Notes: generated by a model not told the origin, from the letters alone. A stretch of 64,000 nucleotides of DNA from an uncultured delta proteobacterium (GCA_963699755.1 CAVOVB010000003.1:544001-608000), one strand, 5' to 3'. Positions 1-64,000 are shown, numbered from the stretch's first letter. Numbers and translations are program-made.

Positions 1-2
1 AC

Positions 3-212
3 GACAAGAGAAAGGGCGTGTCTCAGGGCGACGTCATCGAGGTGAAAGTCATCGGCGTCGAGCGCGACGGCTCCCTACGCTGCTCGGTTCGCGCCCGACT
101 CCTCGATGACGAGCGCAAGGCCGTCCGAGAGTACCGCAAGGAGTCGGCGCAGCAGGGGCTGGGTACCTTTGGCGACTTGCTCAAAGCCAAGCTCGGCGGC
201 GGCTCAGACTAA
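3..212 (+). CDS. 3' end of S1 RNA-binding domain protein (ribosomal protein S1-like), truncated by window start
   Basis: GDVIEVKVIGVERDGSLRCS resembles an S1 OB-fold repeat; the C-terminal LGTFGDLLK tail is typical of S1-like proteins; the frame is open from the window start. Confidence 0.75.
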   Translation, partial: DKRKGVSQGDVIEVKVIGVERDGSLRCSVRARLLDDERKAVREYRKESAQQGLGTFGDLLKAKLGGGSD

Positions 213-340
213 TCCCGGGGCGCGGAAAAAGACGTCACGGGCTTCCACCGAACGGCTCGCGCTTCCGCGGATGTTGGCGGGCGGTGGGGCGGCTGGTTGC
301 ATGGTTTGGTTTAGTTACACCGCGCGCCCACCCCCGCCCG

Positions 341-439
341 TAGTCCTCCCTGCCGCGGCATTCGCTTCGCTCTGCCTTGGCGGCGGTTTTGGCGCCGGGC
401 TTTGCCTTCGGGCTCGCGGGGACTGCTATCTTGCTAGTG
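341..439 (-). repeat. Dispersed hairpin-rich repeat, copy A (homologous to 62642-62742)
   Basis: Reverse complement shares the blocks CGCGAGCCCG, AAGCCCGGCGC, CAAGGC, AGCGA, GCCGC and CAGGGAGGA in the same order with 62642-62742. Confidence 0.8.
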
Positions 440-547
440 GCGCGGGGGACTTGTCTTGATGGCGCCGCTCGGCGGAACGCGCCCCCGTATCCTCCGATCG
501 CGAGCACGCCCGTCGCGAGGGGTTCTCCGCTTGTATGCCTGGTCGAC

Positions 548-576
548 TTGTCGCTTGGCTTATCGTCGTTTAGGCT
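548..576 (+). promoter_or_regulatory. Putative sigma70-type promoter for the tRNA
   Basis: TTGTCG (548-553), 17 nt spacer, TAGGCT (571-576), then a GC-rich discriminator CCGCGCC just upstream of the tRNA. Confidence 0.55.
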
Positions 577-593
577 CCGCGCCGTTTCGAATT

Positions 594-665
594 GGGCGAT
601 TAACTCAGGGGTAGAGTGGTTTCTTCACACGGAACAAGTCGCTGGTTCAAATCCAGCATCGCCCA
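594..665 (+). tRNA. tRNA-Val (anticodon CAC); CCA not encoded
   Basis: Cloverleaf: acceptor GGGCGAT/ATCGCCC, D arm ACTC/GAGT, anticodon arm GTTTC-TTCACAC-GGAAC, T arm GCTGG-TTCAAAT-CCAGC, discriminator A followed by CCC. Confidence 0.97.
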
Positions 666-732
666 CCCACAAATCATGGCTCGTTGAAGGCGGTCGGGCC
701 GGCCGCTTGCGAGGCAATCGAAGGAGAAGCGC

Positions 733-1758
733 GTGTCTGACCTGACGACGTTGGTCCAGGGAATCCAGACCGGAGAGATGCGAGCCCTCGGGCGGGCCTG
801 CCGGCTGATCGACGAGCGGGATCCTCGCGCCTTCGAATTGCTGAAGCGAATCTTCACGCACGAAGAGCGTGCCTACGTGATCGGCGTGACGGGCACGCCG
901 GGCGCTGGCAAGAGCACCTTGGTCGACGGCCTGATTCGACTCTATCGCGACCAGGGCAAACGCGTCGCCGTTCTCGCCATCGACCCGACGAGCCCCTATT
1001 CGGGCGGTGCGATCCTCGGCGATCGGATCCGAATGCAACAGCACTTCACCGACGAAGGGGTGTTCATTCGTTCGATCGCAACTCGCGGTCACCTCGGCGG
1101 GCTTTCTCGCTCGACCGGTGACGTGCTTCACGTCTTGCGTGCCTCTAGCTTCGATGTGGTGATCCTGGAGACCGTTGGTGTCGGGCAGGACGAGCTCGAG
1201 GTGACGCAGCTCGCGGACACCACACTCGTGGTGATGGCGCCCGGGCTCGGAGACGATATTCAGGCGATCAAGGCTGGTATCCTCGAGGTGGCCGACGTCT
1301 TCGCCGTGAACAAGTCCGATCGCGTCGGTGCCGACGCCACCGTGCAAGACCTTGAGCAGATGCTCTCGCTTCGGCGCGCGCCGACCGGTGTCGCCAAGAT
1401 GCAAGGGCACACCGCCGTATCTACGCTGCGAAAAGGTCCGGAAGCCGAGGGCGGCGAGTGGCTGCCACCGATTCTCAAGACCATCGCCCATCGTCGAGAG
1501 GGGCTAGGCGACTTGGTCGATGCGTTTTCGAAGCACCGGGAGTTTCTCACGACGACCGAGGCCGGAAAGGCGCTTCGGGCCAAACGGCAAGTCGCCGAGT
1601 TCCGGGGAATTTTGTACCAGGCATTGATCGACGAGGTGGATGCACGCTTTGCCGAGCAGGTTAGCGAGAAGTTGCAGGACATCGTCGATGGCCGGACCGA
1701 TCCCTACTCGAGCGCAGAAGCTCTGGTGCGCGCCGCGATGAGCGAGCCGGAATCCTAG
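733..1758 (+). CDS. meaB: Methylmalonyl-CoA mutase-associated GTPase MeaB/ArgK
   Basis: GTPGAGKST P-loop, AIDPTSPYSGGAILGDRIRM, ETVGVGQDE, NKSD. Confidence 0.93.
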   Translation: MSDLTTLVQGIQTGEMRALGRACRLIDERDPRAFELLKRIFTHEERAYVIGVTGTPGAGKSTLVDGLIRLYRDQGKRVAVLAIDPTSPYSGGAILGDRIRMQQHFTDEGVFIRSIATRGHLGGLSRSTGDVLHVLRASSFDVVILETVGVGQDELEVTQLADTTLVVMAPGLGDDIQAIKAGILEVADVFAVNKSDRVGADATVQDLEQMLSLRRAPTGVAKMQGHTAVSTLRKGPEAEGGEWLPPILKTIAHRREGLGDLVDAFSKHREFLTTTEAGKALRAKRQVAEFRGILYQALIDEVDARFAEQVSEKLQDIVDGRTDPYSSAEALVRAAMSEPES

Positions 1759-1762
1759 TCGG

Positions 1763-2662
1763 TTAGCGCTCTCCCACGATGAAGTCGGCAAGTCGTTTGG
1801 CTCGATGCTCGGTGAGGGTGTCCGTCCCGCCCCAGATCGGAACGGCCGCACCGATGCGCGCGAAGCCGTCGTACAGAAGGAAGCGTGCGAGGAGCTCTTC
1901 TCTGCTGTGCAAGGAGCGAATGAACTGAATCGGGAAGGCGAAGGTGCCTAGAACCGGAACAAGTCCCACGAGCAACGCGGTCGAGGGGCGTTCCTTGCCG
2001 CGGATCGAATTTTGGACGATGCGACAGCTGGTGTAGAGCGAACGGGCCGCGGGTCCGGCGGCCACCATGCCGAGCGCCAACGAGCCTTCGCTGAGGAGGC
2101 CGAATGCGCACAGGAGCGGAAGAAACCAGTACTCGAGCGTCTTCACGAAAGGCTTGATGGCGAGGTGAACACCAAAATCGGTGGCAAACGTCGCCGAGTC
2201 TTCCTGTTCGAGGTGACCTCGTAGGAGCTCGGCATCGTTCTCGGACATCTGTCGCCGGTCGAGCCAGGCGGCGATGCGCTGCTCGGTGAACTCGCGCGCG
2301 AGCTCGGCTCTGTATCGTTGCGACAAGAAGAAGCGTCCAACGCGAGACGGAAGGGTCCGCCAAGGCACGCTGGCGAGTCGGCGAAGCCCCCCGTGGACGC
2401 ACCTGACGAGGCTCCCCGGTAGACGGCTCAACGCCGCGCTGCTCTCGCGCAGATACCAACGGACCGGGCGAGGGCGGAACCAGTCCGCCTCGGCTTGGCT
2501 GAGGTCGCCGCGTGCGAGACGGTAGCCGATGCTTCGGGCCGCGCGCGTCTGGGTCTTCCGCCGCTTGATTCCATGCCCAGCCATGAGAGCGGGCCGCATA
2601 GAGCGCGCCGTCGAACGGACGCCAGGTCCAACGCTGGCGCAGGAATTGTCGTCATCCCCCAT
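1763..2662 (-). CDS. Hypothetical membrane protein (start uncertain)
   Basis: Long ORF with hydrophobic C-terminal segments (WFLPLLCAFGLL, LLVGLVPVLGTFAFP); no family recognised. Confidence 0.55.
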   Translation of the reverse strand: MGDDDNSCASVGPGVRSTARSMRPALMAGHGIKRRKTQTRAARSIGYRLARGDLSQAEADWFRPRPVRWYLRESSAALSRLPGSLVRCVHGGLRRLASVPWRTLPSRVGRFFLSQRYRAELAREFTEQRIAAWLDRRQMSENDAELLRGHLEQEDSATFATDFGVHLAIKPFVKTLEYWFLPLLCAFGLLSEGSLALGMVAAGPAARSLYTSCRIVQNSIRGKERPSTALLVGLVPVLGTFAFPIQFIRSLHSREELLARFLLYDGFARIGAAVPIWGGTDTLTEHRAKRLADFIVGER

Positions 2663-2762
2663 CCAACACGATAGAGGCTGGGCGCTCCGGAGCCCAAACG
2701 TGCGGAAGCCTACAATTGCGTCCTGTCATGGCGGACAAGACGGCTTGGGCTAAAGTCCACCC

Positions 2763-3539
2763 ATGACCTCGTTTGTGGAAGTGACGCACGATGGCCACGT
2801 CAGCACCTTGACGATCGACCGTCCCGACAAGCTCAATGCACTCAGTGAGGAGGTGCTCGCCGATTTAGGCGCCGCCATCGAAACGATAGCTGGCAACGAA
2901 GACGTCTGGGCCGCGGTGATCACGGGGACAGGGAAGGCGTTCGTTGCGGGCGCGGACATTGCCGCCATGAAGGGCATGAGCGAGGCTCAGGGGCGCGCTT
3001 TTGGCGCGCTCGGGCACGATGTGTTCACGGCGATCGAGAATCTTCGCTGTCCGGTCATTGCGGCGGTCAACGGCTTCGCTCTCGGCGGCGGTTGCGAGCT
3101 CGCGCTTGCCTGTGACTTCGTCTACGCCTCGACTAGGGCCAAGTTCGGTCAGCCGGAGGTGAATCTCGGGATCATCCCCGGCTTTGGCGGCACACAGCGT
3201 CTGCCACGACGGGTCGGTTCCGCGCTTGCCCGTGAGCTCATCTACACCGGGCAGATGCTCAACGCGGAAGAGGCGCTTCGCATCGGCCTGGCCAACGCGG
3301 TATTCGAGCCGCACGAGTTGCTCACAGCCGCGCACAAGACGGCTGCCGAGATCGCGAGCAAGGGGCCGTTGGCGGTCGCCGCTGCGAAGCGGTTGATTCG
3401 GGACGGCGCGGACCTGCCGTTGCCGGAGGCGAATCGACTCGAACAAGAGGCCTTTGGTGAAGCCTTTGGCACCCACGATCAACGCGAGGGCATGGCCGCG
3501 TTTCTCGAGAAACGGGCACCGGCGTTCACAGGCGCCTAG
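2763..3539 (+). CDS. Enoyl-CoA hydratase/crotonase family protein
   Basis: AFVAGADI, AAVNGFALGGGCELALACD, FGQPEVNLGIIPGFGGTQRL. Confidence 0.95.
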   Translation: MTSFVEVTHDGHVSTLTIDRPDKLNALSEEVLADLGAAIETIAGNEDVWAAVITGTGKAFVAGADIAAMKGMSEAQGRAFGALGHDVFTAIENLRCPVIAAVNGFALGGGCELALACDFVYASTRAKFGQPEVNLGIIPGFGGTQRLPRRVGSALARELIYTGQMLNAEEALRIGLANAVFEPHELLTAAHKTAAEIASKGPLAVAAAKRLIRDGADLPLPEANRLEQEAFGEAFGTHDQREGMAAFLEKRAPAFTGA

Positions 3540-3547
3540 GCCGAAAC

Positions 3548-6238
3548 TCAGCGTGAGCCAAAGGCATGCTCGATGCCTGGTCGATGCACGCGCGCTCGTT
3601 CGGCGCAGAGTGAAATCGCCTCGACCGTGAAGGCGAGGTTCCGCGGGCCACCCGAGAGGTCGGCGACTCTTGGATCGAAGAAGCGCTGCACCGCGGCTGC
3701 CGCCTCGTCGGTGCAAAACGACGCGGCATTCAAAGGTGAGCCGCCGACCTGTGTCCTACCGAAACGGGCGGCGAAGGCATCGAAGTTATCAGTGAGCCAC
3801 TGCCACGCGCGTTCTCGGGTTCGTGGGTTCTGGAATTGCTCGCCCAGCACGCTGCCGATTTCGTTGACACGAACACGAGGATCGAGCACCAGATCAAGCG
3901 CGCGTTCGGACAGCTCAGGCGTCTCGGCCTGTCCAAGGGCAGCGAGGAGGCGAATGCGCGTGGTGGCGTCGCTGCTCGACTCGAGAAGCCCGAGCAAATG
4001 CTCAAAGAACGCCGAGCCGTCGACTTGGACTGCGGTTGCGAGCACGAGTCCGATGAGCTGAGGGTCGACGACGTCTGGCTTCGCCTTGGACCGGTAGCCG
4101 ATGTAGCTTCGGCCGAGGCGCGCAGCCTGCTGACGGGCGTTTCCGTCCCTCACGTCCATCACCATGAATCGAACGACGGCCTCGCGAAGAATCTTCGTGT
4201 CACTCGAATCACTGGGCCTCGACCGCCATCCGAGCCGCCGGTAGCGCGTGCGGTAGAGCCTGCTCGCGTAGGTTGTCACCTTTGCGCGAAGCTCCGCGGG
4301 CGCAGCATCGTCGATCATGAATCGAAGCGGCCTCATCGGAGCGACCGCGAGCTGTCGAAGGGGGCTCGAGACCAGGATGGAGAACCAAGGAAGCATGTCC
4401 TCCACGCCCATGGTGCCCCGCTCGAACGCGGCCTCCACACTGTCGGCGACCGCCATCTGTCCCCGATCCGAGAGCTCTTCGAAGCCCTTCGTTCGGAGCT
4501 CCTTCCACTCGCCGGCGGACATCGAGAAGCGGAAGTAGCCCGCGGCCCTGGCATTCGGCATCCACCAGGTTGGGCAGCCTGGGAGCTCGATTTCGCCCTG
4601 TGCTTCGATGAGTGAGCTACAACTCGTCCCTGCGCTGTGACGGACGCAAAGGGGGATCCGCCAGATTCGGTCCGGGTCGCCGCTCGAGCCGATCGGGAGG
4701 AAGCGCTCTTGCGCCAGCTTCAGCGTGCGCGTGCCGCCTTCGCATGAGCCCGCTGCCGTCCCCGTTACCAGAGGAACGCCGGGTTGCGTCAGGAACGTGC
4801 GAAATGCAGGCGAGACCTCCGCACTGCCGACTTCATCGAGGGCCGCCAGCAGATCCGCGGAGGTCGCGGTGCCGCCCCGGTGTCGCCGCATGTAGAGGCG
4901 AATCGCCTCCCGAAAGGTGTCAGGGCCCATCCAGCGCTCGAACATTCCGAGAACGGCTCCGCCTTTTTCGTAGGTGATGGTGTCGAAGGCGTTCTTGATG
5001 TCATGGTTGCTCTCGATGGGCTGGGCGATGCTGCGTGCGCTGCTGAGGCTGTCAACCCGCATCGCGCGTTGTGCCGAGGCCGCCTCGACGAGCTCGACGC
5101 GATACTCGGGGTGCAGTTGCTGCACGACTTTGTTACCCATCCAGGTAGCGAACGCCTCGTTTAACCAGATGTCGTCCCACCATGGCATCGTGACGAGGTT
5201 CCCAAACCACTGATGGGCGAGCTCGTGCGCCAAGACATAGGCAAAGGCGCGTCGCTGGTATTCGGTTGCGCGCTTCTCATCGAGCAAGAGGAGCCATTCG
5301 CGAAAGGTGATCAAACCGACGTTTTCCATGGCGCCTGCCGCGAAATCGGGGACGGCTGCCAGATCGAGCTTTCGGTACGGGTAGGGGATGTCGAAGTAGT
5401 CTTCGAGCGCCAGGACGAACTCTCCGGTTCGTTCTAGCGCAAATCGCAGTTTCTCGCCTTGGCCCTTGGCAGCGAGACCGCGGAGCGGAATCGGGAACGG
5501 GCGTCGTTCGCTTGGCTCAATGGTCGGACCTTGAACGACATCGAGAGGACCTACGGCCCAGGCGACGAGATAGCTGGGGAGCGGAGGGGTTGGCATGAAG
5601 CTGATGCGTTGAAGGCCATCAGGAAGCTCGATCGTTCGGTCCACCGGCGTATTTGCCGCGGCGAACTCGCCCTGCGGAATGGTGAGCGTCACGTCGAAGG
5701 GGGTCTTGAAACGCGGCTCGTCGAAGCATGGAAAGGCGAGGCGCGCGCTGATCGACTCGAACTGCGTGAAGGCATAGATCTCCCCGCCGGACTCGACGCG
5801 ATAGAGCCCTTGGAGCGGGGTGTCGAAGCCGGCCGTGTAGGCGATGTGCAGGCTGCTCCGCCCAGCGGGCAAGGGCTCTTGCAACCCGATGCGAACCACG
5901 CCGTCCGATGTCTCTTGGGTCCAGGTCGCGGGGACGCTGCTGGTCGCGTGCGTGGCATGGATCGCGGTGACGTCCAGACCCTGACCGTGCATCCAGATTG
6001 TGGCCGAGGGTTGGTCGAGCTCGATGCCGATGACGGCCGTTCCGGAGAACCTGTCGTGCTCCGGAATGATCGTGAGACTCAGGCGATAGCTGGTCGGCCG
6101 AGTACCTTCGGGGAGCTTGCCGGTGGGAACCTGCCCGACCGGAGGAGTCGTTTCCAGTGGTTCTTTCGCGCCTCCGCAGCCGAGCGAGACGAAGAGGAAG
6201 AAAGAAACGCTGAGCGCCGCTCGGTTCCAGATGCTCAT
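3548..6238 (-). CDS. M1 family zinc aminopeptidase, probable lipoprotein
   Basis: GAMEN and HELAH...WLNE motifs, ERAP1-like C-terminus, lipobox-like LFVSLGC; ATG at 6238 overlaps the upstream stop (ATGA). Confidence 0.93.
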   Translation of the reverse strand: MSIWNRAALSVSFFLFVSLGCGGAKEPLETTPPVGQVPTGKLPEGTRPTSYRLSLTIIPEHDRFSGTAVIGIELDQPSATIWMHGQGLDVTAIHATHATSSVPATWTQETSDGVVRIGLQEPLPAGRSSLHIAYTAGFDTPLQGLYRVESGGEIYAFTQFESISARLAFPCFDEPRFKTPFDVTLTIPQGEFAAANTPVDRTIELPDGLQRISFMPTPPLPSYLVAWAVGPLDVVQGPTIEPSERRPFPIPLRGLAAKGQGEKLRFALERTGEFVLALEDYFDIPYPYRKLDLAAVPDFAAGAMENVGLITFREWLLLLDEKRATEYQRRAFAYVLAHELAHQWFGNLVTMPWWDDIWLNEAFATWMGNKVVQQLHPEYRVELVEAASAQRAMRVDSLSSARSIAQPIESNHDIKNAFDTITYEKGGAVLGMFERWMGPDTFREAIRLYMRRHRGGTATSADLLAALDEVGSAEVSPAFRTFLTQPGVPLVTGTAAGSCEGGTRTLKLAQERFLPIGSSGDPDRIWRIPLCVRHSAGTSCSSLIEAQGEIELPGCPTWWMPNARAAGYFRFSMSAGEWKELRTKGFEELSDRGQMAVADSVEAAFERGTMGVEDMLPWFSILVSSPLRQLAVAPMRPLRFMIDDAAPAELRAKVTTYASRLYRTRYRRLGWRSRPSDSSDTKILREAVVRFMVMDVRDGNARQQAARLGRSYIGYRSKAKPDVVDPQLIGLVLATAVQVDGSAFFEHLLGLLESSSDATTRIRLLAALGQAETPELSERALDLVLDPRVRVNEIGSVLGEQFQNPRTRERAWQWLTDNFDAFAARFGRTQVGGSPLNAASFCTDEAAAAVQRFFDPRVADLSGGPRNLAFTVEAISLCAERARVHRPGIEHAFGSR

Positions 6239-7305
6239 CTCGGTGATCTTCGTCCGGGGTCGTGGCCGAGCGCGTACAAGCGATCGTAGAGCTCTCGCCC
6301 CAAGGGTTGGTGAGAGGTGCGTGGCAGCGCTTGGCCGAGGTAGGGAGGGAGACTTCGAAGCGACTGGGCGAGCTCCTCCATCGAAGGGCCTTCCGGATCG
6401 AGGGCGAGCTTCGAGGAAGGGCGCCGATTGGCGAACCAGCTCGCGGTCGCCGTGAAAAAGACGGCCAGGGCAATTGCCGCGACGAGTTTGGGTGGCTGCT
6501 CTTCGCCGACCATGCCCGCAAGGACGAATAGAATGACCGACAATGAAATGGCGATGGCCCAGCGCAGCACGCTCCCGGAGCCTGCGCTCCCAACGCCCCC
6601 GGCCTCGTACCGGACCAGCGTTTGCCAGTGTCGTTCGGGCGCCCGATTGAAGAGACCGTCGCTCACGAGGGCGGTTCGGAGCCAGGGGAGCGCGGCCGCG
6701 TGCGTGAGAAACGGGGCGGGGGCGGGAAGATGGGCGATGCGCCAGCAGCGGTGCTCGATTTCGATCGGCGAGGGGAACACGGGCCAGATGCCGAGCTTCA
6801 TCACCAACCAGGGGCTGACGACGATGACCGATGCGACGGAGAGAAGCGCGGCAGTGATCTCCTGGGCCAAGGCCCCAAACGGTGGAAGCGCCTCGACGGC
6901 GACGCGCGCGAGCAAGGCGAGCCCGGCGGCCAAGATCGGTAAGGTGGACATCTGCACCGCGCGCCCTGCGGTTTCGAGGTGGGACATCGCTTCGCATTCC
7001 TCGGGGGTGCGCTGCGCGAGGGCGATGGCGACCCAGGCGGTCATCACGCACAGGCTCGCGAAGAACCAGGTCCCAGTCAGCGGCAAGCGTGTCGACAGGG
7101 CCGGGTCAGCGGCGAGCGCCCCGGCGACAGCTGACGCCGGAAGCGCCGCCACGCTCGCGAAGAGGCAGGCGCGCCGATACCGCAAGAGCGCTCGCTCTCG
7201 CATTGCCGCTCGGGCCGACCGATGGACCGGGAACCAGGCTCGAAGGCCCGCACAGACCGGCCAGGGGAGTAGGGCGCAGGCGGACAAGACCAGCAGTGAG
7301 GTCAT
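6235..7305 (-). CDS. Multi-pass membrane protein with M48-peptidase-like features but no HExxH
   Basis: Several TM segments; HAAALPWLRTALVSDGL...LVRYEAGG recalls the M48 NA...ivvtdgL...laHExgH pattern; ATGA overlaps at both ends. Confidence 0.6.
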   Translation of the reverse strand: MTSLLVLSACALLPWPVCAGLRAWFPVHRSARAAMRERALLRYRRACLFASVAALPASAVAGALAADPALSTRLPLTGTWFFASLCVMTAWVAIALAQRTPEECEAMSHLETAGRAVQMSTLPILAAGLALLARVAVEALPPFGALAQEITAALLSVASVIVVSPWLVMKLGIWPVFPSPIEIEHRCWRIAHLPAPAPFLTHAAALPWLRTALVSDGLFNRAPERHWQTLVRYEAGGVGSAGSGSVLRWAIAISLSVILFVLAGMVGEEQPPKLVAAIALAVFFTATASWFANRRPSSKLALDPEGPSMEELAQSLRSLPPYLGQALPRTSHQPLGRELYDRLYALGHDPGRRSPR

Positions 7306-8072
7306 GCGAACTCCACCAGGACCGGCGCGTGGTCCGAAGGGGATTTGCGGCCGCGCTCTTCTTGGTCGACCACCGCGCCGATCGTGCGCTCGGCAAGCTT
7401 CGAGGTGCAGTACACATGGTCTATTCGGAGCCCGTTTCCTCGCTGGAAGCCGCCGCCTCGGTAGTCCCACCAGGAATACACGCTCCCGGCTGGATGAAAG
7501 GGGCGGACGACATCGTAGAGTCCGAAGGATGCGAGCTCGGTCAAGGCCTCACGGACTTCGTCGCAAGCAAGCACTGAGGAGCGCCACTCGGCGGGTCGTC
7601 CGATGTCGTCGTCAAAGGGGGCCACGTTGAAGTCCCCGCAGAGTGCGACCTGATCGACCTCGGGGTCGAACCGCTTGCCGAGCGCCTCGCGAAGCCGCGC
7701 AATCCAGCGAAGCTTGTACTGGTACTTGTCGGAACCGACCTCGCCGCCGTTCGGAAAGTAGGCGCTGAGGACCGTCATTCCGTCCAGCTCTGCGCTGATC
7801 AAGCGGGCTTGGGGATCGTCCTCGGCATCGCCGAGGCCCGTCACGATGTTCGACATCGGCTGCCGGCTCAGGATCGCCACCCCGTTGTATGTCTTTTGGC
7901 CGAACACGGCGGCTTCGTACCCACAGTCCCGGATTTCGTCGTACGGGAAATCAGCGTCGCTGACCTTCAACTCCTGAACACAGAGCACGTCGGGCCGGGA
8001 GGCGTCGAGCCAGTCGAGCACGTGCTGCCGGCGTGCCCGAATCGAGTTCACGTTCCACGTAGCGACCTTCAT
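7302..8072 (-). CDS. xth: Exodeoxyribonuclease III
   Basis: MKVATWNVNSIRAR, QELK, GQKTYNGVAILS, GDFN, LRIDH, SDHAPV. Confidence 0.96.
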   Translation of the reverse strand: MKVATWNVNSIRARRQHVLDWLDASRPDVLCVQELKVSDADFPYDEIRDCGYEAAVFGQKTYNGVAILSRQPMSNIVTGLGDAEDDPQARLISAELDGMTVLSAYFPNGGEVGSDKYQYKLRWIARLREALGKRFDPEVDQVALCGDFNVAPFDDDIGRPAEWRSSVLACDEVREALTELASFGLYDVVRPFHPAGSVYSWWDYRGGGFQRGNGLRIDHVYCTSKLAERTIGAVVDQEERGRKSPSDHAPVLVEFA

Positions 8073-8096
8073 CCCCGTATGAAGTAGCATGGAATC

Positions 8097-11106
<3,010 letters not shown>

Positions 11107-11107
11107 C

Positions 11108-12697
11108 TCAGAGCCTCAGGGTATGCACACTGCTCACGTACTCGATGCCACGGAGCTCGTCGAGGGTGTCGCTACCGACGAGCGAATCGACGTTCCACAG
11201 GGCGAGTGCCTGACCGCCTTCTTCGTCGAGCCCTACCTGCATCCGCGAGACGTTGATGCCGCGGTTGCCGAGCAGCGTGCCAACCGATCCGATGACGCCG
11301 GGTCGGTCTTGGTTGCGAATGATGACGATGGGGCCCTCCATGACCGCATCGATCTCGTAGCCTTCGAGGTCGACGAGGCGAGACTCGCCCTTGCGCCCCG
11401 GTGTACCGGTGGCCGTGTGGATCCCCTTTTCGCCGGTGACCGTTACGCGTACCGCGGAGGCATATCGGTGGCTTGCCTCTTTCACCTCCGCGAGCCGAAT
11501 GCCTCGCGCCTGGGCCTCGTAGGGCGCGCTGATCGGATTGACCGGCTCTTCGAGATGGTGCTCGAGGAAGCCCGCCAGGGCTGCGCGTGCAATTGGGGTC
11601 ACGCCGAGCTCACCTGCTTCGCCGGTGCAGGTTACCCGGAGCTCACGCACGTCGATGGGATCGAGCTGCCCAACCAGGCTGCCGAGCGCTTTGGCAACGT
11701 CTAGGTACGGGCCGAGCCGCTCTGCGATCTCCGGGGGCAGAGCGGGCACGTTGACGGCGTTTTTCACGATGCCCAACTGAAGGTAGGCAATCGCCTGCTC
11801 CGCAATCTCGATGGCAACGCGCTCCTGGGCTTCGGAGGTCGAAGCGCCGAGGTGCGGCGTACACAGAACATTGTCGAGGCCGAGCAGCGGACTGTCGGGA
11901 TCGATCGGCTCTTTGCTGAAGACGTCGAGCGCGGCGCCAGCGATCTTGCCGTCGGTGATGGCGCGCGCGAGCGCCTCTTCGTCCACGATTCCGCCCCGCG
12001 CTGCGTTCACGAGCAGGGCGCTGCTCTTCATCTTCTCGAAGGCCGCGTCGCTGATCATGTTGGTCGTCTCCGGCGTGAGCGGGGCGTGAATCGTCACGAA
12101 GTCGGCGCGCTTGAAGAGCTCGTCGATCTCGACGAGCTCGATACCGAGCTCAGCAGCCCGGTCGCTGCTCATCACCGGGTCCACCCCGATGACCTTCATC
12201 TTGAGACCCTGGGCGCGGTCGGCGACGATACGGCCGATGTTCCCGAGGCCGATGATGCCTAGCGTCTTGAATGCGATTTCGCGTCCTTGGAATTTGCTCT
12301 TCTCCCATGTCCCGTTGCGCATCGAAGCGACCGCTTGCGGTATGTTTCTCGCGAGCGAGGCGAGGAGTGCCAGCGCATGCTCCGCGGTCGTCACCGAGTT
12401 GCCGGTCGGGGTGTTCATCACCACGATGCCTCGCCGACTCGCGGCCGGGATGTCCACATTGTCGACCCCGATACCGGCACGACCGACGACGCGCAGGCGG
12501 TGCGCTGCCTCGACGACTCGCGGGGTAACCTGGGTGGCCGAACGGATGATGAGGCCGTCGTACTCCCCGATGACCTCGCAGAGCTCGTCTTCACTCATGC
12601 CGGGTCGAAACTCGAGCTCAACACCCGGAGCGTCCCGCAGAACCTGGAGGCCCGCCTCGGCGAGTTTGTCGGACACGAGGACACGTACGTTGGCCAT
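11108..12697 (-). CDS. serA: D-3-phosphoglycerate dehydrogenase
   Basis: GRAGIGVDNVD, GLGNIG, TPHLGAST, C-terminal ACT domain (NQDRPGVIG); AGGAG upstream of the ATG. Confidence 0.96.
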   Translation of the reverse strand: MANVRVLVSDKLAEAGLQVLRDAPGVELEFRPGMSEDELCEVIGEYDGLIIRSATQVTPRVVEAAHRLRVVGRAGIGVDNVDIPAASRRGIVVMNTPTGNSVTTAEHALALLASLARNIPQAVASMRNGTWEKSKFQGREIAFKTLGIIGLGNIGRIVADRAQGLKMKVIGVDPVMSSDRAAELGIELVEIDELFKRADFVTIHAPLTPETTNMISDAAFEKMKSSALLVNAARGGIVDEEALARAITDGKIAGAALDVFSKEPIDPDSPLLGLDNVLCTPHLGASTSEAQERVAIEIAEQAIAYLQLGIVKNAVNVPALPPEIAERLGPYLDVAKALGSLVGQLDPIDVRELRVTCTGEAGELGVTPIARAALAGFLEHHLEEPVNPISAPYEAQARGIRLAEVKEASHRYASAVRVTVTGEKGIHTATGTPGRKGESRLVDLEGYEIDAVMEGPIVIIRNQDRPGVIGSVGTLLGNRGINVSRMQVGLDEEGGQALALWNVDSLVGSDTLDELRGIEYVSSVHTLRL

Positions 12698-12783
12698 GGC
12701 TACTCCTGTGGAATCGGCCGCAAAAGCCGGGCGCAGAGCTAGCAGCACGCCATCGAAGGGTCAAGGAGGGACGAAGCCCAAGC

Positions 12784-14781
12784 TCAGGCCCAATGGATAG
12801 CGCCGAGGCTCAGCAAGATGGCGGCGACCCTGTAACCACGCTGAGGGTCGCTATTGCCCTGCTGCTGGGTCACGAATTGCGCAAGCTGCTCGACGCTCTG
12901 CGGCGTTTCGCAGAGCCGAAGCGCAGCCCGAACGTCGTCGGGGAGTGCCGCGGTCGCCACGCCGGTGTCGATCCGTTCTGGCTGAATGACCAGATCCTGA
13001 CCGCGCTCGAGGATCAGCTTGGTCTCGAACCCGGCGGCAATGCGGCGTCGCAATCCTCGATCGAGGATCTCCCAGGCGTCGAGGCGCAGTGGAAAGCCGC
13101 TGCTCGGCGGGTCGACGCCGTCGTAGAAGGTCGCGGTGCCGGACCTCCAGGTGAACAGGTCGAGTAACTTCTCACGGACCTGCTCGGTGATTTGCTGGAA
13201 GAGCTCCAAGGGCTCGACGAGCCCGAGCGCAACCAGCGTATCCCCCAGCTTGCCCTCGAAACGCGGCATGACCGCCAAGGCCATGTCGAGCTCGCTTCGG
13301 GTGATCACACGTTCTTTGACCAGGTGCTCGCCGAGAAGCTCGCCGGCGAGGTTGCTCGTTACGAATGCCGGAACACCGTCCTTGGTATAGACTTCTTTGC
13401 GGACGCCTCCTTGCTCGCAGAGCCAAAGGCCCGTGCGGCGCGCGACCAAAGTCCGAGCCAGCGCCCTGACGAAACCACCGTCCTCGAAGTTGATGCTCAG
13501 ATCCGCAGCGGCCGAGGCCTGAACACGGGTCGTCGTCGGCGTCATGCGCGACACCGGAACGTGACGGTAGAGATCGTTGACCGAAGAAAGCGGCTGGAAA
13601 TCGCCGCCGGCCACGCTGATCAGATCGGCACCATCGACCTGCCCGGTCGCGACGGCTTCGACGACCTTCGCGTATGCCAGCGGTCCAACTGTCGCGCCGT
13701 TCGGTTTTCGGATCTTGTACTCGAGCGGCGTGACGTTCGTTGTGCTGGGATGCTCGTCCGAAAGCAGCAGCGGCGTCGGCGGCATCGTCACCTTGGGTAT
13801 CGTGTCGGCCGAGGTCTTTCGAATGCGGGACTCGGCCGCGATGGAGCCGACCAGTGCTGCGAGCTCTGCACGCAACACTTCTTCGGGTCGACTCTGCCAA
13901 GGTTCCAGCGCCGCCCAAAAAGCACGCGCGGTGGGGGGGCGTTCTGCGGGGTTGGCCGCGAGCGCCGTGAGAATCACCGAGCCCAACCCTTCGGGGAGCT
14001 GCGGTAGGAACTCGATGAACGGATGGACTTCGGCGTCGCGGATTGCGAGCAGCACGGCAAGCTCACTGCCACCGGCAAACAGAGGTCGGCGCATGAAGAG
14101 CTCGGCTGCGATGACACCCGTCGAAAACAGATCTGCGCGCTGGTCGACACCACCACCCGAGACCTGTTCCGGCGCCAGATAGCCTAGCTTGCCGTTGGCG
14201 CGCACCGCGGTGCTCACCTCGAATGCGTTGACGTCAGCACGCGCGATGCCGAAGTCTGCTATCTTCACGTCTCCGTGAATCGAGATCAGCACGTTGGAAG
14301 GGCTGATGTCGCGATGCACGATCCCGAGCGTTCCACCTGTGCGATCGGTTGCCCTGTGTACGGCATCGAGACCGCTCAAGATCTGACGCACCAAGTAGAC
14401 CACCAGATCGTGCTCGAGCCTCTGGCTGTCGCGCGTGAGGCGGCGGTTGAGCCGCCAGAGGTCACAGCCTGGAACGTACTCGAGGGTGAGATAGGGCTGT
14501 CCTTCGATCTCCCCGTGGCCGAGGACATGAACGACGTTTGGATGCGTCACGTGACTCGCAAGTCTCGCTTCTTCAGCGAACATCTGCTGCGCGTTGGCTT
14601 CGTCCGCGATGTGCGGCAGCATTCGTTTCAAGACCACAACCCGAGGTTCACCCGCTGCGCGCGGCTCGAGCGCACGAAACACTTCCGCCATTCCGCCAAC
14701 TGCAATACGGTCGACCAGGGTGTACGCGCCCAGCGGCGTATTGGGCGGTGGCGCCGGCGGCGGTGACGATGGTCGTGGCAC
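12784..14781 (-). CDS. Ser/Thr protein kinase with C-terminal GYF-like and DUF4388-like regions (start approximate)
   Basis: GGMAEV, VVLKR, HRDISPSN, DFG, YLAPE; C-terminal LGEHLV...KLGDTLVALG...LFTWRSG. Confidence 0.9.
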   Translation of the reverse strand: MPRPSSPPPAPPPNTPLGAYTLVDRIAVGGMAEVFRALEPRAAGEPRVVVLKRMLPHIADEANAQQMFAEEARLASHVTHPNVVHVLGHGEIEGQPYLTLEYVPGCDLWRLNRRLTRDSQRLEHDLVVYLVRQILSGLDAVHRATDRTGGTLGIVHRDISPSNVLISIHGDVKIADFGIARADVNAFEVSTAVRANGKLGYLAPEQVSGGGVDQRADLFSTGVIAAELFMRRPLFAGGSELAVLLAIRDAEVHPFIEFLPQLPEGLGSVILTALAANPAERPPTARAFWAALEPWQSRPEEVLRAELAALVGSIAAESRIRKTSADTIPKVTMPPTPLLLSDEHPSTTNVTPLEYKIRKPNGATVGPLAYAKVVEAVATGQVDGADLISVAGGDFQPLSSVNDLYRHVPVSRMTPTTTRVQASAAADLSINFEDGGFVRALARTLVARRTGLWLCEQGGVRKEVYTKDGVPAFVTSNLAGELLGEHLVKERVITRSELDMALAVMPRFEGKLGDTLVALGLVEPLELFQQITEQVREKLLDLFTWRSGTATFYDGVDPPSSGFPLRLDAWEILDRGLRRRIAAGFETKLILERGQDLVIQPERIDTGVATAALPDDVRAALRLCETPQSVEQLAQFVTQQQGNSDPQRGYRVAAILLSLGAIHWA

Positions 14782-14855
14782 ACCTGGATTGTAACGGTGG
14801 CAACGGAAAATATCGATATCAGGGAAACAAAGTTGAGCAGAATTTGGAGAATTTG

Positions 14856-15521
14856 ATGGCTGATCAGGGCTCGAGAGCGGGACAACGGTATGCTGACGCA
14901 CAGATCCTCGAGTTTGCGGCGCGGACGCACCACCCAGAGGGCAGAGCGCTTGCCCGGGCATTCGAGGCGCCGGCGCGGCACGGCATGCCCGAAATTCAGC
15001 TTGGGCCAGCCGAGGGCAGGCTCCTGGAGCTGCTCCTTCGGCTTGCTCGGGCGCGCAAGGTCGTCGAGATCGGCACCTTGGCCGGGTACTCCGCGCTCTG
15101 GATCGCCCGCGCGCTCCCTGCGGACGGGCATCTGTGGACGATCGAGTCCGACCGGAAGCACGCGGGGGTGGCCGCCGAGGTTATCGGAGAGGCGGGCCTG
15201 GCAGATCGCGTGACCATCATCGCAGCCGATGCGGCCGAGGCCCTTCCAAAACTGCGTGATTCCGGGCCGTTTTGCGCGGTATTCCTCGACGCTGACAAAG
15301 GACGTTATGACCTATACGGCCGATGGGCAACTGAGAACCTGCGAGCCGGAGGCCTTCTCATCGGCGACAACGCATATCTCTTTGGAAGGCTCCTCGAGGA
15401 CAGCGAAGAGGCCCAGGCGATGCGCCGGTTTCATGAAGAGATGGCGCTCCACTTTGACTCTGTCTGCATCCCCACGCCCGACGGCTTGGCGCTGGGCGTG
15501 AAGGTCGACCGAGACGCTTGA
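14856..15521 (+). CDS. SAM-dependent O-methyltransferase (caffeoyl-CoA OMT-like)
   Basis: VEIGTLAGYSALW, FLDADK, GGLLIGDN. Confidence 0.9.
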   Translation: MADQGSRAGQRYADAQILEFAARTHHPEGRALARAFEAPARHGMPEIQLGPAEGRLLELLLRLARARKVVEIGTLAGYSALWIARALPADGHLWTIESDRKHAGVAAEVIGEAGLADRVTIIAADAAEALPKLRDSGPFCAVFLDADKGRYDLYGRWATENLRAGGLLIGDNAYLFGRLLEDSEEAQAMRRFHEEMALHFDSVCIPTPDGLALGVKVDRDA

Positions 15522-15755
15522 CCATTCTTGAGGGGGCGGCGATATAGGCTTCCCCGCTTGGGATCGCTCCGGGCTTGACCGGGTTTGGGAGCGGCCCTAA
15601 CGGGCGCTCAGGGAGAGGCGAAGTCGAGCGTACCCCAGCTCCCGCAAGCCGTGCCTGGATCTTGTTCGTCGAAAAATGACGAACCGACTTGTCCGACCCT
15701 CGAGCTTCGCCTAAATGGCGGCCGGTCGTTTAGAGGACTCAAGAGAAAACGCAGC

Positions 15756-16390
15756 ATGCAGATTTTCCCCCGCGAGTTGAACTACTTGCCCCTCGCGTTG
15801 GCCCTGGTGGCCGGCGGCCTCGGCGCAGGCGTGTTCATATTGTTCTGGGTCTACTTCACCCCTCCCAATCTGCAGGTTGGGTACACGCCGAAGCAACCCG
15901 TGGACTACAGCCACCGTTTGCACGCCGGAGAGCTTGGTCTGGACTGCCGCTACTGCCACTCCCAGGTCGAGCGCTCACACGAAGCGATGGTGCCTCCGAC
16001 GCAGACCTGCATGGGCTGTCACGCGGTGGTGCTCCCTGAATCGGCGAAGCTCGCGCCGGTGCGGCAGAGCTGGGAGACCGACGAGTCGGTCGCCTGGGTT
16101 CGCGTCCACCAGATTCCTGACCACGCGTTCTTCAACCATAGCGCTCACCTCCGCGCTGGCGTCGGTTGCGTTTCCTGCCACGGTCGGATCGACCAGATGG
16201 CGGTCGTAGGGGTGGTCGAGCCGATCGCGATGCAGTGGTGCTTGCAATGTCACCGCAATCCCGAGGAGCACATCCGGCCCAAGAGCGAGGTTACGAACAT
16301 GAAGTGGGAAGCTGACGAGGCTTGGATCGCCCAGCGCGCCGCGGTCGCCGCTGTTCTCAATCCACCTTTGCACTGTTCGGGGTGCCACCG

Positions 16391-16394
<4 letters not shown>
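15756..16394 (+). CDS. actA: Alternative complex III pentaheme cytochrome c subunit
   Basis: N-terminal TM; PKQPVDYSHRLHAG; five CxxCH motifs (CRYCH, CMGCH, CVSCH, CLQCH, CSGCH). Confidence 0.92.
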
Positions 16395-19504
<3,110 letters not shown>

Positions 19505-19510
19505 GAGCCG

Positions 19511-20971
19511 ATGAACTACGACGCACCAATCAAAGAACTCGGAGAGACGCCCCTTCTACCTGAAGGCACGACCGCCCACGACATCACCGAGACGATCGCA
19601 GGTGTCACGGAAAACCCCGCCCCTCGTGGTTGGTGGTTGCTGTTCCTGCTTTCGCTTTCCGGGCTCGGCGCAATGACCGCCGCGCTCGCGTACTTGTTCA
19701 TGCAAGGCGTGGGCGTTTGGGGCAACAACGCACCGGTCTACTGGGCCTGGGACATCACCAACTTCGTCTGGTGGATCGGTATCGGCCATGCGGGCACGCT
19801 GATCTCGGCTATTTTGTTCCTGTTCAGGCAGAAGTGGCGAACGAGCATCAACCGCTTCGCCGAGGCCATGACGGTCTTCGCCGTGCTTTGTGCCGGCTTG
19901 TTCCCGGCGATTCACACCGGTCGTCCCTGGTTCGACTATTACCTCTTCCCCATCCCGAACCAGATGGACATGTGGCCAAACTTCAAGAGCCCGCTCATGT
20001 GGGACGTCTTTGCGGTCAGCACCTACCTGACGATCAGTGTCATCTTCTGGCTCATCGGCTTGATTCCGGACTTCGCCACGCTGCGTGACCGGTCGAAGAA
20101 CCTGACCCGCAAACGTGTCTACGGTTCCTTGGCCCTCGGCTGGCGCGGCGCCCACCGGCACTGGCAACACTACGAGCGGGCCTACCTGATCTTCGCTGGC
20201 ATCTCGACGCCGCTGGTCCTTTCGGTCCACTCCGTCGTTTCGTTCGACTTCGCGACCTCGGTGGTTCCAGGCTGGCACACGACGATTTTCCCACCGTACT
20301 TCGTGGCCGGCGCCGTCTTCAGCGGCTTTGCGCTGGTGATGACCTTGATGTTGATCTGCCGCTCGATCTTCAAGCTGCACAACATCGTGACCATCCGGCA
20401 CCTGGACTTGATGAACAAGTTCATGCTCGGTACGGCGCTGCTGGTCGGCTACGCGTACGCGATGGAGTTCTTCATCGCCTGGTACTCCTCGAACCCCTAC
20501 GAGCAGTGGGTCTTCTTCCACAATCGCCTGGGCTGGGGCGAGCTCGACAGCAATGGAAATTGGGGTCCGCTCTGGTGGGCCTACTACGCGATGGTGTTCT
20601 GCAATGTCATCGTGCCACAGGTCTTTTGGTTCAAGCGCGCGCGCACCAGCGTTCCGATCATGCTCGTTGCGAGCGTTCTCATCAACATCGGGATGTGGTT
20701 CGAGCGCTTCGTCATCATCGTGACGTCGACCTACCAGGACTTCCTGCCGTCTTCCTGGGGCATGTTCCATCCGACCTCGATCGACATTCTGACCTACCTC
20801 GGTACCTTTGGATTGTTCTTCACCCTCTTCCTGCTCTTCGTTCGCTGGATTCCGATGATCGCCATTGCGGAGGTCAAGGGAAACTTGCCGGGGGCGCATC
20901 CCGACTTGCACGCCTTGGAGGCACATGACGAGGTACCGGACACACTGGTTGCGCCGGTCCCGGCGGAGTGA
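19511..20971 (+). CDS. actC: Alternative complex III NrfD-type quinol-binding subunit
   Basis: WDITNFVWWIGIGHAGTLISA, INRFAEAMT, SPLMWDVFAV, HTTIFPPYFVAGA. Confidence 0.95.
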   Translation: MNYDAPIKELGETPLLPEGTTAHDITETIAGVTENPAPRGWWLLFLLSLSGLGAMTAALAYLFMQGVGVWGNNAPVYWAWDITNFVWWIGIGHAGTLISAILFLFRQKWRTSINRFAEAMTVFAVLCAGLFPAIHTGRPWFDYYLFPIPNQMDMWPNFKSPLMWDVFAVSTYLTISVIFWLIGLIPDFATLRDRSKNLTRKRVYGSLALGWRGAHRHWQHYERAYLIFAGISTPLVLSVHSVVSFDFATSVVPGWHTTIFPPYFVAGAVFSGFALVMTLMLICRSIFKLHNIVTIRHLDLMNKFMLGTALLVGYAYAMEFFIAWYSSNPYEQWVFFHNRLGWGELDSNGNWGPLWWAYYAMVFCNVIVPQVFWFKRARTSVPIMLVASVLINIGMWFERFVIIVTSTYQDFLPSSWGMFHPTSIDILTYLGTFGLFFTLFLLFVRWIPMIAIAEVKGNLPGAHPDLHALEAHDEVPDTLVAPVPAE

Positions 20972-20979
20972 GGCGAATC

Positions 20980-21558
20980 ATGGCTAACAACACGAAAAAG
21001 CCCGCCCTTTACCTGGCCGAATACGACACGCCGAACGCCATTGCCGCCGCCGCGATGAAGGTGCGCGACGCGGGTTACAAGAACTGGGACTGCCACACCC
21101 CGTACGCCATGCACGGCATGGACGAGGCGATGGGGCTCAAGCCCACCCGGATCGGCATCATTTCGTTCATCTTCGGGATGATCGGCGTCGCGACGGCAGT
21201 GTTCATGATTCAGTACACCAATGCGTTCGACTTCAACCTCTTGAACATCGGCGCCGGCTACCCGCTCATCGTCGGCGGCAAGCCGCCCGGTGCATTTCCC
21301 TCGATGGTGCCGATCATGTTCGAGCTCGGGATTCTTCTCACCGGCTTCGCGACGCTGTTTGGCTTGCTCGGATTGATCAAGCTGCCGATGTACAACCATC
21401 CGATCTTCGAGTCGGACCGGTTCGAAGCTGCGACGGACGACAAGTACTTCATCTCGATCGAAGCGGGTGACCAGAAGTTCGACCTCGATCGAACCAAGGC
21501 GCTGCTCGAGGCCACCAATCCGACCTACCTCGAGCTCATCGAGGAGGAGGTGCAGTGA
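20980..21558 (+). CDS. actD: Alternative complex III subunit D (DUF3341)
   Basis: TPYAMHGMDEAMG, YPLIVGGKP, PIMFEL, two TM segments. Confidence 0.9.
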   Translation: MANNTKKPALYLAEYDTPNAIAAAAMKVRDAGYKNWDCHTPYAMHGMDEAMGLKPTRIGIISFIFGMIGVATAVFMIQYTNAFDFNLLNIGAGYPLIVGGKPPGAFPSMVPIMFELGILLTGFATLFGLLGLIKLPMYNHPIFESDRFEAATDDKYFISIEAGDQKFDLDRTKALLEATNPTYLELIEEEVQ

Positions 21559-22181
21559 TGCGTGTCCTTCTCATCGTACTGGCACTCACGACGCTGGCGG
21601 CGGCTTGTGTGGGTGGCGAGACCGGCGAGCCGCCGATCGTCGGTATCCGGAACATGTACAACCAGCCGCGCTACGATACCCAGGAGCGACAACCGTTCTT
21701 CGCCGATCAACGCTCGATGCGTCCTCAGGTCGAGGACACCGTGGCCCGAGAGATGGACATAGGCCTCGCCTGGACGACTGGTCGCTCGGTCCAGGGAGAC
21801 GCTTGGCTCATGGAAGTGCCGCGCGAGATCGTCGGTCGAGGGGGAGGCGCTAGCGCCTTTCTCGACCGTGGCGAGGAGCGTTACAACATCTACTGCGCCC
21901 CCTGCCATTCCGTCTCCGGCGACGGCAAGGGAATGGTTTCGCGGCGTGCCGGGGCCCTCGGCGCAACCGGGCTCGTCGCTCCGAGCTTCCACGATGACCG
22001 GCTGCGGCACATCCCAGACGGCCAGCTCTTCGCGACCATCAGCAACGGCGTGAGAAACATGCCGGCCTACGCCTTCAACATCCCGGTCGACGACCGATGG
22101 GCGATCGTTCAGTACGTCCGCGCGCTGCAGCTGAGCCAGGCGCCCGCGGCCACGGCGAAGAACACGGAGCCATCCCAGTGA
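21558..22181 (+). CDS. actE: Alternative complex III monoheme cytochrome c lipoprotein
   Basis: Lipobox LAAAC, NMYNQPRY, CAPCH, MPAY, DRWAIVQYVRALQ. Confidence 0.9.
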   Translation: MRVLLIVLALTTLAAACVGGETGEPPIVGIRNMYNQPRYDTQERQPFFADQRSMRPQVEDTVAREMDIGLAWTTGRSVQGDAWLMEVPREIVGRGGGASAFLDRGEERYNIYCAPCHSVSGDGKGMVSRRAGALGATGLVAPSFHDDRLRHIPDGQLFATISNGVRNMPAYAFNIPVDDRWAIVQYVRALQLSQAPAATAKNTEPSQ

Positions 22182-23581
22182 CAAAAGCAGACGACAACGA
22201 CTATCGAGTCGGAAACGACGGCATCTGGCAGCGGGCCTGGCTCGCACCTCTGGGGATCGCCATCTTGGGCGGCGTGGCAGCGGTCCTGACGGCCGATGCG
22301 GATCGGCTTGGTTACGCCTACCTCTTTGGCCTGTTTGTGACCGCAACCTTCATGCTCGGCGCTCTGTTCTTGGTGTTGGTCCAATTCCTCACCGCGTCTT
22401 ATTGGGGCGTATCGTCGCGACGCATCGTCGAGGTCGTCATGTCTGGCGCGCCGGTCGTGGCGCTCTTGGCGATTCCCTTCTTGGCGGGTGTCGCCCTCGG
22501 CAAAATCGACATCTACGACGAGTGGCAGAGCGTCTCGGCTCAGGGTGCGCACGGTGACGACCATGGGGATTTCGATTCGGGCTCTGACAACGAGAGCGAT
22601 CGCGCGGAGCACAGCGCGCTCGGGCTCGGCGCAAGCGTGGCGCAGGCGCAGGGCCATGGCGAGGACCACGATGAAGATGCCGTCGATCACGGCGATACAG
22701 CCGCTCACGATCAGGGGCACCGCCACACTTCCCAAGAAACCGCGCTTCACCACGAGATTCTCGAAAAGAAGAGCGGCTATCTCAACACCACTGGCTGGGT
22801 CGCGCGGGGCATCGCGTATTTCGTCATCTGGTGCTTGATCGCCTTGGCGTACTTCGGTTGGTCAAGGCGCCAAGACGTGGATCGCGACCCAAGGCACACC
22901 GTTCGGATGCAGAGCCTGGCGGCACCGTCCCTCATCCTCTTTGCTGGCTCGCTCACCTTCGCTGCGTTCGATTGGCTGATGTCGCTCGAGGCTACCTGGT
23001 TCTCGACCATTTTCGGCGTCGTCATCTTCGCCGGCTCGGCGGTCTCCATTCTCGCCCTCACGATCCTGATTGGCCTGAGCCTCTACAAGCGCGGCCTGGT
23101 GGGTGACGCGATCAACATCGAGCATTTCCACGACCTGAGCAGGCTCATGTTTGGTTTCGTTTGCTTCTGGGCCTACGTCCAGTTCTCGCAGTGGATGCTG
23201 ATCTGGTACGCGGGCATTCCCGAGGAGGCCACTTGGTTCATGAAGCGCTGGGACGGTGGCTGGAAGTTCGTCTCCTACGTGCTGATCTTCGGCCACTTCG
23301 TTGCGCCCTTCGTCCTGCTGATTTCGCGTGTGCAGAAGCGAGCGCTTCCCTGGCTCCAGGTGATGTGCTTCTGGGTGATCTTCATGCACATCGTCGACAT
23401 CTACTGGTTCATTCTGCCGCAGGCTGGCGGTTTCCATGTTCAGCTCGCGGATATGGGAGCACTCTTCTTCGTCGGCGGTCTCTTCTTCGCATATGTCTTC
23501 TGGCAGCTCGGGAGGGTCCCCTTGGTGCCGGTCGGCGATCCCAGGCTTCAGCGGAGCCTTCACCTCCACCAAATATACTGA
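22178..23581 (+). CDS. actF: Alternative complex III subunit F with His/Asp-rich insert
   Basis: Polytopic membrane protein; FDWLMSLE..WFSTIFG, HFHDL, FSQWMLIWY.GIPEE, PVGDPRL. Confidence 0.88.
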   Translation: MTKADDNDYRVGNDGIWQRAWLAPLGIAILGGVAAVLTADADRLGYAYLFGLFVTATFMLGALFLVLVQFLTASYWGVSSRRIVEVVMSGAPVVALLAIPFLAGVALGKIDIYDEWQSVSAQGAHGDDHGDFDSGSDNESDRAEHSALGLGASVAQAQGHGEDHDEDAVDHGDTAAHDQGHRHTSQETALHHEILEKKSGYLNTTGWVARGIAYFVIWCLIALAYFGWSRRQDVDRDPRHTVRMQSLAAPSLILFAGSLTFAAFDWLMSLEATWFSTIFGVVIFAGSAVSILALTILIGLSLYKRGLVGDAINIEHFHDLSRLMFGFVCFWAYVQFSQWMLIWYAGIPEEATWFMKRWDGGWKFVSYVLIFGHFVAPFVLLISRVQKRALPWLQVMCFWVIFMHIVDIYWFILPQAGGFHVQLADMGALFFVGGLFFAYVFWQLGRVPLVPVGDPRLQRSLHLHQIY

Positions 23582-23591
23582 GCGTGCACGG

Positions 23592-24239
23592 ATGAGTACG
23601 AAGCACAGAACACGATTTGAACCCCTCCGCTTCCTCCTCGCCGTTTCGACGTCGATGGTTCTTGGGATGGGCTGCGGCCAAAGCGATTCACCGAGGGCGC
23701 GCGTGAGCGCTGACGAGTACGAGATCATCAAGCAGCAGCAGGAGGAAGCCCTCCAAACCGGCACGATGCCTCTCGGCCAGGCAATGGCGGAGTACAGCTC
23801 CAAGCCCCGAGACCAGTTTGCTGCGCTTGCGCCAGAGCCGTCCGAGGACGAGTCGGCGCTCAACGGCTGGTCGTTCAAGGGCGCCGCTCCCATCGCGACG
23901 GGTGATGTCACCATGCCGCCCGAGTGCGTTGGTGGGGCAAACCCGGAAGCCTGTTGGGGCCAAAAGCTCAGCAACAGCAAGGGCTGCATGGCATGTCACT
24001 CGGTCGACGGCGTGAAGCAGCAACCTTGCCCGAACTGGAAGGGCCTCTTCGGAAGAGAACGGCCTCTGGTGAGCGGCGACACGGTCGTCGCCGACGAAGA
24101 GTACCTCACCAATTCGATCCTGAACTCCTGGGATCAGGTGGTTCAGGGCTACGGAAAGACGATGCCGCCGTACAATTTCCCCGAGCAGGAAATCGCGGCG
24201 TTGGTCGCCTACCTCAAGTCACTAGGAGAGGGCGGATGA
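23592..24239 (+). CDS. Monoheme cytochrome c lipoprotein resembling the C-terminal cytochrome c domain of caa3 subunit II
   Basis: Lipobox-like LGMGC; GCMACHSVDG...WKGLFG...VVADEEYL.NSI...VVQGY..MP. Confidence 0.82.
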   Translation: MSTKHRTRFEPLRFLLAVSTSMVLGMGCGQSDSPRARVSADEYEIIKQQQEEALQTGTMPLGQAMAEYSSKPRDQFAALAPEPSEDESALNGWSFKGAAPIATGDVTMPPECVGGANPEACWGQKLSNSKGCMACHSVDGVKQQPCPNWKGLFGRERPLVSGDTVVADEEYLTNSILNSWDQVVQGYGKTMPPYNFPEQEIAALVAYLKSLGEGG

Positions 24240-24889
24240 TGAGCAGATCCCGCGCCGCGACGGTGGTGGTCTTGTCGGCGCTACCGGTTCTACTGACGGC
24301 CTGCCAGGAGCCCAGCCCGGATACGGCTAGTCTTAGGTACAGCGAAGACCTCTACGACGGCTGCGTCCAGTGTCACGGCGCTAGGGGCGAGGGCAACCCC
24401 GAGGTCGGGGCGCCTTCGATTGCGGGCCTCGAGCGATGGTACGTGAAGAGGCAGCTCCGTGGCTTCAAAAAAGGCTACCGTGGCTTTCACCCTGAAGACG
24501 TCGCTGGGAAGCGAATGTATCCGATGGCCCGCGCGCTCGACACGGATCAGAAAGTGGACGTGGTCGCCAACTACGTCGCTTCCATGGAGCCAACCCATCC
24601 GGCCCCGACCCTCGAGGGCGGCAATCCGGAAACCGGAAAGATCTACTTCGCTGTCTGCGTGCAGTGCCACGGAGCGAATGCGCGAGGCAATCTGGACGAG
24701 TTTGGTCCTCCATTGGCAGGCGCAAGCGATTGGTACCTGCTCACGCAGCTGCAGAACTTCAAGGCCGGGGTACGTGGCACCCAGCCCGACGACGCCATGG
24801 GTGCCAAGATGCGCCCGTTTTCCATGACGCTTCCCACCGAGCAAGCGATGAAAGACGTCATCGCGTACATTGGCACTCTATCCGAGTAA
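24236..24889 (+). CDS. Diheme cytochrome c4-like lipoprotein
   Basis: Lipobox LTAC; two CVQCH motifs, each followed by P..AG...WY...QL..FK.G.RG and an axial Met. Confidence 0.9.
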   Translation: MMSRSRAATVVVLSALPVLLTACQEPSPDTASLRYSEDLYDGCVQCHGARGEGNPEVGAPSIAGLERWYVKRQLRGFKKGYRGFHPEDVAGKRMYPMARALDTDQKVDVVANYVASMEPTHPAPTLEGGNPETGKIYFAVCVQCHGANARGNLDEFGPPLAGASDWYLLTQLQNFKAGVRGTQPDDAMGAKMRPFSMTLPTEQAMKDVIAYIGTLSE

Positions 24890-24907
24890 GCTACGAGGGT
24901 TTGACAG

Positions 24908-25018
24908 ATGGCAGGCAAGACGCGGGATCCAGACAACGAGGCACATTTTTGGTGGAAGTGGACCATGATCGGGGCCGCCATCTATATCGGTGTCGTGTTC
25001 GCTTTCATTTTGAACTGA
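24908..25018 (+). CDS. 36-aa single-TM protein within the oxidase operon (absent from the ORF track)
   Basis: MAGKTRDPDNEAHFWWKWTMIGAAIYIGVVFAFILN*; GAGGG upstream; fills the gap between the c4 gene and coxB. Confidence 0.65.
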   Translation: MAGKTRDPDNEAHFWWKWTMIGAAIYIGVVFAFILN

Positions 25019-25034
25019 GGGTGTAGGGGGTCGA

Positions 25035-25775
25035 ATGCTTCAAGGAATTTACGACTTCATCAAGGGTATCTTCGAGCCGCTTGGCGATTACCTCATCGGT
25101 TCATCGGTCCCGGTAGCCTCGTCGTTCGCTGGGGACATCGACGCGCTCATTGCGCTCGTTGCCGTGTTCGTCGGCTTTTGGGCGCTTCTCGCCTACGCAG
25201 CGTTCTTCTTCTTGATCTTCCGCTTTCGGGCGCGAGAGGGGCATCGGGCGCAATACGTCACGGGGGAAGAGAAGGATCTCAAGCGATGGATCACCTATCC
25301 GCACGCAGCGATCATCCTTTGTGATCTGGTCATCGTCTTCATGGCGATCATGGTCTGGTACAATATCAAGCAGCGCCTGCCCGAGGCCGACAGCACCGTT
25401 CGAATCGTCGCGCAGCAATGGGCATGGAACTTCGTCCATCCCGGGCCTGACAACGAGCTCGACACCGATGACGACATCAATACTTTCAACGAGATGCATG
25501 TCCAAGAGGGCACGACCTATCACTACGAGCTCGTTTCCAAGGATGTCCTCCACGATTTCTCGGTGCCTGTGTTCCGTTTGAAGCAGGACGCTATCCCGGG
25601 CCGGGTCATGAAGGGCTGGTTCAAACCCACCCAGGCCGGCGAGTACGACATTCAGTGCGCCGAGATGTGTGGAATCGGGCACGGCATCATGGGCGCACGA
25701 ATCGTGGTCGAGACCCCTGAAGAACATGCGGCTTGGATGTCGCAGGGCAGCGCGGGCAAGCTTGCTTCCCGCTGA
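25035..25775 (+). CDS. coxB: Cytochrome c oxidase subunit II (CuA), without fused cytochrome c
   Basis: Two TMs, AQQWAWNF, DVLH, CAEMCGIGHGIM. Confidence 0.94.
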   Translation: MLQGIYDFIKGIFEPLGDYLIGSSVPVASSFAGDIDALIALVAVFVGFWALLAYAAFFFLIFRFRAREGHRAQYVTGEEKDLKRWITYPHAAIILCDLVIVFMAIMVWYNIKQRLPEADSTVRIVAQQWAWNFVHPGPDNELDTDDDINTFNEMHVQEGTTYHYELVSKDVLHDFSVPVFRLKQDAIPGRVMKGWFKPTQAGEYDIQCAEMCGIGHGIMGARIVVETPEEHAAWMSQGSAGKLASR

Positions 25776-25786
25776 ATGGAAAAGTC

Positions 25787-27517
25787 ATGGCTGAAGCAGG
25801 CACGATAGACACGCACGGCGCGCACGCGCACGACGCAGACCACGGGCACCACGAGCAGAGTTTCTTGAGCAAGTACATCTTCTCGACCGATCACAAGATC
25901 ATCGCGATGCAGTACATGTTCACCGGAATCGTCATGGCGCTGATAGGCGGGTACATGTCGTACGCGTTCCGCATGCAGTTGGCATTCCCAGGTGAAAGTG
26001 TCCCCGGCTACGGCGTCGTCTCACAGGGCGAGTACAACGCCTTGGTCACCAATCACGGGACGATCATGATTTTCTGGGTCGCCATGCCCATGCTGATCGC
26101 AGCCTTTGGCAACTACCTCATCCCGCTCATGATAGGCGCGGACGACATGGTGTTCCCGCGCATCAATCGCCTCTCGTATCAGATCTTCCTGATCAGCGCG
26201 ATCATTCTCATCGTTTCCTTTTTCGTTCCAGGTGGCGGCTTCGGCGGGGCCTGGACGTCCTATCCGCCGCTTTCGGCAAATGCGGAATACAACCTCACCC
26301 CGATGGGCGCGAGCCTGTGGCTCGTTGCCGTTGCGCTGGAGTTCGTGGCCTTCCTTCTCGGAGGCATCAATTTCATCACGACCCTCATGAATGCGCGCGC
26401 ACCCGGCATGAAGATGCACGACATCCCGATGGTACTGTGGATGATCGTCATCGCGAGCATCCTCTTCATGGCTTCGGTCGGTCCGCTCATTGCAGGAGCG
26501 GTCATGCTCTTCATGGATCAAGTGGTCGGCACCGGCTACTTCGACCCCGACCGTGGCGGCGATCCGGTTCTGTGGCAGCACCTCTTCTGGTTCTTCGGCC
26601 ACCCCGAGGTGTATGTCGTGCTCTTGCCGGCGATGGGGATCGTTGCCGAGATCATCTGCACCTTCGCCCGTAAGAAGCTCTTCAACTACAAGCTGATCCT
26701 CTACACCGCATTCGCGACCGGGATCATCAGCTTCTTCGTCTGGGCCCACCACCAGTTCGTCGCCGGGATCGACCCGCGCATGGCGAACATCTTCACCATC
26801 ACCACCCTGATCATCTCGATTCCCATCGCGGAGATGCTCTTCCTCTACATCGCCACGCTTTACGGCGGATCTATCCGTCTCACCACTCCGATGCTCTGGG
26901 CCTTGTCGTTCATCGCCGAATTCCTCATCGGTGGCATCACCGGCATCTTCCTGGGCGCGAGTGGCTCGGACATCTACTTCCACGACACGTATTTCGTGCT
27001 CGCTCACTTCCACTATACGTTCTTCCCGATCGCCATCATCGGGTTCTTCGCTGGAATAACCTACTGGTTCCCCAAGATGTTCGGACGAATGATGAACGAG
27101 ACGCTCGGCAAGATTCACTTTTGGGGCACGATCATCGCCTTCAACTTCATCTTCATCCCGCTCTTCATCCTGGGCGCCGCAGGTCAGCACAGGCGGATTT
27201 ACAACTTCCAGAACTTCCCCGACCTTGCGGGTATGCAGGACCTCAGGGTGATCGCGACGAGCGCCTTGCTCGTCATGCTCACCTTCCAGGTCATCTTCCT
27301 GTTCAACTTCGTGCACAGCCTCTTCAAGGGCAAGCCCGCCGGCAAAAATCCGTGGAAGGCCAACACGCTCGAGTGGACCGCGGACTCGCCGCCGCCGCAT
27401 GGCAACTGGCCCGAGCTCCCGAACTGCTACAGAGGCCCCTACGAGTACAGCGTGCCAGGCCGCGAAGAAGACTACTGGCCGCAGGACGTCCCACCGGACA
27501 CCGCCCCCGCCGAATGA
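25787..27517 (+). CDS. coxA: Cytochrome c oxidase subunit I, A1-type motif
   Basis: STDHK, HGTIMIF, WFFGHPEVY, WAHH, HDTYFVLAHFHY, RR. Confidence 0.97.
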   Translation: MAEAGTIDTHGAHAHDADHGHHEQSFLSKYIFSTDHKIIAMQYMFTGIVMALIGGYMSYAFRMQLAFPGESVPGYGVVSQGEYNALVTNHGTIMIFWVAMPMLIAAFGNYLIPLMIGADDMVFPRINRLSYQIFLISAIILIVSFFVPGGGFGGAWTSYPPLSANAEYNLTPMGASLWLVAVALEFVAFLLGGINFITTLMNARAPGMKMHDIPMVLWMIVIASILFMASVGPLIAGAVMLFMDQVVGTGYFDPDRGGDPVLWQHLFWFFGHPEVYVVLLPAMGIVAEIICTFARKKLFNYKLILYTAFATGIISFFVWAHHQFVAGIDPRMANIFTITTLIISIPIAEMLFLYIATLYGGSIRLTTPMLWALSFIAEFLIGGITGIFLGASGSDIYFHDTYFVLAHFHYTFFPIAIIGFFAGITYWFPKMFGRMMNETLGKIHFWGTIIAFNFIFIPLFILGAAGQHRRIYNFQNFPDLAGMQDLRVIATSALLVMLTFQVIFLFNFVHSLFKGKPAGKNPWKANTLEWTADSPPPHGNWPELPNCYRGPYEYSVPGREEDYWPQDVPPDTAPAE

Positions 27518-27527
27518 CGAGGCCGCG

Positions 27528-28106
27528 ATGAGCATGACGAGACCCATAGCAACGACCAGAACCGCCACGGGCATTCCAACGGGCAAGCTCGCCGTTTGGT
27601 GGGTCATCGGCTCGGAGATCGTGATTTTCGGAGGCTTGCTCGCCTCCTATGTCATGCATCGGCTGGGTCACCCCGAGTGGGCCGAATACGCATCCCACAC
27701 GAACACTTGGTTTGGCGGCGCCAACACCTTCGTGCTGCTGACCTCATCGCTCTTTGCCGTGCTCGCGCACCATGCTGCCGTGCATGGGGACGGAAAGACT
27801 GCGGCCAAGTGGCTCCTCGGGACCTGCGCGGGGGGCTTGCTCTTCCTCTGCATCAAGGCGGTCGAGTGGACGGGCGAAATTCAGCACGGCTACACGATCA
27901 CGGCCAACGGCTTTTGGAGCTTCTACTACACTGCCGCTGGGCTTCACGCGCTCCACGTCATCGCGGGCTGCATCATCATGCTGATCATCGCGAAAGAAGC
28001 CTGGGCCGGCAAAGAGCTTCATCGTGTCGAGCTCATTGGCATCTACTGGCACTTCGTCGATATCGTGTGGATTTTCCTCTTCCCGCTGCTCTACATCGCC
28101 AAGTGA
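27528..28106 (+). CDS. coxC: Cytochrome c oxidase subunit III (short form)
   Basis: WWVIGSEIVIFGGL, NTFVLLTSS, GLHALHV, YWHFVDIVWIFLFPLLY. Confidence 0.92.
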   Translation: MSMTRPIATTRTATGIPTGKLAVWWVIGSEIVIFGGLLASYVMHRLGHPEWAEYASHTNTWFGGANTFVLLTSSLFAVLAHHAAVHGDGKTAAKWLLGTCAGGLLFLCIKAVEWTGEIQHGYTITANGFWSFYYTAAGLHALHVIAGCIIMLIIAKEAWAGKELHRVELIGIYWHFVDIVWIFLFPLLYIAK

Positions 28107-28118
28107 GGATGGACGATC

Positions 28119-28565
28119 ATGGCTGAACAGCAAGACCACGCACAAGACCACACAGGAGATCACAGCCAGGCCTTCTACTTGAAGATCTGGGGCATCTTGC
28201 TCGTGCTTCTCATCCTGAGCATTCTGGGGCCGATCGTTGCGCCGCACCTGGCGTTCGGTTTCCTAAAGGCATGGATGATTACTTTGATGACGGCGTTCGG
28301 AATCGCGGTCGTCAAGGCGTATCTCGTGGCCGCGAACTTCATGCACCTGAACATCGAGAAGAAATACATCTCGTACCTGCTTGCCACCATGTTGATGCTC
28401 ATGCTCCTGTTCTTTGCGGGCACCTCTCCCGACGTCATGAAGCACAAGGGCCAGAACTGGGAAAACGTCGCAGCGGAGACGGAAATCGAGCGAGCGCTCG
28501 AGGCCGAGGGCGCTGCGGCTGCACACGGCGAGCACGCCGGGGAACATCCAACGACCGAGCACTGA
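28119..28565 (+). CDS. Cytochrome c oxidase subunit IV family protein
   Basis: YLKIWGILLVL, IAVVKAYLVAANFMHL; three TMs. Confidence 0.85.
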   Translation: MAEQQDHAQDHTGDHSQAFYLKIWGILLVLLILSILGPIVAPHLAFGFLKAWMITLMTAFGIAVVKAYLVAANFMHLNIEKKYISYLLATMLMLMLLFFAGTSPDVMKHKGQNWENVAAETEIERALEAEGAAAAHGEHAGEHPTTEH

Positions 28566-28583
28566 TGAACCTAGGACTCGACC

Positions 28584-29174
28584 ATGCCTGATGACGCACT
28601 AGGGCGCCCGTACGGCGTGCCAACCAGGCGCGAGCCTGTCGTTCCAAATGGCGTGCTGGGAATGCTGATCTTCGTTGCGACGGAGATCATGTTCTTCTCT
28701 GGGCTGATCAGCGCTTTCGTCATCGGGAAGAGCAATGCAATCGGGGGCTGGCCGCCTCCGGGGCAGCCTCGTTTGCCTATCGAAGAGACTGCCCTCAACA
28801 CCGGGGCGCTCCTCGCGAGCGGCATCGCGCTCTATTTCGCCAACCGCGCGTTCAAGAACGACTCTCCGAGCACGAAGCGACTTCTCGCGCTCGCAATCGG
28901 CCTTGGGGGCTTCTTCGTGCTCTTTCAGGGTGCGGAATGGGTTGCGCTGATCGGCGAGGGGCTGACGATCACCTCCGGGCAGCTGGGCGGCTACTTTTAT
29001 CTGCTCGTCGGGACCCACGCGCTCCACGTGGTCGCAGGCTTCATCATCCTATTGTACACGTATCAGAAGCTCTCCCATCACGACCTCGATCGCTTCACCT
29101 TCTGGCCCGCGCAGATATTCTGGTACTTCGTGGTTGCGGTTTGGCCGATCCTCTACTGGGAGGTGTACCTTTGA
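28584..29174 (+). CDS. Second subunit III-like protein
   Basis: GMLIFVATEIMFFSGLIS, LNTGALLAS, QGAEW, GTHALHV, FWYFVV.VWP. Confidence 0.85.
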   Translation: MPDDALGRPYGVPTRREPVVPNGVLGMLIFVATEIMFFSGLISAFVIGKSNAIGGWPPPGQPRLPIEETALNTGALLASGIALYFANRAFKNDSPSTKRLLALAIGLGGFFVLFQGAEWVALIGEGLTITSGQLGGYFYLLVGTHALHVVAGFIILLYTYQKLSHHDLDRFTFWPAQIFWYFVVAVWPILYWEVYL

Positions 29175-29188
29175 TTCGTCTGGCTCGG

Positions 29189-29449
29189 ATGAGCGTTGCG
29201 CTCGCGACCGTGGCGGTCGCTTGGGCCGCCGACCTGGTCTATGCTTGTCCCTCCTGCGCCTCGCCGCTCGAGGAGAATCGGCAAGCGTTCGTCGATACGA
29301 CCATCTTCCTCACGGTGGTTCCGCTCACGATGATAGGCGGTTTCGTCTGGTGGCTTCGCCGCAAGATTCGCGATCAGGATGAGCCGCCCGAGATCGCCGT
29401 TCCTCACAACCTCCTGCGTGATGCCGGCCGGTTCTCGAAGGGACGCTGA
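29189..29449 (+). CDS. Small membrane protein with signal-peptide-like N-terminus and CxxC (ACPSC)
   Basis: Hydrophobic N-terminus, ACPSC, one further TM; last gene of the oxidase operon; alternative TTG start at 29171. Confidence 0.65.
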   Translation: MSVALATVAVAWAADLVYACPSCASPLEENRQAFVDTTIFLTVVPLTMIGGFVWWLRRKIRDQDEPPEIAVPHNLLRDAGRFSKGR

Positions 29450-29451
29450 GG

Positions 29452-30423
29452 CTACCAGAGCTGTTCCCAGACGGGCTGTCGGGCGTCGTAACGTTCGCCG
29501 CGAGATGCTTCACGCTCGGTGACCGCACGCGCAAAGGCTCGTGCCGCGAAGGCCAGCAGGATCCCGACCACAACGTCGATGAACCAGTGCCAGCGAAGGA
29601 ACATCGTTGCCATGATGATGTTCAGGGCCACGAAAGCCAGGATGGGCCAGAGCCAGCGGAAGGGTTGCATGTCCCGATGCGCGAACGCGTGTAAGGTGAA
29701 ATACGCGGGCCAAGCGGTGTGGAGCGAGGGAAAGATGTCGAGCTGCGCGCCGGCTGTGGCGACCGTGACCTCGACCTGCGTCCACCAAAACGCGCCCTGC
29801 AGTGGCTGGTCGAAGGGAATCGTCGCGTAAGGGCCGACGCCGGGCACGACCGTGTAGAGGAAGTGCCCCGCAGCGACGACGAGCATGCTGCCTGCCATCA
29901 ATTCCTGGAGCCTCCGGCCTTTGCCGAAGAACAGCGCCGGAATCAGCATCACGATCAGGATGAGGAAGTGGGTGTAGTAGAAGAAAGACAGCCACTCGAC
30001 GACCGGTCGGACGTTCCAGGCCTCCATCCAAAGCGCTGGGGTCGTTCCGAGGAGCCAGAGATCGATCGCGTAGAGACGATGGTCCATGAGATCGGGATGA
30101 AGAGCAGGGAGCAGGACGCGCATCTCGAAATAGGAAAGCACCATCGGCAGGAACAGCCCCAGGCGGTACGTCATGGCTCGCGCGCGCTGGTTGCGGATGA
30201 CCTCGCCGCGGCTGAGCACCAGAGCGCAGGCCGTGATCACCAGCAGGGCGAGGGCAAGGCGGCGAGCTACGGTTGCGTCCTGACCGTCGGGGGAAACCGA
30301 CACGCGCAAGAAGAGATACGCGTGAAACGCCAGGGCGACCACGTCCTGCACTGCGAGATTTTGCGCGGCGACCCCGATGGTCGTTCGTGCTCGCTCTGCG
30401 GCGCTGCGAGTGAGTTCCAGCAT
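29452..30423 (-). CDS. PAP2-family phosphatase/phosphotransferase (Aur1/IPC synthase-like)
   Basis: Multi-TM; VPGVGP, FPSLHTA and RWHWFIDV motifs. Confidence 0.8.
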   Translation of the reverse strand: MLELTRSAAERARTTIGVAAQNLAVQDVVALAFHAYLFLRVSVSPDGQDATVARRLALALLVITACALVLSRGEVIRNQRARAMTYRLGLFLPMVLSYFEMRVLLPALHPDLMDHRLYAIDLWLLGTTPALWMEAWNVRPVVEWLSFFYYTHFLILIVMLIPALFFGKGRRLQELMAGSMLVVAAGHFLYTVVPGVGPYATIPFDQPLQGAFWWTQVEVTVATAGAQLDIFPSLHTAWPAYFTLHAFAHRDMQPFRWLWPILAFVALNIIMATMFLRWHWFIDVVVGILLAFAARAFARAVTEREASRGERYDARQPVWEQLW

Positions 30424-30566
30424 GCGATTCTCGGTGGAAGCAAGTGTGTCGAGGCTCGAATCGCAACGCAAGCCTCTGCCCAATGGAAGCACCGCTTGGT
30501 TTAGCCCTAAAGGCGTATGAACTTGGGTAGCGGACGGAAGGGGCAAGGTGGGGTACAACGCGCAGC

Positions 30567-31211
30567 ATGGAAGCGGCAACGGCCAGGCGCCCGTCCATTC
30601 GCGAGGACGCGATCAATCTACCGAACTTGCTGACGATGCTCCGGATCGCTCTCATCCCCGGGGTCCTATGGCTGCTCTGGGACGGCACGCCCAAGGCAAA
30701 CTTCTGGGCCGCGATGCTTTACATCGGCACCGCGCTCACGGATCTCATCGACGGCTACTTGGCGCGTAGGTGGGGCCAGATCAGCGTGCTCGGCAAGTTC
30801 CTGGACCCGCTGGCGGACAAGCTCCTCGTGATGGCGACCTTGATCTTCCTGACCTACCTCGGCCGAATGCCCTTCCTTGGAGTCGTCGCCGTGATCATCA
30901 TGCTCGCTCGAGAGCTCGCCGTGACGGCACTGCGCACGATCGCGATGAGCGAGGGCGTCGTGATGGCGGCGATGCGAACCGGCAAAGACAAGACGGCGTT
31001 GCAGATGGTCGCGATCTTGATGCTGATCGTGCACCAGCGCTATACGATCTATTTTGGCTTCTACCAGACCGAGTTCGACTTCGCGCAGGTTGGTTTGGTG
31101 CTCTTGTATTTCAGCCTTGCCTTGGCTCTTCTGAGCGGGGGCGAATACTTCAAGCTCTTCGTCGATGCGGTCGACGCCAAGGAAGAGCGACTGACGCAAG
31201 CAGCATCGTGA
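30567..31211 (+). CDS. pgsA: CDP-diacylglycerol--glycerol-3-phosphate 3-phosphatidyltransferase
   Basis: NLPNLLTMLRI, DLIDGYLARR...GKFLDPLADK, RELAVTALR, GKDKTALQM. Confidence 0.9.
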   Translation: MEAATARRPSIREDAINLPNLLTMLRIALIPGVLWLLWDGTPKANFWAAMLYIGTALTDLIDGYLARRWGQISVLGKFLDPLADKLLVMATLIFLTYLGRMPFLGVVAVIIMLARELAVTALRTIAMSEGVVMAAMRTGKDKTALQMVAILMLIVHQRYTIYFGFYQTEFDFAQVGLVLLYFSLALALLSGGEYFKLFVDAVDAKEERLTQAAS

Positions 31212-31216
31212 CCAGG

Positions 31217-31990
31217 ATGAAGGGAACGGCGTCGCTCGAGACTCGCAGGTCGCGTCAGATTCTCGGACGGGTGTTTCGCGGAACAGGACTGCAGGACGCA
31301 TTTCGCAGGCTGGTGGACGAGCACGCGCTTCGGACCGCTTGGGTCAGCGCAATCGGCGCGTTCGAGTGGGTCGAGCTCATCGAGTACGACCAAGCGGAGC
31401 AGCGCTACGTCGAAGCCCATCGATTCGAGCGCTGTGAGTTGCTCTCGCTGCAAGGCAATCTCTCCGAGCGCGACGGCGACCCGTTTTGGCACCTGCATGC
31501 GATCGTGTCTCTCCGAGAAGATGGGCGCGACGTCACCTATGGCGGGCATCTGGTCGACGGGGTGGTGTTCGCGTTGGAGTTCCGGATCGATTGTTATGAT
31601 GAGGTCGAGCTGCGCCGAGCGAATGACGAGGCGACCGGCCTGCAGCTCTGGGCCAACCTGGAAGCGCCGCAGGCGGAGCAGACCGGTGTGCACGATGTTC
31701 CCCTCGGCGAAGCTCGTGGTCCAAGCGCCAGTTGGGCGATGGCTGCCGAGCTGTCCGCTCGGGCGAGTCCGGTCGAAACCGCAGACCACCGGCCGCAAAA
31801 GGGCGATTGGCTCGAACATCCGAAGTTTGGGCTGTGTCAAATCGAAGGCCTCAGTGGCGATGGCGTTTGCTTCATCAAGCTCCCCGACGCGCGCCGAAAG
31901 AAGATCAAGATAGACGCCTTGCAGCTGCTCGCGCCCAGGGACGACGACGGGAAAAAAATCTTCCCAGTACGGCCCCGAGGCAAGCAGTAA
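31217..31990 (+). CDS. DUF296/PPC domain protein with C-terminal extension
   Basis: AWVSAIGA, ELLSLQGNLS, HLHAIVS, YGGHL. Confidence 0.8.
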   Translation: MKGTASLETRRSRQILGRVFRGTGLQDAFRRLVDEHALRTAWVSAIGAFEWVELIEYDQAEQRYVEAHRFERCELLSLQGNLSERDGDPFWHLHAIVSLREDGRDVTYGGHLVDGVVFALEFRIDCYDEVELRRANDEATGLQLWANLEAPQAEQTGVHDVPLGEARGPSASWAMAAELSARASPVETADHRPQKGDWLEHPKFGLCQIEGLSGDGVCFIKLPDARRKKIKIDALQLLAPRDDDGKKIFPVRPRGKQ

Positions 31991-32026
31991 TCCGTCCCCG
32001 AAGCCACCGGCGGCAGCGAACCGCAG

Positions 32027-33025
32027 CTAGCCGAGGCGGATGCGGGGGTCGAGTGAGGCTACTGCAATGTCCGCCAAGAGATTGCCGACCTGGACCGCGA
32101 TGCCGAACATCAAGACGACCGCCATGATCACCGGCGCGTCGAGCGACTCGATCGCCTCGATCGTGAGAAGCCCGAGACCCGGCCAGGCGAAGATCTTTTC
32201 GGTGATGATCGCGCCGCCAACCAGGAACGGGAGGCTCAAGCCGATCAGGGTTGCGATGGGAAGCAGGGCGTTACGAATGGCGTGCTTGATGATCACCTGG
32301 CGCAGCGGCATGCCCTTGGCTTTGGCTGTGCGCACGTGGTCGTGCCGCAGGGTCTCGATGAGCTCGCCGCGCATGACGCGCGCATAGGTCGCCGCGCCCG
32401 CAATCGCGAGAACCAGGGCGGGCAGTAGGGCGTGATAAATGTGATCCACGGGATCGACGCCGTAGCCCCCGAAAGGGAACCAACCCAATAGGAACGCGAA
32501 GAGTAGGAGCGCGATCGGGCCGGTGACGTAGGTGGGCAAGCTAATACCGACGAAGGTCGCAAACATAATCGCGGTATCAGACCAGCGGTTGCGTCGAAGG
32601 GCTGCAAAGATCCCCGCGCTGAGCCCGATAAACAGCTCGAACAATACCGCGAGCGAAGCGAGAAGCAGCGTGCGTGGAAGACGATGGCCGATGACTCGGG
32701 CCACCGATTCGTGGTGCGAGTACGATTCGCCGAGATCTCCTTGAAGGATGCCGCAGAAGCCGGGCGAGCCGTCCTCGCGATCGTACTTCGGCGAGTCCTT
32801 GCGGATACAGGGCATCAGGCCGAGGTAGCTCATGAACTGCTCGGGGACCGGCCGGTCGAGGCCCTTTTTGGCTTTGAAGTCCGCGATTTGCTCGGCTCGG
32901 GCCTGGGGTCCTAGGATGGTCACCGCTGGATCGCCCGCCACGAAGATCAAAAAGAAGACCAGGGTCACGACCGACATGATCACCAGCACGCCCCAGATGG
33001 CACGTTGCGCGACGAAACGCATCAT
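32027..33025 (-). CDS. Peptide/nickel ABC transporter permease (OppB/DppB-like)
   Basis: GDLGES, RLPRTL, RTAKAKG...IKHAIRNALLP, ITEKIFAWPGLG. Confidence 0.92.
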   Translation of the reverse strand: MMRFVAQRAIWGVLVIMSVVTLVFFLIFVAGDPAVTILGPQARAEQIADFKAKKGLDRPVPEQFMSYLGLMPCIRKDSPKYDREDGSPGFCGILQGDLGESYSHHESVARVIGHRLPRTLLLASLAVLFELFIGLSAGIFAALRRNRWSDTAIMFATFVGISLPTYVTGPIALLLFAFLLGWFPFGGYGVDPVDHIYHALLPALVLAIAGAATYARVMRGELIETLRHDHVRTAKAKGMPLRQVIIKHAIRNALLPIATLIGLSLPFLVGGAIITEKIFAWPGLGLLTIEAIESLDAPVIMAVVLMFGIAVQVGNLLADIAVASLDPRIRLG

Positions 33026-34755
33026 GGCGCGGCCTCGTCTTGGTAGATCGCTTGACTGACGCGCTTCCTTGGCAGGTCTAGCCATACGTTTCGATATTCG
33101 TTGAGCCAGACCGGGTGAGGGCGGAAGCCCTTTACGTACGGTTGCCAGGCAAACATGTCGACCGGGTAATAGAGGAAGGCCCAGGGTGCGTCTCGGGCGA
33201 GGATCGCATTGGCTTTGGCGTAGAGCGCGAGCCTCAGCTCGCGGTCGACTTCGGCCCGCGCGCGGTCGAGGATCGCATCGAGCTCGTTGTTTCGGTAGAA
33301 GGATCGGTTCTCGGAGTTCTCTGGATGGATCGAACGGCTATGGAAGAGGATATCCATGAAGTTCGATGGGTCCGGGAAGTCTTGATGCCAGCCGGTGAAG
33401 GCGGCCTGGGCGACACGCGGCCTGCCGGTCTCCTTCAGATAAGTCGCGAACGAGACCATCTTCAAGTCCATCTCGATGCCGATGGCTTTGAGGTCTTGCT
33501 GAAAGAGCTGCGCGACCTGGACCTCGCCTTCTCCGCGCACCCAGAGGGTCACCGGCTGAGCTGGGCCGTCGGGGAGACCTGCCAAGCGCATTTGCTCCTT
33601 GGCTCGCTCGAGATCGAAGGTCTGCTTCTCTGGAAGCTCAGCATCGTACGGGGCGAGCATCGGTGGCAGGACCTGGCCAGCTGCGATGACTTGACCCGGG
33701 TCGAGCCGCTCTAGCTTCGAGCGGTCGATTGCGAAAGCGACGGCGCGTCGCACATGCACGTTGTCGAAGGGAGGTAGCTCGCAGTTTAGGCCCAGCGCGA
33801 AGACTGCAGCGCTCGGTGCCTCCGCTCGATAAGGCGCCCAGGGCTCCGATGCCCGGAGGAATAGCCGGTTCACTTTGCTCGGCCGGTAGATGATGTCGAG
33901 GTCACCATTGCGAAAGCGGGCGCTCGCCACGTCGGCTGAGATGTTTTCGAGAAAGATCATCCGATCGGGGCGCGCTTGGGGCGCCCAATATTGTTCGAAG
34001 CGTTCGAGGTCGACTTGAACGCCGCGCTCCCAGCCCGAGAACGCGAAGGGGCCCGCGCCGACCGGGTGACGTCCCACCGCATCGCGACCTTCGGCTTCTT
34101 CGAGCTTCTCGACATGTTCCTTGGCGAGCGGGTACGCAAAAGGCATGGCGAGCGCGTTTAGGAAAGTCTGGTCGGCTTCATCGAGACGAAACTCGATCGT
34201 TTTGTCATCGATCACGACGATCCCTTCGATGCGCTCGACTTCACCCTTGTGGTAGGCAGGCGCGCCGACGATCGATTTGTAGAACGGGTAGCCCGGTGAG
34301 CCGATCGCCTTGGAGAGCAATCGGTGCAGCGACCAAGAGATGTCATCGGCGAGGATTTCCCTGCCGTTGTGAAACTTGATGCCGTCGCGAAGCCTGAAAC
34401 GAAAGACTCGGCCCGCATTTGAGATCGCGGGCAGGTCAGCGGCGAGGCTCGGAATCATGTTCCCATCGTAGTCATAGTCGAGCAGGCCGTCGTAGAGCAA
34501 CCGGCACGCTGCGGTCGAAAGCGTGTCGTATGCGAAGTGTGGATCAAGGGTGTGAATGTTGCTGCCGGCTGAAAAGATCAGGGTTCCACCGGGCTGTGGC
34601 GTCTGGTGCCCGGCGCCGACGTAGCGTGGGCCGAGCGGGGCCTTTGGGAACCGCGCGACGACCCAGGCGATCAGGAGGATGGTGATAAGGAGCAGCATCG
34701 CGCCTCCGATCGAGCGCTGAGGGCTTCGCGGCTTAGTCCTTGGGATCGAACGCAT
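33022..34755 (-). CDS. Peptide ABC transporter substrate-binding protein, family 5 (start approximate)
   Basis: TLDP, LYDGLL, FRLRDGIKFHNG, PVGAGPF, PFDNVHVRRAV, GWHQDFPDP. Confidence 0.9.
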   Translation of the reverse strand: MRSIPRTKPRSPQRSIGGAMLLLITILLIAWVVARFPKAPLGPRYVGAGHQTPQPGGTLIFSAGSNIHTLDPHFAYDTLSTAACRLLYDGLLDYDYDGNMIPSLAADLPAISNAGRVFRFRLRDGIKFHNGREILADDISWSLHRLLSKAIGSPGYPFYKSIVGAPAYHKGEVERIEGIVVIDDKTIEFRLDEADQTFLNALAMPFAYPLAKEHVEKLEEAEGRDAVGRHPVGAGPFAFSGWERGVQVDLERFEQYWAPQARPDRMIFLENISADVASARFRNGDLDIIYRPSKVNRLFLRASEPWAPYRAEAPSAAVFALGLNCELPPFDNVHVRRAVAFAIDRSKLERLDPGQVIAAGQVLPPMLAPYDAELPEKQTFDLERAKEQMRLAGLPDGPAQPVTLWVRGEGEVQVAQLFQQDLKAIGIEMDLKMVSFATYLKETGRPRVAQAAFTGWHQDFPDPSNFMDILFHSRSIHPENSENRSFYRNNELDAILDRARAEVDRELRLALYAKANAILARDAPWAFLYYPVDMFAWQPYVKGFRPHPVWLNEYRNVWLDLPRKRVSQAIYQDEAAP

Positions 34756-35587
34756 CTCGCAGCCCTTCTCCAAAGAGGTTGAAGCCAAACACAGCCATGC
34801 TGATCAGGACGGCCGGATAGAGGGTCAGCCGCGGGACGCCGAGGAGCAGCGACTGGCTGTCGTTGAGCATTGAGCCCCAGCTTGCGGTCGGCGGTCGAAC
34901 ACCGAGGCCAAGAAACGAGAGCGCGCTTTCCGCGATGATCATGCGAGCGACAAGAATCGTCGCGATAGCGATGATCGGACCGATGACGTTCGGAAGTACG
35001 TGTCGCGCAAGGATTCGGACGTGACGCAGGCCAAGGGCCCGGGCTGCCTGAATGTAGTCTAGCTCGCGTGCCTCCATCGTCTTGGCTCGCGTGACGCGTG
35101 CGAGGGTTGTCCACGAGAGCACGCCGAGCACAATGCAGATCGTCCAGATTCCCGGCGCATCCCAGACGCGTTGCATCACGATGGCGATCAAGAGAAAGGG
35201 CATCGAGAGGACGACGTCGACGAGCCGCATCAAAAACGTGTCAACTCGACCGCCGATGTAGCCCGACAAGAGGCCGAGGGCGACCCCGATCAGCACCGCC
35301 AGCGCGGTCGCGAGGTAGGCCACCAGCATCGAGACTCGGGCGCCGCTCAGAAGCCGGCTCAGCTCGTCCCGGGCGAGGACATCGCCCCCGAGCCAATGAC
35401 CCGGTACGACCCCTGGGCCGGCCGGAAGGCCGTTTGGCAGAAGAAGACTGTCGGTGAGCTGCTCCACCGGGTCGAATGGCGCCAACCAGGGCCCCAAGAG
35501 GCCTAGCGCGGTCACCGCGACGACCAGGACCAGGCCGACCAGAGCCCCCTTGTTCCGCCGAAATCGTCGAAACGCCCGTGAATCCAT
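34733..35587 (-). CDS. Peptide ABC transporter permease (OppC/DppC-like)
   Basis: HWLGGD..RD, DYIQAARALG, RHVLPN, ESALSFLGLG, FNLFGEGLRDAFDP. Confidence 0.93.
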   Translation of the reverse strand: MDSRAFRRFRRNKGALVGLVLVVAVTALGLLGPWLAPFDPVEQLTDSLLLPNGLPAGPGVVPGHWLGGDVLARDELSRLLSGARVSMLVAYLATALAVLIGVALGLLSGYIGGRVDTFLMRLVDVVLSMPFLLIAIVMQRVWDAPGIWTICIVLGVLSWTTLARVTRAKTMEARELDYIQAARALGLRHVRILARHVLPNVIGPIIAIATILVARMIIAESALSFLGLGVRPPTASWGSMLNDSQSLLLGVPRLTLYPAVLISMAVFGFNLFGEGLRDAFDPKD

Positions 35588-35699
35588 GCGCTTGCACCGA
35601 GGTACTGGGTTCAGGGGATCCCGTCAATTTCCGCCCTCAAATCCGATCGCGAGGCTGACCAATCGATCCCAGATTACAGGTCTAATCGACCGGGGTTGA

Positions 35700-35806
35700 G
35701 CTATTTGGCCCTGAAAAGCTTGAAATTTCAAACTCTTGTAGGTTCATGCATTTTAGTGTTGACCAAATTATTTTGAATAGAATACATTCTCTATAAGTTA
35801 TTCAAA
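35700..35806. promoter_or_regulatory. AT-rich divergent promoter/operator region with palindromes
   Basis: Perfect palindrome TTGAAATTTCAA (35720-35731); inverted pair TTTGAATA (35772-35779)/TATTCAAA (35799-35806); TTGACC at 35759. Confidence 0.65.
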
Positions 35807-36366
35807 TGACTCTACCTAGGGGACACGAGCGGAGACATGGAGAATCGGAGGCCAGGACCTGGTCCGACGAGGAGCTCGAGGCGATCGAACGGGCGCACGC
35901 CGAAGGGATGAGCGTCCAGCAGATCGTCGAGACGTTCACCGCCCGTGGCTCCCGACTCACCGAAGCCACCTTCCGCAAGTACGTGCAGCTCGGCCTATTG
36001 CCGCGAAGCGTGCGGGTCGGTCGCAAGGGCAAGCACCGAGGCTCGCAGGGCCTCTATCCGGCGACTGCGGTTCGCCAAATCGATCACATCCGCCGCCTCA
36101 TGCATCAGGGGTTCACGATGGAGGAAATCCACAAGGAGTTCCTCTTCGTTCGTGGCGACATCGACGCACTGAGGCGGCAGCTCAAGCGTGTGTACCAGGC
36201 GATTGAAGACGCCGTGCACGAGCAAGAGCGCGAAGGCGCCAACGACGCGACGGTCGGCGATGCGCTCAACGATGTTCGCGAGCTCGGTTCAGAGCTCGTT
36301 CAGAAGCTCGAGGCTATCGAGCGGCGCCTGACGATGCGGGCCCGCATGGCGCGGGCAGCGGTCTAA
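35806..36366 (+). CDS. MerR-like HTH transcriptional regulator
   Basis: [17 protein letters not shown]..., GLYP...[17 protein letters not shown], then a coiled-coil. Confidence 0.75.
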
Positions 36367-36389
36367 GAGGTTTGAGGGGGAGAGGTGTC

Positions 36390-36917
36390 ATGAAGGACGC
36401 AGCAAGCGCAGACGTGGTCGACAGTGAAGCCAATCCGGACGAGGAGCGCGAATCACTCGCAGACGCGCTCGGCGAGCCGGGTTCAGAAGAGCGCCGGGGT
36501 CGTAGGAAGCGCCGTTCGCGCGCGCGCGCCAGGACGATTTCCATTCGCCGTTTGAGCAAGGCGGAGCTCAACCGCGGTAAGGAGCTCTATCCTGAATCCG
36601 ACTACTGGAAGCCGACGAGCCGCTCCGAGTGCAAGGAGATGGAGCGGCCGTGCCCCTTCGTCTCGTGCAAGTACCACCTGTACATCGACGTCCATCCGGT
36701 GCGTGGGTCGATCAAGCTCAACTTCCCCGACGTCGAGATCTGGGAGATGACCGAGACCTGCGCGCTCGATGTAGCCGACCGTGGCGGCATCACCCTCGAA
36801 GAGGTGGGCGAGATCATGAACCTCACGCGCGAGCGCGTTCGCCAGGTCGAGACGGCGGGGCTCGCTCGCCTTCAGGAATACCGCGACGTCGATCGTCTCA
36901 AAGACTACGTGACCTAA
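36390..36917 (+). CDS. Sigma70 region-4-like HTH protein with a Cys/His cluster
   Basis: C-terminal [20 protein letters not shown]; upstream C...[12 protein letters not shown] and TCALD; no sigma region 2 visible. Confidence 0.8.
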
Positions 36918-36942
36918 AGGCCACTCCAACAACAGCAGGGGG

Positions 36943-36972
36943 AGGGTGCCGCCGATGGGCGGCACCCTTTTT
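36943..36972 (+). terminator. Intrinsic terminator
   Basis: AGGGTGCCGCC-GATG-GGCGGCACCCT, an 11-bp perfect stem followed by a T tract. Confidence 0.85.
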
Positions 36973-36974
36973 AT

Positions 36975-37289
36975 TTAATTGAGCGAGTGCTCGGGTGGCT
37001 TCTTGGCCCAGATCGATTCCCAGCCGGTTCGATACCGATCGTTCGCTACCTTCGCGGGCCGCCCCGTTGGTGCGCGAGCCCCGTGTTGCACCTCGGCGTC
37101 GAAAAGCATCGGCGAATCCTCGCGCGGCTTGAGTCGGACGACTTCACCATGGATGGGTTTCCCGTCCTCGAGTGGACGGAGACGCCCAGCCTCGATTCCT
37201 TCGCCTCGCTGGCGAAGTACGTGATAACCATCCCCGTCGTCGGCCCTGCCATAGACAAACACGACGTCTTGAGGCTTCTGAGCGCTCAT
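36975..37289 (-). CDS. Hypothetical protein
   Basis: 104-aa ORF with natural composition, convergent on the terminator. Confidence 0.65.
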   Translation of the reverse strand: MSAQKPQDVVFVYGRADDGDGYHVLRQRGEGIEAGRLRPLEDGKPIHGEVVRLKPREDSPMLFDAEVQHGARAPTGRPAKVANDRYRTGWESIWAKKPPEHSLN

Positions 37290-37709
37290 GACCGATCAAT
37301 AAGTCCGCTTGCTGTCGAAGTCTAGTCCTCCTCGAGCTCTCTAATTTTCGGGCCTGGATGCCCCGTGCCTGCCTCTTTGAGGGCCGCACCTAACGAAAAT
37401 GATGCCAGTTGATCGCAAGGCGAGGTTTGGGAGCGTCGATTCTCGTCGAGGTGCCGAGCGCATGTAGTGGTAGCCCGGGCGGAGGGGAGGGGACGAGCTT
37501 CCTCGATGGACGGCTCTACATCGCCCTCCTCGCCGCCGGCAAGGTAGCGGGCCTGAGCGCGGATGATGACTGGGCAACCGCTGCTGTCGAAACCGCGCCG
37601 GCGATGGAATTGACTCCGGTTCCGGATCTTCAACGTCGATCTCGAGTCCTCTGAATAGGCGGCCGAGCACTTGTCAGTAGGGACTCCTTTTCGTACGGTG
37701 CGCGCCATC

Positions 37710-40037
37710 GTGAATCGGATAGCTTTCCTTTCGCTTGCCTGCCTGATCAGCGCCGCTCCGGCCTCGGCTCAGGATGCGGCCTGTCCGTCGGGCAACCTCA
37801 TTGCCGGCAAGTCACCCATCGCCCAGCCAGGCGTGACTCACCCGGAGCGCCTGACCGACGGGCTCGCCGCCCAGGAAGGCGACCCTTGGCAGAGCGAGCT
37901 CACCTCGGTGTTTGCCGACGTCCGCAGCCAGGTCGTCTATGATCTCGGTGCCACGACACGCGTCACCGCGGTCGATGTTCAGGGCGACAACAACGACGTG
38001 TACATCGTCGAGCTCTCGGACGATGCACAAAGCTTCAGAGCACTCTGGATGGCCGACCCCGCTCCGGGTGCAGGCATGCGACGAAGGGGCAGCCGGGGCC
38101 TCAGCGGGCAGGGCCGATACCTACGCATTCGCGCGCAGGGTGGGGACGGGTACTACAGCTTGAGCGAGGTGCTTGCCTTCTGTGAGCCGCCCGCCGCCTG
38201 GCCGCCCGCCGTCCAGGTGAAGAGCACCTCGAGTTGGTGGTGGAACAAGCTCCTCGAGAAGCGTGACCATCGGTATCGCTTGGCGGTCGCGGTACTCGGC
38301 TTGCTGTTTTTCATCGCGCTCTTTCGGATCGACGAAAGCAAGAAGGCCCTCTGGGGCGCATCGGCGCTCTCCGTCGCGATGCTCGGGATCTCGAGTTACC
38401 GGCTATACGGCGCGAGGCTCGCGCCCTGGTTTGCGGACTCGGGGGTCTATGCACTCGCGGTGCTGGTGCTGGGCTGGGCCGCCCGCGGCATCTGGCTTGC
38501 GAAGCAGCGCCAAGACGCCCGCCAGTGGTTGGTGCACGGCGCGCTTCTCTGGGTGATCGTCGCGAGCGCCACGGCCTGGGTAAACTTCGGGGTGTTTCAC
38601 ACCTCGAGAATCGTCCACTATTGGGATACCTTTCACTATTACGTCGGCTCCAAGTACTTTGAAGAGAACGAGTACGAGCGACTCTACCAATGCGTGCTCG
38701 CAGCTGACTACGAGGAACGCGGGGAAGCCGATCTCGGGAAGCGAAAGATCCGCGACCTGGTCGACAACCGCCTTCACTACGTCAGCAAAGACGACGCGCT
38801 TCGCTATCAGAAGACCTGCGCGGAGCACTTCTCGCCCGAACGCTGGGAGGCCTTTCGCTATGATGCGCGCGCGTTCCGCACGGTCATGGGGTCGGGCTGG
38901 TGGAAAGACATGTTGATGGATCACGGCTACAACGCGAGCCCGATCTCCAACATGGTGGCTGCGTTCCTGACGAACATCGGCTGGCAGGAGCAGGTTCCCA
39001 AGGTCTCGTCCAATCGAGTGGCACCCGAGGATCTGAAGACGTTTCGAAAACGGATACTCCGCTACACGATGATCGACCTAGCCCTCTACGCGGGTGCGTT
39101 TCTAATGATCTTTTGGGCCTTTGGACTCCGCGCGACCGCGCTCTCGGTGCTCGTCTGGGGGACCGGCTACCCCTGGGCATACTTCTGGACGGGCGGAAGC
39201 TTCGCGCGCGTCCCCTGGCTCTTCATGGCGGTTGCCGCCGTAGCGCTCTTGAAGCGCGGCTACCCGCTGTTGTCTGGCTTCGCGCTTTCGTGGAGCGCGC
39301 TCTTGCGTTTGTTCCCCGCGGCGCTCGCCGGAGGTCCGATCGCAGCAGTCGTCGATCGGTTCGTTCGTCGAAAGAAGATCGATCGCCCCTGGCTGGATTC
39401 GAGCGACAAGCGATTTATCGTCGGTGGCGTCCTCGGCCTGCTCGTGCTCTGTACGGCGAGCGTCGCGGTCAACGGGATGGACGCACACCCGCAGTTTCTC
39501 ACCAACACGTTGAAGCACAGCGAGACGCCGCTGACCAATCACATGGGGCTTCCGACGATTCTGTCATACAAGCCGAGCAAGGTCGGCCGTTTCACGAAGG
39601 ACGGGAGCCTCGAAGATCCTTGGGCCAAGTGGAAACAAGCGCGCAAGGAAACAAAGCACGACCGTCGCTGGCTTCACGGGCTCCTCCTGCTCGGCATGTT
39701 CGTCTTGCTTGCGCTTGCGGGCCGGCGGCTCGCACCATGGGCGGTGCTCGCCGGGAGCACGATCCTGATCATCGGCTTCTTCGAGCTGACATGTTACTAC
39801 TACAGCTTCGTCGTCGTGATGGCTCCGCTGGCGATCGAGCGCCTGCGTTATACGGTGGCGCTCGTCTTGATGGTCATCGCGGGGGTGATGCTGCAGTTCT
39901 TCATAGGCTGGTATGACGAGCAGTACATCTGGGAGACGGTCGCAGTACTCCTCGGGCTCAGTTACATCCTGGTCGACGTCGTGAAGGATCCGCTCCCCGA
40001 CGCTTCGCCCGCGTCAGCAGCCTATCGAACGGCGTAG
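37710..40037 (+). CDS. Membrane protein with an N-terminal discoidin/F5-8C-like domain and a polytopic GT-C-like region
   Basis: Signal peptide (APASA), YDLG...GRYLRI...YSLSEV discoidin-like pattern, many TMs, WDTFHYYVGSKY loop. Confidence 0.7.
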   Translation: MNRIAFLSLACLISAAPASAQDAACPSGNLIAGKSPIAQPGVTHPERLTDGLAAQEGDPWQSELTSVFADVRSQVVYDLGATTRVTAVDVQGDNNDVYIVELSDDAQSFRALWMADPAPGAGMRRRGSRGLSGQGRYLRIRAQGGDGYYSLSEVLAFCEPPAAWPPAVQVKSTSSWWWNKLLEKRDHRYRLAVAVLGLLFFIALFRIDESKKALWGASALSVAMLGISSYRLYGARLAPWFADSGVYALAVLVLGWAARGIWLAKQRQDARQWLVHGALLWVIVASATAWVNFGVFHTSRIVHYWDTFHYYVGSKYFEENEYERLYQCVLAADYEERGEADLGKRKIRDLVDNRLHYVSKDDALRYQKTCAEHFSPERWEAFRYDARAFRTVMGSGWWKDMLMDHGYNASPISNMVAAFLTNIGWQEQVPKVSSNRVAPEDLKTFRKRILRYTMIDLALYAGAFLMIFWAFGLRATALSVLVWGTGYPWAYFWTGGSFARVPWLFMAVAAVALLKRGYPLLSGFALSWSALLRLFPAALAGGPIAAVVDRFVRRKKIDRPWLDSSDKRFIVGGVLGLLVLCTASVAVNGMDAHPQFLTNTLKHSETPLTNHMGLPTILSYKPSKVGRFTKDGSLEDPWAKWKQARKETKHDRRWLHGLLLLGMFVLLALAGRRLAPWAVLAGSTILIIGFFELTCYYYSFVVVMAPLAIERLRYTVALVLMVIAGVMLQFFIGWYDEQYIWETVAVLLGLSYILVDVVKDPLPDASPASAAYRTA

Positions 40038-40050
40038 CATGAAGTGCCGC

Positions 40051-40079
40051 TTGCAAGCCTTGGCGACCGGCCTTACCTT
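40051..40079 (+). promoter_or_regulatory. Putative sigma70 promoter of rnpB
   Basis: TTGCAA, 17 nt spacer, TACCTT, ending 6 nt before the predicted RNA 5' end. Confidence 0.6.
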
Positions 40080-40085
40080 CAGTCC

Positions 40086-40467
40086 GTTAGACAGGTTCAC
40101 GTGATCGCTGGTGTGTATTTGCACACGGGAGGAAAGTCCGAGCTTCATAGGGCAGGATGCCAGGTAACGCCTGGTGGGGGCGACCCCGAGGAAAGTGCCA
40201 CAGAAAGCAAACCGCCTCGCCGCCGAAAGGCCGCGCGGTAAGGGTGAAAGGGTGAGGTAAGAGCTCACCGGGCCGGCGGTAACGTCGGTCGCATGGCAAA
40301 CCCCATCCGAAGCAAGACGAAATAGGGAGACGTCGAGGGTAGTCCCGCCCAAGTCTCCGGGTAGCGTCGCTCGAGGCCGATGGTGACATCGGTCCCAGAA
40401 GAATGACCACGACCCGCGGTTCGGCGACGAGCGCGGGCTACAGAACTCGGCTTACGAACCCTCTAAC
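40086..40467 (+). ncRNA. rnpB: RNase P RNA, bacterial class A
   Basis: GAGGAAAGTCCGAGC, GAAAGTGCCACAGAAA, GGTAAGAG, GGCAAACCCC...GCAAG, ACAGAACTCGGCTTA; 5' GTTAG..GGTTC pairs with 3' GAACC..CTAAC. Confidence 0.97.
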
Positions 40468-40505
40468 CACGGCGCCTCGCTCAGCGGGGCGCCGTGCTGT
40501 TTTTT
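40468..40505 (+). terminator. Intrinsic terminator after rnpB
   Basis: CACGGCGCC...GGCGCCGTG stem followed by a T run. Confidence 0.8.
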
Positions 40506-40564
40506 GGGGCCTTCTGCGTCGTTCGATTCGGCCGGAGTCGCCACGTGGCGGTACTCCGCTGCCG

Positions 40565-42412
40565 CTACGTCTTGCGAAGGGTAGGCTCGAGGACGATGCC
40601 GCGTTCCCGGGCGCGCTCGAGGGCTTCGGCGCGAGGCTGCTGGTAGTGGGCCGAGCCGAGATAGGCGAACAGGCGTCCGCTTGCCGGGATGACCATGTCT
40701 TCGGGGATCCATTCGACCGGCTCGCCGTCGGACCAACAGACCTCTCCGCGCTCCATTTTCCAGGCGGCTTCGGAGAGATCCATCGGCGCCAGCACCTCGC
40801 GAATCGCTTCGAATCGACCCTGGATCGCCGGATCGAGAAAGAAGGACTGGCCGCCCCCGATGAAGGCGATGTGGTAGCGCGAGGGGTGGTGCGCAAGCCC
40901 ATCGAGCGCGAGCCGCTGCGCGCCTTGGAAGAGCATGTGCATCGTTTCCTCGCCGACGCCGAGGCCCGGATGGTCCTGACCCGGCCATTGCGGCTGGCGC
41001 AACGAGAAGCTGGCGGTGGGGTTCTGGAGCATCATCCACTCGATGTAGAGCAGGCGAAGCTCGTCGGGCGGCTCGAGACCTTCGGGGGCCGGACGGGTGA
41101 GGCGGCGGAGCACTTGATCGACCAGAAGGTAGCGCTCGCCGTTCTTGCGCGCGTGCAGGGTGAGGTGCTGCCGCTCCGGATCGGTCGGGTCGACCTTCAG
41201 CTCGAGGTCCGTAAACCCGAGGCTTCGCACCCGGTCGGACAGCCCGTATTTTTCGAGTGCAAACTCGATGCCATGGCGCGAGTAGTAATCTAGAAGGCGC
41301 GTCGACTTGTTTCGAGGGCCCGCCAGGTCTCCCATCAGGTCGGCTTCGGTGAGCCGCCACTCGCCGCTTGGGCGCTGCAGGTCGTACGGGTCGAGCTGCT
41401 GAGCGATCTGCGCGTACTGCTCGTACAGGCTTCGTTGCGGCTCGCCGCTGACCTTAGCCTCGTCGACCAGCAGCCAGCGAATAAAATCGCTAGACGAGCT
41501 CCAGGCGTGGTCGCTATAGCCTCCGCCAAGGGTCACCACCACGGGGCAGTCATGCTTTCGCGCCAGCTCGATGACGAAGCGATCGCGTTCGAGCACGCCT
41601 TCCCGCGTGAGCCTGAAATCACCGAGGCGATCTCCTTCTAGGACATCGTTGCCCGCGACGTAGAAGATCAGGCCCGGCTTGATCGCGTCGAGAGATGGGG
41701 GGAGCGATTCGCGGAGCTGCTTCAAATACGTTTCGTCGTCGACCTTGGACGGAAGAAGAAATTGCTGGTCCGAAGCCGCCTCGATGTGGCTCCAAACCGA
41801 GCCGTGAATCGAATAGGTGAAGACCGTCTTGTCGTCTTCAAAGGCGACGATGTTGCCGTTGCCCTGGTGGTAGTCCAGGTCTACGATGGCGATCGGCTTA
41901 TCGAAGCCCTCGGCACGGAGGGATGCGATCGCGACAGCGATGTCGTTGTAGACACAGAATCCGGACCCGGACTCCGGCTCGGCGTGGTGAAAGCCGCCCC
42001 CGATGTTGAAGGCCACACGGTCGTTGCGCTGGATTGCCCAACGGGCAGCCTCGACGGTTCCTCCAACCTGGCGCCGCTGCCCGATCAGCACGGGATCGAC
42101 GTCGATGTCGTGGGCCTCGAGGCCAAAGATGCGCCCCAGGTATTCGGGTCGCGCCGTTTGCTCGAGATACGATTGGGAATGTGCCCTCGCGAGCTCCGCC
42201 AACGGGACCAGGGGGGCCGGGCGCACTTGCGTCGGACGGATAAGCCGCTCGGCGCCGAGCATGCCGAGGATCTTCTCGCCGCGCGCCACTTCGATCCCGG
42301 GAACACGTGCCGTCTCGACGAGCAAGTCGACCTTGTACTGCGGGTGGTACCAAAGGCCGACCTGGTCTCTGAGCCTCTTGTGAGCCTTTCGGCGTTGGAG
42401 CCACTTGGCCAT
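40565..42412 (-). CDS. Histone deacetylase family protein with a long C-terminal domain
   Basis: GGFHHA, GFCVYND, DLDYHQGNG, YSIH, GDRLG, LGGGY. Confidence 0.88.
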   Translation of the reverse strand: MAKWLQRRKAHKRLRDQVGLWYHPQYKVDLLVETARVPGIEVARGEKILGMLGAERLIRPTQVRPAPLVPLAELARAHSQSYLEQTARPEYLGRIFGLEAHDIDVDPVLIGQRRQVGGTVEAARWAIQRNDRVAFNIGGGFHHAEPESGSGFCVYNDIAVAIASLRAEGFDKPIAIVDLDYHQGNGNIVAFEDDKTVFTYSIHGSVWSHIEAASDQQFLLPSKVDDETYLKQLRESLPPSLDAIKPGLIFYVAGNDVLEGDRLGDFRLTREGVLERDRFVIELARKHDCPVVVTLGGGYSDHAWSSSSDFIRWLLVDEAKVSGEPQRSLYEQYAQIAQQLDPYDLQRPSGEWRLTEADLMGDLAGPRNKSTRLLDYYSRHGIEFALEKYGLSDRVRSLGFTDLELKVDPTDPERQHLTLHARKNGERYLLVDQVLRRLTRPAPEGLEPPDELRLLYIEWMMLQNPTASFSLRQPQWPGQDHPGLGVGEETMHMLFQGAQRLALDGLAHHPSRYHIAFIGGGQSFFLDPAIQGRFEAIREVLAPMDLSEAAWKMERGEVCWSDGEPVEWIPEDMVIPASGRLFAYLGSAHYQQPRAEALERARERGIVLEPTLRKT

Positions 42413-42417
42413 CGGGT

Positions 42418-44166
42418 TTACACCGAGATGGAGCCCTTGCGGAAGTCGGTGGCGGCGATGTGCACGTTGATGACGACCGGCCTGCCGGAGGCAGCGTGCG
42501 ACTTCGCTTCGTCCAAGGTCTCGTCGATGCGTGTGGGGTCATCGAGGAGAAGGCCCACTGCGCCATAACCTCGCCCAACTTCGTGGTACGCGGTCCGCTT
42601 GAGCACCGTGCCAACGTCCGTGCCAAGCATGGGGACTTGCTCTCGGGCGATCTGCGACCAGGACCCGTCGGTCCCGATGACCGCGATAGGCGCTAACCCG
42701 TGCCTCACGCAGGTGTCGATCTCGGCGAGGCTATACGCACTGGAACCGTCGCCGTAGATCAGCCAGACCTCTTTTCCGGGACGCACCAAGGACGCCCCCA
42801 CCGCGAAGCCACCGCCGACACCGAGTGTCCCGAAGACGCCGGGGTCTAGCCACGACAAGGGCTTGCGCGGCCGCAAGATGTAGGACGCCGTCGCGACGAA
42901 ATCTCCGCCATCGACGACGAGCACCGCATCTTGAGCCATTTTCTCTTCGATGCGTAAGAAGAGCTGGAGCGGGTTGACGAGCTCCGAGGGCGCTTTTGCC
43001 TGCTCGCCAATCTCCTCGTCGCGCGCGACCTCGCGGCCCCGGAGGGTGTCGAACCAATCGGTCCAGGGGCCGAGCCCTCCGCCAACCGCGTTGGCGAGCG
43101 CTCGCAGAAACTCACCGGCATGCATGTGCACGGGTATCTCTGGGCGTCGATTCTTGCGCATCTCGCTCGCGCTGAGGTTCGCAGCGACCAGGGTCGCCCG
43201 GCTCGAAATGCTCCGCCCGTATCCCATGCGGAAATCGAAGGGGAAGCCTGCGACGATGACGAGGTCGGCTTCCTTGAGCGCCGCGGTGCGTTTGTGCCGG
43301 AACTGAATGTCGCTGTGCTGGCCGAGCAGGCCGCGCGCCATGCCGCCGAGCCAGGTGGGGACGCCCAGGGTGTTGACTGCATCGGCGATTGGTTCGGCGG
43401 AGCCTCGATTGACGAGCGCCTGACTTCCAATGACCAAAGCTGGCCGCTCGGCCCTGCGAAGCAGCGAAGCGACCTTGCCGATGTGCTGGCTCCGGTGGCT
43501 CGGCTTTGGAGGAAGGGATTCGCGCGCCGGCGGGATGAGGCTCACGTGGGGCTGGTGGAACTGACGGTACAAATGGCCGCGCATGAAGAGCTCGAGCGCT
43601 TTCGAGCTGAGGTTCTTGCCCTCCTTGACGCCGCTCTCCTTCATGAACATCTCCCGAACCATCTCTTCGGGGTAGAGCACGTCGATGGGCACTTCGATGA
43701 AGACGGGACCGGGAACGCTGTCTTGCGCCAGATCCAAGGCCTTTTCGACTATCGGAGCGATGCTGTTGACCTTTCTAATGGACACGGCCCACTTGGTGAT
43801 CGGCTCCATGAGCGAAATTTGGTCGATGTCTTGAAGTGCGCCGCGACCCTTGAGCAGGGTCGCCGCCGCGCCGCCGAAGACTAGAATCGGCGATTGTGCG
43901 AGCTGGGCGTTTTTGACGGCGGTGATGGTGTTCGTCACGCCAGGCCCAGCGGTCACCGCTGCGACGCCGGGAACGCCGGTCATGCGCGCGACCGCATCGG
44001 CCGCGAACACCGCGTTGACCTCGTCGCGTACGTCGACCACCTTGATGCCGTTGGCCTCCGCGCCCACGAGGATGGGGGAGATGTGCCCACCGCAGAGGGT
44101 GAACAACTGCTTCACGCCGCGCGATGCGAGAATCCTGCCAATTACCGCGCCGCCATCGTCTGCCAT
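42418..44166 (-). CDS. ThDP-dependent enzyme, ILVBL/2-hydroxyacyl-CoA lyase-like
   Basis: [45 protein letters not shown] ThDP motif. Confidence 0.85.
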
Positions 44167-44564
44167 CACTCGCTCCCAACTCCCTCGAGCACGTGTCGCT
44201 CGAGCACGAAACAGGTGAAGGTTCCTTCGAACACCTTCTCGGAGCGCACCGCGACTTCCACGCGGACCTCGCGCTTCCGGCCCCCTGTGTCAAGGCTTTG
44301 AGCGCTCGCGAGCAGTCGATCACCAGCCCGAACCGGCTTGAGAAAACGGGTCTCGGCGGCTCCGAGAACCACGTTCGGATCGTTCACCGCCAGCATTGCC
44401 GCGTAGTCGGCCAGCCCGAAAACGAAGCCGCCGTGGACCAGGCCATGAGCGTCGACCGCCATCGCAGCACTGGTGCTGAGGGCGACGCGGGCGGAGCCTT
44501 CGCCGAGCGCGAGCAAAGTGCCGCATAAGGCGGGATCCGCCTGAAGATGGGTCCTCGGCTTCAT
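44166..44564 (-). CDS. PaaI-type hotdog thioesterase
   Basis: [21 protein letters not shown]. Confidence 0.85.
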
Positions 44565-44694
44565 GGATCCGCACGATTACACGAGCTGGGGGTCGAGAAA
44601 AGCGGGATAGGGCCCAAAGAGGGCCTTTACCGCTTGCCGATTCGGCGATCGGGTGTCTAATAGGTGACTAAATCACGGTGAGACGGAGGGTCAT

Positions 44695-44949
44695 GTGAAC
44701 GAGCTTGCGCGTTACCTCATGGAAAACGCTTACATCGACTTCCAGGGCGGAATTACGATCGAAGAAGTCCGGAAATTCTTACGCGACGAAGACAGCCGCG
44801 AGTCCCGAGCCCTGCTTTCCAGGCTGATCGAGGACAACGGCTTGGACGACCTGATGGTGACCATCGCGGATTGCCTCAAGGAATACATCCGAACCGGCAT
44901 CAACGAGGACATTGTTCGGGCGCAGCTCACCTCCTACAGCGAGTCGTAG
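44695..44949 (+). CDS. Small hypothetical protein
   Basis: 84-aa acidic ORF with GGAGG upstream and typical codon usage. Confidence 0.75.
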   Translation: MNELARYLMENAYIDFQGGITIEEVRKFLRDEDSRESRALLSRLIEDNGLDDLMVTIADCLKEYIRTGINEDIVRAQLTSYSES

Positions 44950-44992
44950 GACCAGGGCGTCAGTCCGAATCTCTGCTAGGATCGGCTTGTTT

Positions 44993-45883
44993 ATGCGCTG
45001 GATTGTACTGTGCGTCTCCTTGGCTTTCGCGTTACTCGCCTGCGAGCGCTCGACCGAAGCCGACAGCAGCCCGAAACAGGCTTCACCTGAGGTCAAACCC
45101 GCTGCGGGTGCTACGAGGGAACCGATTCGGAGCCTGCCGCAGGTCGATACGAGCGCCCTCGACGACTTCACCAAAGGCATCTGGATCGACATGATCAACG
45201 AGCTCCTCTCGCCCTGCGGTGAGCCGGTGAGCGTGGCCCGCTGCGTCTCCGAGAGCCGCAAGTGCGACAAGTGTGTCCAGGCAGCCAGGTACGTTGCACG
45301 TCTGGTGAACGACGGGTACTCGCGAGACGAGCTCCGCGACATCTACCGCGTTCGCTACGGCGACGACACCAGGGTCGAGAAACTCACGGCGCACGATTCG
45401 CCGCTCCGTGGGTCTCCGATGGCGCAGGTGACGATCTACGAGTTCAGCGACTTTCAGTGCCCTCACTGCAAGATGACCGCACCGTACCTCAAGAAGATCG
45501 TCGAGGAATCGAACGGCAAGGTGAAATTGGTGTTCAAGCAGTATCCCTTGCCTGGACACCCGAAAGCGCGCGATGCATCGAAGGCGGCGATTGCGGCGGA
45601 GAAGCAGGGCAAATTCTGGGAGATGCACGACCTACTCTTCGAGCATCAGGACGATCTGCAGACCGCCAACCTCAATGATTATGCGAAGCTGCTCGGTCTC
45701 GATGTGAAGCGGTTCAATGCGGATATGCAGTCCAAAGAGACCGAAACGAAGATCGAAGCAGACATCGCCGAAGGGCGTGCGGCTGGCGTGGATTCGACCC
45801 CGTCGATCTACGTGAACAATCGGCGCTACGTGTTTCCGGCGGATCAGCTTGGCGCTTATGTGCGCGAAGAGCTCGACCAGTGA
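44993..45883 (+). CDS. DsbA-like thioredoxin-fold lipoprotein
   Basis: Lipobox LLAC; EFSDFQCPHC; QGKFWEMHD; GVDSTP. Confidence 0.88.
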   Translation: MRWIVLCVSLAFALLACERSTEADSSPKQASPEVKPAAGATREPIRSLPQVDTSALDDFTKGIWIDMINELLSPCGEPVSVARCVSESRKCDKCVQAARYVARLVNDGYSRDELRDIYRVRYGDDTRVEKLTAHDSPLRGSPMAQVTIYEFSDFQCPHCKMTAPYLKKIVEESNGKVKLVFKQYPLPGHPKARDASKAAIAAEKQGKFWEMHDLLFEHQDDLQTANLNDYAKLLGLDVKRFNADMQSKETETKIEADIAEGRAAGVDSTPSIYVNNRRYVFPADQLGAYVREELDQ

Positions 45884-45914
45884 TTCGCCGTCTCGGCGTT
45901 CGCGTCGAAGCGGA

Positions 45915-46418
45915 ATGAAGACGTTGCTCTGCGGCTGCGTGGCGGCTCTCCTCGTCGCGTCGAACGCCAGCGCGCTCGTATCGGGCGAACCGCCGCCCCG
46001 GATCGACCTGCCCGATCAACATGGGGAGACGGTCGCGCTGAGCGCGCTCACGGGAAAGGTCGTGCTGATCGATTTCTGGGCGTCCTGGTGTGGGCCTTGT
46101 AAGAAAGAGATGCCCGTCCTCGAAGCGCTACAAGAGAAGTACGCCGCCGAGGGCTTGGTGATTGTCGGCATCAACATCGACAACAGCTCGAAGAAGATGA
46201 ACAAGTTCTTGAGGGGCGTGCGGGTGAGCTTTCGAATCGTGCACGACCGCAAGCTCGCCGTAGCGAGCCGGTACGAGCCCGCAACGATGCCGACCTCCTA
46301 CTTCGTCGGAAGGGACGGGACGCTTCGGTATGTGCATGAAGGGTTTCGGGAGCAGGACGCTGAGGAATTGGAAGAGCGGGTGAAGGCGTTGCTAGCGGAG
46401 ACTGGTGGAACCGACTGA
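45915..46418 (+). CDS. TlpA-family disulfide reductase
   Basis: GKVVLIDFWASWCGPCKKEMP, MPTSY. Confidence 0.9.
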   Translation: MKTLLCGCVAALLVASNASALVSGEPPPRIDLPDQHGETVALSALTGKVVLIDFWASWCGPCKKEMPVLEALQEKYAAEGLVIVGINIDNSSKKMNKFLRGVRVSFRIVHDRKLAVASRYEPATMPTSYFVGRDGTLRYVHEGFREQDAEELEERVKALLAETGGTD

Positions 46419-46460
46419 TGAAGCGGGGCGCGAAAAAACGCGTCCCGATTGTATCGACGA

Positions 46461-47789
46461 CTAGCGTTTGACGGCTGCCGCGTTCGGCATCGAGGCGCCT
46501 CTGGCCACGAAGGCGCTCAGTTGTTGGGTGATGTAGTCGACGACTTCGCAGTCGGCCTCGGTAAACATGCCGCGGAGGGCGCCGTTGGCGAGTTGGAGGA
46601 CGCCGAACATGCGGCCTCGGTGGATCAGCGGGCGGTACAAGAGTGCGCGGACGTCTAGGCCGGGGACGCCGTCGATGTTCTCGTCGTAGCGTGGGTCGGC
46701 GGCAGCGTCGGCGAGAACCAAAACGGCGTGCTCGGCGAGCTCGCTTGCCGCGGCGAGGATGCCGGAGGAGCAAGGGATCCCCTGGCCGTGTCGTGCCTTC
46801 GCGCCCGCACCGCGTGCGGCGACGATACGGAACTGATCGGTGTTGATATCGAAGAGGAATGCTGCCGTTGCCTCCGAGGGAACCAGCTCTTCCAGGAGGT
46901 GCACGGCGAACTCCAACGCCTCGGCTCGGGTCTTCATGAATAGAAGGTCGTGGCAGGCCTCGAAGGCGATTGCGAGCCGGTCTTCGGTGGGTGGCGGGGG
47001 CACGCTGCTGACCCTGGGCGCTTCCGAATGCCCCGTTTCGTCATCCCGGGTTTCATCTTCGAGCGGGAACTCGATGTCGATGCTCTCGTTCCAGTCTTTC
47101 CACTCGAGACGCACCACGGGGGGCCTTTCCGGAACGCTCTTCCAGATGTGGTCGAAGAGCTCGATGCGAACGAACTTGGCGCCGCGCTCTTTGGCGATTT
47201 CTTTCTGAAGGTCGCGCAAGAGCTTGATGGCGAGCTTCTCACCCGTCCCGGTTTCAAAGGACACTGGCACGGCGTACATGCGCTCCCGGAAATGAATCGG
47301 GCTCGCGCTCGTGGGCTCTTCGTCACGAGAGCCCAAGAGGATCAGCTTGTTCTCGACCGTAGCCGGTGGTGGGCTCGTCGGTCGCGGCGCGCTCGGTCGG
47401 CGAGATCGGATGGGCGCTGGTGCGGGCGGGGGAGTCTCTTTGAGCAACGGGTCGTACCCTGTCCTGGGTTGGAGCGGGAGGGGGTCGCCCGAGACCGAGC
47501 GAGCTCTACTAAAAACGGTCGCTGCCGCATCGGTGAGGCCCGTCGCCGCGCCGGGTGTGGCGACGGGAAGGACTTGATAGCGCCTACGCTCACGTCCGTC
47601 CTGGATCGTGACCGTGCCGTTGGGGTTCACGTTGCAGCTCGCTCCCGCAGGAACACCTCCTGATTCGCCGATCTCAGCCCGACCTTTCTGAAGCGCGCCG
47701 GGCCAGGTGGCTGCCTCGACGGTTCCAAGGAACAACGGCTCCGGTGCGCCGAGCCGACTGATTTCGACTTTCCAATACTTCGTAGCCAC
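46461..47789 (-). CDS. GAF-domain protein
   Basis: C-terminal GAF (DAAADPRY...PLIHRGRMFGVLQLAN...FTEAD); Pro-rich linkers. Confidence 0.75.
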   Translation of the reverse strand: MATKYWKVEISRLGAPEPLFLGTVEAATWPGALQKGRAEIGESGGVPAGASCNVNPNGTVTIQDGRERRRYQVLPVATPGAATGLTDAAATVFSRARSVSGDPLPLQPRTGYDPLLKETPPPAPAPIRSRRPSAPRPTSPPPATVENKLILLGSRDEEPTSASPIHFRERMYAVPVSFETGTGEKLAIKLLRDLQKEIAKERGAKFVRIELFDHIWKSVPERPPVVRLEWKDWNESIDIEFPLEDETRDDETGHSEAPRVSSVPPPPTEDRLAIAFEACHDLLFMKTRAEALEFAVHLLEELVPSEATAAFLFDINTDQFRIVAARGAGAKARHGQGIPCSSGILAAASELAEHAVLVLADAAADPRYDENIDGVPGLDVRALLYRPLIHRGRMFGVLQLANGALRGMFTEADCEVVDYITQQLSAFVARGASMPNAAAVKR

Positions 47790-47885
47790 GTGGTCCCGCT
47801 GGTGCGGACTCTATGATAGCCGGGATCGCCAGCGAAGTCGCATCTCCGGCTGGCGCTGTCCGCACGGCCAGGTTAGGAACCGCCC

Positions 47886-48563
47886 GTGTGGATCCTAGTG
47901 ATCGGCCGCGAGGGGCTCGAAGAGCGCGAGGGCAGCGCAGTGGCATGCCTTCACGAGCTCGGTTGCGATGTCCAGACAGCCAACCTCTGGGATCGGCTGG
48001 ATACCGACGAGCTGGTGCAGAGGCCGCCCACCGTCGTTCTCATCGAGGCCGGAGACGAAGGGAATGCCGGCCGTGCGGCGCTGGTCCGGGTGCGGTCCGC
48101 CGAGCCGCTCCAGGAGGTGCCCGTCATCATCGGCGTCACCACGAACGCCATCTCGCGCCTCGACGCCGGCGACGGCTTCGACGACTTCGTGCTGATGCCC
48201 TACGTGCCGGCGGAGCTCTACATGCGCATTCGGCGCGTGGAGTGGAACCGCAGTGATTTCGCGCAGCAGGAGCGAATCAAGATGGGACCACTCTGCATCG
48301 ATCTGGCCGCGCACGAAGTCACCGTCGACGGTCGGAATCGCCAGCTGACCCATCAGGAGTTCGCGCTCCTGAGCTTCCTCTGCCAGAACCGCGGCCGCGT
48401 GTTTTCCCGGCGGCAGCTCCTCGAACGGGTTTGGGGCGTCGACTACTATGGGAGCAGTCGCACCGTCGACATCCACGTGCGGCGTCTTCGCATGAAGCTC
48501 GGCCAGTGCGTGAACAATCTCGAGACGGTCCGTGGCGTCGGCTACAAGATGAAGGAGCCTTGA
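47886..48563 (+). CDS. OmpR-type winged-helix regulator with an atypical receiver domain
   Basis: LTHQEFALL, VFSRRQLLERVWG, RTVDIHVRRLRMKL, ETVRGVGY. Confidence 0.9.
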   Translation: MWILVIGREGLEEREGSAVACLHELGCDVQTANLWDRLDTDELVQRPPTVVLIEAGDEGNAGRAALVRVRSAEPLQEVPVIIGVTTNAISRLDAGDGFDDFVLMPYVPAELYMRIRRVEWNRSDFAQQERIKMGPLCIDLAAHEVTVDGRNRQLTHQEFALLSFLCQNRGRVFSRRQLLERVWGVDYYGSSRTVDIHVRRLRMKLGQCVNNLETVRGVGYKMKEP

Positions 48564-49579
48564 TGCTTCCGCCGCTTGCGATTTCGACAGGTGATCCGGC
48601 AGGTGTCGGCCCTGTTGTGACAGCCGCGGCGCTGGCCAGAGCTCTGGGTATCGACCGCGCGCTGGTCTACGGCGACGCGGCCTGGATGGAGCGCGCGTTT
48701 CATCGCTATGGCTTCGAGGCGCTGAGGCGAATCGAGCCGGCCGAGGCGAGGAGCTTGAAACCTGGCGAAGTTGGGCTTGTGCATGTGGCGAATTGGCCAC
48801 TGACGATGGTGCAGGCGAGGGCGCCCACCATCGACGGTGGCGCTGTGCAGCGCGAAGCGCTCGAGTGGGCCTGTGATGCCTGCATCGACGGGACGGCGCG
48901 CGCCATCGTGACCGGCCCGGTCAGCAAGGAAGCGGTGAGCCTTTCGGGCGTGTCGTTTCGGGGGCAGACGGAGCATCTCGCGCGGCATGCCGGCGTGCAC
49001 GTCGAGAACGTGACCATGATGTTCCTCGGCCCGCGCCTCAAGGTCGCGCTCGTTGCGACGCACTGGCCGATCAAGCGTGTGCCCTCGACGGTGACACGCG
49101 AGCACATCGAGCGCACCGTCCGGCACTTGACCGCTGCGCTCTCGCGCTGGTCCCCGGATGCCAAGCCACTGCGGATCGAGGTCTCCGGGCTCAATCCACA
49201 TGCCGGGGAGGGCGGCCTGCTGGGGACGGAAGAAGAGACCATCATCGGACCCACGCTCGATGCGCTTCGAGAGGAAGAGCCCTATTCGGGGGGCGAGATT
49301 GAGCTCCTCGGACCGACGCCGGCCGAAGCGGCGTTTCGCTACGCGGCCGATGGGCGCGCGCACGGCGTCGTGGCAATGTTTCACGACCAGGCGACCATTC
49401 CGTCCAAGCTCCTCGACTGGGGAGAAGCGGTGAATGTGACCTGGGGCTTGCCATTCGTGCGGACCAGCGTCGACCACGGCGTTGCCTATGATGCCGCAGC
49501 GGCTGGCAAAGCGTCCGAGAGTGGCATGGTCGCGGCGATTCGGGCGGCGCAACGCCTGACCGGCGAGCCAGAGGGATGA
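48563..49579 (+). CDS. pdxA: 4-hydroxythreonine-4-phosphate dehydrogenase
   Basis: [30 protein letters not shown]. Confidence 0.92.
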
Positions 49580-52338
49580 CAGCAGCCATCGTCATTCGAG
49601 GAGCCCGCGAGCACAATCTGAAGAACGTCACAGTGAGCCTCCCGCGAGAGCGGCTGACGGTCGTCACGGGGCCGAGCGGGAGTGGCAAGTCCAGCCTGGT
49701 CTTCGATACGCTGTACGCCGAGGGCCAGCGCCGGTACGTCGAGTCGCTCAGCGGCCACGCGCGGCGCGTGCTCACCAAGTTGCGGCGCCCAGACGTCGAT
49801 GTCATCGAGGGTCTTTGCCCTGCGATCGCGGTTCGTGAACGGGCCCCTTCGCGTAACCCTCGCTCGACGGTCGGCACGCTCACCGAAATCAACGACTACA
49901 TGCGGGTCCTGTTCGCCACGGTTGGGGAGGTTCACTGCCCTGTGTGCGGCGAACGACTGAGCGCGCATTCGGTCGCGCAGGTCGTGCAGTTTGCCTTGCA
50001 GCTTCCTGAAGGCACACGCTTTGCGGTCCAGGCGCCGGTCGTGCGGCCGGGGGCGGCCATCCCGAAAGAGCTCGTCGGCGAGTTGCGGGCCAAGGGCTTC
50101 GTTCGCCTCCGCGTCGACGATGCACTGGTCGATTTGGCGGACCTGGGCAGGCTTCGCGCTGGGGCATCGGTCGACGTGGTCATCGACAGGCTGTCGGTTC
50201 GAGAAGGGATCGGCTCGCGTCTCGCGGAAGCCGTCGAGCTCGCCTACCAGTTGAGCGACGGTGTGGTGGAGCTTCGCCAGCAGGCGGGTGCGCGTCATCG
50301 GTTTTCGGAAAACTACGTTTGCTTCGAAGGGCACGCTTCGATTCCGCAAGTCGGTCCGCGGCTCTTTTCGTTCAACACGCCGCTCGGCGCCTGCGCGACC
50401 TGCGACGGTCTTGGGCTGACGCGGAGCTTCACCGCGGAGTTGGCCATCACGGACCCTCTCCTTTCATTGAGGCGCGGCGCCGTGACCGCCTGGGGGAAAC
50501 CGGACCTCGCGTACTACCGGTCGATGCTCGAGAAGATCGGTGCGGCCGGTATCGAGCTCGACACGCCCTTCGAGAGGCTCTCGAAGAAACAGCGACGGGT
50601 CGCCCTCGAAGGCGGCGCAGGGTTCGAAGGGATTTTGCCGGGCCTCGAACGGCGCGCGCACGAGTATGCGCGTCGCAAGCTCGCCGAAGGCGGTGATGAG
50701 GAACGCGTGCTCGAGTTTCTCGACGAAGAGCTCGGGCAGTTCGCGAAAATGGAGGTCTGTCCCGAGTGCAAAGGCTCGCGCTTGAACCAGAACGCACGCT
50801 CGGTTCGCATCGGGGGGCGCGCGATAGACGAGGTGAGCTCGTTGAGCCTCGGTGCGCTCGAGGCTTGGCTCGATGGGGTTCGGGTTTCCTCGGAGCGCGA
50901 AGCCGCGGTGCGACCCTTGCTGCAGTCGGTCAGCGACCGCCTCGCGTTTCTTCAGCGGGTGGGCCTCGGCTATTTGAGCCTCGACCGAAGCGCCGGGACC
51001 CTTTCCGCGGGCGAATCGCAGCGCGTCCACCTCGCGACTCAGCTTGGCGCGCGATTGTCTGGGGTGCTCTACGTGCTCGACGAGCCGACCGCCGGTCTGC
51101 ACCCCGCCGATGCTGCGCAACTGTTGGGCACCCTCGGTGAGCTTCGCGACCTCGGCAACACCTTGGTGGTCGTCGAGCACGACGAGCAAACCATGCGCGC
51201 CGCCGAGCACATGGTCGAAATGGGGCCGGGCGCCGGCGAGCTCGGCGGAGAGTTGGTTGCCGAGGGCAGTGTCGCGGAGATCGTCGCCAACGAGGACTCG
51301 TTGACCGGCGCCTATTTGTCGGGCCGCCGCACGGTGGAAGTGCCTACGCGACGGCGCGCTGGGGTCGGCTCGCTCGGCCTTCGGGTCTCAGCGCTTCACA
51401 ACCTGCGAGACGTACGGGCGGAGTTTCCTTTGCGCTCTCTGTGCTGTGTCACCGGCGTAAGCGGGAGCGGCAAGAGCTCGCTTGTGGTGGATGCGCTCCT
51501 TCCAGCTGCCCGGGCGCAGCTCGGACTGACCGCGGAAGTGCTCCCGGGGGTGTCGGTGGAAGGAGGGCAGGGACTCGAGCGGGTGTCGTTCGTCGATGCC
51601 ACGCCGATCGGCCGGAGCGCTCGCTCGAACCCCGCCACTTATCTCGGTTTGCTCGGGCCGCTTCGAGAGCTCTTCGCTGGGGTGCCCGAGGCGCGCGCGC
51701 GAGGCTACCGAGCCGGCCGCTTCAGCTTCAACGTCAGGGGCGGGCGCTGCGAGGCCTGCAAGGGTGAAGGTGTTCAGCGCATCACCATGCAGCTCCTTCC
51801 CGACGCCGAAGTCGAGTGTGAAGTCTGCGGTGGGCGTCGATACAACGACGAGACGCTGAAGATCCGCTATCGCGGATTGAACATCGCCGAGGTGCTCTCG
51901 CTCCCTGTCGAAGCCGCGTACGACCTGTTCGAAGCGGTGCCCGCCGTGCGCGCTCGCCTCGAAGCGTTGCGGCGCGTGGGTCTCGGCTACCTCGAGCTGG
52001 GCCGCCGCTCGACGACGCTGAGCAGCGGCGAGGCCCAGCGCATCAAGCTGGCCCGAGACCTCGCGCAGCCGGCTCGCAAACCGACGCTCTACGTCTTCGA
52101 CGAGCCCACGCGCGGGCTACACTTCGTCGACGTGGAGCAGTTGATTCGAATCCTGCACCAGCTCGTCGACGACGGTCACACGATCATCGCCGTCGAGCAT
52201 CAGCTCGACGTCATTCGAAACGCGGACTTCGTCCTCGACCTGGGGCCCGGGTCGGGACCGGATGGGGGAAAGGTCGTTGCCGCGGGGACGCCGGAGGAGG
52301 TGAGGGCGAGTCGGACTGTAACTGGAGGGTTCATTTAG
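49576..52338 (+). CDS. uvrA: Excinuclease ABC subunit A
   Basis: GAREHNLKN, two Walker A GxSGSGKSS, zinc-binding CxxC pairs, [12 protein letters not shown]. Confidence 0.95.
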
Positions 52339-52582
52339 GCGGGCCCAGTGTCAGTGTGAGTGCCGGCGCGAGCGTTCGGCGGTAGGTCAGGTCAATCGAT
52401 AGGGACTTCACACCGCCGCCGTCATCGCGCTTCGCCTCGTCAACTTCGGTCGTGCTGATCTGGGTCCCACCAGGGGCGATTCGAGCCCGGCTTCGCTGAG
52501 ACCCGAGCGAACGGAGGGCGAGGGTGTGACCGGTCCCTCTTGCCTGGGCCCCGTTCCAAGCGCAGCATCGTGCCTGGAACCG

Positions 52583-54094
52583 ATGGACATCACTGCCTCC
52601 CGTGCCTCCTTGGACAGCGCCCACGCCACGGCGGTCCCGCCAGGCTCGTTCGAGCCGCGCAATCACTTCTATACGCGCGTCCTCAACGCGCAGATCCATC
52701 CGATGGTGTCGTTCTTTCTGCGGATGTCGAATCGTCGAATCGTCAATCGCTACTGTCACCTGAATCCGAGAGTCGATCGGGATTTCCTCGAGGAGGTCCT
52801 CAACTACACGCCGAAGCACTTCAGGTGGGCCGGTGCCGACCTCTTCTGTACGACGACTGCCGCAGGGAACCGGCGGCTCGTCGTCGTAGAGACCAACTCC
52901 TGCCCGTCGGGCAACAAGTCGATGCCGCTCCTCTCCGACGACGACGAGCAAGGCGGGTATCGCAAGCTCATCGAAACCGCATTCCTTCCTCTCATTGGGA
53001 AGCCGAAGGCTGCCTCAGGAGACTTGGCAGTTCTCTTCGATAAGAACTACATGGAAGCCTCCGGCTACGCGGCCGTCATTGCCGATCTGAGCAACGAGAA
53101 TGTCTTCTTGACCCCGTTCCCAGACGGAACCGAAGACCCGCCGGCTCGGTTCAGCGATGGCCTGCTCGAAATCAGAGATGGCGACGGCCAGTGGCGGCCC
53201 ATTCGCGCGGCGTTTCGCTATGTCACCCAGAAACCGTGGAATCGGATTCCGATTCGAACGCGCACCCGCATTCTGAACCCCGTCGTGACCTGTCTTTCTG
53301 GAGGGCGAAACAAGCTGGTCGCCATGAAAGCCTACGACATCTACAACGCCGAGTTAGAGCCGTCGGGTCTTCAGATCCGAACCCCGCAGACCATTGGTGA
53401 CGTCACCAAGCAGCAAGTGCCCCTCTGGGTCCAGCGGTTTGGCGGGCAGGCCGTCGTCAAGGTGCCCTACAGCAACGCTGGCCAGGGTGTCTTCACGATC
53501 GTCGACCAAAGTGAGCTCGACCGGTTCATGGAAACAGAGCACAGCTACGACCGTTACGTGGTGCAGAGCCTGATCGGAAACTACGTGTGGAGCTCGGTCG
53601 AGCGGGCCGGTCGCTTCTACCACGTTGGCACGATTCCCGATCGACGTGGCGACATTTATGTCGCCGACCTGAGAATCATGGTCTGCGGCGGCGTCGACGG
53701 ATTTCGACCTCTCGCGGTGTACGCGCGTCGTTCGAGAAAGCCACTGCCCACGATGCTCGAGGCGGGCGAGTCTTCCTGGGACGTGCTCGGCACCAATCTC
53801 TCGGAACGCCAGCCCGATGGCTCTTGGGCAGCATCGACCGAGCGTCTTCTACTGATGGACCGACGCGACTTCAACACGATCGGCGTTGGCGCCGACGACC
53901 TCATCGAGGCGTACATCCAGACCGTTTTGGCATCGGTCGCCATCGACAAGATGACCGCAAGGCTCGTCACGCAGAAAGGAAGCTTGCGGCGGAGCTTGTT
54001 TCGTTCGCTCGACGACGACCCAGTGCTTCTCGAGGAGATCAAGCGCGGTGCCCGAGGCGGACGGGCCATCGCGGCGGACTTGCCCCGCCCGTGA
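52583..54094 (+). CDS. Uncharacterised ATP-grasp-like protein
   Basis: VETNSCPSG, NKLVA, VVKVPYSNAGQGV, VVQ, DLR motifs resemble ATP-grasp nucleotide-binding elements. Confidence 0.6.
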   Translation: MDITASRASLDSAHATAVPPGSFEPRNHFYTRVLNAQIHPMVSFFLRMSNRRIVNRYCHLNPRVDRDFLEEVLNYTPKHFRWAGADLFCTTTAAGNRRLVVVETNSCPSGNKSMPLLSDDDEQGGYRKLIETAFLPLIGKPKAASGDLAVLFDKNYMEASGYAAVIADLSNENVFLTPFPDGTEDPPARFSDGLLEIRDGDGQWRPIRAAFRYVTQKPWNRIPIRTRTRILNPVVTCLSGGRNKLVAMKAYDIYNAELEPSGLQIRTPQTIGDVTKQQVPLWVQRFGGQAVVKVPYSNAGQGVFTIVDQSELDRFMETEHSYDRYVVQSLIGNYVWSSVERAGRFYHVGTIPDRRGDIYVADLRIMVCGGVDGFRPLAVYARRSRKPLPTMLEAGESSWDVLGTNLSERQPDGSWAASTERLLLMDRRDFNTIGVGADDLIEAYIQTVLASVAIDKMTARLVTQKGSLRRSLFRSLDDDPVLLEEIKRGARGGRAIAADLPRP

Positions 54095-54097
54095 GCC

Positions 54098-55075
54098 TCA
54101 GGCCAGTCGCTCGAAGGCCGCAAGCACGGCGCTTCCGAAATCGTGGCCGTAGATGCGCTCGCTCGGGTAGAGCCCCCCGGGGCTGAATACATTGAGCTCG
54201 AGAATCTGCCCCCCAACGAAATCGACCCCCACATGGACGAGGCCTTCGCGGAGCAAATAGGGCGCAATGTCCGCGACCGCTTCGCGCATCTCTGCGCTGA
54301 CCGCCACCGCTTCTGCCTTCCCTCCCGCGTGTAGGTTGCTGCGAAAGTCATCCCGATGGGGAATCCGCGCAATCGCTGCGGCATCGCCGTCTAGCTCGAG
54401 GATCTGACCCTCCACGACGGTCACCCGGACGTCCCCGCGCTCTGCACCCGCTACGAACTCCTGCACCATGGCGTACCCTTGACGCAGCACCACATCGACG
54501 ATCTGTTTCCTGTTCAGTCGCGACCCGCCCGCCTCCAGCACGAAGACGTCCCGTCCGCGGGTTCCGTCGAGCGGCTTGATGACCGCCCGGTCCGATTCTC
54601 GTTCGACGAAGCGGTCGATCTGCGAGGGGTCGCGCGTCACCAGGGTTCGCGGCATGTATTTCGCCGGCAGGTCGAGCAACGAGAGCTTGGTGAGTGCGCG
54701 GGAAAGCCCCCGAGGGCTGTTGATGACTCGAGCTCCCCGTTCCTCCAAGCGCTCGAGCAGCCGGAGCGCCGCGATCTGCGTTGCGCGGCGCGACTCGTCT
54801 CTGCCGGGATTCGTGCGGATGATGCACAGGTCGTGCTCGTCGAGCGCTGTGCGCACCGTGCGGTTCTCCGAGAGCTGGCGAACCACCGTCGCAGGGTCGC
54901 CTCCGCTCAGGCTGCACGCGGTCGCGAGAAGCGCACCATCCTGGCTCGAGGTCAAGTCTCCGACGCCGCAGACGGAGACTTCGTGCCCCCGCCGCAGCGC
55001 GGCACTGATGAGGAGCGTCGTGGTTTGCTCGATGCTCGGCTCCCTCCGGTCGTTCACGACAAATGCGACGCGCAT
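54098..55075 (-). CDS. Glutathione synthetase (GshB)-like ATP-grasp ligase
   Basis: VINSP, PRTLVTRD, VIKPLDG..G, MVQEF...GDVRV, DFRSNLHAGG, GVD..G...ELNVFSPGG. Confidence 0.8.
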   Translation of the reverse strand: MRVAFVVNDRREPSIEQTTTLLISAALRRGHEVSVCGVGDLTSSQDGALLATACSLSGGDPATVVRQLSENRTVRTALDEHDLCIIRTNPGRDESRRATQIAALRLLERLEERGARVINSPRGLSRALTKLSLLDLPAKYMPRTLVTRDPSQIDRFVERESDRAVIKPLDGTRGRDVFVLEAGGSRLNRKQIVDVVLRQGYAMVQEFVAGAERGDVRVTVVEGQILELDGDAAAIARIPHRDDFRSNLHAGGKAEAVAVSAEMREAVADIAPYLLREGLVHVGVDFVGGQILELNVFSPGGLYPSERIYGHDFGSAVLAAFERLA

Positions 55076-56109
55076 CAAGCCTGGACCTCGAGCTTGGAAA
55101 GACCGGGGCCGCGGCGGTGGAAGTCATGCTCCGCGGCTGCGACCGCTCCCAGATGAAGAATGCGCGCCCCGGTTTGCCCAACCGGGTTGACGCTCTTGCC
55201 GATCACGACTCCGTCTGCTGGGGCGCTGTACTCGCGGATGATATCACCAAACGCATTTCGCAGTACCGCCACCCGTTGATCCTTGCGTACCGTGTCCATC
55301 GGCCCGGGCAAGACTTCGAGGAGGCCACCGCGATCGGTGTACATCCAACCAGAGTGCTCGCACAGCACCGGCTCGGCGCCCTCAGCCACCGGGCGGCGGG
55401 GCAGCATCCCGGCTGCAGCAAGCACACTGCGAAGCCCGGTCCGCGAAGAACGGATGTAGTTCGGCTGAAATCGCTGAGGGTCGCCGATTTCGAGCGTGAT
55501 GGAGGGAATGCCGAGGTCCATCGCAGCCCCGCGGAGCGTGTAATCGGACGCGGGGTTGTGCACTATGATCTGCGGCCGCTGCAGATACGCCATCGTCGCC
55601 GTCGCGGAGTGCGTCATGTCGGCTCGCACGTACACGCAATTGACCCGACCGAAGCTCGCGGTGTGTAAATCGACGAGGAAGTCAAAGCGGTTGACGATGC
55701 GATCGAGGATCCGGTGCGCGTAGACCTCAGCGACGTTGCCGTCCTCGCGCCCCGGAAACATGTGGTTCAGATCGGCGCCGTCGACGAACTCGCGTTGGTG
55801 CCTGTGAAGCCCAGGGACGTTGACCACGGCCACCGCCACCACCGTGCCGCTGAGCTGGCGGGGATGGATGTGATGCATGAGGTCGTGAATCACTCGGATT
55901 CCGTTGAGCTCATTGCCATGAACGGCGGCGGTCAGTCCGAAGACGGGCCCGTCACGCTTTCCGCGCGCGACAAGGACGGGAAGCAAGATGTCCTGGGCCA
56001 AGCCATTGGCCACCAGATCGACATAGAGGCGAGAGAGCCGGCCGCGCGGAAACTCGTCGATCACGAGCTCGCGGTGGCGATGAATTTCGCCAGGCACCCC
56101 ATTGCGCAT
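55075..56109 (-). CDS. Succinylglutamate desuccinylase/aspartoacylase (M14) family protein
   Basis: HGNELNG, FPG, DLHT, TLEIG, C-terminal barrel-sandwich (GGLLEV...APADGVVIG). Confidence 0.85.
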   Translation of the reverse strand: MRNGVPGEIHRHRELVIDEFPRGRLSRLYVDLVANGLAQDILLPVLVARGKRDGPVFGLTAAVHGNELNGIRVIHDLMHHIHPRQLSGTVVAVAVVNVPGLHRHQREFVDGADLNHMFPGREDGNVAEVYAHRILDRIVNRFDFLVDLHTASFGRVNCVYVRADMTHSATATMAYLQRPQIIVHNPASDYTLRGAAMDLGIPSITLEIGDPQRFQPNYIRSSRTGLRSVLAAAGMLPRRPVAEGAEPVLCEHSGWMYTDRGGLLEVLPGPMDTVRKDQRVAVLRNAFGDIIREYSAPADGVVIGKSVNPVGQTGARILHLGAVAAAEHDFHRRGPGLSKLEVQA

Positions 56110-56298
56110 GTCACCTTCCATACTTCCTGCCCGGACTCTGACACTCACCCTCATGCCGCGCACATGGGCGGATACGGCATCCTAGACGAAGCCGGTCGAA
56201 AAAAGGGTTGCTCCATCCGTGAAACGGGGAGACGGTCGGCCTGACTCTCGCGATTTCCGCCCCCGCGGAAGGCTCGCGACCGACATCAGAGGAAGGCT

Positions 56299-57576
56299 AT
56301 GACCCAGAAAGCAACACTCGCATACGGCGACGAGATCTACGAGATGGCCCTCGTCGAAGGCACCTATCACGAGCAGGCGTTCGACATTCGAACCCTGCGG
56401 AAGGACACCGGGCTGATCACGCTCGACTCCGGGTACATGAACACCGGGGCGACGACGAGCCAGATCACCTACATCAACGGCGAAGAAGGCATTCTGCTTT
56501 ACCGCGGCTACCCCATCGAGCAGTTGGCCGAAGCATCCACCTTCGTCGAGACCAGCTACCTGCTCATCTACGGAGAGCTTCCAACGCCAGCGCAGCTCAG
56601 GGAGTTTTCGACTCTGCTCACCTATCACAGCATGTTGCACGAAGACATGCGCCATTTCTTCGATGGCTTCCCATCGAGCGCGCATCCCATGGCGGTCCTC
56701 TCCTCGATGGTGAGCGCGCTTTCAGCGTACTATCCGGACAGCCTCGAGCCCGATACCCAAAACGAGCATCACATCGCGCGGGTCCTTTCGAAGGTGCGCA
56801 CGATCGCGGCGTTCAGCTATCAGAAACAGCAGGGGAGACCGGTGGCCTATCCACGTAACGAGCTCAAGTACTGCGCGAACTTCCTCCACATGATGTTCTC
56901 GCACCCCGCCGAGCCCACCTACGATCCGGACCCTGCGCTGGTGAAGGCCTTGAACGTCCTCTTGATCTTGCATGCCGACCACGAGCAGAACTGCTCCACT
57001 TCCACGGTTCGCCTCGTGGGCTCGAGCCGCGCAAATCTCTACGCCGCGATCAGTGCGGGAATATCTGCTCTCTGGGGTCCGCTTCACGGCGGGGCCAATC
57101 AAGCGGTGATCGAGATGCTCCAGGAGATCAGGAATGAAGGCGGCAGTCCGAAGGCCTTCATGCAGCAGGTGAAGAATCGAGAGCGCCGACTGATGGGCTT
57201 CGGACACCGGGTTTACAAGAACTTCGATCCGCGCGCGACCATCCTCAAGAAGTACGCAGACCAGTTGCTCGGGCATTTGAACATCGAAGACGAGCTCTTC
57301 GACATCGCTAGAGAGTTGGAAGCGGTGGCCCTGTCCGATGAGTACTTCATCGAGCGGAAACTCTATCCGAACGTCGATTTCTATAGCGGCGTTCTGTATC
57401 GCGCGATGGGTATCCCCACCGACATGTTCACCGTGCTGTTTACGCTGGGGCGACTTCCAGGCTGGATTGCCCACTGGAAAGAGATGATGGAGGATCCGAA
57501 TCTACGTATCGGCCGGCCACGCCAGATCTACATGGGTCCCAAGAGCCGGGACTACGTCCCGATCGCCGAGCGCTGA
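56299..57576 (+). CDS. gltA: Citrate synthase
   Basis: GILLYRGYPI, HADHEQNCST, GPLHGGAN, GFGHRVYK, YPNVDFYSG. Confidence 0.98.
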   Translation: MTQKATLAYGDEIYEMALVEGTYHEQAFDIRTLRKDTGLITLDSGYMNTGATTSQITYINGEEGILLYRGYPIEQLAEASTFVETSYLLIYGELPTPAQLREFSTLLTYHSMLHEDMRHFFDGFPSSAHPMAVLSSMVSALSAYYPDSLEPDTQNEHHIARVLSKVRTIAAFSYQKQQGRPVAYPRNELKYCANFLHMMFSHPAEPTYDPDPALVKALNVLLILHADHEQNCSTSTVRLVGSSRANLYAAISAGISALWGPLHGGANQAVIEMLQEIRNEGGSPKAFMQQVKNRERRLMGFGHRVYKNFDPRATILKKYADQLLGHLNIEDELFDIARELEAVALSDEYFIERKLYPNVDFYSGVLYRAMGIPTDMFTVLFTLGRLPGWIAHWKEMMEDPNLRIGRPRQIYMGPKSRDYVPIAER

Positions 57577-57731
57577 AGGTCCGGCGCAGCGGGTGAATTC
57601 CCAAGGGTGCTAGGTCGCCCCATTTTCAGCTCCGTTGGGATGGCCTCATCTTCCTTTTCCCGATTGCACGCGGGACATGCCGAGCCTAGACCATCCTGGG
57701 CTGAATAGTGGTCCAGAGGGGAACGCGGGCG

Positions 57732-58736
57732 ATGAAATCCTTACGACTCTATGTGCTGGTTTTCGTGCTGACCGCCGACGTCATCGCGTGTGACCCGAGC
57801 GGTGAAGACGGCGATCAAAACGGTTTGGCCGGTGTCTCTTTCACGGAATCAAACGCAGCGGACTTGGGGGGCATTGCGGTCTCAGCGATCGAGGTCTTTC
57901 CGATTGTAAGCTCGGCGTATCAGGCGATTGTCGACGCGATCGAGATGCAAAATCCTATAGACGCCTCTTCGAGCACGAAGACCCTCGCCGACCTCGGCGA
58001 TATCGGTTTGTGCTCGTCTGGCCAATCCAAGCTCCGTTGGAATGACTCGGATGACGATGGCGTGCTCTCTGCCGGGGACACCACAGCGCTCGAATGGGTG
58101 GACTGCAACGACGAGATCACCGGAACGCTTGGCTTCAGCTTTCTAGCAGTTGCCTATGCATTGACCGTAGCCGATGTCGATCTGGCCGTCACCGTCGACA
58201 ACGGCCTCGACGCTCAGTCCCCGCCGCTCGTTCTCGAAGGCCGCTTCCGGGGCGAGATCAATGGAATCCCGGGCACCCCGGACACCCCGGAGTCCGCCAT
58301 CGCGCGGTATCTGGTGGTGGACCAAACTGATCCCTCGCTTGGCCTCACCACCGAAGCCGACGGCCAAGGTCAGTATGCCCTGGGCTGCTTCAATCTTTAC
58401 TTCACCATCGAGCTCGAACGAGGCAGCTACACCCTTGCAGAGCCCTTCGGCGTCTTCGGCCTCCCGGATTCTCGCATCATGACCATGCGCGCCTTTGCGC
58501 TGCCGCCCTTGGATTTCAAGAACGGCGACTATCCGACGAGCGGCGCAATCGGCCTTTTCGCGGAATCGGGAGCCACCCCCTGCACCGCCTTGGGTGTCGG
58601 TCCCGAAGGAGTGGATTCCAATGGGTCATTCACCACTGTGACGGCAACGACAGGAGGGGATGTCGTGCTGGAAGGCGAGACGCCGTCCGGAACGCCGTTC
58701 ACGGTGGAGACGACTTGGGTCGAGCTCCGCCGGTGA
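57732..58736 (+). CDS. Hypothetical acidic lipoprotein
   Basis: Signal peptide ending VIAC; Asp/Gly/Thr-rich, includes DSDDDGVLSAGD; no family recognised. Confidence 0.6.
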   Translation: MKSLRLYVLVFVLTADVIACDPSGEDGDQNGLAGVSFTESNAADLGGIAVSAIEVFPIVSSAYQAIVDAIEMQNPIDASSSTKTLADLGDIGLCSSGQSKLRWNDSDDDGVLSAGDTTALEWVDCNDEITGTLGFSFLAVAYALTVADVDLAVTVDNGLDAQSPPLVLEGRFRGEINGIPGTPDTPESAIARYLVVDQTDPSLGLTTEADGQGQYALGCFNLYFTIELERGSYTLAEPFGVFGLPDSRIMTMRAFALPPLDFKNGDYPTSGAIGLFAESGATPCTALGVGPEGVDSNGSFTTVTATTGGDVVLEGETPSGTPFTVETTWVELRR

Positions 58737-58823
58737 TCAGAAACTTGTTTGCGTACCGGCTCGTATCGGAGCGTCCGAGCTCATCACCCGAGCGAGGGGC
58801 CGACCCCAGTTCCGGGGCGACTC

Positions 58824-60140
58824 TCACCCACTGGCATCGAGCGAGCGGCTGAAGGCGTCGCCGACGGTCACGCAGGCCTCGCGCACTTCGAGCTCCCCGC
58901 CGACCAGAATCGCCAGAGGGTTCACTTCGACAGCTTCGATCTGGTCCTGCCACTGGTGAACAAACGCAGCGAGGCGCATCAGGACATCGCCTATGGCGCT
59001 GACGGCCCGAGTGCGCTCGTGCGGCGTGCCCGACAAGAGCAGCGAGCTTCCTCGAAGCCGAAGCAAGACCCGCTCGAGAGCCCTGGGTGTTGCGGGAAGA
59101 ACGGTTTGCGTAGTGTCTGCCGATGCCCTGCCATGCGGGTCTGCGAAGCCGATCTCGGCCAAGACCGGGCCGGAAGCCAGCGGCTCCATGCGAACGCGGA
59201 GTAGGGTGCGCGCCATCGTCGCTGCACTGACCGTGACGCCGAGCAGCCTCGCGCCCGCCGAGCGGTTCTTGGCCACGGCCATGATCTGACGAAACGCATC
59301 GCGCGCCTGCCCGGCCGAATAGACCTCCGCCGCCAAGTCCGGGTGGTCCCAGAGCCTGAGATCGGGCGATGCCAGCGCGACACGTACCGGAAAGCCGATG
59401 CGCGCGGCTTCCGATGCCGCGCGTGATGGCGTCGCGCAGAGCTCTTCGATCGGCAGCGGGACGTCGTACGGACCAAGGGCCGCCTTGCTCGCCGGATCGG
59501 AGAGCGCTCGTTGGGGCCCGAGGATCACGGCGAGCACCGACTCGGCTTCGACCCCTTCGACCATCGGAACCTTGGGACGCGAAGGGTCCTGCGACGCGCG
59601 CATGGCCCGGAGCGCTGCTGCCAGGTCCGGCGGGGAGCCGATCGGCCTGCTCGCTCCACCATCGGTCTGGTGTGCGATGAGTCCATCATCGATGCGCACG
59701 AAGCGGCCGTCGCTCCGGTGCCCGACACTTTCCCCCAGCCTCACCCGATCGACCGTAGGCAGCTCTTTGGTCGTCGCAGCCCAGGGACGTTCGGTGCCGA
59801 GCTCCAGCAACGCAGCCACCGCCACCAGGGGGCCGGTCTCACTCACGGCAGGCAGGCCGAGGTCGTGCAGCAAGCCGAGCGGCTGAGGTCCGATGACCGC
59901 GACCGGGATCTTCAGCTTCCGGGTGCGCATCGCCTCCGCCAAGCGCACCGCCGCGTCCGCCGACAAAGGCGCCTGCACCGCGATCCCGGCGAAACCCCCG
60001 GCGCTTAGCGTTTGGACCGCGGCTTCCCAAGGCCGCTCGCAGACCTCCGGCGCCAATGGCAGACCAATCCGGCCGGCGCCGCGCGCCAGATCGACCGCCA
60101 GCTCCGGGCAGTCACAGAAAATGCTCCACGCCTTTTGCAT
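58824..60140 (-). CDS. Acetate--CoA ligase-like protein with a C-terminal ATP-grasp domain
   Basis: ALSDPASKAALGPYDVP...AARIGFPV...EVNPL resembles the ATP-grasp_5 domain. Confidence 0.65.
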   Translation of the reverse strand: MQKAWSIFCDCPELAVDLARGAGRIGLPLAPEVCERPWEAAVQTLSAGGFAGIAVQAPLSADAAVRLAEAMRTRKLKIPVAVIGPQPLGLLHDLGLPAVSETGPLVAVAALLELGTERPWAATTKELPTVDRVRLGESVGHRSDGRFVRIDDGLIAHQTDGGASRPIGSPPDLAAALRAMRASQDPSRPKVPMVEGVEAESVLAVILGPQRALSDPASKAALGPYDVPLPIEELCATPSRAASEAARIGFPVRVALASPDLRLWDHPDLAAEVYSAGQARDAFRQIMAVAKNRSAGARLLGVTVSAATMARTLLRVRMEPLASGPVLAEIGFADPHGRASADTTQTVLPATPRALERVLLRLRGSSLLLSGTPHERTRAVSAIGDVLMRLAAFVHQWQDQIEAVEVNPLAILVGGELEVREACVTVGDAFSRSLDASG

Positions 60141-60384
60141 CGCCGTCCGCCGAAGGATACCCTTGCGCGGGGTTCACGCCCACTTCCTAGAATCCGGACC
60201 CTACCTAGAATTCCGCTGCGTAGTCTTAGGGCTCGATTCCAAACATCGGATCGGTTCTAGATTTGCAGCGACGCGAGCTTGACGCCTCGAACAGCACGGT
60301 GATAATCCGGGCTCGGTCGGTCTAACCCCGCATGATCAAAAGGGGGAATCGGCCGCTGGGGGTCATTCTGAGGAAAGTCGCGAC

Positions 60385-61845
60385 ATGCGTCTGAAGCTGA
60401 TTGCGGGCAATCTCGTGATCGTATTGCTGGTTGGCTTGGGCTCGTACCTCGTGGTGCATACCCAGCTCCGTGTCGAGCTCTCGAGGCGGCTCGAGGACAG
60501 TATCGGCGACGATTCCGAGCTTTTTGCGAGGTCTTGGCGGGCAGACGGGGCGCGCCTGGCTGAAGGGGTGGGGAACCGCGCGAACAGCAACTCCGTGCGG
60601 AATGTCTTCAGTGCACTCGGGGAAGCCAACCGGCGGCGGCGTGCATTCGAGGCTGCGCAAGAAGTCTCCAAGTGGTTCCAAGATCCAGCGCGCGGGCGGG
60701 GCGAGCGGCCACACATCGTGGCGGTCATCGACGAGACCGGCCGAGTCATCGCCCGGGACACCGACCGCAATCGCATGTTCGGCGAGCCGCTGCTCAATCG
60801 GGTTCCCGTCTTGCGTCGGGTCCTCGATCGCGGCGCTTCGCGATACGGGGTCTGGAAGTTCGAGGACAAGCTGCTGCAAGTTGGGGTCTCGGCCGTGCGT
60901 AACGACCAGGGCAGCGTCGTCGGTGCGCTCCTCGTCGGATACGACCTCTCCAATGGCTTCGCGCAGCAAGAAGCGAGGCTGGTCGGCCACGACCTGCTCT
61001 TCGTCACGAGCGACGGGATTTACAGCACCTCGACCTCCGTCGATGTACGCGACGCGCTCCAAGATGCGCTCTATGCGCCGCCACTCGACAACGGCACCAT
61101 CGCCGCCCTGCAGGGGAAGCCGACCCAGCCTTGGACGGCGACGCTTGCGGGAGACCAATACGTTGGAGTGACCGCTGCGCTGCCGATGGCACGCGGCGTC
61201 GAGGCCGCCTATGTCGTCTTGGCCGATCACGCCAAGCATACCGCGCTCGCCGGCGTCGCCGACATGATCCTCTGGCTCACGCTCTTGGGCGTCCTCGGCG
61301 TGGCGATCTATGGATACATCATCGCCAACAGTCTGATGGATCCCATCGAGCAGATGGAAGACGACATCCTCGCGGTCATCAACGGCCGGGGCGATGTTCG
61401 GCTAGACGTGGACACGCCCGAGCTCGGCGGCCTTTCGTATCGAGTCAACCAGCTCATCAATTTCTTCACAGGCGTCGCCGAAGAAGACGAAGAGGGACGG
61501 GCGGTCACGAGCAGCGGCGGATGGGAGTCGGTGAGCATCTCGAGTCCCGGGGGCTCCACGCGTTCGAGCTCCGCGGCGCCGGGCGCGGCTGAAGCCGAGG
61601 ACCCAGAGGCCGCGGCCCTGGCGGCGATTCCAGAGGGTGAATACTACGCTCGGCTCTACCGGGAGTACGTCGCTGCAAAACAATCGGCTGGCGAGGATGT
61701 CTCGAGCATCCCCGAAGCGCGTTTCATCGAGCGGATCAAGGGCAACGCCGAGCACCTCACGAAGAAGCATGGGGCGCAAATGGTTCGCTTCAAGGTCGAG
61801 GTCATCGGCAGCCAGGTAAATCTCAAGCCGGTGGTCATCCACTAG
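60385..61845 (+). CDS. MXAN_5187-family membrane protein (Cache/HAMP-like plus conserved C-terminal domain)
   Basis: Two TMs flanking a periplasmic region, HAMP-like segment, C-terminal LYREYVAAK...GE...F......VRFKV...VNLKP. Confidence 0.7.
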   Translation: MRLKLIAGNLVIVLLVGLGSYLVVHTQLRVELSRRLEDSIGDDSELFARSWRADGARLAEGVGNRANSNSVRNVFSALGEANRRRRAFEAAQEVSKWFQDPARGRGERPHIVAVIDETGRVIARDTDRNRMFGEPLLNRVPVLRRVLDRGASRYGVWKFEDKLLQVGVSAVRNDQGSVVGALLVGYDLSNGFAQQEARLVGHDLLFVTSDGIYSTSTSVDVRDALQDALYAPPLDNGTIAALQGKPTQPWTATLAGDQYVGVTAALPMARGVEAAYVVLADHAKHTALAGVADMILWLTLLGVLGVAIYGYIIANSLMDPIEQMEDDILAVINGRGDVRLDVDTPELGGLSYRVNQLINFFTGVAEEDEEGRAVTSSGGWESVSISSPGGSTRSSSAAPGAAEAEDPEAAALAAIPEGEYYARLYREYVAAKQSAGEDVSSIPEARFIERIKGNAEHLTKKHGAQMVRFKVEVIGSQVNLKPVVIH

Positions 61846-61916
61846 GCCAGGGCGATTGCTTTCCGGACCTCCTCTCGTTGCACCGTCGGCCCGATCGGCC
61901 TAGTTGTTCTCGCGTC

Positions 61917-62633
61917 ATGGGGCTTTTCGATGTGTTCAAGGGAGGTGGCGGCGGGCTGAGCAAGCACGTCGCACGCGTGGCGAACAAGCGTGCGCAGACG
62001 CATGAACGTAGGGAATCGATTCAGGTGCTCGCAAGCGATGGGTCGGACGAGGCGATCCGCGGGCTGTTGACGCGGTTCAGCATCCGCGTCGACCCGAGCA
62101 TCACCGACGGCGAGGAGAAAAACGCCGCGTTCCAAGGCGTCGTCCAACAGGGCGAAGCAGCGCTCGAACCGGTACGCGATTTCCTGCGTTCGTCCGAAAC
62201 CCTGGCCTGGCCGCTCAAGATCCTCCGAGAGATCCAGACCGAAGAGGCCGTCACGACGACCCTGCTCGAGCTTCTCTCGAAGATGGACACCGAATACGAG
62301 CGCGACCCTCAGAAGAAAATCGACCTCATCGCCAGCTTCGAGGAGCACAAAGACCCACGCATCGTCGAAGCCGTGACCCGCTTCCTCGAAGACATGAATG
62401 AAACCGTCCGATTCCACGCCGCCGGCGCCATCCTCGCCCAAGACGAAGCCGAAGCAGCGCTCGAACGGATGACACAGGCGTTTCTAGCTGAAGAAAGCGT
62501 GCGCGTCCGCATGCGCATGCTCGACGGCTATATCGAACGCGACTGGAAGCTCGCCGACGTGAGAGAAGAAGCCACCAAGAAGATGCCCACCGGGTACTCA
62601 CTTGGGAAGAAGGGCGAAGTTCGGAAGAAGTAG
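61917..62633 (+). CDS. HEAT-repeat protein
   Basis: Helical repeats such as FLEDMNETVRFHAAGAI and EESVRVR. Confidence 0.7.
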   Translation: MGLFDVFKGGGGGLSKHVARVANKRAQTHERRESIQVLASDGSDEAIRGLLTRFSIRVDPSITDGEEKNAAFQGVVQQGEAALEPVRDFLRSSETLAWPLKILREIQTEEAVTTTLLELLSKMDTEYERDPQKKIDLIASFEEHKDPRIVEAVTRFLEDMNETVRFHAAGAILAQDEAEAALERMTQAFLAEESVRVRMRMLDGYIERDWKLADVREEATKKMPTGYSLGKKGEVRKK

Positions 62634-62641
62634 AGCCTGGA

Positions 62642-62742
62642 CACTCCCAAGCCAGCAGGCGGCAGCGCGAGCCCGCAGGGCGAAGCCCGGCGCAACGCGC
62701 CGGCAAGGCGAAGCGGAGCGACCGCCGCTCCAGGGAGGATTA
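62642..62742 (+). repeat. Dispersed hairpin-rich repeat, copy B, abutting the IS left end
   Basis: Homologous to the reverse complement of 341-439; hairpins GCCC-GCA-GGGC and CCGGCGC-AAC-GCGCCGG. Confidence 0.8.
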
Positions 62743-64000
62743 AGAAGAGATGTAGTGGCTGTCCCCCGCACCGACGTGGTCGATCTAGGATCGCCACAAA
62801 ACAAACACGTGGTCTACGCCACAGTGCGAAAGGACAGCCACCATGCAGCACATTGCCATCGATCTAGGACGACGCGAAAGCCAAATCTGTGTCCGCGACG
62901 AGAGCGGACAGATCTTGGAGGAAGCCCGGCACAGCACCAGCGAGCTGCGGTCGTACTTGAGCCGACGCCCGATGGGCTCTCGGGTCTTGGTGGAGAGCTC
63001 GGCCGAGGCCTTTACGGTCGCCGATTGGGCTTCGGAGCTCGGACACGAGCCCCGGGTCGTTCCCTCCATCTTGGTGCCGGCGCTCGGCGTGGGCGAGCGG
63101 GGCCTCAAAAACGACGTGCGCGATGCCCGCAAGCTCAGCGAGATGGACTGCCGGATGGAGGTGCCTTCGGTGCACATCCCCTCGGCCGAGCGCCGCGCGC
63201 ACCAAGCACGATTAACCGCCCGCGATGCGTTGGTGCGGGTGCGCACCAAGCTCATCAATACCGTTCGGAGCTTCGTGCGCATGCGCGCGATTGCCCCGAT
63301 TCGTGCGACACCGCCGACCTTGCCGCGTGCGGTGCGGGCGACCCTTCTCGGCACGCCCGAGGGCGTGCCGGACTATCTGGAGGCCTTGCTCCAAAGCCTC
63401 GAGCACCTCAATGCGCAGATTCAGCAGGCCGACCCCGCGCTACGCGAGGTGGCGCATGGCGAGCCGGTGTGCCGACTGCTGATGACCATGCCAGGGGTGG
63501 GACCGGTGACCGCGCTGAGCTTCGTCAGTGCGATCGACGATGTCACGCGCTTCGAAGATGCGAGCCGCTTGACGTCGTACTTGGGGCTGGTGCCCGGAGA
63601 GCGCACGACTGGCTTCAGGACGCGCCGCACGGCGATGACCAAGGCAGGACCGAGTCGGGTGCGCTGGACGCTGACGCAGGCAGCCTGGACGCTGGTGCGT
63701 GTGCAGCCCGACTCGCCGCTCGGGCAATGGTACGAGCAAGTGAGCAAGCGCCGCGGCAAGAAGATCGCCATCAGCGGCTTGAGCCGTCGGATGGCGGCGA
63801 TCTTGTACGCGATGTGGCGAGAGCAACGGCCGTACGACGCGACGCGCGCGGCCTCTCGGCAGCGCTAAGCAAGCCCCAACAGCTCTGGTCTGCGCGGCAG
63901 ACCGCCGGACCGCACCTCTGTCCGGAGACGAAGACCACGGCCCCACCTGTGTGCCTCGAGCACCGGCTTACGAATGTGGCTCGTCGACGGACCTTCTCCT
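62743..64000 (+). mobile_element. IS110-family (IS1111-like) insertion sequence; left boundary approximate, right end probably beyond the window
   Basis: DEDD transposase with a short structured 5' region and a long structured 3' non-coding region. Confidence 0.8.
62843..63868 (+). CDS. IS110-family transposase/recombinase
   Basis: IAIDLG, VLVES and KNDVRDA (RuvC-like DEDD); LLMTMPGVGPVTA; YLGLVPGERTTG; KAGPSRVRWTL; RRMAAILYAMW. Confidence 0.95.
   Translation: MQHIAIDLGRRESQICVRDESGQILEEARHSTSELRSYLSRRPMGSRVLVESSAEAFTVADWASELGHEPRVVPSILVPALGVGERGLKNDVRDARKLSEMDCRMEVPSVHIPSAERRAHQARLTARDALVRVRTKLINTVRSFVRMRAIAPIRATPPTLPRAVRATLLGTPEGVPDYLEALLQSLEHLNAQIQQADPALREVAHGEPVCRLLMTMPGVGPVTALSFVSAIDDVTRFEDASRLTSYLGLVPGERTTGFRTRRTAMTKAGPSRVRWTLTQAAWTLVRVQPDSPLGQWYEQVSKRRGKKIAISGLSRRMAAILYAMWREQRPYDATRAASRQR

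Follow-up and report, generated by a model that had tools for sequence, protein, structure and literature searches.

Carboxylate and histidine residues as a candidate substitute for the K-channel in a multi-phylum lineage of A1-derived oxidases

The need of A-type oxidases for two proton channels and the function of the lysine in the K-channel are long-standing questions whose answers rest mostly on mutants of a few model enzymes, in which the K362M substitution nearly stops turnover (residues are numbered after Rhodobacter sphaeroides unless stated otherwise). The D- and K-channels have been assigned their usual roles (PMC8361435; 10.1101/2022.04.13.488242), and the K entrance of the bovine oxidase lies at helix 2 of subunit II (10.1101/2022.04.13.488242). 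Several A-family oxidases without the K-channel have been published (10.1101/2020.03.01.968255; PMC8239418; a Ferrigenium preprint, 10.64898/2026.01.22.701106), so that loss of the channel as such, which a preliminary description of the present locus had noted, is already on record. The enzymes of acidophilic iron oxidisers, Thioclava and Ferrigenium have a hydrophobic residue at 362, lack the entry Glu of subunit II and keep the D-channel; those of the iron oxidisers and Thioclava also keep T359 and carry two extra N-terminal helices, features not stated for Ferrigenium. The "A1 KC channel" oxidases of Elusimicrobia, Ca. Calescamantes and Methylacidiphilum are A1 enzymes with Ser327 and no K362 (PMC8239418), and the A1 subtype a-III of the Burkholderia, Flavobacterium and Ralstonia type (PMC6431628 and PMC8879329) has two COX3 genes and keeps the K-channel (PMC8239418, Table S1 and K-channel table; K362 is also present in L250 and L251).

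We analysed a window of 64,000 nucleotides from an uncultured delta proteobacterium (GCA_963699755.1, CAVOVB010000003.1:544001-608000), in which the following genes surround an oxidase that has two COX3 genes like a-III, lacks the K-channel that a-III retains, and resembles the "A1 KC channel" enzymes in having Ser327 and no K362.

15585..23581, + strand: alternative complex III genes, namely an ActA-like multiheme cytochrome, ActB, ActC, ActD, ActE and ActF (ORFs, families)
23586..24239, + strand: monoheme cytochrome c (PF00034)
24236..24889, + strand: diheme cytochrome c (PF00034, two stretches)
24908..25018, + strand: 36-aa single-helix ORF between the diheme cytochrome c and subunit II
25035..25775, + strand: subunit II with a complete CuA site (alignment)
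25787..27517, + strand: subunit I, A1-type (GHPEVY), 576 aa (alignment, predicted model)
27528..28106, + strand: subunit III homolog a (family match)
28119..28565, + strand: subunit IV (family match)
28584..29174, + strand: subunit III homolog b (family match)
29192..29449, + strand: small membrane protein with a CxxC motif (no Pfam match)

The order is therefore that of the list: alternative complex III, two cytochromes c, subunit II, subunit I, IIIa, IV and IIIb. Within the first block, ActD matches PF11821 and QrcB/C-like families are also found, while we take two of the genes to be ActA and ActF from their position and CXXCH motifs. This block lies directly 5' of the oxidase operon and adjoins it in close relatives and, elsewhere, in a minority of loci, and the monoheme cytochrome c occurs mainly alongside it in the neighbourhood comparison; the alternative complex III genes are outside the conserved oxidase cassette. 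The diheme cytochrome c, which precedes subunit II in most loci of the clade defined below, is the likely electron donor of the oxidase. Possibly the 36-aa ORF is an unannotated small subunit; a crude pattern finds a small hydrophobic ORF ahead of subunit II in 22 of 74 loci, one of the 22 looking unrelated. Subunits IIIa, IV and IIIb belong to the conserved cassette, and the doublet of PF00510 (COX3) genes is kept in the compared neighbourhoods, in the order III-IV-III here and III-III-IV in the a-III-like L251. The CxxC membrane protein 3' of the cassette, a possible copper-handling or assembly factor, has a match in 58 of the 69 loci having enough downstream DNA, and 59 of 60 matches contain the motif. 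Contigs of relatives, mostly 85-95% alike, span the operon in four RNA libraries, which is no proof of transcription.

Subunit I is about 41% identical to the R. sphaeroides enzyme. Its alignment to 1m56 has no gaps from H284 to H421 (helices VI-X) and a constant offset of 12 (19 in subunit II), and its AlphaFold model (pLDDT 90.4) superposes on R. sphaeroides subunit I with Z 52 and an rmsd of 1.3 Å over 506 residues. The residues at issue are located as follows, window residues being given first and R. sphaeroides positions in brackets.

25278-25280, 25293-25295, 25302-25304 and 25323-25325, + strand: subunit II helix 2, L82 (E101 position), T87, H90 and D97
26339..26353, + strand: upper D-channel, helix IV, E185 (S197), A188 (S200) and F189 (S201)
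26645..26647, + strand: A287 (S299), from the gapless alignment
26705..26779, + strand: helix VII ladder T307, T311 and S315 (319, 323 and 327), Q323 (M335) and R331 (343)
26804..26845, + strand: helix VIII, T340 (T352), S344 (A356), I347 (T359; codon 26825-26827), E349 (I361; codon 26831-26833), M350 (K362; codon 26834-26836) and L353 (S365)
26918..26920, + strand: helix IX Glu, E378 (L390)

For comparison, we assembled a clade of 188 loci from 219 pooled loci by removing 9 that belong to the host genome and 22 with less than 64% identity; these collapse to 130 at 90% identity, and clade counts overstate their support because kin are not independent. Compared with R. sphaeroides aa3 (1m56; K362M mutant 3om3), the window enzyme shares the fold, the metal ligands, Y288, E286, D132, the Asn gate, the Arg pair and CuA. 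Specifically, the six His ligands and the cross-link Tyr of helix VI that mark A1 enzymes (H90, H272, H321, H322, H407, H409 and Y276 in window numbers) are invariant in the alignment of homologs, E286 of GHPEVY and Y288 are each found in 188/188 loci, and D132, N121, N139 and N207 reach 100% in covered loci; R481/R482 are also kept in the window protein. The catalytic and D-channel residues that the preliminary description listed as retained are thus borne out by alignment and conservation. The K-channel is gone by the same measures: K362 and T359 are each found in 0/186 loci and S299 in 0/188, and position 365 is mostly non-polar. The replacements T359I, K362M and S299A and the new Glu at 361, all reported in that description, agree with the gapless alignment codon for codon. 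A shifted lysine was rejected as a stand-in for K362, since positions 350-370 hold no Lys in any of the 188 loci. The Tyr, Thr and Ser given for ba3 at S299, K362 and T359 (PMC8239418, K-channel table) are likewise absent, these positions being Ala, Met and Ile here. The K-channel set of an A1 O2 reductase (K362, T359, S299 and subunit II E101) is missing from the window enzyme, and we file the enzyme as an A1-derived variant because it falls outside the two-channel definition of the A family (PMC11214002). A heme b at the oxygen site was considered as an explanation for the loss of T359 and found no support: ctaA and ctaB are present in the host genome, and heme A synthase (ctaA) was found in 10/10 other genomes tested. 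Q471L does not diagnose heme type, since K362 enzymes vary at 471 too.

The motif is widely distributed. A search with subunit I gave 7997 matches, and in the best 120 of these, where residues were read, the same motif recurs in 120/120, with K362 in 0/120, Ile at 359 in 120/120 and E361 in 118/120. By record label, the 188 loci come from Myxococcota, Gemmatimonadota, Verrucomicrobiota, Acidobacteriota, SAR324, Eisenbacteria, Bdellovibrionota, Nitrospinota and Spirochaetales among others, the region around L030 (Verrucomicrobiota) being covered by a metagenome scan; Pelagicoccus sp. SDUM812002 and Puniceicoccaceae K14 are members not labelled as metagenome bins. The dN/dS ratio is 0.035-0.055 against seven close relatives (7 pairs), and the oxidase is under strong purifying selection. 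An assembly error or a decaying gene might be suspected from the 9% contamination of the host assembly and its duplicated cbb3, cNOR and nqrA loci, but the motif in the best 120/120 homologs and in 188 loci across phyla, together with a dN/dS of about 0.05, reduces this reading to a negligible probability; the motif is not a peculiarity of one assembly. The duplicates in the host assembly (C7:244877-247222, C1:1755661-1758006, C1:1814672-1816039 and C1:403985-405352 of G000) comprise a pair of almost identical cbb3 CcoNO fusions, a pair of cNOR loci and a duplicated nqrA, and with the contamination they may reflect a mix of two strains. Separately, a metagenome bin labelled Klebsiella pneumoniae carries the cassette (L031); this locus branches with Myxococcota-like loci and is probably mislabelled or mis-binned.

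The genomic setting points to a working enzyme. In the host genome, the window enzyme is the only A-family oxidase, besides two cbb3 and two cNOR loci. We sampled 150 genomes of the host's phylum, 49 of which were chosen by score for direct search, and a match of at least 70% identity places the clade enzyme in at least 40 of the 150. In seven genomes (G050, G085, G104, G110, G138, G139 and G145, 90-100% complete) it is the sole PF00115 match, motifs having been read. The bd oxidase was searched for in 24 genomes and the alternative oxidase in 11; neither was found in those seven incomplete genomes by a search that may miss weak matches. G016 and G034 were left out of the sole-oxidase count for a weak alternative-oxidase match, and G154 for want of a stated completeness. 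The weak matches themselves (G016:C23:230644-231174 and G034:C39:82601-83125; E about 1e-9, 245-aa frame) are in the host's genus. From its sequence and context, the clade enzyme is probably an active O2 reductase. Because it is probably active, and because its changes are concerted, conserved and under purifying selection, another proton supply is needed; the suggestion that the K-channel has been rewired, with K362, T359 and S299 replaced, fits these results. Our preferred reading, an active cytochrome c:O2 reductase of A1 descent whose K-channel was replaced and not simply lost, we hold with slightly less than even confidence.

K362M enzymes keep peroxidase-type chemistry. An enzyme that uses another acceptor (NO or peroxide) or serves as a sensor would have no need of a K-channel, and Q335, beside a CuB ligand, is invariant in the clade (188/188, after the CuB His pair) and found in 0/140 distant representatives. 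This proposal is nonetheless very improbable: the three CuB His and the cross-link Tyr are kept, loss of that Tyr, the mark of heme-copper NO reductases (PMC11214002), being absent from all 188 loci, the host genome has separate cNOR genes, and seven genomes would be left with no detected O2 reductase.

Sodium coupling was raised by the preliminary description as altered ion coupling, and Na+ pumping by a cbb3 oxidase is known. In such a scheme, new carboxylates (E197 with E286, or E361 with E390) would bind Na+, either pumped or as a counter-ion; several new buried carboxylates do lie near Ser/Thr, and nqrA exceeds the cut-off in 6/11 genomes tested, the host included. However, nqrA is below the cut-off in the other 5/11, including four of the seven sole-oxidase genomes, and in the F-type c subunits the sequence is ES[LI], lacking the Thr that belongs to their Na+ motif. 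Record labels and isolate names point to non-marine as well as marine sources. As far as nqrA and the c subunit serve as proxies, the idea finds no support, and we consider it improbable, though somewhat less so than a different acceptor.

New polar residues accompany the loss of the K-channel. In helix VIII, S356 is present in 186/186 loci and E361 in 176/186, with T352 retained in 186/186; helix VII carries T/S319 (188/188), T323 (175/188), S327 (186/188) and R343 (186/186), and an acid stands at 390 in helix IX in 159/183 loci, being absent in 24/183. In subunit II, the CuA ligands H173, C208, C212, H216 and M219 are invariant and E210 nearly so, and helix 2 has gained a His at 109 (H90, 171/174 loci) and an Asp at 116 (D97, 174/174). 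The entry Glu, which had been described as lost, is indeed Leu in the window protein (the register that equates L82 with E101 is anchored on G77, W85 and P89, and the phmmer alignment has a one-residue gap here), but Glu occupies this position in 50/175 clade loci, so its loss is no invariant of the clade. From helix periodicity, covariation and the known architecture of such enzymes, a common face would hold E361 and E390 together with the His and Asp of subunit II.

The D-channel is altered as well. D132, N121, N139, N207 and E286 are retained, as described earlier, but the upper part, which is lined by S197, S200 and S201 in described enzymes (PMC10341450 and 10.1101/040717), is not: S197E and S201F are each found in 185/185 loci and S200A in 180/185, while an acid at 197 is found in 2/130 covered distant representatives. 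One may ask whether all chemical and pumped protons enter through D132 and E286, with E197 as a second proton store or branch that feeds the reductive phase, the roles of E361, E390 and the two subunit II residues (His and Asp) being structural or electrostatic. Such a mode is implied for the K-less oxidases of iron oxidisers (10.1101/2020.03.01.968255), the lower D-channel residues and E286 are invariant, and E197 is present in 185/185 clade loci and in 6/6 loci of a K-less sister group, including members without E361. Against it, the serine zone is lost (S200A, S201F) and not enhanced, and other K-less lineages that have no E197 share S356 and an acid in subunit II, which indicates the K side. 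Supply by the D-channel alone is accordingly an unlikely reading, albeit one of real weight. S201F was also examined as a clade-specific block of the D-channel and rejected, as F201 occurs in the K362-bearing P0201 and P0265.

Trees place these changes in order. In IQ-TREE (34 rows; FastTree, 107 rows), a K-less group with E197, F201, Q335 and S356 has support 99/97 and holds the main clade (100/100) together with the sister loci. The six sister loci lack K362, E361 and E390, and the four having subunit II lack its His; the subunit II Asp and R343 are kept, as is E197 (6/6). E361 is thus a later addition and not the basic fix, and E361, E390 and the subunit II His are dispensable without K362, as the K-less sisters lack all three. 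Distant K-less lineages have no E197 and do have S356 and a mid-helix acid in subunit II: S356 is found in 23/31 distant representatives whose residue 362 is none of Lys, Gln and His versus 1/88 with K362, and the mid-helix-2 acid in 8/8 K-less loci outside the clade (four of them sisters) versus 1/12 K362 loci. K362 is missing in 52/140 distant representatives, the sample being skewed toward the query. Among relatives that bear K362, the closest named ones seen are of a-III type, at 45% identity, near the K-less group in a poorly settled region of the tree. L124-L126, which have no E197, Q335, E361 or E390, branch beside the K-less group with weak support (80/72), and by residue pattern only they match the Elusimicrobia "A1 KC channel" type of PMC8239418. 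A basal intermediate position of L212 was seen in FastTree and is unsupported in IQ-TREE.

Losses of E361 within the main clade bear on its role. Ten clade loci lack it, and nine of the ten, in three lineages, have a neighbouring acid. All seven E361I loci have Glu at subunit II 87 (106), a Glu otherwise found only in L056; L094 combines E361Q with subunit II His90 changed to Asp, L213 combines E361T with Glu at 362, and L212 has no acid near 361. Since the seven E361I loci form one Verrucomicrobiota branch (FastTree), these are three compensation events and not nine. Overall, an acid at 361, 362, subunit II 87 or subunit II 90 is present in 171/172 loci having both subunits, and no locus lacks both E361 and an acid at 390, an observation that is weak by itself given 10 and 24 losses. 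Rescue on three separate occasions suggests a single carboxylate site where helix VIII meets subunit II helix 2. The Glu-based alternative route that had been proposed is thereby supported in part: an acid near 361 appears to matter, as it is usually replaced nearby upon loss, but E361 itself is not the basic fix, the K-less sister group having none.

We return to the preferred reading, a replaced K-channel. Judged from residues and their covariation, a substitute route along the interface of subunits I and II may bring the reductive-phase protons to Tyr288 while E197 retunes E286, an account to which we give not quite even weight. Electrons would pass from the diheme cytochrome c, here fed by the alternative complex III, to CuA and the low-spin heme. 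One or two protons of the reductive half-cycle, which normally travel via K362 and T359 to Tyr288, would run in the groove that helices VIII and IX form with helix 2 of subunit II. There E361 and E390, paired with the subunit II His, could form a protonatable relay, and the proton would be passed on to Tyr288 by the Asp of subunit II, S356, T352 and the Thr/Ser ladder of helix VII. The D-channel would still feed E286, and E197 beside it would shift the pKa of E286 and probably the pumping stoichiometry. The Glu-His pair could also be a structural salt bridge. That a large, multi-phylum A-type lineage rebuilt its second proton pathway from carboxylates and a His that helices VIII/IX share with helix 2 of subunit II, together with a second Glu next to E286, remains a tentative proposal.

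The same residues would admit an uncoupled or low-yield enzyme, in which O2 is reduced, few or no protons are pumped, and some chemical protons come from the outer (P) side via E197/E286 or via the subunit II Asp, R343 and Q335. The last three lie in the outer membrane half by sequence position and are common to the sister group, and Ser-to-Asp at 197 is reported to abolish pumping in R. sphaeroides (PMC7341133). What one substitution does in another enzyme may not hold for a co-evolved site, though; the whole lower D-channel is invariant, as is E286, and in the seven genomes where no other oxidase was found a low yield would presumably be costly. We regard uncoupling as rather unlikely, and it can be combined with the interface route.

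Within the searched literature, three features appear to be new: the residues substituted in the two channels and in subunit II, the compensation across subunits, and the genomes in which this is the sole oxidase found. Ile at T359 with Met at K362 is in no row of the PMC8239418 K-channel table, compared by its listed residues, and the clade's motif words are absent from the available supplements of PMC8239418 and the searchable ones of PMC11214002; no description of the clade, E197, E361 or the subunit II His/Asp was found in the literature searched, which subscription papers may extend. The lineage amounts to a natural, selected K362M/T359I/S299A enzyme that also has an acid at 197, where Ser-to-Asp uncouples a model enzyme by the above report, and it provides a natural test of other modes of proton delivery. 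Because it is common and has members not labelled as metagenome bins, the two-channel and lysine questions become testable at the bench, and the energy yield of its oxidase bears on metabolic models of the carriers. If the interface route is correct, it would be a channel type distinct from D, K and the B/C-type analogs, and a proton-pumping A-type enzyme would need no Lys in the reductive half-cycle.

Some further loci and residues were observed along the way. L127 (G019:C3), P0145 and P0193 represent a further K-less lineage of A1 type, which has S356 and, in helix 2 of subunit II, an Asp; the genome holding L127 also carries a sister-group enzyme. L250 (NZ_CP141185.1) is an a-III-like subunit I on a Hymenobacter plasmid, where the annotation shows no further oxidase subunit within 5 kb. 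In helix X of subunit I, the clade reads TFFPI after the heme ligands (window residues 411-415), and the usual residues at 426 and 423 are replaced by an invariant Pro and by Thr, respectively, which may alter the helix near the low-spin heme. Further fixed differences from K362 enzymes, at window residues 128, 132, 155, 223, 232 and 245, are an Arg adjoining the Asn gate, W144Q, G171A (neighbouring W172), and the replacement of Thr by Ala, of Pro by Gly and of Arg by Gln.
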